This document shows positions 1 to 64,000 of a stretch of 64,000 nt of DNA, piece after piece. Under the pieces are notes generated by a model that was not told where the DNA came from, did not search any database, and worked only from the letters and a program-made list of their open reading frames with translations. Each line of letters starts with the position of its first letter. Within the stretch, counting starts at the first letter, position 1. This DNA comes from Trichoplax adhaerens (lineage: Eukaryota > Animalia > Placozoa), in assembly GCF_000150275.1 (NCBI RefSeq), contig NW_002060961.1, positions 62,001 through 126,000 on the forward strand, written 5' to 3'. Position numbers and translations under genes: made by a program.

Positions 1-1714
1 TGTCTAGACAATAGACCGGATCTTAACTTTAATGTAAGCAATGGTAAAATAATAGTATTGCTAGCAAACACTGACTATTTTTTTTATATCTGGTTGTAAT
101 TGGCATTTATAAATTCTTACAAGGTTGATCGTTATTCAGTCATCACTACCGATTTTAAATATGCTCGTATTTGTTGGAGAAACTTGCATCTCATCTCCTA
201 ACCCTTTGTTATCACTATCCTGCGGCTTTTTAGCTGTTCCAAATTTTATCTGTAATGAAGTTCATTATTAAATATAGCAATAAAATTAAATTTAAGCTAT
301 GTATAACTATCTTAATTATTGATGCTTTAATCCTTTTCTAACTCTTTCAAATATTGTTCCTTTTTTATTTTACTCATTCAGAGTTGGATTACCAAAAAAA
401 TCACTTCTACTGAACGACTACAAGTTGAAATTACCATTTCAGTAACTATCAAAAATAGTCAATATTCCTAAAGTGTAAGTTAATCGAATACTAATGATAT
501 AAATCTAATGCCTGTGTTTCCTTATAAATTGTCCTCATTGTCTATTTGATCACACCTAGTATGGTAGGTTATCGTTAGTGGTTTAGTCTTATTTCACAGT
601 TAACTAATTTCTTGCATATCATAATTTTAATGCAATTATGAAACACTTGCTTATTATGTGATCTTCATCCTATCCGATTTATAACATAGTAATTTTGATA
701 TTGCTAAATATTTTAATAATTGATAAGATTATAACTGAACTGTTTTATTGTGTAAGTACTGAACAACATTTTTGATATCTTCCATTGCAATTTAGAATAT
801 TGTCGAAATAGTTTGTTAATGTAATAGCAGAGTATATAAAATGCTAATAAAATTACAAATAATCAGTTGCATTATTCTCTAGAGTAACTTGTTACATCAG
901 TGGACGTTGATAGTGCAATAGAGATGCTAATATTCTGTACCATATTACTGAAAATATAGTTAAACTTCGTTGTGTATTTTCCTGAAATTAAATACGTGAT
1001 ACCGAAAAGAGTAGTTTAAGAAATTTTTTCAGTAACTAAGAAATGATAAGAGTATTCATAATTTAAATGTACCCGAGATTTGGTTTAGTCAAGTTATTAT
1101 TTTCATCTTTAGTGCTAACTGTATCATCAGGTCTGTTTGCAATCTTAATTTTACTTAAGGCGTGTAGAACTGTGTAGTACTTGTGTACAGTATCTTCTTA
1201 GCTTCGGTTTATTCTGTAGACTAATTTATTTTTTTTATTTGACAAATATATTCCATTAGATATTGATATTTAGTGATCAGATAAGGGTGATTTTATCTGT
1301 TACGTGATGCATCATCGTGTACTAACTTAAGTTGCACGAAGCTTACTGTAACATTTTTTCTTCTGTCGCAGTATCTATATAATAATAACTATGTGTTTAA
1401 CTAATCTAGGTGCAGAGCGGAAAATATAACGCTTAAATTTGTCCTCCAATAATTGATTTAATTTAACGGTGCATCTAAAATCCGGTGAGAGAGATTCATA
1501 GTTAATGAAGATACTTGTTTATCATCCAGGAAGATACTTTATAAATTGCAATTCTGTAAGTACTAATATATTCTCTATTTGCAGAGTATTTGAAGCGAAG
1601 TATCCGTTCCAGGATCGTTATAACATAAAGAGTATCAATCAGTTCTGCCTTAACTTATTTTTCTTTACCGATTTGATTGTTGCAAATCATCAAAAGCTTT
1701 AACGTTATAACATC

Positions 1715-2752
1715 ATGAGCAATAATACTGTTGCCAATCCGCCTGAGATAATATATCCTTTAAATGGCTTTGACATTGGCTTTCTAGTTATGTGTGGTTT
1801 AACGTTAATAACCAACGTTGTTGGTTTAATAATATTGATATCAGGCAGGCAACGCTTGAAGGGTCCTTCCTATAACATTTTAATTAGTTCTTATGTATCC
1901 TGCATACTTGTGGCCATATGGTATGAAATTTTCGACGTACTGGTGCAAAAACAAGTTCCCAATGTCTATATCAGAGGCCTTATTTGCAACTTTGGCGGCT
2001 CTGGTAGTATGGCATTAATGGCAAATATTAATCTGCACCTTTGCTTGATTAGTGCTGAGCGATATGTTTTTGTCATGTATCCATTTAATTATCATAAGAT
2101 TGTCAATCGCCTCAATGTGATTATTGCTCTAGTGGCGGTTTGGTTATTACCTATCTTCGTGATGATGGGTTCATTCTTTTATCGTGAAATCAGCCTTACT
2201 CAATGTACTTTTAGAATTGTTCAGCCTCGTCAAATAGTTATAAACGATGCTATCTGCCTTACTATCACATTGGGGTTACTGTATTTCATTCCCTTGTTTA
2301 CCATTGTTACTGTTTACGTACGTATATTTGTCCTAATTCAATCTCATGGCTCTCGCGGACAACAAACAGAGAGCAAGGATCGCGCCCGTTTAGCAAAAAA
2401 TAGCAAAGCAATTCGACAAATGGTGATTTTAATTGGCGTATTTTTTATCTGTTGGACCCCTTTCGCGATATGTAGTCTTTGCTTTTTGTGGATTTCGGCA
2501 TATATTAATCAAAGCCTCTTTCTTGCTCAATATAACATGGCATGGGCAGTATTTGTACTACGTTATCTTGCTTACTGTTATCCACTATTCCATCCAGTTC
2601 TGTATTGCTATTTTAATGCTCACATCAAATTGGAAGCTTTGCGCATTTACTACAAGTTAATTGGTAAGGAAGAAGCTTACAGGCGGCTGTTGCATACCAT
2701 GCATGGCACAACATCGTTTTATATGGAAAGAAAATCGACAACCACAATGTAA
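1715..2752 (+). CDS. Rhodopsin-like (class A) 7TM GPCR, single coding exon, 345 aa
   Basis: Seven hydrophobic segments. TM3 ISAERY (E/DRY), TM4 W..P, TM5 YFIP...Y, TM6 FFICWTPF, TM7 HPVLY (NPxxY variant). N-terminal NNT sequon; TM3 and ECL2 cysteines. Confidence 0.92.
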   Translation: MSNNTVANPPEIIYPLNGFDIGFLVMCGLTLITNVVGLIILISGRQRLKGPSYNILISSYVSCILVAIWYEIFDVLVQKQVPNVYIRGLICNFGGSGSMALMANINLHLCLISAERYVFVMYPFNYHKIVNRLNVIIALVAVWLLPIFVMMGSFFYREISLTQCTFRIVQPRQIVINDAICLTITLGLLYFIPLFTIVTVYVRIFVLIQSHGSRGQQTESKDRARLAKNSKAIRQMVILIGVFFICWTPFAICSLCFLWISAYINQSLFLAQYNMAWAVFVLRYLAYCYPLFHPVLYCYFNAHIKLEALRIYYKLIGKEEAYRRLLHTMHGTTSFYMERKSTTTM

Positions 2753-4289
2753 TGGCCTGCCTAATGTTATCGTTGCAAGGAAAGGCGTTTTTGTTTATTA
2801 TAGAAAGGAGTTAGTGTAACAAGTATAAATTAAATTTTGCGTCATAGCTGTCTGTATAAGAAATTGTGACTCCGCCATAAAAACGATATTTCAGTTATTC
2901 CATACAAACCTTATTATATACGACAATGTAAATGTAACCGTAGTGTTGTGGATATGAATATCATACAACTCATTTATTTAAGAGTTTTATTTTATTGTAA
3001 TTGTTTTTTCCAAAATTTAGAAATGTAGAAATAGATTTATTATAACGGTGATAATATTATATCAATTACATCATTTTTTTGGACATTGTAAGATCAAAAG
3101 TATCTAAAAAATATTATGTCTATTCTTAATGTTTTAGTCGCTAGTTGATATAATCAAGGGAAATTAAATACGATGAGTGCGCTGTGAAGCCAAAGAAAGT
3201 CTAAAGATTAAGATTGACGGATATTGGATTCAATATTTTTAGCTTTACTACAGTATACTGAGCCAAGCTGAAATTTTGTGAAAGTTCAATTTGACTTTAT
3301 GATATTGTTATCTTCAATTTCAGCTATTAAATTGTTAATTTTGCTAACCAATATTGTGCTGATTTATGAAATTCAACCATCTGTTATTCTATTTAATGAT
3401 GTTCCGGGTGCTATTCGTTATTATTTTACTTTTGTTTTATCATCATGCTAACATTGTATTGTCGTCATTTAGTATTAAATAATAACATTTCTAGAATGGT
3501 AGTTTTTGCTTATTGTAAATAGTAAATCAATAAGATAAACAGTAGATAAGGTATACAATCATACTCTTAGTTGTATGATCATCTATGTCTAGAATATCTG
3601 TGTGAATCAATAGCGGTATTCATAATACCCGTGGAAAATAAAGCCGCTATGTGATAAACATTATGATAATCCTTACGCAGTCCGATTCACTATTAGCGTG
3701 CATGAAGATTGCACTTATTGTAATGATGTGATTGAATTATAATCCGCTTAGGTTACCATTTAACACATATCTTGAATGCAATTTGTACTCATCTGTGGGT
3801 TAATTTCTTAAACTATTTAATATACTTTGAAATTGTATGGACGTGCAGTGGATTCCTGGCATTTCCTTGTTGTAGTCGTTTTAATTTTAACGCAGATGAA
3901 AAATTCTATGAATGGGTTTGAAAACGATCTAACTTTAATTGTAATACCTCGATGTAAAGATCTTGCTTTTGTTATTGTCTTTATACAAGTATATATCATT
4001 CGTGTTCTCTTAGCCATAAATTCTGCGTTGGTGGCACGATATCTACATGTTCAGTTTATTCGTAAACTACTTGAACTATTTTAGGCTTCATTATAATCAT
4101 CTTTGCAAGCAATCTGCTTAACAGAAATTTATCATGACGTAATCCTTTTTTATTTAAAACTTTTTAATTTAAAAAAAAGGGATTTTATAGAAATAGGATT
4201 ATGCACAAATAACATTATTGTAACGTACAGGTATGTAATTGACTGCTATGTCATAATATCGTAAAAATCCAATAAACACGTAGTCGTGA

Positions 4290-5400
4290 AATGGAAGGAT
4301 ATTTGATAACCCTTAATTATATTCATAATGTATCAAAATAAGTTTCATTGAACAAAATAGATACTAGAAGAGGCAGAGTGGCCATTGAGATACTCTAGTG
4401 CTGATCTTTACGAATCACTTAATTTATTTGCCTGCTACAGTTTTTGGCTAGCTGTATTCGACCATGAATACCATCTATTTTTACAGTACTACCAGGGATT
4501 ACTATAGCAAAAGAAGAGATCGAATGAAATTGAAGGATATTTGCAACTACTGATTGTATTAGAATGCAATAATTTAGTAAAATACGAGAAGAGGTAGTGT
4601 GGTAATTTAATTTCTATACTGTCGTTATGAACCTTAACGAATCATTTTAATTTATTTCGCTGCTGTAGCTTCTGGTTACCTACATTCGACCATGAATACC
4701 ATCTGTTTTTACAAAACTATCAGGAACTACTGTACTGAAATAAGACTGGCTGAGTAAAATACTAGAAGAGGTAGCGTGGCGATTTACTTACTCTAGTTGC
4801 TCGCCTTAACGAATCGCTGAATTTATTTCGCTATTGCAGTCTTTAGTTTACTACATTCGACCATAAAAACCCTCTATTTTACGGTACTAGAAGAGGTCAA
4901 ATGAAATTGAAGGATATTCGTTACCCTTGACTTTATTAGAACGCACCTGATTGAGTAAAATATTAGAAGGGTTCGCGTAGCAATTTAGTTGCTATAGCTA
5001 CGAGCTTTAACGAAGCATTAAATTATTTCACTTCTGTAGCTTTTGGTTAGCTACATTCGATCATGAATATTATCTCTTATACAGTACTATACTATCGAGA
5101 ACTAATAAGAGAAGAAGAAGAGATTAAATGAAATTGAAGAATACTTGTAATCCTTGATTGTATTAGAATGCGACTGACTAAACAAAATACTAGAAGGAGT
5201 GGCCTGGCGATTTAGTTACTCTAGTTGGTCGCGTTAACGAATTATTCAATTTATTTCGCCTCTGCAGTTTTTGGTTAGCTGTATTCGACGATAACTACCA
5301 TCTATTTTACGATATTGTCAAGGGCTATAAAAGAAGAGAAAGAAAAGGTCATAAAATTGAAAGATACTGGTAATCCTCGATTGTATTAGAATGCATCCGA
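4290..5400. repeat. Degenerate tandem repeat, about 5 units of ~180-225 bp
   Basis: Recurring blocks aatactagaagagg, ttaacgaatc..aatttatttcgc, tacattcgaccatgaataccatct and aaattgaaggata..ttgattgtattagaatgc, with units starting near 4360, 4580, 4757, 4959 and 5185. Confidence 0.85.
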
Positions 5401-5585
5401 TTAATAGGTACTTAAGCCGCTTTGATGAAGATAATAGTAATTTAGCGTACAGTTCGAAACTGACGTACGGGATGGGATGTATGATTATATCGAGGATTTT
5501 CTAACCTTAAAAACAGCTGAAGAGCTTCAAATACATAAGTTAGAAAAATTTAAGAAAGAAATATTTTTGATTGAAATCTAACATC

Positions 5586-5828
5586 TGTACTTTTAAGGTA
5601 ATCATTGACAGATCGTTAAATATAAAAAATCCATATTTGTTATCGACGGTATAATTTCAATCTATCTCGAAGGAGTGCTATTGGCACGATTTAGCGTCGT
5701 TTTGTGCCATTTTGCAAGAAAATTTTGCCAATCGCACCCCTTCGATATCGAATTAAACGACATTGTCGATATCAAATTTGGATTATTTTTCGCTTAACAA
5801 TCAGGTCAACGATGCCTTAAAAAGTAGA
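5586..5828. repeat. Long imperfect inverted repeat (foldback/MITE-like)
   Basis: Arms of ~105-110 nt: tacttttaagg..tgac..aatcca..tatcgac..tcgaagg.gtgc.attggca pairs with tgccaatcgcaccccttcga..gtcgata..tggatt..gtcaac..ccttaaaaagta. Short central spacer. Confidence 0.85.
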
Positions 5829-6055
5829 AGACAAGATGATTTTACATGATCACATACACACATATTATGAATGCGAGGTAGTATACCAGTATAAAATACT
5901 TCTAAAAGACTACCTACTAAGATGTCTACCATTATGCAAATGAGCTCGTGATGCCATTTTGAGAATATGCAATTCTAGATGTAACAGAGCGGAGAGAGGA
6001 GTAAATTCTTAGGAATAGGTAAAATCAGTTAACAAGTTTGCACTTCCTTCTTTAG

Positions 6056-9000
6056 ATCTATCTTTGGATCAGTAGTATGGAAAACTGAAGAGCTTTCCTT
6101 GCTATGCCTTTGCATTGATAATTAATATATAATGCATCACCCTATCTTTAGGTAATATAGATTGATGAATCGAAAATTTGATTTCAATCAGATCCTATTG
6201 CGATGACAGTTTGTGTGTAGCAAACACGTTAGCTGTCCACACCTATCTTGGGAGGCTACTTACGGGATGATGAAACAAATTTTATAGGAGTAATGGTAAG
6301 TCTCACACAATAATTGCTTCTATGTTACGGCATAACGTTAAAGGTAGACACAGATAGATAGCTATAATAGCTCACGTTTTATTGTCATGCTCTATGATTA
6401 CTTGTTTAATTCAATAAAAGTACTGTATAGAAGTAAAGGAACTGTTAATAGCAGCTTACGTAGGTTTTCTTTATGAACTTTGATGCAATCATTTCTCGAT
6501 AAAGCATTATTTTCAAGTCTTAAAACTAAGCGACGAATCCCTGCTAAAGAATGCTTAACTATATTACTATATAAATTTTTATTCTGTATTTAATATATTA
6601 CTTACCGTCTACGTAGTCATTTACAAGCTATTGCTGTTACATAGACAGTAATGATAAATGTAACATTTAATTTTAAATTCTTATTCTCTGCATGTGTCTT
6701 ATCTCAATGATATAAATACTGATGATTTTCCCCTCAGGTATTGTTAATTATAATGATTACAGTGCCGATATGCCGTCATTTTCTTATTTTGGCCTACTGT
6801 TGCGGATATCATTAGCGAAGCATTGGTAGAATATAAAATGATCGAAGGAAATGATTCTGTTCCTATTTCAGTTTTTTATCAGCATACTCAATGCTACTGT
6901 TTATTTCTTCCTTTCGACCTTAAATCGATGAAAATGTCCTTGATAGTGTCGTGTACGATCAATTATTACGTTATCGAAGAGGTTCAGATTTCTTGTTTCA
7001 TGAAGGTAACCCATTTGAATGTATTCTTTTCCTAATAAAGATACAGCATCATAGAATTTATAGCTATTAATGATATATCATTTTTATCGTATTACTGTAT
7101 ACCCTTAGAAGTGGTTTTCATTTAGATAGTATTTCCTTTTCGGTGTATGGATCTAGTAGATCATTTTCGTTTATCATTTTATGTAGCATATATACCATTA
7201 TATCAACAAAAACTATCATGAGAGTTAAGCAATATTAGCAGTCCAATCCTGTTCCTATACTGTGTGCGCTTTACAGTACAGTATAACACAAGTAACGAAC
7301 TATAAATCGGTATAGAAAATGACTTATAAAAAAGATTGTGTATGCGTTCACATTACAGTACATACTATTAGAGAAAATATTAGTTGATCTATCTTTATCT
7401 AGTTCTAGATGAAAGTCATTGCCAGCTTAATTTATAATTAATTTTTAGAAAACATTATTACTGAAAAGAAGTTACAGGCTATGTCGAATAAAACTGGGAT
7501 GAGTAATCATATGGAAAAGGCCTATTGTACGCTTTCAGAAATAATTCCAGGTAAAATTAGTATTAGTAAATCGACCAAAACTAAGACTTTTAGAGAATCA
7601 TCTTGTATCAAGTTATTATGTATCGATTATTTCAAATTCTATTTCCGATACCTAAGAAATAGCATACATTACTACTAAATATTATCTTAGACAAAATATT
7701 AATTAACCTATCATTATCTAGTCCTGAATTAAAATCAGCGTCAACTTAATTTATAATTAATTTGTAGAAAACATCAATACCGACAAGAAAATAAAGACAG
7801 ATTCGTATAAAATTGTGACGAATAGCTATCAGGAAAAGCCCAATCGTCTATTTCCAGGAATGATTCCAGGTGAAAATTAGTATACCCAAATCGACTAAAA
7901 TCGAGATTTTTTGGAAGGTCATCCTGTATCCAAGAACCATATATCTATAAATTCAAGACAATCTGTGCCACAGAAATATTATTTAATAGTTTTTGCCAGT
8001 AACCGATTATAGGAGAAATTATTTAGGTCAAATTTGTTACAGTAAATTATGTGCTGTTATGGAATAAAATTCTTATATAGTAATCGACATCAATTAATTG
8101 CAATGAGAATCATTATAGTTTTAACTGGTTACAGTAAATATTATTCTGTACTGCTATAAAATTAGATTATATGAGATTAATGTCAATGTTAATCTAATAC
8201 TAATTGTTCACATTAAAATATTAATATTTTCCACGATGTATTATTTCATATTTTACAACTTTAAGTGGGTATCCGTAAGCAATAAAACTTTGTCGACGGA
8301 ATAAAAATCAAGTCATAGCGATTTCTGAAATACCGGAGCTATTAGTGGCTATACCTAAATAGAGCTTAACTGATGATATTTTAACTACCTGAACAGTTTT
8401 TTATGCAGATCCCCCTTACACTCATGAATTAGTACGAGAACACGATGATAATCACTTGATTTATTTATCACCTGTGATAAGACTTGAACCTGATGGCTAC
8501 CAATTTATGTCTCATCCATCTTTTCATGCTATTTTACAGATACTAATTTATGGTAGCAATGAGTTATTTCAGTATTTTTCAATTAATTGCCTTCAAGATT
8601 TACAATTAGAATTAGCTCAACGAAACGTAACTGATGAAAATTGGACAATTCAAAGTATCGAAAAGGAATGGATATCCGTATCTGCTCGAGATGATAAATA
8701 TCTTATTGCTATTCCTATCTATCATTTCTCAGACTATGCTATCTATTTTAAATCAGCATTTTCCTATCTTTGCCAAGCGGATATTTCCATCCTATCAGCA
8801 AGAAGTTACTGCTGTGGCTTATTTATCTAAAATCGATCCCCAATTTAAATACAGCTCATTTAAAGATTATTTTAATGAAAAATAATCTAGATAAAGACAG
8901 AATAAGTTAGAAAATATCTAACGGTTTCGACGATACAAAATTATCTCATTGTGGGCTAGAAGAGGCGATTTTAGAGAATGGCCATTATCAAGTCAAATTT

Positions 9001-9249
9001 ATTAGTGGTGGCCTTCGTTGTATGCATATTGAATTGAAAGAAAAGACCACCCGAATCAATCAGAATGAAAAAAATTGTTATTACTTTGGTTATATCTGTA
9101 ATGTTGTAATCCCAATCTATCAATTAGCTGGCGTAGCCTTTTTGATTATAACTCCCATTGGTAATCAGAATGACAAAAATCCAAAATCGTTATCGTTAAT
9201 GAAGTTAAGAATAGAATGGGAAAGGTTTATGGATAGCATATACCAATGA
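6056..9249 (+). pseudogene. Putative decayed multi-exon gene, product uncertain
   Basis: Exon-like blocks bounded by pyrimidine-AG and GT sites (~6056-6150, 6192-6295, 6738-7005, 8410-9249). Overlapping frameshifted ORF pieces 8456-8830, 8634-8885 and 9022-9249 have protein-like composition. Confidence 0.3.
7360..7935. repeat. Direct duplication of a ~250-300 bp segment
   Basis: cttaatttataattaattt.tagaaaacat, ggaaaagg/gcc, attccaggt.aaattagtat and aaatcgac.aaaa each occur near 7425-7600 and again near 7745-7920. Confidence 0.75.
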
Positions 9250-9562
9250 CGCTTGCATCCGATGAATTCCACTGGTACCATAGGTATATTGCAAGGACTT
9301 GAAATAGTTGGACTTGTTTTGGATAATTAATCAATATATGTTGTAATTAAGAAATACGTTTTGTTGTAACTGAATATTGGATGGAATACAATATTGTAAT
9401 GACATAAATCATTACCGCATTAACTTGTAGGCACTATGTGTAGCCAGAATTACGCTATCGCCTTAATAATTATAAGTTAAGTAATTGAAATTAAACACGT
9501 CCACATCGAATAGTAGAATCGTAAAGTGAAGAAGCGACTACATAATAGCTGCTTTGTGTGAA

Positions 9563-10118
9563 GTTAGTTCAGCTAGTCAAGTTGGCTAGTGAGTTAGTTG
9601 CTGAACAAGTTAGTGGTTAGAAAAGCGAGTTTATGCTAGTTGAAGGATTTGTCAAATAAAAATTTTCTATTCTATCGTACGCTGCAGTACTTATTGAAGA
9701 ACTAACTAGTATGCCTCTGCTGTTGAGCTAATTTATCAACAAAGTTTACAAGTTTATAGCAAACAGACACTAGTAAATTAACCCAAGCCAAACATGTTAG
9801 CAAGCTCCAGGCAAATTGTGCTGCTGCTATATTGTTGTCACACACCACTAGTGACAAAGTAGTCTACACACGCCAATCCTTGCGGAGAACGCCACTTACT
9901 AACTTGAAGAGGCGAGATTAGCTATATCACCAAATAATTCAGTTCCAACGACCGAATACTATGGTATAATTATAGCGTCACAGATAGTGTAGACGAGATA
10001 GTCAGAGATTTACTATCATTTATTACTTAAGGAATCTTAGCACCCAAGATTATAGTCTTTAGAATTAAATATCAATTGATCAACTAGTTGACTATCTAAC
10101 CGACTAACTAACTAAAAA
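9563..10118. mobile_element. Non-autonomous dispersed element with degenerate (TTAG/CTAA)-rich terminal inverted repeats, copy A
   Basis: Left end ttagttcagctagtcaagttggctagtgagttagttg is a degenerate reverse complement of right end caactagttgactatctaaccgactaactaactaa. Segment 9835-10118 recurs at 27082-27327. No transposase ORF. Confidence 0.65.
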
Positions 10119-11178
10119 AGGGATCTTCAATTGTATACGAGTATTGTTGATGTGGTATTGAATATCAACTTGGATCATCCAAAATCATTAAAATACAGAG
10201 TATAATATTTTAGTTTCGTTGAAGAATTTGAGCTATTTAACGAAGCTATTCGATAAGTTATCGTTGTCAACATGCTGTATAAAAGTAAATTAGACATTAA
10301 TTCAAAAGTTGATTGATAACATTGCTTAATAGGTAGTGATTATGTATTGGAGGGAAATGAAGCAAGAGAATTAAGCAAAACTATGCAGTTTATTATTCCA
10401 CTTGCTAGCCAAAGTAGAAAACAAGACAAAAAATATCGTAGAGCAGCACGGATTAAGGTGACGAGATAATAATTGTGTGCCAAAGTTATATTCTGCTCTA
10501 TATTGCAAATACTTTCTTGAAAGTAATTCGATTGCAATCATAAGGTAGGTAAATTATAGTAATCCCCAAACAAGTAGATAAAGAATTGCATCACAAGACA
10601 GATAGTTGCCTTTATGCACATGTTATAAAACTCATATAATACTATTATAGCAATAGATAATTCAACAAATACCAATGCGGCAATGTCCCGTAATTCTATA
10701 GCAAATAATATTTTAACAATACAGCAGCAGGAACTTCTAAAACTAATACATTGGGACTTGGAAGTCCCTGACAGCAGCATGCCAAAATGGTATATTATCA
10801 ACGATAGTGCACTATAGTACGTAGTATTACTTGATTTATAAGCTATCATGTTACCACTATATCGATAAAATACTCAAAAATTTTATACCAAGTCCACTTT
10901 GACACTGTCCTTTTAATGAATAACGATAAACTACGAGATAGACTATCCTTGTAGCAGTATGAGTTCTCTCATCCTTCTCTGTAGATAACGCAAGAAAGTC
11001 TTTCTTAAGCAGATTTCATAGAAATGGATGCAGACTAGCGAATGATCCAACTTTCAAATATTCTTAATTAGGATAAACGATTAGTAAATTGCAAATAATG
11101 AATAAAGACATACTGTCTGCGAAAGTTTAACTCCGGTCAAAGATCGATTGTTGGACTTACCTTATCATACTAAAGAGT

Positions 11179-14143
11179 TTACAATTTTGATGGCTTTTTA
11201 CCAAACATGTAGAAAAATGGATAGCAAAGCTGTAACATTTCTCCTCCTGTACTTTCTCTTAACATTTCGGCGAATCTAAAATGTTTATGCAAGTATTTAA
11301 TTATGCATCATAAATAGTAATTCCTAACTCTCTTGTCCCTGTAACAAGACAACCTCCATTTTCACTTTATTTATGCAGTAACAATTCTTTAGTAGCGTTT
11401 GTTGTTTAAACGTACGTCCCAATGATCATATGTTCTTGATCATTTTCATTTAGTAAGGGATAACTATTTAAAGTGAAATTATTTTTAAATTATTTTTACT
11501 TACCGGTACTGGTACTATACTACAACGTCATCTATACTTATTTTATAGGGTATTACCCGTATGATATATTATGTCTGGCTTGCTAATTTCATAGCTAAGT
11601 TATTAAGAATATTACATACCGTACTAATAACATCCGATTTGCATTGGTGATCTAGTGATATTATTTAACTATGGTCAAACTGAATTATATATTGCGATCT
11701 GATTATATTTTATCGTCAAAACTGCCCACAGCTTTTCTTAATAGTCACAAAGCATAGTAAGACTTATATCCAACATGATGATAATTATGATGGAAGATCC
11801 AATGATTCAGCGAAAGTAGATTTAGTAACGTAGCCATTTAGAGATTGACACAAAGGCGTAGAGTAAGAAAATAGATTTTAAATTATTGACTACAAGTATC
11901 AAGTACTTACAGCAGACCAGTGTGTAAGCTATCATGAAGTAAAGTAAGAATCATTAACACCGTAACTATTGCAACTAACAACTTAATCTGAGGCAGAAAT
12001 TGTTAGTACTGCATTGAAAGCTTAAGAGATAGTACACCGGCAGAGAATACAATTGTGAATTAGTTCCGGAAGTTAAGCTAATGATTATGGAAAATGGCCA
12101 AGACTGTAAGTGCTATAAATAATTCAACACGACAAGTTATATTGGAATGTACGAGTATTGTAATAAGAATGTAAAGGTACCTACGTATATATTTAAGAAC
12201 AGTTATAAAATGCCTCAATTGAAGAGTATGATGATCATTCCAGTACATTCTGAAAACACTACAATCGCCCCAACCACCCTCTCTTTAAAATAGCAAGATG
12301 GTATTTTATGACTACTGCTAATAAAATAACTATAATATGTCCTGCTTGACATATTTATCTATCCACTAACCTTCTTTTCAATTCCGGATCTGGATACGGT
12401 AATTCGGCATCAACGCTATCGCCATACGTGTGAAGTAGACCAATATAACTATCGATATCCATCTGGTTGTCGACAGTATTTGATTCGCCCCTAAAAGCAC
12501 GTATAAAATTTATTAGAATTGAAATATCTGCAATGCACGAGCTGCAGACTATTACTAGCCAAGATCGTATGCCATAACTTTACAAGCTATAAGAAATACT
12601 TGAGCTGAAATGTTGCTATTCTTGCTCATACAGTATTATCAAAGCTCTATCAAGAAATGAATTACTCGTTTCATATCTTTCTTTCACTCTCTATATATGT
12701 TTTATCTTACCTTACTGCCTGGCTAAAAGGCCACTCGATATTACTATAGCGACATTTGCCACAATATTTAGCAAATTGATATGTCTCAACACTCAATGGA
12801 CCATTATATATCTAAATATCAATATTTACAGAAAAATATAAAATAAAAAATGATTCTATTGGCAATCAATATCAAGCTAATATTGAAACTAGTCTATAAG
12901 CCATTCAGCCATCATTCCACATCCAAGTGATTAGCTAATTGTCCCGACAGTGTTATAGATTTCTTGTAGTTGTCTCCTTGTTTAATGAGTTTTCCGTAGG
13001 ATGAATCATTTTTTATGCAGCCCATTTTGCATGGCTATCTTAAACTACTCTTCTGATTAGAATTACTTAAAATATTTTATGATTCTGAGCTACACATCTA
13101 CCTAACTCTAATCTAGTTGACATCGTTGAACTGCATTTCTATATACCACATTCCTATATCGGGTACCCATGCAAATCATGCTAGTCTACTTGATTAAATC
13201 AAAAAATAATTACTAATGCCTCTTTTCCAACATCTATGAATATAGCTATGACTTAATCTTATGGTCTCTGTGCGATACTACTAACCTACAGTAAAATAGT
13301 TGGCGTCGTTGAACTTCTTTTTAACTTGCCATTTTAGATCTTATGCTACTCAACTTGATTATAAATCTAAATACAATCACACTTGTTACGACACCTTCCC
13401 CTGCCTCTATGATTGAAACTTGCAGTTTATAAATCATGGTCAACGATCGAAATAGTGTACGAGTACAATACTAGGCATAAGTAACGTTATATGCATATTA
13501 GATAGGATGGACTCTAGTTCATGCTAGCTGAACGAGTATACCTAGCCAAATTTTTACGATGAAAATAGCAGACAACGATAGCGATAGGTAATAGTATTTG
13601 ATAGAATGAACTCAAGCTCATTTCAGTTTCTTGATAGTAACTTACGTAATAATTTAATTCCTCAGCTTGATCACAATTCATGATAACAGGATCATTATAG
13701 GCATACAATGCTACACAACCTGTACCAGGCTTAAGAACGCGATTAACTTCAGAAAGAAATTGATCGATATTAAACCAGTGGATAGCCTGAGCACATATAA
13801 CCAAATCGACGATATTATCTTCGAGGGGAAGATTTTCCGCTGGGCTAAGTTGATAGGTAATATTAGGATCATGGTTGTCTTGGCGAGCTAGATCGATTTG
13901 AGTTGCGCTATGATCGAAACCGATAATTCGATTAAAATACGGAGCATATTGCTGGGTTGATGTACCGGGACCACAGCCAACGTCGATGGCTAAATCAAAT
14001 TTGTCTTGTTGATTTATTCCTTGTTTTAAATAATCCATCACTTGTTGGATAAGAGAAGGCGGATAAGTAGGCCTGAATTTATCATAATTTTGACTTATCC
14101 AATTTTTATCAAAGACGTGATAAGGCTTATCTGGTTGTGTCAT
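11179..14143 (-). CDS. Class I SAM-dependent methyltransferase (Methyltransf_11; Crg1/Tmt1/DDB_G0268948-like), paralog 1, 4 exons, 271 aa
   Basis: Motifs Y..FRPTYP, AIDVGCGPG, GFDHSATQI, AENLP...VDLV.CAQAIHWF and RVLKPG. Exons 14143-13646, 12811-12711, 12490-12371 and 11275-11179 join in frame with GT-AG introns and end ...FGKKPSKL*. Confidence 0.9.
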
Positions 14144-14403
14144 GCTTAATGAGAACTTCTGAGAAAGCTAAAGGTAATTCTTATATAGAACTACTTCAAT
14201 TAATCGACTAAGATACGTTTAATGGATTGATTTTGCAGTCACTTTATAGCCAATGTACAATATTTCACGATGTAGTTGCTGAAAAGGATGAAATAGATTA
14301 TCGATTCACTACTTTCAAAGATTGGAAGTAGAAGATCTAGACAAAAATAAATTGTAAAGAATGAATCTCAAAATATCGACTAGGATGGCCACGTATCTAT
14401 TGC

Positions 14404-14537
14404 GGTCCATGTATGTGATGAAGACATCGTATATGCTGACTGTGATGACGAGGGCAATCTATATGATGGCCGAACTAACAGGCAAGCTTTCGCCATCATG
14501 GTCAGCGTATAAGATGCCTTTATAACATACATGGACC
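14404..14537. repeat. Ungapped 52-bp stem / 30-nt loop hairpin, present upstream of paralog 1 only
   Basis: 14404-14455 pairs with 14486-14537 (42 of 52 Watson-Crick). Absent at the paralogous site near 21600. Confidence 0.9.
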
Positions 14538-16944
14538 CTAACATATCTGAGAATTGAGATAGGGATAGGGAGAAAACTGTGTGTTTCGATCGGAGTCTAT
14601 TTCAAAGATAGTACCGTAACAACTTAAAAATCTATGCTGTAATTTTATGAATCTTCAAAGCAATGCATCTAAGAATTGAGATAAGGATAGGAAAATAAAC
14701 TGGTGAGTTATGCTCAGAGTTCATTTTAAGGAGAAGATTGACTTGGTCAAATCTTATCTGTCATTAAAGTAAAAAAATAGTACTTCCCCTTAACACGAAG
14801 TTTAGTTTAAGATATTCTTACAGTTGTAATTAAATTGAAATTCTCATTTTTATTCGTTGTACGATCTTATCAAGTTTCATCGAGAATCAATTCCAATTAA
14901 CTCAATGATACAAGTTAATGTCTAGTTCAATTGAACGGTGATTAAGCTTTCAAGAGGCAAATAGCGCCATCCCATTATGGTTAATCACGTACACTGCTAA
15001 GACTGTGCGATCGTTTCTTAATAGGTGCAAGTTAAATGATTTACGTCACGGTGACAATTTGCCTCGAGTTTACTTTATCCAATATGATGACTCTAGCGCA
15101 CAGGATGCATATAATAACTAACTCCAAGTGTTTCAAATAAGATAGAATTAGTGTAGAATATCGTGTATATACATCTACTTATTAAGGATGCTATACTTCA
15201 AAAAACTGAGGAAAAAGCATTCGTAGATGATTACTTTAATACTTAGTCAACTATAACTCAACAATTTAAATGGTTGGTTAAACAAGTAAAATATATATCT
15301 AACAACTAACAATGTATTACCTTATTTAACTATTTTCTACTTGTCTAGCTAATATCGACCTTACTATTTTTACTACATCAATGGATTAACTCATGTCGGC
15401 CAAGGGAACATGTAAAACGGATAGCACTCACATGAAATAAAAATGGACGAAGTACGATCAATAACAATCTAGATAAATTGATTAGGTTGATATTAGAATC
15501 ATGAATGAGATAATTTCTACTAGTCTACTGTTACAAATTTTTTCAACAAAGTAAATCAATCATCGCGACTATTCTAGATCTATCTATTCTATTACTCTTT
15601 GACTTACCGAGAGTTGAAAGGGTTGGAATGGCTTCAAGATGGTTTCCACAATATCCTTTATGATAGGCAGTTTACAAAATAAAGCATCATTCTATAGGAT
15701 ACTGGAGATTGCATGCATTAATATTTGATTATACTTCAATAAAAAATAATGCAGATTAATTATAAATGCGTAGATAACAATAAGGAACTACAACTAGTTG
15801 AATAAATAACTAATAGCTACCATAATAAAATACTTTTATCGCAGCAACTGTTCTGTAACAATGTCAATTTGAGTATAGTATTACTTGTTCTGCCTACTAT
15901 GGCCAACGCTATAATTCTTCATATTCTACATTACTATGATCAGTCAGTATAAGCTCTTTATGAAGACATATTACCTAATGGAAGCAATTATTTATTGTAG
16001 TCGAACCTTTTATTGGCTCTAAATCTACCTCTCTGTATTGATCAATTATTAGCTAGCCAATAATTCTTCCATTTTATTGTTAAGTCGAACTTTTATTGAC
16101 CATGAATCGTTTCCTATATGAGAGCTTTAGTATTATCCATTTTAATATCTATTTCTTACATTATTTGTAGCATTACTATCATTATCGTCATTAAACAGCC
16201 TGAAAATATACCATCAGAAATCATATATTGCTATTAGAATATCCTACCACTCCTCTAACAATGATGCTTTTAAATTAATTAGGCTCAGAATGATACAGTG
16301 TCCGTACGTAATTATATGAATCAATCGATTTTTCTATGTAGCTGTTACAATTTAGACATTGAGAACGGGTCTTAAACACTATTGTCACTAATACTTGTGT
16401 CCCCAATTGACTTAGGAGACTTATCGTAGTTAGACTAACTTTTGACTACACAGATAAGTTGCCAACGGGTAATAAGTTTAAGGACTATATTTATTGAGAT
16501 AAATCCTAGTCAAAAAATATACTAAAAAGTACGTTAGAAAACTCTTGGCAATAATGATCAAGTGAATCTAAAAATGATTAAATGGAACTGAACAGGTAAT
16601 TTAGTGCTCGGTTTTATATGTCTCGGCCTCCGCCGGTGGTGCTTGTGTTAACAGCTTAGACATAGCGACTTACACTGTATATTATAGGAGTCTAGATAAA
16701 AGGAGTTAACATAGATCAGTATAAGTCAACGCTAATTAACAATCATAAACTATTTGCGCTAATTAGAGCCTCAAGGCTCAGCACGAATTACGCCTTACAC
16801 TTAAGTATTAATATTCAGTTACTTAGATTTTAACCTTGACAACAGCAAGTCTCGTTAACGTCTATTAAACTACTGGAACAAACAACAATTTATATCAGAT
16901 ATTTTAATTAACGCTGTCATCATTATTTCGGAGCTTGGCTCCGT

Positions 16945-17295
16945 AACAGTATCAGTTAAGGGCTGAATTTATAGTCAGAAGGAATATTCGTATATGTCTA
17001 TCCTTACTACAATTAAGCCACAACATCGATAAAATTAATTAGGCTAAGAACTATACAGTTATGTATTTACTGATCTATTTTTTTAGGTATCAGTGAAGGG
17101 CTGAGTTTGTAGCAGTAGGAATATACACATATCCTTATTCCAATTAAGCCAGAACACCAACAAAATTAAGTAGACTAAGAGCTATACAATTATGTAATTA
17201 TCAATCTATTTTTCTATGTATCAGGTAAGGACTGAGTTTGTAGTCTGAAGGAATAAACGCCCATTCTTATTCCAATTAAGCCACAATATCAATAG
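16945..17295. repeat. Tandem repeat, 3 units of ~135 bp
   Basis: gtatcag...aagggctga.ttt.tag and ccttatt.caattaagcca at ~16950, 17088 and 17218. Confidence 0.85.
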
Positions 17296-18856
17296 AAATG
17301 ATGATCGATTTTATATTTTAAAGTCATACAATATCGAATCTGTGATCCTTATTGGCAATAAGGGAGTAATTGCCATATTACTTTTATTGCTCCTTTGCAA
17401 TACATCAATAATATTCTAATCAGCATTATAGAGTAATCGGATGTTAATAAAATGTTGTCAAATTATGCAAAGTAAACTTGCAAATGAGTGTTCAATCATA
17501 ATATTACTACTCAGCAATGGTTAATATAATTTTAATCTGTCCAGTAGCATTATTCTTCACATTAGGATATGTAGGGCAGATATTATAATTGCCGAATTAT
17601 TATCAAAGACTGTAATAAGGTTTCATCCGTGAATGCATTATTGAAAAGTAGTATTCTAGAAGCATAGTTGTGAATATAGTAGTGCCCGGCTATTGCCGGG
17701 ATATATATAATGTCGAATGGTAATACTAACTATTAATTATTAACAAATACAGTATTGCAGTGCTGTACCGCACATTTGTGCAGCATAAAGTACAGTGCAC
17801 GGTATAAAGTTACTGAACCTCTGACAGGTCTATCAAATGGTAATACTATCTGTTAAATGAGCACATTATCGTAAACCGTCAGCAAAGCGACGGGAGTTTG
17901 TACTAGTTTATTCTACTTGGACGATTACTGTTTTTTTTAACTGTTCAAATTCAAGCGATTTTTACAACATCATTAAAAAAGAGGATGGATTAACTATCAG
18001 CATATATGGTATTTGCTTAATTCTAACGTGATTGATAATATACCAAATAGGTAGTGGTTATGTGTTGGAGAGAAATGAAGTAACTACTGTAGGTTAAGCA
18101 AAACTAAGTAGTTTATTATTTCATTATGTAGCACAAGCAAAAGACTAGGCCAAAAATGACCATAGCGCTGCACAGCTCAAGATAAACTTAATTATTGCAT
18201 AATAGATATAGCATTATATTCTGCTCTATATTGCAGATACCCTATTTAAGTAATTCGATTGTAATCACAAGCTACGCAAATCAAAATAGCACTAAAACCA
18301 GCAGACAAAGAATAAAATCACAAGATTGATATCGTAATGTTATGCATTATAATATCATATCAAATTATCAAAATGTTATTTTAGCAAATATGGTATTATC
18401 CTACGATTCTATAGTATATCACGGTTACCTTAGGCAATGTCTTAGCACTAAAACAACATATCAAAAAAGCATATTATTAACCATAGTTAGCTATAGTAGT
18501 AATACGGAAAAATAAACTATCACGTTACAACAATATCGAAAAAATACAATCATTCTAGACCGAGTCCATTCTGATATTATCCTTTTTAATGAATAACGAT
18601 AAGCTACGAGATAGCTTAGTCTTGTAGCAACATAAATTCTTTCATTCTCATTTGTAGATTAAGGAAAGCAGTCTTTTTTCTGTCGATTTTAATAAAAATG
18701 AATATGGACTAGCGAATGATCCAAATTCCCAATACTTTTAATTCAATAACGTTTAGTAATTCCCAAAGGAAGGTAAGGAGATACTTTCAGGAAAGTTTAA
18801 TAAGTACACCCATCAAAGGTCGATTGCTGGTCATTAAGTTTATCAAACTAGAGAAT

Positions 18857-21354
18857 TTATATCTTTGACGGCTTACGGCCAAGCATATAATAATATGTAT
18901 AGCGATGTTGTAAAATTTCTGCCCCTGTACTTTCTTTCAACATTTTGGCCAGTCTGCAACATCAATGCAAATGTTAAAATTTATATTATCAATAGTAACT
19001 CCAAAATACCTCGATAAAATAAGTCTAATTTCCTAATTTTTATGACAAAGCCATTAAGAATAAAATGTACTTTACTAATGGCATTATAGATGGTATAGTT
19101 GTATTATTGAGCTAAGGTAAACCTGAATGGTATCTTTCAGTTGATTTGTATTTATCGACAAAAATTGCCAATAGTTGTTCTTCATTGTCATAAAGCATGG
19201 AAACATTTCTATCCAACATGATGATAGAAATCAATAATATATACGTGCTTATTAACTGACCTTATTTTCAATTCTGGATCTGGATATGGCAAATCGACAT
19301 TTACGTTATCACTATAGGTGTGAAGTAGATTAACATAAGCCTCGACATCCAATGGACTGTCGACAATAATTGAACTGTCCCTAGCACATGTAAAATTCAT
19401 TAAAATTGAGATAAAATACGTGCAATATACAAGCTGCATGTTATCACAAGTTATGATCGGATACAATAATTTTATAAGCTGAAAGAAACACTCGAGCTGT
19501 AATATGGCTATTCCTGCTAATACTATCCCCGTTCTATCAAGAAATAAATTACTTATTTCATATCTTTCTTCTACGCTCTCATTTGTCTTACCTTATTGTT
19601 TGGCTAAAAGGCCATTCGATATTTTTATAGCAACATTTAGTAAAATAATGAGCCGACTTATATTCCGGAACATCAAATAGATCAAAATAAATCTAAGTAT
19701 CACAATTTCAAAAAGTTAAATGAAAAAATTGATTCCATTGATAACCAATAACAAGCAAAGATTAATCTAGTTTTTAAGCTATTTAGCCATCATTTTACAT
19801 TCAAGGAACTAGTGAATTGTCCTGATAGTTTATGGATTCCTTATAGTTTTTCTCCACTGTCTATGACTTTTAATTACAATAGGTATCATTTTATTATATG
19901 GTCGACATTGCATGACGATTCTAAGCTGCTCTTCTGATCGGAAAATTACTTAAATTATCGTGTAATTTTAAGCTATACTCTTCATTAACTCTAGTCTAGT
20001 TGACATCGTTGAACTATACGCGCATTTCTACCTGCCATGTTCCAGCATCAGTTAACCATGCAAATGATACTAATTAACTTGATTACAACCACAAAGTGAT
20101 TACTTATATTCTTTCTCCTATAACGATAACTTGATCTTATAGCTTCTATGTTACGCTACTATACTACTATAAAACAGCTTGCATGGTGATTTTAAACTAC
20201 TCTTCCGATCGAAAAATGACTTAAATAATCTAGTGATTCTGAGTCATACTCTTTAACTCTAATCTACGCAAATGACATTGTTAAACTACGTTTCTACCTG
20301 CCATATTCCAGCGTGGGTTAATCATGCAAATGATACTACTTTGCTTGATTACAATCACAAAATGATTACTTATGTCTCTTCTCCTACAACAATAACTTGA
20401 TCTTATAGCTTTCATGTTACACTACTGTCTTATTGTGAACTATTTTCCCATTCGCCACGTTACACAGACCAACTTAACATCGTATGGCTACTTAACTTGG
20501 TTATGAATCAAAATTACAATTATTCTTGTTACTTTCCTCAGCCACTTTAATGGAGAGTTAAGGCTAATGAATCATAGTCAACGATCAAAATAGTATACAA
20601 CGTTAGCCATTGGTTACGATAGGGACAAGTATTCGATTGAACGAATTCAAGCTCATTCTAGCTAAGCGAACATACCTACTCAGAATTTTACTAAGTCAAT
20701 TTCCATTTCTTGAAAGTAACTTACATGATGATTTAGTTGCTGAGCTTCATCACAATTCATGATAACCGGAATGCTATAAGCATATAGTGCTACACAACCT
20801 GGAGTAGGTTTAAGGAAACAATTAACTTCAGCAAAAACTAGATCCATATTAAACTATAATTGCTCGACTTGATCATAATTCATGATAACAAGAAGGCTAT
20901 AAGCATACTGTACAATGCTATATATATAACCTGTATTAGGTTTTAGGACACGATTCACTTCAGCAAAAAATTGATCCATATTAAACCAGTGGATAGCCTG
21001 AGCACATACAACCAAATCGACAGTATTGTCTTCAAAGGGTAGTGTTTCTGCTGCGCTTACTTGAAAGGTAACATTAGGATGTTGATTTTCTTGGCGAGCT
21101 TGATCAAGTTGAGTTGCGCTATGATCCGTACCGATAACTCGATTAAAATATGGAGCATACTGTTTGGTCGATATACCGGACCCACAGCCAACATCAATGG
21201 CTAAATCAAATTTATCTTGTTGGCTTGCCCCTTGGCTTAAATAATCCATCACTCGTTGAATAAGAGAGGTTGGATAACTAGGCCTAAATTGATCATAATT
21301 TTGACTTATCCAAGTTTTATCATAGAGGTGATACGTCTGAGTTGGCTCTGTCAT
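18857..21354 (-). CDS. SAM-dependent methyltransferase paralog 2; 5 exons if 20930-20799 is spliced, 271 aa
   Basis: Exons 21354-20931, 20798-20725, 19692-19592, 19380-19261 and 18953-18857. Downstream exons are open and match paralog 1 in length (101/120/97 nt). The first two exons sum to 498 nt, identical to paralog 1 exon 1. The unspliced reading stops at 20854. Confidence 0.75.
19915..20430. repeat. Tandem duplication (~270 bp) inside a methyltransferase paralog 2 intron
   Basis: ctcttc.gatcg.aaaa..acttaaat, catgcaaatgatacta and aacttgatcttatagctt occur twice. The equivalent intron of paralog 1 has a single copy. Confidence 0.8.
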
Positions 21355-21594
21355 GGTTATTAAGAACTTTTCGGAAGATTGGAGTTAATTCTGATACAGG
21401 ACTGTTTCTAGCAATCGATCAAATAAGGCAAGTTCAATGGATCGATTTTGTAGTTACTTTATAGCCAATGTATATCAGGACTTACTTGTTGAACACAATA
21501 AAATGGATTGTTGATTCACCACTTTCAAAGATTGGAGGTACGAAATCTAGACAAAATAAATTGTAAAGAATCAATCATAAAATATCGGCCAGGA

Positions 21595-22320
21595 TGGCAA
21601 TGCATCTATGATTTAAAATAGGAATAAGGAAAAATTCTGTCTTTCAGTCAGAGTCAGTCCCAGGATAGTATTAGCTCACAGTCTATTCTCTAATTTCAAT
21701 TGTCTTTAAAGCTATGTATTTAAGAGTTGAGATTGGAACAAGAAAAACCTCTATATTTCTGTCAGAGTTTACTCTAGGATAGTATTAACTTATAACCTAT
21801 ACTCTAACTTTATCTATCTCCAAAGCTACAGTATACATGTAAGAGTTGCAATAGGAACAAGGAGAAACTCTGTGTTCCAGCCAGAGTTCACTCAAGGATA
21901 GTATTAACTTATAATCTAAATTCTGATTTTATTTATCTTCAAAGCGATGCATGTAAGGATTTGAGATAGGAAAAAGGAAAAACTCCGTTCCAGTCAGAGT
22001 TCATTAGTCTTAACTTATAATCTATGGTCTAATTTAATTTATCTTCAAAGCAATGCATCTAAGAGTTTGGATAATCAGAGTTCACTCAAGGATAGTATTA
22101 ACTTACTACCCATATTCTAATTTTATTTGTCTTCAAAGCTATGCATCTAAAAGTTGAGAAAGGAAAAAGGAAAAGCTCCGTGTTCCACTCTGAGTTAATT
22201 CAAGGATAGTATTAACTTACAATCTATCCTCCAATTTTGTTAGTCTTCAAAGCAATGCATCTACGAGTTGCGATCGGAATAAGGAAAAAAAACTTGGAGT
22301 TATGGTCAGAGTTCAGTTTG
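21595..22320. repeat. Tandem minisatellite, ~7-8 units of ~80-100 bp, upstream of paralog 2 (about 2 units at 14540-14730 upstream of paralog 1)
   Basis: Unit cttcaaagc.atgcatctaagagttgagataggaa..aggaaaaactc.gtgttccagtcagagttcactcaaggatagtattaacttataatcta. Confidence 0.9.
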
Positions 22321-23744
22321 ATGTAATACGAGCAAGTATTATTCCCCTACCCCTATCTAGTGATAGTTTCTCAATCATATTCTTCCAAATCCTAGCGGAT
22401 AGAATAGTGTTTTACTTCATAGTTATTGTTGAATATTACAGTAGTTAACATTTGGCAACACAATCGCTACAACATTCACTTAATATCTAACGTAGCAACA
22501 CGCTGACAAACATATGTTTGTCAAAGCATTTCTTCCATGCGTATAGTAGTCCTAAACTTGGTATAGTCTTTAAGCAAATTCGTACCCGGTGTTGGATTGG
22601 ACTTCTCTTCCCAATCCTAGAGCTTAGTTGAGATCAAGGAATGAGTGGGGTACTCTACTACAATTCCTTGAACTAAAATCATTGTTAAGAGGGAGCATAA
22701 TTTTAAATTTTTATTCAATTAAACAGTAATATTTTGTTCGATACTATTCAGTTATTTTTCACTAGTCTAGCGAATAGCTACCTTACTCTATTAGCTACGT
22801 TAATAGAATGACTCATGTCGGCCAAGGGAAACATGTAAAGTAGATAGTGCTCAGCTGAAATAAAGATGGTTAAACAACGATCATTCCTAATCCAGATAAA
22901 AAAGATTAGCTTGATATTAGTAGTCCCTGATATCGGAATCGTGAACAAAGATGGCGCCCACCAGTCTACTGTTACAGATTGTAAAATAGGGCTTAGTTTT
23001 ACTTCCATTGCAGTAGACTAGTTTCTACTAATATCAATACTGTCAATCAATCACGGCGGCTATTCGACATCTTTCTATTCCATCATAGTTTTACTTACTT
23101 GATAGGATCCAAATGATTTCTACAAGATCGTTGATGATAGAGAATTTACAATCTTAACCAGCATGCCAAAGTCTACTAATAAAAATTGGGAGGCACCAAT
23201 GAAGGACTACACTACAACTATTTCAATAGATGCCCTTGCTTATAGTTTCTAAGAAGAAAACTATTTTTACCTTAGCGATTATTCTAACAATGTCAAATCG
23301 AGTAACCAATTACTTGTTACCAATTATGACCAAAGCAATTACAGTTAGTAATTACTATTTATATTCTATTCTGCCGCGATTCAGTATCTATAAGAGAAGG
23401 CATTATGCAATAGCATTAATTAATTCTGTATTATTTAATAAACTTGTTTTGACTGTAAATTTTACATATACGTATGAATCAGTTATTAGTCTGACAATGG
23501 CTTTTCTATTTTATTCTAAAGTCGAAATCTTATTGGCCATGAATAGCTTATTATGAACGAACAGAAGAAGCTTTCTTGCTTGCGTTGGCCCCAATATTGC
23601 TGTCAATTTTAACACAAGACATTGGTCTATCCTACTACTGAATTAATAAATAATCAATACTACATGATTTCTGGTACAAACAAAGATTTTCCTTCCGTTG
23701 TTCAGACAGATTCATAAGCTATAGAAAAGATGCTCGCTATTAGT

Positions 23745-24360
23745 GTACAATAAAGTTCCACTATTTAATAACCACAACGTTAATAAGCATCTACATTGAT
23801 GAAAAGTTATGTCAAATGATGGCCTGGAAATTTCTACTTTTCCAATCAAGAGTACAACATGCTACGATTTACTGTATCAAATGTTACCAACGCTATTAAC
23901 TATATGCCCGTATAGATAATCATTTGTATCAATAAAAAATTTAGTTAAATTTTAAGCAGGAATTTCTTACTCATCGAATGAAAACTACAACAGATTACGA
24001 TTACTCTATAGAATATTTCCAGCGCTATTCACTATATACTCGTATAATAATCATTCGCATCAATAAAAACTTTGGTCAAATTTTTAGCAGGAAATTTTTA
24101 ATTGTCAATAAAAACTACAACATACCACGATTACTCAATAGAATCTTACCAACGCTATTCACTGTATACTCCTATAATCATTCGTATCAATGAGAACTAT
24201 GGTCAAATTATTAGCAGGAAATTCCTACTCCTCAAATGCAAACTGCAACATGCTACGATAATTTTGTAGAATATTACTAATGCTATTAACTATATACGTA
24301 TATAATCCTTCATATTTACCAGCAGAAAATTCCTACTATCAAGTAAAAACTACCATCGAA
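23745..24360. repeat. Tandem repeat, ~4-5 units of ~130 bp
   Basis: agcaggaaatt, aaaactacaaca, caacgctatt.actata and ataatcatt.gtatcaataaaaa recur about every 130 bp. Confidence 0.85.
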
Positions 24361-24917
24361 TACAAATACGCTAACGATGTAACCATTAATGATTATGAGT
24401 GATTTCTGCAAATTTGATTGGTGTAGCACAGGACCGTAGAAAAAAAAACAAAATTAGAATACAATTATTTTATATTATATATGTTATAGATATAAATTGA
24501 TATCGTTAAAAACTGATACAAAATGATAATCAGGAAATTTCTATGAACTTATTTCAATTTTATTTCCACAATCGCTAGCGATGACGATAGAATAATTAAT
24601 CCTAATGCATATCTAGATAATTTCGAAAATACAATTGCACTTGTTGTAATGAAGCTACAACGCCAATAGAAATTATTAGTAATTTTATATTTTGGGAGCA
24701 ATACAAATATTGATTCCGTAAATCACTTTGGTAATGGATACGCTTATTTTAGCAATTAAGCTTAGATTAATTCAAACCCGTCATATCAAAAAGTAGAGCA
24801 ATTAATGACTTTGTAAAAAATATAAAATATGCTCATACAACATTTAGTAATTACTTACAAGTTTTAGAAAACATAACACTAATCAGAACTGCTTAAACAA
24901 GTGGTGGTATAAAACAA

Positions 24918-27081
24918 TTAGAGAATGGACGGCTTGTGACCAAGCATATAGAAATAATCATAGGGAGTCTGCAACATTTCTGCTCCTGGAGTTTTGCTCA
25001 GCATTTCGATCAATCTAAAAGGTCAAACAAATATTTAATTGCGCGTCATCAATAGCAGTTTTAAACGATCTTGTTCCTTTAAATAAATAACCTCCACTTT
25101 CATTCTAGTTATACATTAACAATTATTTTGTAATGTTGACTATTTATAGATGTCAGTGATCATATATTCTTAATCATTGTCATAGAGTCAGAGATTAGGT
25201 TGTGAATATTATAAACTGGATTTATTTTCAAATTATTTTGACTTAGTAGCACAATCCTAGAACGTTACCTATACCTATTTATGCGGTACCCTGATAAATA
25301 TGTTTGGATTGTTAAATTTATAGCTAAGGCATTAAGCGTATAGCATATCATAATGATAGCATGCAATTGGTGTAGATAGTATAGTTTTTTTTCGCTAAGT
25401 TAAAGCTGAATTGTATCTTTAAAATCTAATTATTTCATTGTCAAACTACCCGCAGTTGTCCTTCATTATCACAAAGCATATTAGTATTTCCATCCAACAT
25501 GATAGTAATCCGTAAATACTTATGGAAACTGATCTTCTTTCATTTCCGGATCTGGATATGGCAACTTGACATCAATGCCATCGCTAAAGGTATGAAGTAG
25601 TTTAATATGGGTCTCGACATCCAATAGACCATCACCATAAATTGATTCGTCCCTGGCAAATATAAAATTGATTAGAATTGAGATAAAATAGCCGCAATGC
25701 ACGAACTGCTTGCGATGACTAGCCATGATCGTGTGCAATAACTTTACAACCTGAAAAATTATTATCCCTGCTCATACTATCCAAATTCTATGCAGAAATT
25801 CATGGCTCGTACAATGTCTTTCTTCCACTCTCTCTTGCCCTACCTTTATATCTGGCGATAAGGCCACTCGATATTTTTATAGCGACATTCAGTGAAATAT
25901 CGAGGAGGTCAAAGCGTGCGAACGCCAAACATGTCATTAAAAATCTAAGTCTAAATATTTTTGCCCTCAGAAAATAAATAAACAAAAATAAACAATAATT
26001 TATTGGTAAGAAATATCTGGTTAAGATTGAACCTACTCCATAAGCTAGCAATTCAGTCATTATTCTGTATCAAGTGAGTAGCTAATCATTCCTAGTAGTT
26101 TTACAGATTTCTTATGGCCATCTCTATTAATGACCGTTTATTGCAGAGGGATTAATTATTTTTTATGATGCAGTCCACTTTGTATGACTGTCCTAAACTG
26201 CTCTGTTGATATCGTTGAACTATTTCTTTTTCTGCTATGTTTCAATGTAGGTTAACCTTGCAAATAGTGCTACTTAATACTTATGTCTATTCCTTTGCAG
26301 CCATGACTTAATCTTATAGCTTTGGTGTTATACTACTGCTCTACTATAAGTTAAATAGTGTTGCTAAACTACTTTTCGACTTGCATGTTGCACACGCCAA
26401 TTTTACATCTTATGCTACTTGATTATAAATAAATTAAAATGTAATCGCTTTTACTGATCTTCCTACTACTATGAATGAGTCTTACTGCTTATAAATCATG
26501 GCCAACGATTAAAATAGTAGACACTGATAGGCATTGGTAATGATATTGGATGGAGAGGACTCAAATTGATTCTTTGTGAGTGTATCTACTCGAAAATTTC
26601 ACGCTGAATAATAGTAAACAACGGTAGGATATAGGTATTGGTGTGAGATCGAATAGACTCAAATCCATTCCTATTTCTTGATAGCAACTTACATAAAAAT
26701 TGAATTGCTGAGTTGGATCATAAATTAACGGTAACAGGAGACCTATAAGCATGCAAATGGTGCACAACCTGTATCAGACTTAATTACACGATGAATTTCA
26801 TCAACAATCGTTCAATATCTAACCAATGGATAGTCAGAGTACAAGTGACAAAATCGTCAACATTGTCTTAAAGGGGTAGATTTTCCGCTGAGTTCTCTTG
26901 ATAGGTAATATTAGCATGTTGGTTGTCTTAATGAGCTTGATCAATTTGAGCTACCCTATGATCAAAACCGATAATTCAATTAAAATACAGAACATAACGA
27001 TTGACTGTTGTACCTGGTCCATAGCACATATCGATCACTAAATCAAAGTTATTTTGCTTGTTTAGCTGTTGGCTTTAGTAA
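24918..27081 (-). pseudogene. SAM-dependent methyltransferase paralog 3, pseudogene
   Basis: All four exons are recognisable. The 5' ~36 codons are missing, exon 1 has stops, SAM motif I is degraded (IDMCYGPG), exon 2 has two stops (..RTL*PPR..RQI*R), and the exon 3 donor is mutated (AG/AT). Confidence 0.88.
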
Positions 27082-27327
27082 TTGTCACACACCACTAGGG
27101 GCAAAGTAGTCTACATACGCCAATGTTTACGAAGAACGCCTCTTACTGACTTGAAGAGGCGAGATTAGTTATATCACCAAATAATTCAGTTCCAACGACC
27201 GAATACTATAGTATAATTATAGCATCACTGATAGTGTAGACGAGGTAGTCAGAGATTTACTACTATTTATTACTGAAGAAATCTTGACAAACTAGTTGAC
27301 TAACTAACCGGACTAACTAACTAAAAA
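27082..27327. mobile_element. Truncated copy B of the dispersed element at 9563-10118
   Basis: Near-identical to 9835-10118 (e.g. acttgaagaggcgagattag.tatatcaccaaataattcagttccaacgaccgaatactat), with an internal deletion. Abuts the 5' truncation point of paralog 3. Confidence 0.8.
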
Positions 27328-28889
27328 GTGGTCTTTAGGTACCAGCCTATTATAGTCTCATCAGAAACTCCTGGTGCATATAGAGTAAAACTATACTTCT
27401 AAAGTTATAGGGATTAATATGAATATTGTCATTAAAGATTTCATATAAGAAAATTTATCAACAACCTCTATTATTAAGAACTAATAATAAACTAACAAAG
27501 AGCTTAACTCTTAACACAATATGACAATTCCGTAATCCTTTAATTAGTTAATGGAATCAATTGTCAACACTAGCAATGCATTATGAACTTTATTTATAAT
27601 GTACTATATCTATTAGCCGATAATTTACAAGGGTAGTTCTTAGGTGTTATAGTAGCAGTATTATATTCTTAGTAGATCTTTCGGCAGATCAGGGTAATAA
27701 TCTGTAGAAGCAACTCAAAGTAAGTGATTTACTTTAGATTAATAAACTTGTCAGGAAGTAGTCCGTGACAGACTGTAACATCTATACCTCAAATTTCGTC
27801 ATTTACTAAGAATTTTAATGATTTAATGATTTAATATTGAAATGGGTATTCTAGACGTCAATGCGCGTTTTGCTACTTTAAAAAGCTTTACGGAACACCA
27901 CATCAGTCAATGATGCGCTATATCTTTTGATCACTTATAGTCTACAATAGTTGCAATTTTTTTATTATCAATTAGTTCTACACTGTATACCGTATGCAAT
28001 AGAAATTAATAATTTTAAACTGCAAACTCTGCGAATAGATGTACAGAAAACAGAATATAGTCAAATTTAAGTCAATAAAAAATAGAGTAGCAAATTAAAG
28101 CGTCAGCTGGAAAGATATCTTTTACAAGCTATCTAATCATAAGGTGGCATGCATGCCTAAGCTATTAGAATCAATGCCGTAAATCTAACCTATCATGCAG
28201 GCGCGCAGGGTAAAGTTGAAGCATAATTACTAAAAATATTATTTTCGATACCGCATAAACACGTGTATTGTTCGATATATAAGATTTATGTATTAAATAT
28301 GGTTACATTTACAAATGATCTTGTATGTATCCGTATCTCCATTGCAGATTTAAAATTTTTATAATTACAATATATTAGTTTCAAATTCGTCAGGATGTTT
28401 AGGTTAACGTGTTCAACGTTTTATCTTGTAGTTTAGATCACAAATAAATAATACTATAATGATATTAATAAGAAATAAAAAATGCAAGCACAGTGTCCAT
28501 TTTCCGTTTTAAGATGGGGATAATATTCGACAATTGATTATTTTTATAATTCTCTGTTTCTGTTTAAGTATTGAAGCTACTGGCAACAACTCTAAATTAA
28601 GCTCCTATTCTGTACAATATGAATCAAAATTTTCGGACTTAGTCCGGTTTAAAATTTTATCGTATAGTCAAGCATAGTAATATATTACAAGATTAGCAGT
28701 GTTATAATTTTTGTAATAGATATATAATTTATAAAATTCCATCTAAAAATAAGGTCAAGGTCTTCATCTATTATAGTAGTCTATTACAGGATATACGATT
28801 GAATACAATTTGCCTTTCAACTATATTTGAAAAATTAAAAGTCTAAAACAATAATTAGTGATTAGGACTAATTTGGCTAACGCAATTTA

Positions 28890-31800
28890 TTAATCCTGTA
28901 AGGGATCAAGAAAATCTAACTGAATCACTCTTTCAATTCTGTCAATACTGACAGTTCCAATACTTGGTAGATCTAAGCCTTCCCGACCTATATTACTGCG
29001 CACATAGCTTAAAAAGAAATGTTGTAGATCGTGGATAGAAGTTATCGATTGCATTGTAAGCATTAATTTTCCTGGCAATCTAGGAGGAACAGCTACTTTG
29101 CCCTACAAGAGAAATGCCACACAAACATGGGATTATTCATTCAAAGCGTGAAGAAGCTATAAATGCTGTGATATAAAAGCTTACCTCATCTAATAATCCA
29201 GCCATAACCTCAAGACATGGTGTAAACAACGGAAAACTGGATACTTTTCCGGAATTTTCTCTCGCAAGTGTTAGGTAATCTTCTTCGGTAACAAAGGCCC
29301 ATCGATAACTTCATTTCGAAATTACAGATAAAACATCATGACTGATTGTATAATCATCATAGATATATTTTAAGAAAGTTATTTATCGCTATCTTCAATA
29401 CGAAGATAATATATTGATTTATTACGATTATAGCTTTCATCCAACGTGATCAACATATGAAATCAAACCTTTGTATGCAATTTAATAATTACTTTGATGA
29501 TAGGTAGACATCTTTTTAGGTGATAATTTTCGTTATTGGATAAAGCGCTAAAATTCATGGTTATACCACGTATTTAGACTGAACTTCGATATATAAGATA
29601 TAAAAGAAGTACACTATGAACTGAACTAAACTGTAGATGCATAAGACTAAAAAGTTGCGATACTACTGCCTAGTATGTTTTAAAAACTACATGTAGACGG
29701 AGTAGGTAATATGAGCGAAAATTTATGTAACGAATGCAAAAAATTATGTTTACACTGGTTACATATCCGTACATCGATATAAAATTGGTAATTATAAGTC
29801 AGAAAGAGATACTTAATCTGGTTCCTTATGAGCGGTTATCCATAGCTAGTTTTTTGTATCATAGCAGCTTAAAAATTATTGATGTCCGGTTTACTTACGT
29901 TTGAAATTGAGGCAATTTATCAGATGGTAATGCCAATGCAAGATCTAATAGTTTACAAGCTGAAAGATAAAGTGGTAACCAAGCAGAATCATTCAGCATA
30001 ATACCATTGGGCAACCTAAGTGTTAGTAGAAAGACACAAATTGAATGAACGTGATATCTTGAAGTAGAATGATGTCTTCATGTAGTAAATTTGAATTACT
30101 TGACAGATGCTGGATCTCGAATAGTTAACGCCTTTTCAATAATCTGTAGGACTTGTACCTGTAGTGTTAGCAAAGATACATTTAAACACAAGTAATCTAA
30201 GAATTTTTAGATACGGTAATATCCTAATATTTAAAACAGACTACGCTATAGATACCAATTCAGTAATAATAGTGGGCCATAAGGATGTAAGGTGATGCGG
30301 GGACATTCTCATTAGTAAAATTCGAAAGCAAAAGAATATCTAAAACAGTAAATAACAACATTACTTTCGCTAAGAACTCAACACAATGAATATTAATTTA
30401 TTTGGTACGTGTACAGAAAATATACTAGGATACTCCTATATGCTTACTTGCTCATGAACTACCGGAGTTAGCGGGAGACGTAAACCGTCAGCTAAACGTT
30501 CTGTTGATTAGGAAAAGGCTTAATAAATACACATAATCTTAAAAACAGTATAATCTCAAAGTTCTTTATGAACAAACTCGAGATAAAATTGCCTGCATTA
30601 CGCGTGCAGTATGGTAGAAGTACAGATGCACTAATGTAAGGCATATCGGCAGTATTAGAAGCTTTCGGTGGCTAATAATAATCTTCAATGTAATTTTTTA
30701 CCTGGCTATATTGCCTAGCTACAAGTAATACCTTGAATATCTGGCAGAAATCCCTGATATTGATCTATTTCACCACTAAATAGTACGTACGATAAACGCT
30801 TTAAATTTTGAGCACAGCCTTCACTTTCCTTAAAGAAAGAAATAACAACGAAATTGTGTTACGACTCAGATCTCGCAGACTTATCAGTTAAATACGGAGC
30901 TGTTATCATTTAATACAGTTACCTGGTCACGACTGGTAAATAGATTTAATGATGCGGTAGAAGATAAATTAATTCGATCTAATTGGAAGTGGTTTAATAA
31001 GTTATTGATAGTTTACTCAAAAAAGGAATTAAATTATTGTTATTTTCGCTTACTTAACATATCCCTAAAAGCGGTATTATCGTTGGCCATTAAATTGTCT
31101 ATTATGGTGCGCCATCTAAATGTTGCATAGCAAATATAACTGGTTAATTTGAATACAAAACAAATCTACAATAGCTGTAAATATCAACGATATTTAAAAA
31201 TGTCATGAAATTATTCGATTATTCGTTTACAGTTAATTAACTTGAAAGTATATCAGTTAGATACTCTTGTCAAAGCGCTTACCCTGAAATTGATGATGAT
31301 CCCATCCTAAAAAAATTAGGATCTAAAAATAAATCGTAAACATCCTTCTGCCACGCTCGACGAGTATACTGATAGTTTGTTAGCGTCGCTAGTAATTTTA
31401 CACTTGCAGTATAGCTTGAAGCGTTGTATGCACTTTATTCAAGATATAAAAAGCATTACCAAAGCTACTCCGTAAAAAGATAACATCAACTGTTAATCTC
31501 ATTAAGGGAAAGAAATTTACCAATGATTCTTAAGATATGGAGTCACATTATTCATTAATGACGACAGGATGCTGCTAACGCGGTCCTTCTCAAGGCTGCT
31601 GAATATAATATCAATTAAAGGAGCCAAAAGCTATGAAAACATAAACTTGCATTTAATGATAAACGTACTCATATACATACGATAATAAACCTAAAGTTGA
31701 ATTTACCTCAGCTAGAATTGTTAATGCTTGAACATTTTGCTGAACGGTTACTTCGTTAGGATTTGAACTGTCGTTAACTTTAATGGAGGCTATCAATACG

Positions 31801-34800
31801 TCCGTATTAGAATGATAATCAAACAATATATTAATGGAGGTGATTTCTTGAATGCATCTTTACCAGCAATCAATGTTAATGAATACGACAACTTACTACT
31901 GCTTTCACTTTCAGATGAGCGAGATAATCTGGAGCCTGATGTACTAGACGTGGAAGGCGCCATGACAACTAGATTTCTTCGAAGCCAAGTGCTTTGCTGT
32001 AATGCTGATCCTACAATAATGCTGCAAGCCTGTATTAATTTTTGCAGTATGTCTTGACGTTCTTGTAGTACTTTACGATCATCAACAACTGGAACTTTTT
32101 GAACATGAGTATATAATATCGCTAATAGTATAAATTGTCCATGATTAGATATCGACAGCTGAACGCACTCTTTTATGGTATTGCATACGCTTTGCCAGCA
32201 GCCTTGGATGCTAGCGATAGGTAGTCTTTGAGATAAATGATAAAAGAATGATAAAATATCAACTTCTAGACTTGTACCAGAACTAGCAAGTTGTTTCTTG
32301 TTAGATAGTACACTTTTAACTATTGACTTGACATTCTCAATTACAGTCTCGATCGATAGTGCTTTTATGCTAATGATGACATCAATGAGTACAAGCTGTT
32401 CTTTACTTGCTTCAGGTAATATTTGTTCCAAAACATTAGACTCATCAATAATAAGAGGCTTTGATAACATATGCCATGCATATCCAATAGCTGAGATTAA
32501 AACAAAACAGTGATTCATAGCAATAGGTGTCGTTAGCTGCGAGACATATTGGCGTAACAGTTTTCGAGAGATATCACCGCCATCAGCAGGTATAGCGTCA
32601 TCATCTAATTGGTTAGAAATCAACGCAAATGTAATCATAACTCGAGAAATGACAACAGCCATCCCCTCCCGTGTTGGAATAACTGACGCCTGGCTTGGTG
32701 TTGAAACGTCATATGAATTCATAATTGCGAGAACAATAAGTCCGGTATTAAAAGATGTTGTGTACGATTTATCTAAATTACGATTGTCACTCATACCCCA
32801 AGGAAGCATAGAAAGCAAGGAATTGGAGTGACTGTATACACTATCTAGCAAACAGTAATGGCAAATGGTAGTTAAACCCTCTAGTAAAATGATGCAGTAA
32901 TCGGGTGGTAATCCAGTAACTGCATGAAGTGGTATCATTACCTCATCATCTCCACAATCAAAGAGAGCCTCTAAAGTATCACAAATTTGGTTAACGGTAG
33001 CAGAAGCAACTGTGCCTAGAGCCGATCCCAAATTTGGAAGACAGCCAGTAATCAACTGGATCCATTGGCAGTGTAACGTAAGAAATGACTGCGATTGTAA
33101 CGCCAACAATAATGATGCTAAGAACATCGGTTGTGCTGATATTCCACTACCATGAATATAATGTAAATATCTAGGGGAAGTTAGGCTACATATTTCTTCT
33201 TTATTACCTATTAAGATGGCGTGGATCATTTTGAAAGAGATTGTACAAGTTTTTGGTTGTGTAGTATTAGCAAAACGTGATTCAAGTGTGATTAAATGAT
33301 GTAATAGCGATAGCAGCTGACTCTGAAAGGCAAGATTATCTTCAGATGAACAGTAGATGTTATTATTAGATGATTCAACTTCCATACTTGCCAGCAAACA
33401 ACACAAAACAGCTTTCTGCATTCGACATCGATTCAACATATCTTTAAGGTAATTAATAAATCCTGAGCCTCCAGTGGATTCTATTACCTGACCTAATTCA
33501 CTAACGACAAGACTTAGTAATTCCATTGCCGTCATTCTAACTCTCTCGTTAGCTTGCATACTTTCCTGAGATTCTTCAGAAAGGTGTTTAGGGAAATAAC
33601 TTCTGATGTAGTATAGAGTAATGGATACTAATACCTCAAGATATTGCATTCGACCCGTTGCACTAGCCACATTAGCAGGTATAGCCGTTGTCGTAAGATC
33701 TTTCACAGTTTGGCTCCCACCTTTACCGATATCTTTCTCACTCCCAAAACCCTTTCCGACAAGACTTTGACGATGTTTCCATAGCAACTGCTGAACAAGT
33801 TCCCATTGAGGTGTATGGCCAGAACCAACAGCTGTTGTCGCCATAGTACAGATGAATAGTCGAGGTCGTAATTTTATTATACTAATAATTTTCCGAAGCA
33901 TAAATAACACTCTTTCGCAATCATATAAATTCATATATAGCAACCGATGAAAATGTAAATTAATGCTTTCACTTCGTTTATTAGAGTTTTGATTTTGAGT
34001 GCCAACTACGAAAGAGTGCCTTCGACTTAAGCCTTCAGGCCGAATTTCGTTCAGCGGCTGTAAAGCTGGTAAATTGTTCGTAGATGAATATGCTCGAATA
34101 GGTGTTTCAGGCAATGATGCTACTACAGAATTTATTCTCCTAACAGGAGTTCCTCTGCGGGCAGTATCCATACTATCATTACCTTCTTCGTCATCTTCCG
34201 TGTCATTGCCAATAGAAATTTTTACACCAGTATCACTATCGTTACTATTCGCATGCAATACTGACTGAGCTGAAACCCGAGCTGTTCGTGGATGCAACAA
34301 CTGGATGAGCATTGGCACCAATAATCGTCCTAAATCGCCTTGTTGTAAAGATTGATCAAGCCAGTTTATAGCAACTTGCCTTATGCTTGGTTCTGAATCG
34401 TAAAGGCTATCAAGAAATACAAATAGAGACCTAAAAGCAGACGTGGTTCACGAAATATTTCAATTATCAGTAACATTCTCCTCAACCGCTATTCAAGGTA
34501 CTAAATACCCACATAATATTAAAACACGATTAATTTGTATACTAGTACCTATTTAGGTTTGAACAAATACGGCTGTTTCCCCTTGCTGTGTGCCAAAGCA
34601 CGCTAAAGCGCTTAAATGATTCCAATCGATCACTCTATAATTATAAGTACCAGCAACAGAGTTTACTAAACATATTCGGTAATTTAGACTACAACAGTAT
34701 CCTTACATTTATAAGATCTTGATACTAACCTCATCATCGGTTATTAAAAAACGTCCTATAACATCTTCACAATCAGAAGATGTCAAGGCAAGCTCATTTA

Positions 34801-37800
34801 AATGCCATAGTAGATTAGCAGCCTGGTATTGCAATTGCGTAGGGGTTTCATACGATAAAGTCAACCATAGCTTTTTAGTAACAATCTATAACAAAATATA
34901 GAAGACAAATAAGCTAGATTGCCACAGTATTGTAACTGATTTATAAGCCTGTGTCATTATATCGTATTATAATAAAGAAATAATTTAAATACAATCGTGA
35001 GATATTTGTAAATAGTTTGGCGATAATTAATTATGAGCGTTAGCTCAAACAATGATACTTACAGTTCGTAATTAAAATAATAAATCAATTGTTTGCTCCA
35101 GAAGACATATGTAGAATATTGCGGTATAACTAACCTTAAAAAAAATAGTGGACTTTCTCAAGAAACACAGATGATCAATGGACATTAAGGGTATAGTTGC
35201 AACCGAGTCGGATTGCACTGTGCGATCGTTGACTTGGGAAATATACATATCAAATGACTTTGAACCTATCAATGAAGGTCTTTTCTTATAGGTGGATGGT
35301 ATAACTGATTGTGTTATATGAATTAAATCAAGAACTGCTTCTGTGATTGGTCTAGAAATGGAAAATTCATCGATAGTGCAAGAAGCAGTTAAGAGAGCAT
35401 CTAACCATCCTGGTATGGTATCTAAAAATAATAGGAATTACATCGTAAGTATAAATGAACTCACATGCTCTGATACAATATTCATACAATCAAAGATAAG
35501 CCTATTAGTACAACCGTTAATTGGATAGCGACCAGTATTTTGTCTCATAGAATTTATCGGAAAGCAAGAAAATTCAACAAGTAATCGGCTGGCAGCTGCT
35601 ACGCACTTAGCGCAGTCTTCAAACAGAGAAGATGTTACTATACACACGAACGAATTTAGATCATCTTCATTACTTGAGTGCACTGAATTTATTCTGTCAC
35701 TTTCAATGTTACCCAACTCTGAAATGTCATGATCGCGACGCTGAATAATTTGACTAAAAATGAAAAGCTCAAGAAAATTTAAGTACTGATTAATACAAGC
35801 TTCCATTAAAGTTAATGAAGTATCATCCATAATATCGTTAGTGGTTACAGTCCGTGAACTTTTTAATAGAGTATTTAGGTCTTTGGAAGTACTAGTTTCG
35901 GTTCCGCCTTTAAAATGATCATAATCTTGCTGAGGATGTAATGTCATTTTACTAGCAACCTTTTTAGAGGTATCATCAAAAAATTGTGAACTAAAGTTGC
36001 CTCTACCTAACTCATCCTGTTTGGGCATCAGTTCACTAGGCGCTTCCATTACGTTAATTTCGACGTGTTCGCGAGATTTTAAAGACGGTTGGATGTAATT
36101 CTCATTGCCAGTCTCGCTCGTGAAAGAGTTCAGTGAAGAGGAATCGACAGAAGGCGACATGCTGGACTTGCCATTCTTTCGCGATGAGAAACGACCTAAC
36201 ATTTTACGACGTCGACGTACTTTAAGTTTCATATTTTCCACTTTGGCAATATTACCAATATCATCACTTAATTCACGGCTACTATCACTTTCTATCTCCG
36301 ATTCTGATTCACTATTTAAGCGATGAGATCTATTCTCATCTAAGCTATTAGTTTCTATTTCGCTATCGCTAGTCATTAATTGTTGAAATACTTTTTCAGT
36401 AGTATTATCAACAGCTAACTGTAACGATTCTGCATCATCTGAGTCTGCAGGTTTTGCACCTCCGGGAATTCGTCTTGTTCTTTCGCTAACAGACAATGTT
36501 TTACTACGAAATGGAGTACCTGATGACAAAATCGATGATACACTTGGATATGTTTGCATTTTACTTGTAATAGGATGTGCCAATGCATTTGAAGGCAATA
36601 TATGATTGAGTAACTTGGAACATAATACTATTCCGGAGTTTAATTCTAAAAATGATATATTACAGCAGGATCTATGCATTTCCACAATTATCATATACAT
36701 TAATTGCGGCAAGTATAAGGTTTGAACGTCATTATCAGGATCCTATATTGACATAGAATACACAAAAATTTTGTTTGTTAGCAAATTATGGTTAACCATA
36801 AAATAAAGCGATGAGATGCTAGTAGCAATGGGAACAATCAGCTACACTAACGCTAATTTTTAATATACGTAAGATAATATCTAAACGCTCTGTTACTGAA
36901 CGTACCAAGTAAATATCCTGCAGGAAGCTAACCAAGGAAAAATATTCATCGTAAAATAATGAATCATCCATTATCTTCGGTATTTGAATTGATTCGCAAC
37001 TATCCTGATCGTTGGATATGCTTTCTAACGTACTATGACTAGTACAAGAATGTATTGCTCTGCCTAAGTAATCCCATAAATAGTATGGCTCAAAGGTATT
37101 AAATATTAAATTAGCGCTCTTGATAACCTCGTCTGCTAAATTGTTGCAATTTTGCAGCGTCGTACCAGACGATCGACAACGTTGTATATCAGCCAATTGC
37201 TTATTTTCATTTACTTTTAGGTATGATCTTAGTAAATTATGTACGTGATAAAGAAATCGTAAAACATCCATAAGAATATCTTCCACAACTAATGTACCTA
37301 TTTGAGACTTATCAAGTAAATTTAATACAACACGAAATGATCCCAAGACGCCACTACGTTCAGCAGTAGTAATACACCCTTTGCTGCTAACTACGGAATT
37401 ATAGCTGTCATGTAGCATTTCTTTGACAGCAGCTACAACGTATACTTTACTGTAGGCACTGAAATACCTGCTATTCAAAGTATCGGGATCAACGCAAGAT
37501 GTGTGACCATCAGAGTCTTCATTAGAACCCATATTGCTTTTCATAATAGCTGCATTGACATTAGTGCCAAGCAACCAAGCATAAAATCTTCGATTTAAAG
37601 ACATATCTCGTCTAAGTAACACACTTAATGCAGACTTTAGGATAGCAACAGCATCCTTATCAGGTAGAGTGTTTGTATGAAATAAAAAGAAGGTAATCAA
37701 AAAGTCTAATATGTTGCGTTGAACCAGAATATTATTATCATGCAATGCAAGACAGACGGCATTAACCTATAAAATAGATTTAATACGTTGGTTAGAAAGT

Positions 37801-40646
37801 TACCAAAACAAAAAGTTAGCATTATTCTAAAAATATTACAATGTTCGCCATAATATCAAATATACACAATAATGATCACGAAGCTGATTCTTAATAATGA
37901 CTACAATAACGTACATGTTTTTTACAATAAAATGCCTCTAGTATATCTATAATTTTCAAGAATATATTTAAATAATTTAAAAATATGAATGTACGCCAAA
38001 GAAAACTTACCACAACCGATGTATCATTGCCAATGACGAACAGTTGTTCACTGGCAGGCCGTTGTCTATCAATGCAGGATGTCATATACAGTAGTGCTGG
38101 CAATCTAACGGTTGGTGTAGAAGTAATACATTGCCAAATTCCGGTAAAAAATGTCATTGCGCCGAGCTTATTACAAGATGAGTCTAATAGTTGCTTTGTT
38201 CTGTAAAGAAGCAATAAAAGAGAGAGTAAAATTGCTTCAATAAATGCATCCATATTGTGTATAAATTGTTAATATCAACAACTCTGATCCAAAGAATCAA
38301 TATATGTTAGACTATACATTATATGTTGTAACTTTTCAGGTTTATAAAAGCTATGCTAGTTAGAGTGTAATACCTAGTGAAGTGTTCGGAACCTTCTTCT
38401 AAGCCGGGTAACAAGCCTAGCAAAAGACCTGATAAAGCAGGCTGTAAGGCTTTACCAAGCGGTAAATAGTAATTTTGATAGAGGTCTAATAAAACGGGCT
38501 TGACTTGCATAGCTGCATTAGCTAATAATGGAAATAAGCCAGCACTGTATATGAATAAATCTAGAGCTAAACGTTCTATTCCGATTCTTTGAAAGATGAC
38601 ATCATAAGTTTCTAGAGCTTTTAAATGAACACCACTAGGTAATGCAGGGTGGAGACATTGAGCCAGACGTTTACCAATGACTACGCGGCGTGGTAATTTT
38701 GTAAAAGTTGGATAGGATTGTATAGCCTATCGATAATTGAGAGAGAAAAATGATATCGTAAGACTAATTTAAGAATAATAAATAAAATATTATGAAAGAT
38801 AGCATTTCGTAAAAATTATTTAAAGCAAGAAACGTGAAATTTATACGCGATTGTTTAGCAGTTTCTGGTGGTTAATTTAATCAGCAGAAGTTTGCTCTAT
38901 CATATAGTATAATACATTAAGTAGCATATAAATCGAGTTATATCTCCGTCGTACAGCTAGGACACATGTGTAGAAATCAAATTCCTATAAACTAGCCAGC
39001 AACATGTAGCAGTGAGAGACAGGATTCTACGTTTAGATTGAAAATAAAACGTGCATCAACATTCCTCTTAGTCAATAAAGATTGGTGGTTTACGCCTTGG
39101 CTTAAATGGTTATAATTTGTTATTTATTTATTTATTACTGTATTAGGACGATAAGTTATATTGTACTAGAAATTGTAATTTCTAGCGATTTTTACAAGTA
39201 ACGAATCTCTGTTTGTATTCGATATTGAGAATCATAATGAAGAAAATTAGGTAAGAAATATATGATGTCATGGAGATGTGTTGTCCAATAGTCAATCATT
39301 ACTGCAGCAAGTAACAGTTCTCTAGATTCAACACAAAACTAATCTAATAGCCATTAGATCTCACTAGCAGTCTCAAAGTATCAGTTCCACCTTATTTCAA
39401 ATAGAATTGGGTTATGTTATTACTACTTTTGTGATAAATTTAAGATACTATTGGCTAATCGACTGCTGTTATTAACGAAGGATTTTCGTCATTAAATTTA
39501 TACCTAATTTAGAAAACTTTGCCTTGGACAAAACGCTACAACGAGCATTTACAAACAGCAATAGTTTAAATTGACTATCCTTGTAAATCATTAATGTTGT
39601 CCAATTTTTCCTTTTTTTATTTTAACTGTAGAAGAATGCAGATAGAACTGGGGCAGATATCACGTTTCGGGATTGTTTCACAACAATCTCATACTTTAAC
39701 CATCAGGTAAATCCTTTAACTAGTGGTATATACGACGATTTGATTGCCAGGAACGATTAAAATGAATTCTGCAGTGGTAATTTCATAAACACGAACGATT
39801 TCAGTCATTCTTTAGCAAAACTGAAAGTGGGTTACGGAAATGAACTTCAATAAATACCAGATTAATGAAAGTTGATAGCCAGATATGTTACTAATTGTAG
39901 ATTTGTGATATGTACACAGGCGAATCAGCTTGATTATTATAATTATTGTTGTGGTGGGCAACATCAATGGGATTGATACTTGATTTAGCCTTGTAAGTAC
40001 TGCATATAAGAGGTAATGCAAAGTAATATTAAGTTTCAGTATGTAAGAGTCGAACTATTTTAGCAGCTGTATTTTAAGGGAAAAAAAAATTACACATTTG
40101 AAATGATAAGAGATGAAGTTAATATCATTTTTGGTATGTCTACAGTAGGAGAGATCGATGACTTTTATTCTCTACTCTATCCTGCAATGAAATGTAGGAA
40201 TATACGAGTATTACCAGATGGTCAATCAAAGTAGTCAAGCTTATTGATGAAATGAGATGTCACTGTTGCCATCAATATTAATCTGTTTTTGCCCTTATTG
40301 AAGAGTTATTCCTTCGTTTCCATCATCACTTTCAACTGCTTTCCGTCATTGGATATTAGTAGAATCTAGTGAATTTATTCTTCAATAGTGCGTCAATATC
40401 ATGATGAATATTGATTTCCATCATCCAAGATGAGACAAGTAAAAGTATTGCAAATACTGAAGTTGGTTATTATTCTATTCCAGTGTAACACAGCATTTTT
40501 AAACAACTTACCTTGATGACTTTGCCTAAAGAGGCTATTAAATCTGCCCATTCACTGGATGATTCAAAGCTCTTAAGAGCTTTATCCATAGCAGTAGCAT
40601 ACTGGCGATATCGGGCATTATTGAGTAATTGGTTATCTTCTTCCAT
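28890..40646 (-). CDS. DOP1: Protein DOP1/Dopey (Golgi-endosome trafficking scaffold), multi-exon, complete
   Basis: Dopey_N: [35 protein letters not shown] (exon 40646-40512), [54 protein letters not shown]-terminal: [42 protein letters not shown]. Stop at 28890. Confidence 0.95.
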
Positions 40647-41254
40647 GTTGGTTGGCGGTTGGATGTTGCCGTTTAAGGCTTGGAAGACACCATAAGGCGA
40701 AATGGATGACGTATTACTTGGCTACTTTCATTGATTGATAAAATAATTTGCAGTTAATCTAGAACATGATGGTAATCCTATCCAACTACAGTAGCAAACT
40801 GTCAGTGAAAGAATGACTAGTTTGACTACTACTAGTTTACAAGAGATTTTGAGGTCAATTTGGACCAATTTTTTGCACAATCTCTTTTTCAATTTTCACC
40901 GATCTCGACTATTCCTAGCCAATGAATGACGCCAAGTTACCAACATACGCGTTGTCAATTCTCAAAAAAGACCAATCCAATAGGATATCAATGTTGGTAA
41001 CAAGGACGACTATACCTGTAGCTTTATTTTTTCTTTGGTCACAATCCACCAAAATTCAAATTAGATTTAATAATTGCAATAGAAGAGCGCCATTTGCGAC
41101 TTTTTCACAGGTCGAAAAATTCTTCAGCCATTGCAATATTGGGACAAAGAAGACAGTGTAATGACTACGACTGACATGGAGTGTGTCGCTTGTGTGTGTG
41201 TAGATCGACACACCACGTATTTCATTGGTAGCAATAAGGCACCGTATTTTAAGG

Positions 41255-41345
41255 TCATGTGGTGTACACAGTACTGTATGACTGTCTTGTGTACAATACT
41301 AACTACTGTATACTGTGCCTTACTACAGTACTGTAGAGTGACGTT
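41255..41345. promoter_or_regulatory. TACTG/CAGTA-rich tract upstream of DOP1, putative promoter element
   Basis: gtgtacacagtactgtatgactgt..tactgtatactgtg..tactacagtactgtag lies ~600-700 bp upstream of the ATG, and a similar tract lies upstream of the CI-MPR gene. Function is inferred. Confidence 0.35.
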
Positions 41346-41417
41346 ACTTGAAGTGTGATCCTCCTGATCGAAGTGACGACACTAGTACCACGTAACAGAG
41401 TATTGGTACGTGCACCA

Positions 41418-41565
41418 TGCACCACGGACAATACTGCACTATGGGCGTTTTATTGGTCAAAAGCGCATTGGAGGCTTTTGGTACAAGAGTGTTGATACAT
41501 GCACCATGGACAATACTGCACTATGGGCTTTTTACTGGTCAACAGCGCAATGGAGGCTTTTGGAT
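41418..41565. repeat. Tandem duplication, 2 copies, period 82 bp
   Basis: tgcacca.ggacaatactgcactatgggc.tttta.tggtcaa.agcgca.tggaggcttttgg at 41418 and 41500. Confidence 0.9.
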
Positions 41566-43204
41566 CTTCTTTACCTTCGTACTGTACAGAACATGAAACT
41601 AGAAATCCACAAGGAAATGCTACGTCGATATCGCGTCGTATATCACTTGATCATTGGTCTCTTATGCCAATTAATATACATCAATCATGGCAGTCCATCT
41701 TATGAATGCATTATTCTACAGCACCTCTATTTGCAAAATAGAGTATACCAAAAGAGCAATTTTCCAGTATTTTCTCCAGTAGTCGTGTGTTTAACCTCTT
41801 CTGCGAGTGTAACACTTGGAACACGCAGCCATGACTGTATGACGTCATTGTTATTCCAATGCAAAAAAAACACAACCACATATCTGGCATCAAATAATGC
41901 CACCCTCTAGACTCATCTCTATCTACATCGATGATCGATAGTAGCCTACTAAAGTCATAAACCATTCAAAAAAGAATAATAAAGTGATTGCTAATATAAC
42001 CCTATCTCTAATCAGTTCACCCTGAGTCGTCAAGCGTGCTGCACTTGTGTGCTTTCTTCTTAGGTTACATGGATAGAGTGATGGGTAGAAAGAGGTAAAT
42101 CTGCACATCACAGGCGACGTGGTATACGTAGTCGAGTACCAACAATCTTCGTCAATGCCGCTGTAACGTGTAAAAAAAAAACCCATACATAGGCTATCAT
42201 AGCACGACGACGTGTCAAAACCCCTCACATAGCCTAACATAGCACAACTTCACAAGGATGAGAAGAGAATTACTGCATTTGAATTGGACATGAAATCGAC
42301 TAAACCATGTGCCTGCACAAGTGTACCTTTAGTAATTGCAATGCAAGATACTTTCACGTTGATATCTCACGCCATTCTACTACCTTCCTGGTTAAGTTTG
42401 CAACCTACCTGGCAGGCCGATAGCAATGCCTACGATATGTCTACGATAGAGAAGAAATCAATCCATGATTGAACTCCATCGTACATTGCAATGATTGATG
42501 ATTAGCATAAAACAACATACTATAGTTGCGCGGTATTGAAATGCCATGTGCTGCTTTATCATGCAGAAGTACACACAAGTAGCTTGTCATATTTCATAAA
42601 CATGAAGAATTATAGTGCATGAAATTTTAATACTCGCGTATCTTTCCAACAGCCATTAGCATAATAAAACAACATTATGTTCAAGGCTAATTGTAACATA
42701 AATTGTAAAATTTAAAACTATCCATATACATAAGCTATCTTACAAAATAATAAGCGAATCGTACAATTGGGCAGATAATAGTACGCATTATATGATATTT
42801 ATAAAATCCATTTTATCTACTGATCTGGATCGTTAAATATAAAAGACTCGCGGGCTGCCTTTAAAGCACCACGAACGTTAGTTCGTATTGAATCAACAGC
42901 TATACAGTGCTAAAGTGTTATTTTTACTGCTTCAAAATTCCTTACCAGTAAAGGAATATTTCCAACTGTGAAATACTGTCAGAAAATCGAAAGTTGCGAA
43001 TCGATCAAAATAGTATTGACGATACTCAGTACATCTTATAGACGCACCTATAAAACGTATTAAACGGTATTTTTACTTCACTGTACATCGTATTTGTAGC
43101 TACATAACGTTAGCAATTGGATATAAATTAAGACAATATTTCTTACGTTAGAAATACGTACATCCGTGAACTTAGTTTGTGCAAACAGTAAATTAAGCAG
43201 CTAA

Positions 43205-46200
43205 TTAAATATTTAATAAATCGTCATCATCGTCCCTTTGGTATCTTCGAGTTTCACGAGAAAGTAGCCTATCTGAAGATCCATCATTTCCCTATATAAA
43301 GCATCAATACGGAACAATTTATTAGCGCGAATTTTGGTAACACAATCAGAGTAGTCATTCGATCAATGTTGGGTATCGTGTCTATCTTGCAACTTACAGG
43401 TACATAATTGTAACCATCCGGGGAAACCCGCAAGACCATTTGTTTTAATTTGCGTCTATAAATTTTTTAACGAAAAAAGATTATTATACAAACTTCACCA
43501 TTTTTACACGCATCCATATGTACGAATACGGTACCTTCGTTCCCTTCTACAAATGAAGAGTAAAAATAAGGCTACCACAGCAATCGAAACAATAATAGCA
43601 GCTACGATTCCACCATCAATTCCTCCTTGTGGAGCAGGTACGCTAATCAAAAGTGGCATTGTAAATTTCTGTTTATTCTACAAAAAATGTGAGGTATAGA
43701 ACTTCTATTTCTGCTTACCTTTCGCATACAGCTGACGTAGACCATTCAAAGTAATATTTACAGTCTCCCGATTCATAAAGAAATTTTGGGCTACCCTAAA
43801 AAATTGGAATAAAGATTTACTTATACGACATAATCAATAAAAGTCAGCTAACCAAATTTACTATCTCTATTGTACAGTCAACTTTTTAATTTTTCATAAT
43901 GATCATTTACCAAAGAATTTTGAACAGCACAGCTAAATAAAATGATAGTTGCAACATTTTTGTTTTTATCTTTGCCACATTTTTCGTTTGTTGGTAAGTG
44001 CATTTCAATAATATCACCATCAACGTAAAACTTGCGATTTTGTGATGTATTCGGACCTCCAATCTTACGTCGGAAACCGGTGGTTTTTGTTTGGCAAACT
44101 GATCCACTCTTACACTGATTAACATTTTGAGGAGGATTTAGATTATGGCAAACATTAAGGAAGTAAATGTAATTATCTCCGTTACTTCTACTTTCTGTAG
44201 CATTCCAGTTCTGCTGCACTTTCGTTAGAACGTTAAAGTTAAATGAAGGACTAGCAGCATTTTTTCCTGATATGATACAGTTATTTTCAGACGCTTGATA
44301 TCGAGTACTAGGGCAAGCAACATGAGATCTCCAAGTAAAGTGAAATGTACACTTATTTTTATCGAATCTCAAAAAACTTGGCTTTCCAATGCCAGAACCG
44401 CATGAAAACTCTATTACTACTGATGCAACATCGACGCTCGATTTTGGACAGACGCTTTTACCACCTGTGTAAGATACTAACAATTTTTTGCTATCACCAC
44501 TGAGTGCTATTTTTTGCGATGATGTGAAAGCTAATTCAGTTGCTTGTGTTTCGGTAGATCCTAATTTACAAATTGCAGCATTTGAGGAACAACCAGGAGG
44601 CCCATTTACGATAGGACGACATAAATTAATCCAGTATTGGTTAAAAGATGAATCGGTAATTTTCCAGCTACCAGTTATTTGTGATAATGGGCTAACGTCA
44701 TAAATTTTGCCATCCCTCTTGATCATACAATTTTGAGAAAGTATTGGACATGCAAAGTGTGTGTTCCAATCAAATTGATAGGAACACTTGTCCATTAATT
44801 TCATTAAAACCGGCTTACTATTTATCTCGTTTCTATCGCAAACAAAAAATATCGTTGATGAATAATGTCTGGTGTTATCGGATGCACACACTTCTCCATT
44901 CGTGTATTTTAGTATCAATAAGCTATTACTATACGTTAATGACCTACTAGTCGCTAAACCTAATGAGATATTTTTCGAAGGAGTATGAAGGCATACACCA
45001 GAATTTGCACAGCCAGAAGTGCTGCTAGAGGTTTGACCATTTACAGGAGAGCAAACATTCAGCTCAATGGTATTACTGCCACTCTTAATAACATAATTAT
45101 TATCCGAAAGTGTGAGGTGGCTAAGGGTGAAATTAAATTTTAAAGCTGGATCGTATACGGAACAGGTACTATTGTTGCTGACAATATTATTGCAAACAAC
45201 TGATGTTGCCCAATGAAATACGTATTGGCAATTATGAGGCAGTTCAGCTATGACTGGACTGCCAAGAGTTCCCTGTTGACATGAAAATACAATCTTCGCT
45301 GACAGTCTCTTGCTTGAATCTGATGGACAGCGACTGCCATTGATATAATTTAGTATTACTGTTCCATCCGATGCAATTGTGGGCTTTTGATAAGGTCTGC
45401 CAAGACTTAGCGGTGGATCTGTACCCAATTTCTTAAGGCAAATTCCAGATCCAGGCGGACAACGAACATTACTGATTGGGTTTAAAGGCCTACACAAATT
45501 GATGTAATAGCTGCCATTTTGGCCTCCGATCGTTACAGCTTCCCAGTTGTCTGTAGATTTAATCAATGGAGATAAATCTACTGAAGACCCATCAGGTTTT
45601 ATAGCAACACACTCTACTTGTTGCTCGCAAGCATATTGAGTAGGCCAAGAAAAGTAATAAGTGCAATTATTTGTTTCGCTTACATAAACTGGATGACCCT
45701 TGCCTGCGTTACTTGAGCACACAAATGAAATTATTGTACTACGACGATATCTTCCTTGATGACACAAATCTCCACCAGTATAATTAAGGTATATTGCACC
45801 ATCTTCATAGTACAATTGTGCATTAGCATTGCCTCCGTTAAAGTGAAACTTTTGATCATTTTTCTTCAATTGGCAATTGCCGGAAGTGTTTCCGCAACTA
45901 GACACAGAGGTTGTTCCACACACATTTAAATTGTAAACGTGGTCCCTTCCATCAGTAACATTATAGCCGCTCGAAATACTATAAAGTGGATTAAAATCAA
46001 ATACAAATCCAGATAATGGATTAACAGCGGTACAGTTTCCGCTTACGCTAAGTGATAGCGCACACGCAGCTTCATGTATCCAAATGAAATTATAGTTGCA
46101 TTGATTCTCTTCGGAGACAAACAGTGGCGGTCCCTACAGATTAGATATCCTATTAATCATTTCGTATCTCCTACGTAATACTGAAAGAAATTGGAGGCAT

Positions 46201-49200
46201 GTTATAAAACTATCTGTTAGACTTACAAATTTTCCTTTTTTGCACACCATAGTTATTAGTGTACTTCTTTTTTTTGTACCATCAGGACATGCGTCTCCAT
46301 CGGTGTATTCTAAATATAATGTACCACCTTTAACATAAGGACCCCTCTTATTTCTGCCTAGATTGTAAGTACTGACCAATGAAAAAATCATTAATGAATA
46401 AAAGTTATGAAAGTAAAATAGTGGAATCATTTTAAAATTTACACAAAGTTGTAACGATTACAAAGATTACTTAGAGATATGATCTCTGGTAAATCGAGTT
46501 GCAAAGTCTTACAAGATATTTTAAAAATTCGTACTTGCAAGTCTTAAAATTAATTTATTGCTTACTAACTACTACACGTGATTATCATGAAATATCTTAC
46601 CTATTCTTATTTGGTGCTGTAACAGTGAGACATATTCCTGAAGATTTCTTGCAGCCGTTAACATTATTAACCGATCGACAAACATTGATTTGGAAAATCC
46701 AATTGTTCTTCATTGGACTAACAACAGTTGCAATCCAGTTTCCGGTGGTCTTAGATAGACTACTTAAATCATATTGCTTCCCCTTATCTACGTCAACATA
46801 AGCACAATCTACCAAATTACCAATTGGACAAGCAATTGATGTATTCCAATGAAACTCATGCACGCAAGATGCTTTCCCTTTTATTACTTGAGGGCCTACG
46901 CCCACACCATTTATACTTTCATCGCAAAAAAACTTTAGTATCGTGGAATCTTTAATACCGGCATGGCTAGGACAGCTACCACCGTTAGTATAGTTGAGTT
47001 GTAAGTACCCATTATTGAAAATGAGTTGTTCATTGAATGTCCCAAGCGATCGGGAAGATTGGCCTATCGATAAGGAATACAGTTACAATTTATTATCATT
47101 AAATTGTTAAACGTACAAATGCTCGCAATAATTGTCTAGATTTTAAATTAAAGGCTACGGAGAAAATTGTAAAAAAACAATTTGAACGCATACCTGTCGT
47201 TAAGCATGCGCCAGCCGTATTAGTACCACATTGATTCACTAATTTCCGACAAACATTAATGGAGTAAAAATTATTCGCAGACATTGTTATCTTGTAATCC
47301 TTCCCGCTGCTAGCAAGTGAACGCAAATCGTAACTAGCTTGCGTTAATGGATCTTCTACCTGGCAATTGTTACCAGTTAATTTCTTGACTGGACAAGCAC
47401 TAGGCGTAGTCCAGGTAAAAATGTACTCACAAGAAGGAGTTTCTCTAATAAACACCAAAGATCCCTATACAAGTTTGATAGAGCATAGTATTTCATAAAT
47501 GATAACGTAAACAAGATAGATACATAACAAAAATAGCAAAGTACGTGTACAATCACTAACTACCTGTGTATCTGAACATATTAATTCAACCCTGGTACTT
47601 CTTCTAAAGCGTCCATGACATATATCACCGTTGACGTAACGAACAATTAAGTTTCCATTTACTACTTCAGGATTGGAAGTCATAACTCCCATACTAAAGG
47701 CGCGATTATTCTTGGAATCAACCTGACACCCACCTAAATGAGAAATATTTGGGCAGTGCAAATTACCAATATTTACTGGTCCGCACATATTTATCTTGTA
47801 TTGCAAATGGGCTTCGTCTGGGCGACCATCAACAGCGTCCCAATTACCACTTGATAAATACAAATCCGACAAATCGTAGTAATTTCCTTTAGTATCCGAT
47901 GTTATACATGAAATAGGCTTAGGACCACAAGCCAGAGGCGTTGCAAAGTTAAAAATGTAATTATGGTTTGTCGTTTCTTGAACATATGATACCTTCCCAG
48001 AATTTGAGTCGAAATTCATATCACATAAAAAGTTTATGGTTGTCTTTCGATTATCTTGAACAGAATTATATTTTAAACGGATTTGATTTTGCTCATAAAC
48101 CAAGGTATCGTGACCACTTGTCTGACCAATAATTATTTCTGAATCGCAAGCACTCGGATTTGGGTGTGCTAAACTGAAATAGAAGTTCAATAACGAATTA
48201 TTCTTACACCTGGTTAAAATTGACAAAAAAAGAAAATCACTTGGGGAAAAATTGATTGAAATAATAGCTTACTTTGGATGAGATTTGTTGCAAGTACCAC
48301 CCCAAACCTGATCACAAATATTTAACTGAAATTTATGCTGAGGAACAGTTAGATTATATCTATTGTTTGATAGTCGTAATGGAATCATGTTATACATGAA
48401 ATTGGTGCTATTGTCATAAAGCGAGCAGAATAGTCCAGATGTGAAATCTTCATTAATCAAATCGATACTGTCTGCTTTACAAGCATATTTGGTAGCCCAT
48501 CGGAAGAAATATGTACAATGATTTTCCTGTACAAATTGAGGACTGCCAATCTTAATTGAGTGATCGCAAATGAATGAAATCACAGTCGAACGCTTAAATC
48601 CATCGTGACAAGGTGAGCCGTCGTAATAGGTAAGGCTGAGTTTATCGTCAATGTAACTGAGAGCCATATCGTTGAAATTGCCCAATCGATGAGTTACATT
48701 GTGCTGCCCAGCAACAACTTGACATGCCGCAGTCGGTTTGGATGAATCGCCATTGGCAGAATAACCGCAGTTGGTAGATTTAACTGGCCCGCATACGTTG
48801 ATTAAGTATGTATATTTCAGAGCATTCGAAGTAACAACCGTAACTTGGTAATCGGATGATTGATTCCGTAATGACAGTAAATTGAAGTAGCCATTATTAG
48901 TCTTTAGAATACAACTATGACTAATCAGATCTTCCATGGGACATGCCAATTCAGTAATCCATTCAACGTCATATCGGCATTGCGACTCATGTATCAGAGT
49001 TGGACCATTATTGTCCTATACGTTATACAGCCAATAATTAATTTAATTTAACACTGACAATGAATTCGCATAGCTTATTCATAATTGGAAAAAATTAGGG
49101 TTAGAAAATAGTATACTATAAAATTTAATTTACAAGAACTGTTATATACAAGAAAATAACGCAGATCAATTTATATTATACAAAATTTTAACCTTGCTTT

Positions 49201-51220
49201 TACCACATCGGAAGGAAACGTTGGTGACAATAGCTTTATTACTACATTGGCTGTAATTTTGTTTACTTTCATAAACTAGCTTGATTTGCTGATTTACAAA
49301 GGTTAGCTTAGCAGAAGGTTGACCAATGCCATCAACAATTGTAGAACCATCCTGTGAATTTTTGGACACTACACAGGCGGATGAAAGAGAACCACAATTT
49401 TGTAGCGAGGATGATTGCGTAGCCTGTATATTTCTACAGACATTTATGTATAATTTCTTCTGAGATTGGCTTTTAACAGCATAAGCACCTACAACGCATA
49501 AAAATGTTTCATTTTAATGAGCATTCTGTCAATCAAGAATATATACGAAACTTTTAAGTAAATTTTATTGACTAATTATTATAGCAATAATACACGCTAA
49601 AAGTTTTATACAAGGCTCTAGTACAATTGACTGTCCAATCATATTAAAATTTAAATTTAAATTAAATCCATTACACTTTTGGTACTAACCAAACTCTTTC
49701 ATTAGTAATGATAGATCCCTCTTCCGATTTTGATCATCATAAATATAGCATGGTATTTCTGTCGAAGATGGGGAATTTAAAGAATAGCATGCGGCAGAAG
49801 TTTTCCAATTAAAATAGTAAACACAGTTGTTTTCTTCTATAAATTCAGGCGATCCCTATCACATACAACCAATTCAGAGTTATTACAATTAATAAGGAAA
49901 ATAATATCGATTACCATAGAATTGAAACATAATCATTTCGGGTATAGAAATTCGTTGATGTGGTCATATTGATAGTAATAATTTCATAAAGACATACACG
50001 TCAATAAGTAGCCTACAGCTAGGAATATTACAGTTTTACACGTTTTATCGGCAACAAATACAGTCATCAATGATAGCATTTGGACTGAATGTAGAAGCTA
50101 CAGGATCAGTATACTAAACCTTATTTTCATCTTTTTGCTGTAACCCACACAGTACACTAATTTATAAGAGTATTGCTATAGGGAGCACTTATCACAGTGA
50201 GTGATCATTTGTAAGAACCGATGACTTACTAGCGTCTTCCCACATGTAAAAGCGATGCTAGTATTCATATTTGCATTTCCATTCATCTCGCATTTTTGAT
50301 TGCTAGAATAGACCAAGGCAAATCCAAATCGATAACCACCATTAGCTATTTGAACTGTTGGTTGATCAGTATAAGAGCCGATATTGATGGCTTTCCCTAA
50401 TGTGCCTTTTCTACATATTGCAGATGATGGTGGGCAATTGGTGTTGCCCATTCCATGACCACACAGGTTGATAAAAAATGAGTGATCTTCAGAATGAGCT
50501 TGCCATAATCTAAAGTTCAAAGAAATTTCGATATTTTAGGGGTTACTTTTAATCTGCAAGTCATTGACATGAAATACAATTGATGGATTATTGGACTGCT
50601 TTTAACTTTCGTTACTCTTGTATTCCATAGGATAGAGTAAAATTGAATGCGTTACAATGTAAAAATCTACGGACAATCAAAAGCATGCAAGAACTTTTGC
50701 TATGAACGACACTTGGTAGTATGTCGGTCAATAGCAACAATTTATAAAGCATAAAACTACTAGAATAGTTCGACATTCCTAGCAATTGTATCTTGTCACC
50801 ATATGGAATGAATTTAAGATATTAAAGCATTGAAGGGATAACGACTTTACTTTCGATTTGTAAGAAGTTTCTACATGCAATTGCGTTGATAGCATCAATC
50901 TTGAGATAATAACGGCATCGTATCACTAGCCCAAGTGGAAGGAACGTACAATGATGTCAAGTCGACAATATTGTATATTGTACAGTACAGTACATCAATC
51001 ATTAGGGACTCGTCATTTTGTAGAAAGGAAACTACCTTACTAAGGTTCCTATCAGGTCCATGCCTAAGCGTAACTACAGTATTCTATTTAAGAGTAGGAT
51101 TTGCAGCGACCACTTAGGTGACAATACGACTTACGTTGCAAAGTACAACTGCAGCAAGTAAGCTACCAACAAGATCGTATTATATAATTGTACAGCAATA
51201 TCAAGTTCTAACTCGTCCAT
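43205..51220 (-). CDS. IGF2R: Cation-independent mannose-6-phosphate receptor (IGF2R-like), 12 MRH/CIMR repeats + TM + short tail; first exon tentative
   Basis: Repeated C..YDLS.L / YINVC / C.Y.F.W.T..AC units. TM GGIVAAIIVSIAVVALFLLFIC (~43535-43642). Tail has YNYV and a terminal acidic dileucine DDDDDLLNI*. The putative signal-peptide exon at ~51220-51135 is phase-compatible with the exon starting near 50509. Confidence 0.93.
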
Positions 51221-51699
51221 TGGCCACTTGCATTCATTGCAGTCGATTGCCCCTATACTACGCTAGTATTTAAGCATTTCAATGGATGTATTATTCCCTA
51301 CAGAATTTTTACTCCACGCTAAGATCAATACAGACATCTGTATGCATAAGATATCCCCTGACTGAGCAATGAGCAATGGTGAAAGGCCTATCGGCAGGCA
51401 AGATTGAAAAGACACTACAAAAATAACAATTTCATGACTGCAATCCTACCCGCTAAGACGATCCACTTGAAATTGATGTGGTAAGCTCTTGATATTGCAC
51501 TGATCAAAAGCATCTGCCAAGGAAGAGAGGGCAACGATGGAAATGAGTAAATTAAAAGCAGCTTTCTTGTCCATTTTTGCAGTTTGCCTCAACACCAATC
51601 AGTCTGGATCAAGTATTGCTATCGCAACCACCGGATGAAGGTGAAGCCGCGGACGTTATGACTGCTTGGACGAGTCTGACATCGGCATCATGATGACAA

Positions 51700-51970
51700 T
51701 GCTGGTACAGTACAGTACAGTATGGGGAGTTTGATCTTTGTACTGTGCACTGTAGACTGTCGCCGGTACCGTACTGTACGGTATTGTACTGTACTGTACA
51801 GTAGTACAGGATACACAGCTTATTTTCCTGAGTGCCACTGAAGTTAATCCTGCTGTACAGTGTACAGTGTACAGTACGACTCGATTCAAAAGTAACAACT
51901 TGTACTGTACTGTGACGTAATGGCAATACAGTCACACGATTTCATGAGACCACGACATGACCGGAAAATG
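51700..51970. promoter_or_regulatory. TACAG/CTGTA pentamer-rich, partly palindromic tract upstream of the CI-MPR gene
   Basis: gtacagtacagtacagta, gtactgtactgtacagtagtacag and tgtacagtgtacagtgtacagtac, plus tgacgt and ccggaa motifs, in a locally GC-richer region. Confidence 0.4.
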
Positions 51971-52602
51971 ACATGCATGAGAGGCATGTGACTCGAGTCA
52001 ACGCTGTCGTTAAAATTTGTCAAGCAGATCATGCAGTCTGGCCTGTTGCGGATTGCTAAACTTGCAAAATTGAAATAGTTGCAATGGAGAATGACATGTA
52101 GTTATTTTCTATTTGGGCTAATGATACTGTAGCTACAAGAGTTCTACTGATTCTACCCTGAAGCAGCAAGCGAGCAATATACAAAACAAAACAAATACTA
52201 TAGTAGCGTGTAAAAATGAAGAATCAAGCGCATCACATGACATGGCCATTTCGCAAGGAAAACATAGTAGTAACAATCGATGACGTAATGTATTTTCACT
52301 TACAAGCAAGCAAAAGAATTAATTGAGGATTGTTGTGTTTCATGAGAATAGGCAATTGGTCTACATAGGAATCAGTGGCTAATGCAAGGGATGTCAGAGA
52401 TTTCGAGGTTCAAACTGCTTGTGAAAAGTAATTTGGCAGTTATAAAAAATAGACGAGAACCATCTACTGAACTCTCTACAGTACACTTCATGCTGATTCT
52501 GCACGTGATGGGTATGCTTATCCATCTCACTCTGCGTTTGCCAGTGATGGGATTACAAAAAATGGCGCATTTATTTAGCTTATAGGTTGTATATAGAGTA
52601 GC

Positions 52603-52632
52603 ATATATATATATATATTTATATATATATAT
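52603..52632. repeat. (AT)n microsatellite
   Basis: atatatatatatatatttatatatatatat. Confidence 0.9.
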
Positions 52633-55600
52633 GTGTTATATACTAGCTACAAACCCAATGTAACCGCGCTTTTCCCCCATAAAACGTTTCATACTGTATT
52701 GATTGCTAAAAACTTAAAATTCTACAAACTCTCCGTTTGATTGCAGATAGCACTACATAAAAATCCACTTTTATTACTTACAGTCTATGCATATATATGC
52801 AGCGATAGCAATAGGCCCCTAACAGACGAGGATATCTTCATGTAGATGACACATAATTCCAAGTCACATAGCGCTTTACTCTATATTCATGCAATAGCTC
52901 GCTCTTTATACTGCGAGTGCTTAACTGTTACCTTACTTAATCTTCCACAACATCAAGTAATTTAATATGATCTAATCCAAGTAATTCATCGGCAATTGCT
53001 CCACATTATATACGACGTACCTGTTCATATGAAACAGTTAAGGAAAGCTAAAAAATTCAATTATGCAAACAAAATCAATCCAAGCTTATGTAAAAATGTT
53101 AAGATACATATTGACATTTTTCAGGTAGCCTCTACACTTGATATCGCCTAATGGTATAATGACACCATTCTCAAGCTTAACATCTCCGCTAGGATCCAGT
53201 TCTACCGCGCCTACATCTAAAGCATACGGAATAGAATAATTGCACAGTTCTTTTAAATTCTAACCAAGGAAAAAACTATTCAGTACAGAAAAAGACAAAG
53301 GCCTACATTTAAAGCGATTAGCTTTTCCTTGCAGCTTAGGCATATCGTATTCTTGATTTGCACTAAATGATTTAAAAAACTTAGAAATAGTCAATTTCTG
53401 CAGCCGTCTCAATATCCTTTCCATTTCATTCGCTATTCATATACTAAACACATGGATTTCTTTTATCCCTATGACTATACATATCGGCATAAGAGCATAG
53501 CCTATGCTTTAATAGGCAACATATATTCTCCCCACAGCTACTTTACATAATAGTAATAATCCAGTAGAATATGTATAGGTTGCTTCACACTGTAATGCAA
53601 CCTAAATCATGCAATAATTTACTTTTTCAATTTGATAAGACTACCAAAACAAATATGAATTAAATGAAGTTTTTGTATTTTAGGGTTAACTACATTCAAT
53701 CTTCTTTACTTTCCAAAGCGTATCTATTAATTATATATGGGAGAAGAAAGTGTGCATTAGCGAACTCCAATTAAATCACCACTGATGGTGCAACCGACAA
53801 AAAATAATAGCTTAGACTTATGACATGCCTAATAAATAATATCCTTTCCCAAATTTAAAACCTCTTTCCTACCGTGAAAACAAAAGGAAAACCTAGCCAG
53901 CACATTTTTTTCAATTTGCCCAATTTTAACAGGAATTGGGAAAATTAGCTGACATTTAATCCGGTACCTTAGATCAATTATGTTGACTAGTTAAAATATT
54001 TAGCCTAATTAAAGTTTCATTTTTTTATAAAATGAATAACAAAAACTTGACATACAAGCTCACTAAATTTTGGTACTATCGGTCGCATATCGTGGGATAA
54101 TATTCGATCATAATGAATTAAACGATTTCCATTTCATAGCAACATTCGATTTTTAGCATTGGAATATTTCTCATAATGCCTATGACTTTCATGATCTTTT
54201 ATCCTAAATATCTGTGGATATCGCATTAGCTGATGCAATTCCTACTGTAATCTTTAGCACATCCATGTTAACCAGGAAATAGAAAATTTCTGTGGTTAAA
54301 CCTTTTTAACAGCTAAGCTGTATACTTTGTCATATGGATGTCGGAAACTTTTGTTACCATATTTGAAAATTATATTGAATTCTTCGCTGTCATACGATAC
54401 AGACTAAGCAATTTATAGAAAAAGATGTAGGAAATTAGAGGATTTATATGGCTAACAAACATACATAAAATCACACTGTTAGCCTTATCTCTGAGCCCAT
54501 ACTTCTATATTTATATTTAGCAATTGATACAGATCATAAAATGGATCTATTCCAATTCTTTTCGTGCGTTTGACTAGCTCGTAAGCAGTAAAAATATCCA
54601 TAGCATTCTTAAAAATAGTATTGAATTATCCATATTTTTTCTATTGCTGTAATTTTGCTGTTTTAATTATAGTAATATAAGATACTGTGATAGATAGAAT
54701 TGCTGATTTTGTTACTTCAATTTGTAGAAAATTTTACAGAATAGACTATCAATACACGCACATAAATTACATTCCATCATTAGCCATAACGAATTACCTC
54801 TCACGTCTTCTATAGTAGCTAATATTAAACCCCACCGCTTCTTGCTTACTGACTAAGAGCAAGCGAGTCCTGTGATACAGTCTATCTTATACATATGAGA
54901 CTTTCTAAAATTACGCTATCCAATAAACTCCAATTTTTTACTTTAATTAACTCGTCATGTATTCTTCTAATTTGGGATAGAGTTCAGTCTGTACATGCAA
55001 ATAGTTTAATAGCTCTGACTACATTAGAAACAACTCACAGAGAATAAATTCTAAAGTAAGTTGCATACTTTGCATACTTGACTACTCTTACGATTTTCAA
55101 TAAATAATAAAGATAACATACAACTATAACTATGGAGCTAACGGCTAGAAGAAGGCTAGCAAGTTATTAGCTGTATAATAAAGGTTTACGACTTATAATT
55201 CATTACATAATTAATTACTGATCATTTATCATCACATGGATTAGCTCGTAATCACACGAAAAATAGTGCCAATAAATTCAACCTAAAGTAATTGAGAGAG
55301 GACTATTTGATGCAAATATAACAACATGATAAGCCTGCTATTAAGAAAAGTTGATGCAGAATTTACAGTTATTGAGCAAATGGGTAAGTGTATCGGAAGT
55401 TGTCTGCAAGCTTGTTACATAAATACCACATATCATCTCGTAAGTGAAAGAGTGATGCTTTTCGTCCGTTCATTTTAATTCTAAACTCTGTGTTAAATAT
55501 TTGTGAGGTCTTTATTAATAACTCTAAGAGAATACAGTATATATTGCTGAATTGTTAGCTGTACACAACTAGAGGCATTACTAAACTAGAATTCTATCGT

Positions 55601-58337
55601 TTCTAGTAGCTGATAGTGATATTACATTGTTGACTTTCTGCTAGAATTATAAGTTACTAAGATGGAATTTTTACGCGAATTTAACTATTTTGGAACAAGA
55701 GAAAGATATTTTCAACAGCCCATGTTCTCTACAGTGTTGCACACAAGAATATTCTGTAACTGACTCAAGCTACTCACTGCTGACATTGTTAGCTAAAAAG
55801 AAATCTATATGAGCTTGTACCTATTGGTTACACTAAAAATATACTTCAGTAGGCTATATCAGAATCCTATAATATATATATGTATATATTGACAGATGGC
55901 TCATATTTCCTCCTATTAGAATCAATAACTATCACACCTATCCGATGATGGTACAATACGGTAGCCTATTTTTGACATTACTGCTACATCATATGTTGTT
56001 GAGGCTAGACTTACTTATGTTTATAGTTCATTTAGACACTTTCAGTAAAATACACTTTCTATCGTCCAAGATAGGCTTACAGTAGCATAACATGATAGAA
56101 TATACATAGCCCATACATGAAGTTGTTGACATAACTAGCTAAGAGTAATCCTGGATTAATTCTTACATTATTTTGGCTCATGATTAGCTCTGGCAATGAT
56201 CAAATTAGCACAATACATCAATCAGTCTTAAGGCAGTATTATAACTTGAAAATTATTTAGTTTATTTAATATTTTACTTAATGCTTTAAAATATCTATCA
56301 GATTATGTTATACTTGATCATTATTTGTGGCCTGAAATCAACGTTCAGTTATATACCTGATTTAAGATATTTTACAGCAAGTGAAAATTATTAAGATCTC
56401 AGGTTAAGTTAATTCAACTCAGTAATCAAATACAGAATCTACATTTGGCCCTGTCCGTAATTTTATGATACTTACCTCGCCAATTCGACTAGCGTAGTTA
56501 CATATTATAGATATACTCGTAATTTAATTTGTTAATGCAACGACAATCAATAATTCTCTGGCAGCAGGCTTAGTTTGCTTAACGGAGTATTATAATATCT
56601 GACTTTAAAGTTAGTGTAAATGAGTGCATTAATACCGATATACCATACTTCAAATATTGAATGCACCTATTTTAAGGTAAGCATATTTAAAAGTAAGGAC
56701 CATATTCTCTACAGATTAAGAAGAAACATTAAGAAATACCTTAAAAAATAATGTGAGTACAGAATTTTATTTATGCTGTATCTTAAAACATAATTTTCAG
56801 AATCGATATCGGAAAGATTGTACAGATCATATTTGATCTTTGACTTCTACAATCTATAATACACAGTAGTTCTAGTGTAGAAATTGAAATAAATTATCAG
56901 CTTAGCACCAAACTACATGGGTGTGATCTCTATTCTTATACTGCTTGCTATTATATCACTGAGTTTAAATCGTGGACATTAATCTCTACTAAGTGGAGCT
57001 GCGCTATTTCAATAGATAGTGATGAAGTTTAAAATTTAAGCGGCATCTGTTAAAATAAAACAAAATTAATCTGGGTTATCATATATTAAATAGTTAGTAA
57101 TACATAATATTATCTAGCATTTAATATAGCCAATCTTGAAATCCTATATGAACTGCGAATTTTGCAATTACAACATGTTCAATTGTACATAAATCAATAC
57201 GTCTTTATTTACTTTTATCCGTGATCAATCTTACGTAAGAGTTAGCCATATATTCTGTAATAGGTTACGGATATGGCAATATGTATAATCTATTTATATA
57301 GCCAACTCAAATCCTATCCCAGTTTGCATTCTACCGTCATAGTATTGTATGTAAACAATATTTAGTGATAGTTTGGTAATCTGGCATCCTTCATATTTTA
57401 CATCATGAAATTGTGAGGAATTTTGAAAATTACATTTAGTACTAATGGTCGAAAATTTCCTTAATTCTGATCGGTAAACAATTTGAATTTGAATTTATCA
57501 TGTTTTATCATACTGATACAAGCATTTAGCATGTAGATTCTATATATCTCATACTCAATTTGAATTCCATCTAATTCTCTCCTACGAAGGAAATTACTGA
57601 CAGATATTGTTTAGTTTCGGTAAGCCAACATATACACCTATAGTATAGTCATTATATCTTTTCATTATATTCAATTACTTAGTTATATCATATGTTACAA
57701 GTAAATGTATGCATAATTCTGTGGGATGATTTTAATTCCTATCGGCAACGGTCTTGTTTGATGTTTTGTTATTGAAAGATTATTTAAACCTCGGTAAACA
57801 GAAACGATATATAATTGAAAGTCTCAAATTCGGTCAATTAATATCAGTAACATAGAGGAGAAGAATAATTATACGGCAGCTATTAGTACGCCTAAGTTTC
57901 TTGAAATTGACAAAAGTCATATATAAACTACAACATATGTTGACCATAATGTACGCTATTATAAAATATACTATATTTTAATTCCTCTATTAGTTATATA
58001 TATACATCTATTACTTACCATTATTCATGAATAATTCATGAATTTGGCGTTGTCAGTAGTCTTATAATTAATTAATCTATCCATCATACTAGATATCCTA
58101 GCCAAATCCTAATAAATGTACTGTCTAATACAACGACCAAATGCAACCCATTACCGATGCTACTACCCTATCAAATCACTTGAATAATGACAACAGGCAA
58201 ATTATATAATAGCACGTCCCTAGAAAATTTTTAGTCAATTACATCTCAAGTGTTGTACTAAAATACCTTAAGCATACGATATTATACTAATGTAGAATTA
58301 GTTCGAATTTGATGTATAAAGGTAAATTATAATTATC

Positions 58338-61300
58338 ATGCCTATCAAACGGAATATTAAAAGTGTAGGCATTGAAGATAGTTTTGAGAAAGCCGTTAGT
58401 AGGTTGCGTCTGGAGAAATGTGCTGCTTTACGTGATCGTAGGAAATGGCTCTCCTTGGAAAGGATCAAGAAGCACTTTCTAACCACTAAGGTAATAACTC
58501 TTAGGCTATAATATTACTTAGAGTCAGCCATAATGAGTTAAAGAATAATCTCCCATCTTCAGTCGATAACTGTTTAGGATTAAGGCGCTTCTTCTCTTTC
58601 GTAAAATTTTATAAAGAATAATATATTCGCTGTCTAATATATAGTAATTTATACATAATATGATGATTATAAATATTTATCGGCTATCGACCGTATTCTA
58701 CTTCCTGATCTGTCCTATTCGTTGTTAAGCCTAAATCTGCTTAAAGAAATCATCATTCGCAAAAATCTCTGACGTTCTTCTTTTTATAGTACAAACACAG
58801 TGATAGATAACTGTTTAGCTCGATCTCGTCGGTATGATTAAAGTTTCTCAAGCTAAATAGTACTTTAAGTAATATTGCAATTAGATAATAAATAGTTTTA
58901 AAAACAAAAATAGAACCATATGGTCTTTAAAAGTACAGCTTAAAATCTTGTATTATCGTTAAGTCTGTTGCCTAATTATGCTAGTGTAAATGAAAGATAT
59001 TCTATCCAATGTTTTCAATTTTACGTGTTTTCCGGTTAAAAACTCTAATCCTCATCTCAATTTGATCATGTTAGGTTCTTCGTTCCTTTCTACATACTTT
59101 GAACATTGTCGTTTTTTACTTAATGGCATTAGCTGCTCTATCAACTTGGATATGCCAGAGATTTCGTAAGCAAGATAGTCATAATTGCCACTGGTTTATT
59201 TATTTATCGGATCTTTTATTTTTTTGTTTATAATAATTTCTTATACTGATGTTGAAATATCAGCCTTTCCAATTGTAATATTTTTCTGATATTGAACCCG
59301 AAAGAATAGATTTTCATCCCATGACAAAATTTTGCACTATATTATTTGTAGTGTGATGAAATCAGATATTAGTTTAATTGGTACGGAATACTACAGTAGT
59401 TTAACCCTATTCTGGCGCGAATAAATCTCATCCTTCCAAAACAGTAAAAGGATTTCTCGATAGCTTACATTTCTGCTTGATTCTCTGACACTGACTGGAG
59501 AGACGTTTATCATAGAAGCAATCAATAGTTGATTTTCCAAATCTAGCTAGCTTTGCGTCTCTTATAGATCTGCTGATTAATTACTACAGTGACCATATCT
59601 ATGCTTTGTTTAAAGCATACGATGCAAATTATTCTTATTTTGTACTTTATTTATGTTTACAATAACCCGATTTATGAATTGTGACGGTAATAATTCCATC
59701 GTATTAATGGATTCTATCTTGAATATTGCTCTATACAAGTCTCTTAATCTTTGATTGATGAAAACACTGATCAGTGATACGTTTATCTTAAAGTACTTAA
59801 ACTTTAGCTGTAACTTTGACTAACCCATGAAAATATCTTCGTCAACAAGATTTATAATATTATAGAATCTAACAAGTATCTATAACACAAGTATAATCAT
59901 AACGATAGCATATTTTCCCCTAGACATTTACTTTGATGTTCAAATGACAACCTTTGTTGGTCCTACCGTCTTCCCATTAGCTTTTCAAATTAATGGTAAG
60001 AAGTACTAGTATAAAATTCCTCTGTATTACCCTTATGCAGTCATCAAAAATTGCTTAATTCCTTTTTGCCTATAGCTACCTTCCAGCGTCGAGAACGAGT
60101 TTTAGAATATTTAGCAGAGATGAAAGCAGCCCTGATGGAATTACTTTTCTGTCATAAGAATTGGACTAAACCAGCAGGTTAAGTTATTATACTTATATTT
60201 TTAAATAAGACGAAAACTAACTAAACAAGCTCAGTAGGATGTACTTAATATATTTTGCCATGGTAAATATTTTAGGCCTTCCAAATTCTTTTGCTCGGAC
60301 AACCGCCCTAAGATTACAAGAACTTATCGTTAGCATCCATCTATACCTTTTGCAAGAAAAGGAAAAGGAAAGGCTCTCTTTATTACGGGTAATGAGGTGT
60401 ACACTATACTGTAGTAATTTCTTTAAAGTCAAGAATAGCAATTCTATTCTATGGAAATGTGATACATTAGACTTGGTCGTATTAATTGGCCTACCGTAGA
60501 TCCCATTGGAATAGAGATAGTAGTAATATCATTTATCAGGTTAATATAGTTGTTTAAGATGGGACTAGATAAAAAAATTAATGGCGATGCGATAGAAACT
60601 TCTATAGTTATTACCAATCATACTGTGGTTACTTATATTTATATACGAGTATGACAGTATTATCAATTATCGCGCAAATTTAACTGTTCTACGTGAATCG
60701 GAGAATTAATTTGATAATGTTTCATTTGCATCTAGACAATCTATCACTTGCTTAGCAGCCTTAGTGAGCGTAATGAAATTATCCGAGATACTCCACTCTG
60801 TGGTGCTGGCCCTTTATGTACAAGAGTAATCCATTATCACAAGTAAGATACTATACAATTTATTAACTAGCATTAATAAAATCTAGGCAATAGAGCAATA
60901 CAAATCAAAGATTAAAGTACATGTCGTATTTTACTTAAAATACTGCAAATACTCGTATATGTCGACAATAGTGATTTTATTTAGCTATCTCATTTTTTAT
61001 CATTTCCAGCTTAATATGCCATTCCTTTGAAAAGCTTCGCATTATCCGTGAATATCGATCACCTCGCAGCATTATGTCATTTACCAAAGTATTTATCTTC
61101 ATGATGCCAATTTTGCTATCTCCAACCTATGTTTACATTGGCATTAAAGTAAGTAAGGTTGTCGAATAAATTGGGGAAGAAATAGTGTACTGTATTTATT
61201 GCCTCTTGAAGTGGTTTAATAAATTAAAGGCTAGATTAGTTCTATGTCATTACTGTATTAAGAGACAACGTAGCGATTATAGCAAGTAATCTGCTACCTT

Positions 61301-63079
61301 ATTCTATCCGAATTCTATGATTGCTAACGATCCAAGATGATGATTATAGTAGCATGAGAGGCTAAATATCTACCACTGTGGTTTGAAATTTTTTTTCTAA
61401 ATTGAACTACGTAAGCTTTTGCTATCCAAATTTCGTAATTGCTAACGATCCAAGATAATGATTATAGTAGAAGGATAGGCTACTTAGCAGCTTGTTATGG
61501 CTATTATCAGATTATACTGGCACAATAAATAATTTGTCGCTATTTTACACTTACACTTACCTAGCTAATATCCGTAATACCGTCTAACTTAACCCTTTAT
61601 TTCTACGCTTCTTCACAGAGGATGATTAATCCTCTTAAATTCTTATAGCTACCTGATTTTGCTATGACGTTATTTGTAGATTTATTAAATTAATTTTGTA
61701 AAGCTGCATAGAAGAGAAAATTCAGATATTTCAACGTTGTAAATCTAACCGTAATTACAACTTTTGATATCTTGTAGTTAGTAATAATTGAAAAAGAGAT
61801 AGAATTCATTTTACTTTCATTCTTGCTCAAATACAGGCTGGCTCTGACTGGGCGGCTTATTATGTTGCCACTTTAACTGCGTTTCTTTTCGGCTGCCTAC
61901 AAGCGGTATCTGATGCTTTGGACGATCCTTTCGACGGTATTGGCCAGGATGATGTTAATTTTAAACAGGTTTGACGGAATAGTTCACAACGATACCTTTA
62001 ACTCATCGATGTTACAGTCTAATTAAATAGATGGAGAGTATTAAGTGTCAAATTAAGAAATTCATGCCCTTAAGTTGTTAGAATAAACACACTATAAACA
62101 GAAGATATCGAGCTGCACGTTAAGAATCCAATTAAAATGAAAGAGTCCATTATCTTCGCTTTAGATGATGTAGAACCCTAATTCTTGTTTAATTTCTTAT
62201 TGATCCTAGTTTGAAAATTGGCCTGAAGTTTCATTATTGGAATTTACTCGCATTGGCGGCCAAGAAAAACGTGCCACTGACCATGCTAAAGAAGACGAAA
62301 CCAGGAAGCATTTAGTTGATCAAGATATAACATATGTTACCGATCCAATCGAACGAGGCGATGCCATCCAAACGGATGAAAAATGGCATAGTATTGGTAG
62401 AGGGAATCTCATGAGCTGTAGTGATGCAATAGGGCCAGAAGACGTTGTAGATGATGTTATTCTCGATGATAATATCGACGTTGGAGATAAAGAATCATTA
62501 GAAAATCAACCTATGGTCCATGATGGAATGTATAGTTGGACATCACGTCATAATTTGGATGATATTTACGACTACATACATGACGGTGACGAAAATCCGC
62601 ATGGTAGTATACCAAACATGGAAGTGCTAAATATACCGAACGATAATGAATCTTATACGCAGACTAAAAGTCCAAAGAAGCAATTACCAACTAAAGCAAA
62701 TATCTTTGATTCGTCCGGTAAACGACGTACGATGACCATGGACTTAGCTCAAAGGCCTACAATTAGGAAAGCTAATTCCTCTGGAGGCATGCCTGCTCAT
62801 TGGAATAGTCTAGGGCGCACTGTAGCATCACCAAATAAGCAAAGCAACGTTGAATTAGGTATTACAAACCTAAATCCTCCAGAAGTGCGACGCCAATTAT
62901 CTTATTCTCCAACAGATTTTTCTCGATTTATATCTGTAGATAGGACAGTTAATACGAGTAAATCACAAGTGAATGGCAGATGTGCTAGTCCCTTGCTAAC
63001 CCGACCAGCTAATTTAGAACCGAAAAGGTTATTATCCACTAGCCAAGTTCTACTACAAACAGATGAAACTATAATCTGA
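58338..63079 (+). CDS. Non-canonical bestrophin-like membrane protein (putative ion channel), 9 exons, ~592 aa
   Basis: Phase-consistent GT-AG exons 58338-58490, 59075-59165, 59924-59995, 60076-60177, 60276-60388, 60736-60842, 61010-61148, 61837-61968 and 62210-63079. Four hydrophobic segments; motifs VFPLAFQINATFQRRE, FEKLRIIREYRSP and ALDDPFDGIGQDDVNF, then a long hydrophilic tail. Confidence 0.8.
61300..61485. repeat. Short intronic direct duplication (~120 bp period)
   Basis: attgctaacgatccaagat.atgattatagtag at 61320 and 61438. Confidence 0.8.
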
Positions 63080-64000
63080 ATGAAAATTTATTAAAACCTG
63101 TGAATGAGTAAAGTAATGACCTGAAAATATAGGCTAAACACTGCATCCATTGGCTGATATATTAGTAGCTGTAACCTGTAAATATTCCTCAGGACATTGG
63201 TAATCGGTATACACCTGAGATTAACCTCTCAGAAAACAAGATTAAATTCCAGAATGATAGCGATGATTTTCTCTGCCTGACTACAGCTGCAGTCACCTGG
63301 AAGGGTAATGCATATTAAAATCTAGTCCTCTTTATGTCTAGTACGATAACATTGATTCTTTTACTATCAATCTTAGTGATCTGTACAGTACATCAGAGAA
63401 TTTGAAACTATTTATCTCACAGCTGCAAATAAAATGGTATCACGCTTGATGCTGCTTGCCAAGCCTTTTTATCTATCTAGCATTATCGTTATTCTTCATA
63501 ACACTTGATATTCAACCTAAACTGCGTAGATTGTATCAATCAGGCTTAAATATCGAGAAGGATAGATACTTCTCCCATTGTCCGCTACGATATGTAAGCA
63601 ATCTGTAGCTTTCAACCGCTAATTAATGCGTACTCAACACTTCCTTGGCAAAGCAAATCGGATCATAAACGGGACCAAGTACCTAACACCTCTCCATTTG
63701 GCACATCAACAGCTAAAATGAATTGTTCTGTTGAGAATGTAGGACTGTCTTAAAGACATTTATTATTCGATACGTGACACAATTCGTGAAGATGCCAATC
63801 GTATTGTTTCTTAACTATACTAGATCCGAAAAATTAGAAGACCGAGCTGGTATGAGCAATTCATTGTAAATTTTCTAGTCTCTTGCTCCAAGAATGACTA
63901 TAAATGATTATATTGAAATGATTATTAATTGAAATCGTTCTAAATAAGTAATTCTAATAAAATTGATTATTTTAAACCATAGCGATTACTTAAATTAACA

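Follow-up and report, generated by a model that had tools for sequence, protein, structure and literature searches.

In the window analysed here, the whole stretch of 64,000 nucleotides of Trichoplax adhaerens DNA to which all positions below refer, the minus-strand methyltransferase gene paralog 2 carries a 132-nt spliceosomal intron (20799..20930) that was very probably created by tandem duplication of a piece of its own exon 1, as in the Rogers model of intron gain. We put the probability of this reading at about 0.9. Natural cases of intron birth that still show the duplication from which they sprang are rare; this is one, by a mechanism that is itself already known. The origin of new spliceosomal introns is a long-standing question, and to our knowledge few intron gains have been reported in placozoans. 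The Rogers model had been proposed for this locus in an earlier sequence-only reading, and it now has the support of the repeat, the RNA joint, the preserved product, the intron-free relatives and the asymmetric decay of the two copies.

The host gene and its spliced product

Exon 1a of paralog 2 (20931..21407; ATG at 21354, 424 coding nt) is covered by RNA contigs reaching from 20928/20979 to 21407 and encodes a Methyltransf_11 domain (Pfam PF08241, 89.8 bits against a cut-off of 21.2, E 1.8e-25); judged by this match, paralog 2 is a class I SAM-dependent methyltransferase gene. Its best named relatives are animal proteins annotated as 'putative methyltransferase DDB_G0268948' (30-35% identity), while the nearest solved structures are those of a type 11 methyltransferase (4hg2) and of the yeast trans-aconitate 3-methyltransferase (3g5t). 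Compared with the DDB_G0268948 family, the genes in Trichoplax form a local expansion, and a segment of 16 residues, present in paralog 1 and in hemichordates, is missing from paralog 2. A literature search returned no paper that ties Trichoplax to this type of gene family or to the intron of paralog 2.

Exon 1b (20725..20798, 74 nt) was once the end of exon 1; it is represented by contig pieces at 20725-20795 that are joined on both sides, and it agrees with the annotated Trichoplax sp. H2 protein P0002 in the piecewise comparison. Exon 2 (19592..19692, 101 nt), exon 3 (19261..19380, 120 nt) and the last exon, which codes up to its stop codon at 18857..18953 and continues as 3' UTR at least to 18600, are each supported by both RNA contigs and P0002. 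Between exons 1b and 2 lies an old intron of 1032 nt (19693..20724, donor GTAAGT), the position of which is common to paralogs 1 and 2 and the joint of which (19692 to 20725) is present in three RNA runs. A further intron of 78 nt in the 5' UTR (21408..21485, GTAAGT..TAG) was recognised from a loose contig end at 21407 in runs X19, X20 and X14 that is identical to 21486-21515; short introns are thus normal in this gene.

Once spliced, paralog 2 has an intact frame of 271 codons. P0002 (271 aa) equals this spliced product, reads ...KPNTGCVALY... across the new junction and was used as a database stand-in for it; the exons were compared with it piece by piece, split codons being dropped. Identities ranged from 97.6 to 100% over all exon pieces, with one replacement, in exon 3, and exon 1 shows zero differences between H1 and H2. 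The genome contains a single paralog 2 locus.

A tandem duplication within exon 1 and the intron that spans it

Two repeat pairs were found within exon 1, namely D1 (20923-20986 against 20791-20854, 64 nt, 84% identity, spacing 132) and D2 (20857-20907 against 20734-20784, 51 nt, 82% identity, spacing 123), bearing out the earlier proposal that the 3' part of exon 1 is duplicated in tandem on the minus strand. The two copies are adjacent and arranged head to tail. Copy 1 (20855..20986, 132 nt) is exonic at 20986-20931, where it forms the end of exon 1a, and intronic and decayed at 20930-20855; copy 2 (20732..20854) has the original unit length of 123 nt, or 41 codons, and is intronic at 20854-20799 and exonic at 20798-20732. 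The intron measures 132 nt rather than 123 nt because of a 9-nt insertion at 20914..20922 in the intronic part of copy 1, which is apparent from the three-way alignment with paralog 1 and from the shift in spacing between D1 and D2. The original 123-nt unit was in frame and free of stops. An in-frame TAG at the border of the two copies (20854..20856) arose after the duplication through an A>T change at 20856, and an unspliced paralog 2 transcript would terminate there.

The duplication is missing from the output of Tandem Repeats Finder, since two diverged copies with an indel score below its threshold, and it was the separate repeat search that found it; Rfam gave zero matches within 11000-28000. 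The identical 132 nt are present in the independent Trichoplax sp. H2 assembly, and the duplication occurs under both organism labels among the sequencing runs found. An assembly artefact, which had been raised as a possibility, is contradicted by the H2 assembly and was rejected, the stretch being uninterrupted in DNA run X2 as well.

The intron is composed of the 3' part of copy 1 and the 5' part of copy 2, and its length equals the D1 spacing of 132. It interrupts a Gly codon in phase 1 (G|GT). The CAG|GT that had been noted at the Thr/Pro-Gly codons of both copies is seen at 20933-20929 and at 20801-20797, and the donor GT (G at 20930) and the acceptor AG (20800-20799) derive from these two copies of one AG|GT motif. 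As anticipated, excision of 20930..20799 removes 132 nt including the TAG and leaves 424+74 = 498 nt, exactly the length of exon 1 in paralog 1, so that splicing gives back the original coding length and frame.

The sequence-only reading had predicted a joint of 20931 to 20798 and had set it beforehand as a refutation test. RNA contigs contain this joint: they pass from 20795 to 20928, skipping 132 nt with CT..AC at the ends (cut +3), which corresponds to a minus-strand GT..AG intron at 20930..20799. Runs X19 and X20 of study P4, both recorded as RNA-seq under organism A, have contigs with the joint, and so does run X14 (study P6, organism B), the RNA kind of which is presumed, though it carries all four splice joints; two studies and both Trichoplax labels are thereby represented. 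A 1069-nt contig of X19 accounts, in our own reading of its listed and unlisted parts, for all five coding exons (1a, 1b, 2, 3 and the last). Contigs bearing the joint have a depth similar to that of the neighbouring exons, while the intron-only bin 20831-20927 has zero depth in the three RNA runs; these data are assembled contigs, in which rare forms are dropped and the completeness of splicing is not measurable. We conclude that the segment 20799..20930 is a true GT-AG intron of the U2 type.

The intronic part of copy 2 (20854-20799) supplies the branch region, the pyrimidine tract and the AG. Counted by eye in the three-way alignment, the 20 nt before the AG contain 15/20 pyrimidines in the intronic copy, whereas the exonic copy has 11/20 and paralog 1 has 12/20, in agreement with the enrichment described earlier. 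TTAAT- and CTGAA-like motifs, about 20-32 nt upstream of the AG, are candidate branch sites. The donor GTTATA, already described as weak, is used nonetheless. On its intron side it is poor next to the GTAAGT, GTAAGA and GTCAGT with which the remaining introns of paralog 2 begin, and some retention of the intron is therefore likely; its weakness was judged against eight further donors, read from the sequences of paralogs 1 and 2.

Birth of the intron and its later change

The ancestral state was assessed from related genes. Exon 1 of paralog 1 (13646..14143, minus strand, 498 nt) is undivided and represents the pre-duplication state, and it served as the outgroup. Paralog 3 and three further paralogs located on different contigs (L003, L005 and L006) likewise have an exon 1 that is uninterrupted at the site of the intron, and the duplication is missing from all five of these genes, which extends the earlier argument for a gain from paralogs 1 and 3 to three more genes. 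In the tree, paralogs 1, 2 and 3 group together as a single clade (support 100%). The ortholog of the hemichordate Ptychodera flava lacks an intron here as well; at the Saccoglossus locus the residues in question were not usably matched, and the ortholog comparison is thus with Ptychodera flava alone. In protein searches the only close relatives were Trichoplax sp. H2 proteins, with none from other placozoan genera (Hoilungia, Cladtertia), so the case for a gain draws on the paralogs and the distant ortholog. A gain rather than a loss is supported by these six intron-free relatives and by the homology of the intron to the exons on either side, its 5' part matching the downstream exon and its 3' part the upstream exon.

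The halves of the two copies have diverged differently, as had been suggested from the sequence. Polarised with paralog 1, the changes since the duplication comprise 5 synonymous and 2 replacement changes in the exonic halves, compared with 1 synonymous and 12 replacement changes, plus the stop codon and the 9-nt insertion, in the intronic halves (Fisher p=0.007; 20 polarised changes and one outgroup, and hence small counts). The dN/dS comparison with paralog 1 that had been asked for gave 0.18 for the exonic and 0.80 for the intronic halves, with 0.37 for the whole gene. These values indicate that the exonic half-copies remain under purifying selection and that the intronic ones have lost their coding character.

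According to the favoured reading, a 123-nt in-frame piece of exon 1 (41 codons, including the proto-splice site ACAG|GT) was duplicated head to tail. The spliceosome now takes its donor GT from the upstream copy and its acceptor AG from the downstream one. What it excises is exactly one repeat period, lengthened to 132 nt by the 9-nt insertion, and the mRNA and protein therefore keep their pre-duplication length. The half-copies enclosed in the intron have since lost their coding character and acquired a stop codon, which would direct unspliced RNA to nonsense-mediated decay. We infer that splicing began from the duplicated AG|GT alone and was improved by later changes. After the duplication the donor would have changed from GTTGTG, the state of copy 2 and of paralog 1, to GTTATA (G>A at +4 and +6), and before the AG three purines were replaced by pyrimidines (two A>C and one G>T), against the AT-ward mutation bias. 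Tentatively, the intron may be of intermediate age, with its source duplication still legible and its maturation recorded, the G>A changes at +4 and +6 having moved the donor toward the consensus. If the changes in the donor, the pyrimidine tract and the stop codon were selected, the locus shows signal optimisation following a one-step birth.

Splicing need not have been complete from the start. In a two-step birth by intronization, the insert would first have persisted as 41 in-frame residues or have been partly spliced, becoming constitutively spliced later through mutations in the donor and the pyrimidine tract. Such a course modifies the tandem-duplication reading without denying it. As the insert was originally 41 in-frame, stop-free codons and the TAG came later, a stage of alternative retention may have existed; the ancestral GTTGTG donor and the rise from 11-12 to 15/20 pyrimidines are compatible with such a course, and a fresh duplication in an ATP2A2 re-enactment was spliced in just 6-16% of the mRNA (PMC3265369). 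However, on the exon side both sites (CAG|G) were already optimal at the beginning, and early splicing is favoured because a 41-residue repeat within a Rossmann-like fold is probably harmful. We regard the two-step course as possible but less likely than not.

Joined RNA could in principle arise without splicing, either from a duplication-free allele or second locus or by template switching of reverse transcriptase between the copies. Direct repeats are a classic substrate for template switching, a pre-duplication allele would yield the identical joined sequence, and DNA run X2 comes from other individuals than X19 and X20. Nevertheless, despite about 115 nt of shared homology, the junction falls in a window of 6 nt, the full extent of its positional ambiguity, which includes the sole GT..AG pair. 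In all three libraries of the two studies the joined form alone was assembled, with a depth like that of exons, whereas the joint is absent from DNA run X2, and the joined sequence was not found in the genome assembly, in X2 or in the H2 assembly. With the junction position, the absence from DNA and the single paralog 2 locus, a non-splicing origin is largely refuted and very improbable.

The TAG in the unspliced frame might also mark paralog 2 as a decaying pseudogene whose exon 1 was broken by the duplication, the more so as paralog 3 next to it carries six stops and is a pseudogene, and exons 2 and 3 of paralog 2 show high dN/dS values against paralog 1 (0.92 and 0.64). Moreover, of the earlier claim that the three downstream exons are intact, the intact frame stood, but paralog 1 has four exons downstream of exon 1, one of which, of 48 nt, has been lost in paralog 2. 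The spliced RNA contigs contradict this reading, as do the intact 271-codon frame, the 5:2 ratio of synonymous to replacement changes with a dN/dS of 0.18 in the exonic halves, and the identity of exon 1 in H1 and H2; it was rejected as highly improbable. An ancestral intron lost in every other paralog, for which the bare presence/absence pattern is the one argument, is refuted by the homology of the intron ends to the flanking exons, unexpected for an old intron, and by the five paralogs and the hemichordate ortholog without it, leaving it scarcely any probability.

Taken together, this single locus shows both copies, the duplicated AG|GT, spliced RNA, an unchanged product and the diverging fates of the half-copies. 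It makes it testable whether a bare duplication is sufficient for splicing and which later changes raise its efficiency, and the event can be dated across placozoan lineages. It also teaches that an in-frame stop within a duplicated exon is no proof of a pseudogene before the RNA has been inspected.

Comparison with known intron gains

Intron gains with an identified source sequence are few (Ma, Lan, Niu 2016, PMC4974935). The best-known animal example is the intron of vertebrate ATP2A1, which lies between the first and second bases of a Gly codon at an AGGT motif, is absent from the undivided paralogs and is explained by exon segmental duplication (Hellsten, Aspden, Rio, Rokhsar 2011, PMC3265369). 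Paralog 2 has in common with it the AGGT site at a Gly codon, the undivided paralogs and a coding sequence that is unchanged once spliced. However, the ATP2A1 intron is >420 million years old and retains no surviving repeat, the case being built on an inferred ancestral sequence and a minigene re-enactment (PMC3265369). In paralog 2, known from sequence and RNA data alone, the copies are still 82-84% identical, and the source of the intron is therefore directly visible.

In fungi, too, an exon segment containing AGGT was duplicated in tandem, and ESTs show an intron across the duplicates. Whereas those cases involve multiple copies of a 24-bp unit, paralog 2 represents a single 123-nt duplication in an early-branching animal with measurable intronic decay. 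In Drosophila, five novel intron positions were ascribed to tandem duplication, a 'probable' origin according to the authors, who predicted that intron size should equal duplication size and that a multiple of three allows retention as an alternative (Lehmann et al. 2010, PMC2891723). Both predictions apply to the paralog 2 intron, which likewise sits at a proto-splice site; while the Drosophila cases were inferred from the properties of such sites, paralog 2 retains the repeat itself.

The RdRp intron of potato is a recent gain with an identified tandem-duplication source and transcript support, but its duplication spanned an existing intron-exon boundary and thus inherited an acceptor, a branch site and a pyrimidine tract (PMC4974935). 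In contrast, the paralog 2 intron owes all its signals to sequence that was once coding, in keeping with the Rogers model in its original form.

The duplicated segment and its gene family

The first exon of paralog 2, as read from the sequence, runs on the minus strand from an ATG at 21354 to 20725, before GTAAGT; Pfam assigns it to Methyltransf_11 (E 1.8e-25). Among database proteins, the nearest are a pair of Trichoplax sp. H2 entries named 'putative methyltransferase'. One of them, P0001 (287 aa), shows 99% identity with paralog 1. The other, P0002 (271 aa), shows 74% identity with exon 1 of paralog 1 and 97.6-100% with the paralog 2 exon pieces of the window, searched one by one, with one replacement, in exon 3. 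P0002 is therefore the paralog 2 product. More remote are the animal proteins named 'putative methyltransferase DDB_G0268948' (30-35% identity); among solved structures, a type 11 methyltransferase and the yeast trans-aconitate 3-methyltransferase come nearest.

Family copies were counted over the genome assembly (105.6 Mb, 1414 contigs), in which paralog 2 has a single locus. Paralog 1 (14143-13646, minus strand) has an undivided exon 1 of 498 nt, paralog 3 (about 27083-26718, minus strand) is a pseudogene whose exon-1 match holds six stops (two TGA and four TAA), and three further loci on other contigs, one of them present twice, match without stops. In the tree, support for a clade of paralogs 1, 2 and 3 is 100%, and a sister relationship of paralogs 1 and 3 is possible.

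The repeat search returned two adjoining direct-repeat families in exon 1 of paralog 2, 20923-20986 versus 20791-20854 (64 nt, 84%, spacing 132) and 20857-20907 versus 20734-20784 (51 nt, 82%, spacing 123). Taken together, they are the single minus-strand tandem duplication that the sequence-only reading had proposed. Copy 1 spans 20986-20855 (132 nt) and copy 2 spans 20854-20732 (123 nt). In the alignment, a 9-nt insertion in copy 1 (20922-20914) accounts for the difference in length, so the unit at first measured 123 nt, an in-frame stretch of 41 codons. Each copy contains CAG|GT, as had been noted, with the donor G at 20930 and the acceptor AG at 20800-20799. The in-frame TAG described within the removed segment lies at 20856-20854 in the unspliced translation, exactly where the copies meet, and alignment to copy 2 and paralog 1 places the A>T change that made it after the duplication event.

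Other repeats were observed nearby. Intron 1 of paralog 2 has its own tandem repeat (20025-20173 versus 20291-20439; 149 nt, 83%, spacing 266 nt) and intron 1 of paralog 1 a weaker one (13084-13138 versus 13267-13321); Rfam gave no match for these intron-1 repeats. RNA contigs of one run (X14) pass from the paralog 2 intron-1 repeat into paralog 1-like intron sequence (loose ends 20015 and 20179). Duplication of small segments in tandem seems frequent at this locus.

Removal of the new intron from RNA

A run search located the stretch in 20 public runs from 7 studies under two organism labels; neither this search nor the protein searches brought up another placozoan genus. Contigs of X19 and X20 (RNA-seq on record, organism A), X14 (probable RNA, organism B) and X2 (DNA, organism B) were aligned to 18600-21500; the RNA evidence consists throughout of assembled contigs, which show that splicing occurs, not how complete it is. 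The same four minus-strand GT..AG joints were present in X19, X20 and X14: 19260-18954, 19591-19381, 20724-19693 and 20930-20799. The last is the predicted junction of 20931 with 20798. It was recorded as 20795->20928, skipping 132 with a cut of +3; only 6 nt (CAGGTT) fit both sides, and they contain a sole GT..AG choice. A single X20 contig covers 20725-20795 and then 20928-21342, and one X19 contig of 1069 nt, by our reading of its listed and unlisted parts, joins the two pieces of the former exon 1 (1a and 1b), exons 2 and 3 and the last exon. None of the three RNA runs had any depth in the purely intronic bin 20831-20927; the older 1032-nt intron was covered at a low level. The DNA run X2 lacks the joint and is uninterrupted over 18600-21007. 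Segment 20930-20799 is therefore removed from RNA in vivo.

A loose end at 21407, common to X19, X20 and X14, matches 21486-21515 exactly and marks an intron of 78 nt with GT..AG ends in the 5' UTR (21408-21485, minus strand), seen only in this form; short introns are thus usual in paralog 2. At 19654, in exon 2, all four runs carry T and the window and the H2 assembly carry C, probably an allelic difference.

Template switching by reverse transcriptase would be expected to scatter junctions over the about 115 nt of homology and to yield a minority product, and is contradicted by one junction at canonical sites that is the sole assembled form in three libraries. A duplication-free allele or second locus as the source of the RNA is rejected, given the single paralog 2 locus and the absence of the joined, intron-free sequence from genome DNA with one mismatch allowed. 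Collapse or expansion in assembly is ruled out by the 16-18% difference between the copies and by an independently assembled H2 contig (L009; 99.6% identity over 3 kb) that carries the 132 nt with zero differences.

Splicing leaves 424+74 = 498 coding nt, restoring the length of exon 1 in paralog 1 as had been calculated, and splits a Gly codon as G|GT. P0002 reads ...KPNTGCVALY... across the junction, and the new intron is therefore already part of the public H2 gene model; our literature search found no paper on its origin.

Gain, age and divergence of the intron

Neither paralog 1 nor paralog 3, on which the earlier argument for a gain had rested, has its exon 1 interrupted at the site (motif KPGTGC), and the same holds for the three family members found on other contigs. 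In the hemichordate ortholog, that of Ptychodera flava (L011), a single exon spans residues 92-173 across the site. Above all, the new intron is homologous to the exons flanking it, unlike an old intron, which argues for gain in paralog 2 and not loss elsewhere. L011 also has introns near residues 43 and 92 without counterpart in Trichoplax exon 1 (window 20931-21354), and intron loss may have produced the long first exon seen in the Trichoplax paralogs.

Paralog 1 has a 48-nt exon, SYPLLNENDQEHMIIGT (about 11417-11464), the content of which is also present in hemichordate orthologs. Its relic in paralog 2 (19165-19208, minus strand), inside intron 19260-18954, keeps only …SMLYDNEEQLLAIF…, is shortened by a 4-nt deletion, lacks a GT donor and is skipped by the RNA contigs; this loss accounts for 271 versus 287 residues. 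Paralog 2 has gained one intron and lost one exon in frame.

Differences between the copies were polarised with paralog 1 as outgroup, and each set of halves was also compared with it. The halves inside the intron had been described as decayed, and they show 1 synonymous and 12 replacement changes (dN/dS versus paralog 1, 0.80), whereas the exonic halves show 5 and 2, both replacements being Q/E exchanges (0.18; Fisher's exact test on the counts, p=0.007). The stop-creating change and the 9-nt insertion are both in the intronic halves, and the extra X2 variants in the exon 1 region (20832 and 20838) are both intronic. For the whole gene, dN/dS versus paralog 1 is 0.37 and dS 0.53.

Between the two copies, 22 of 117 aligned sites are different (K about 0.22); taken alone, the intronic halves have accumulated about 0.12 changes per site. 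The synonymous distance between paralogs 1 and 2 comes to about 0.27 per lineage, and intron sites of H1 and H2 differ here by about 0.45% (8 in 1760 nt). As a rough inference, the duplication would fall about midway between the paralog 1/2 split and the present, and would long predate the separation of H1 and H2.

On the exon side, both splice sites have the optimal CAG|G. The donor GTTATA is weak, as had been noted, compared with the older paralog 2 introns (GTAAGT, GTAAGA, GTCAGT) and with paralog 1 (GTAAGT, GTAAGA, GTTAGT, GTACGT). The alignment gives the G>A changes at +4 and +6 as derived, and the ancestral donor would have been the still weaker GTTGTG. The reported pyrimidine enrichment was also recovered: 15 of the 20 nt before the AG are pyrimidines in the intronic copy, versus 11 in the exonic copy and 12 in paralog 1, with derived C>T, G>T and A>C changes and an unpolarised change to C. 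With such small counts, selection for better splice signals is a suggestion, not a result.

Mechanism and comparison with known cases

The tandem-duplication model goes back to Rogers (1989) and is summarised in PMC4974935. In paralog 2, coding sequence with AG|GT was duplicated in tandem, the upstream GT and downstream AG are used, the intron length equals the repeat period and the product is unchanged. The gene thus fits the model, as had been claimed, in every testable defining feature, and the repeat is preserved as well. The duplicated AG|GT motif would have been recognised by splicing from the start; since the 123-nt insert was in frame and stop-free at birth, an early phase of partial splicing or retention is possible. 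In an unspliced transcript today, three exon junctions follow well downstream of the premature stop, and such a transcript should be a target of nonsense-mediated decay. In the ATP2A2 re-enactment, spliced mRNA reached only 6-16% (PMC3265369).

The closest parallel is ATP2A1 of jawed vertebrates, whose intron likewise interrupts a Gly codon in phase 1, at AGGT; that case is based on an inferred ancestral sequence and a minigene re-enactment (PMC3265369), whereas in Trichoplax the repeat itself is preserved. Two fission-yeast genes involve repeated 24-bp units, the five Drosophila cases are 'probable' according to their authors (PMC2891723), and in potato RdRp the new intron took its signals from one already present (PMC4974935).
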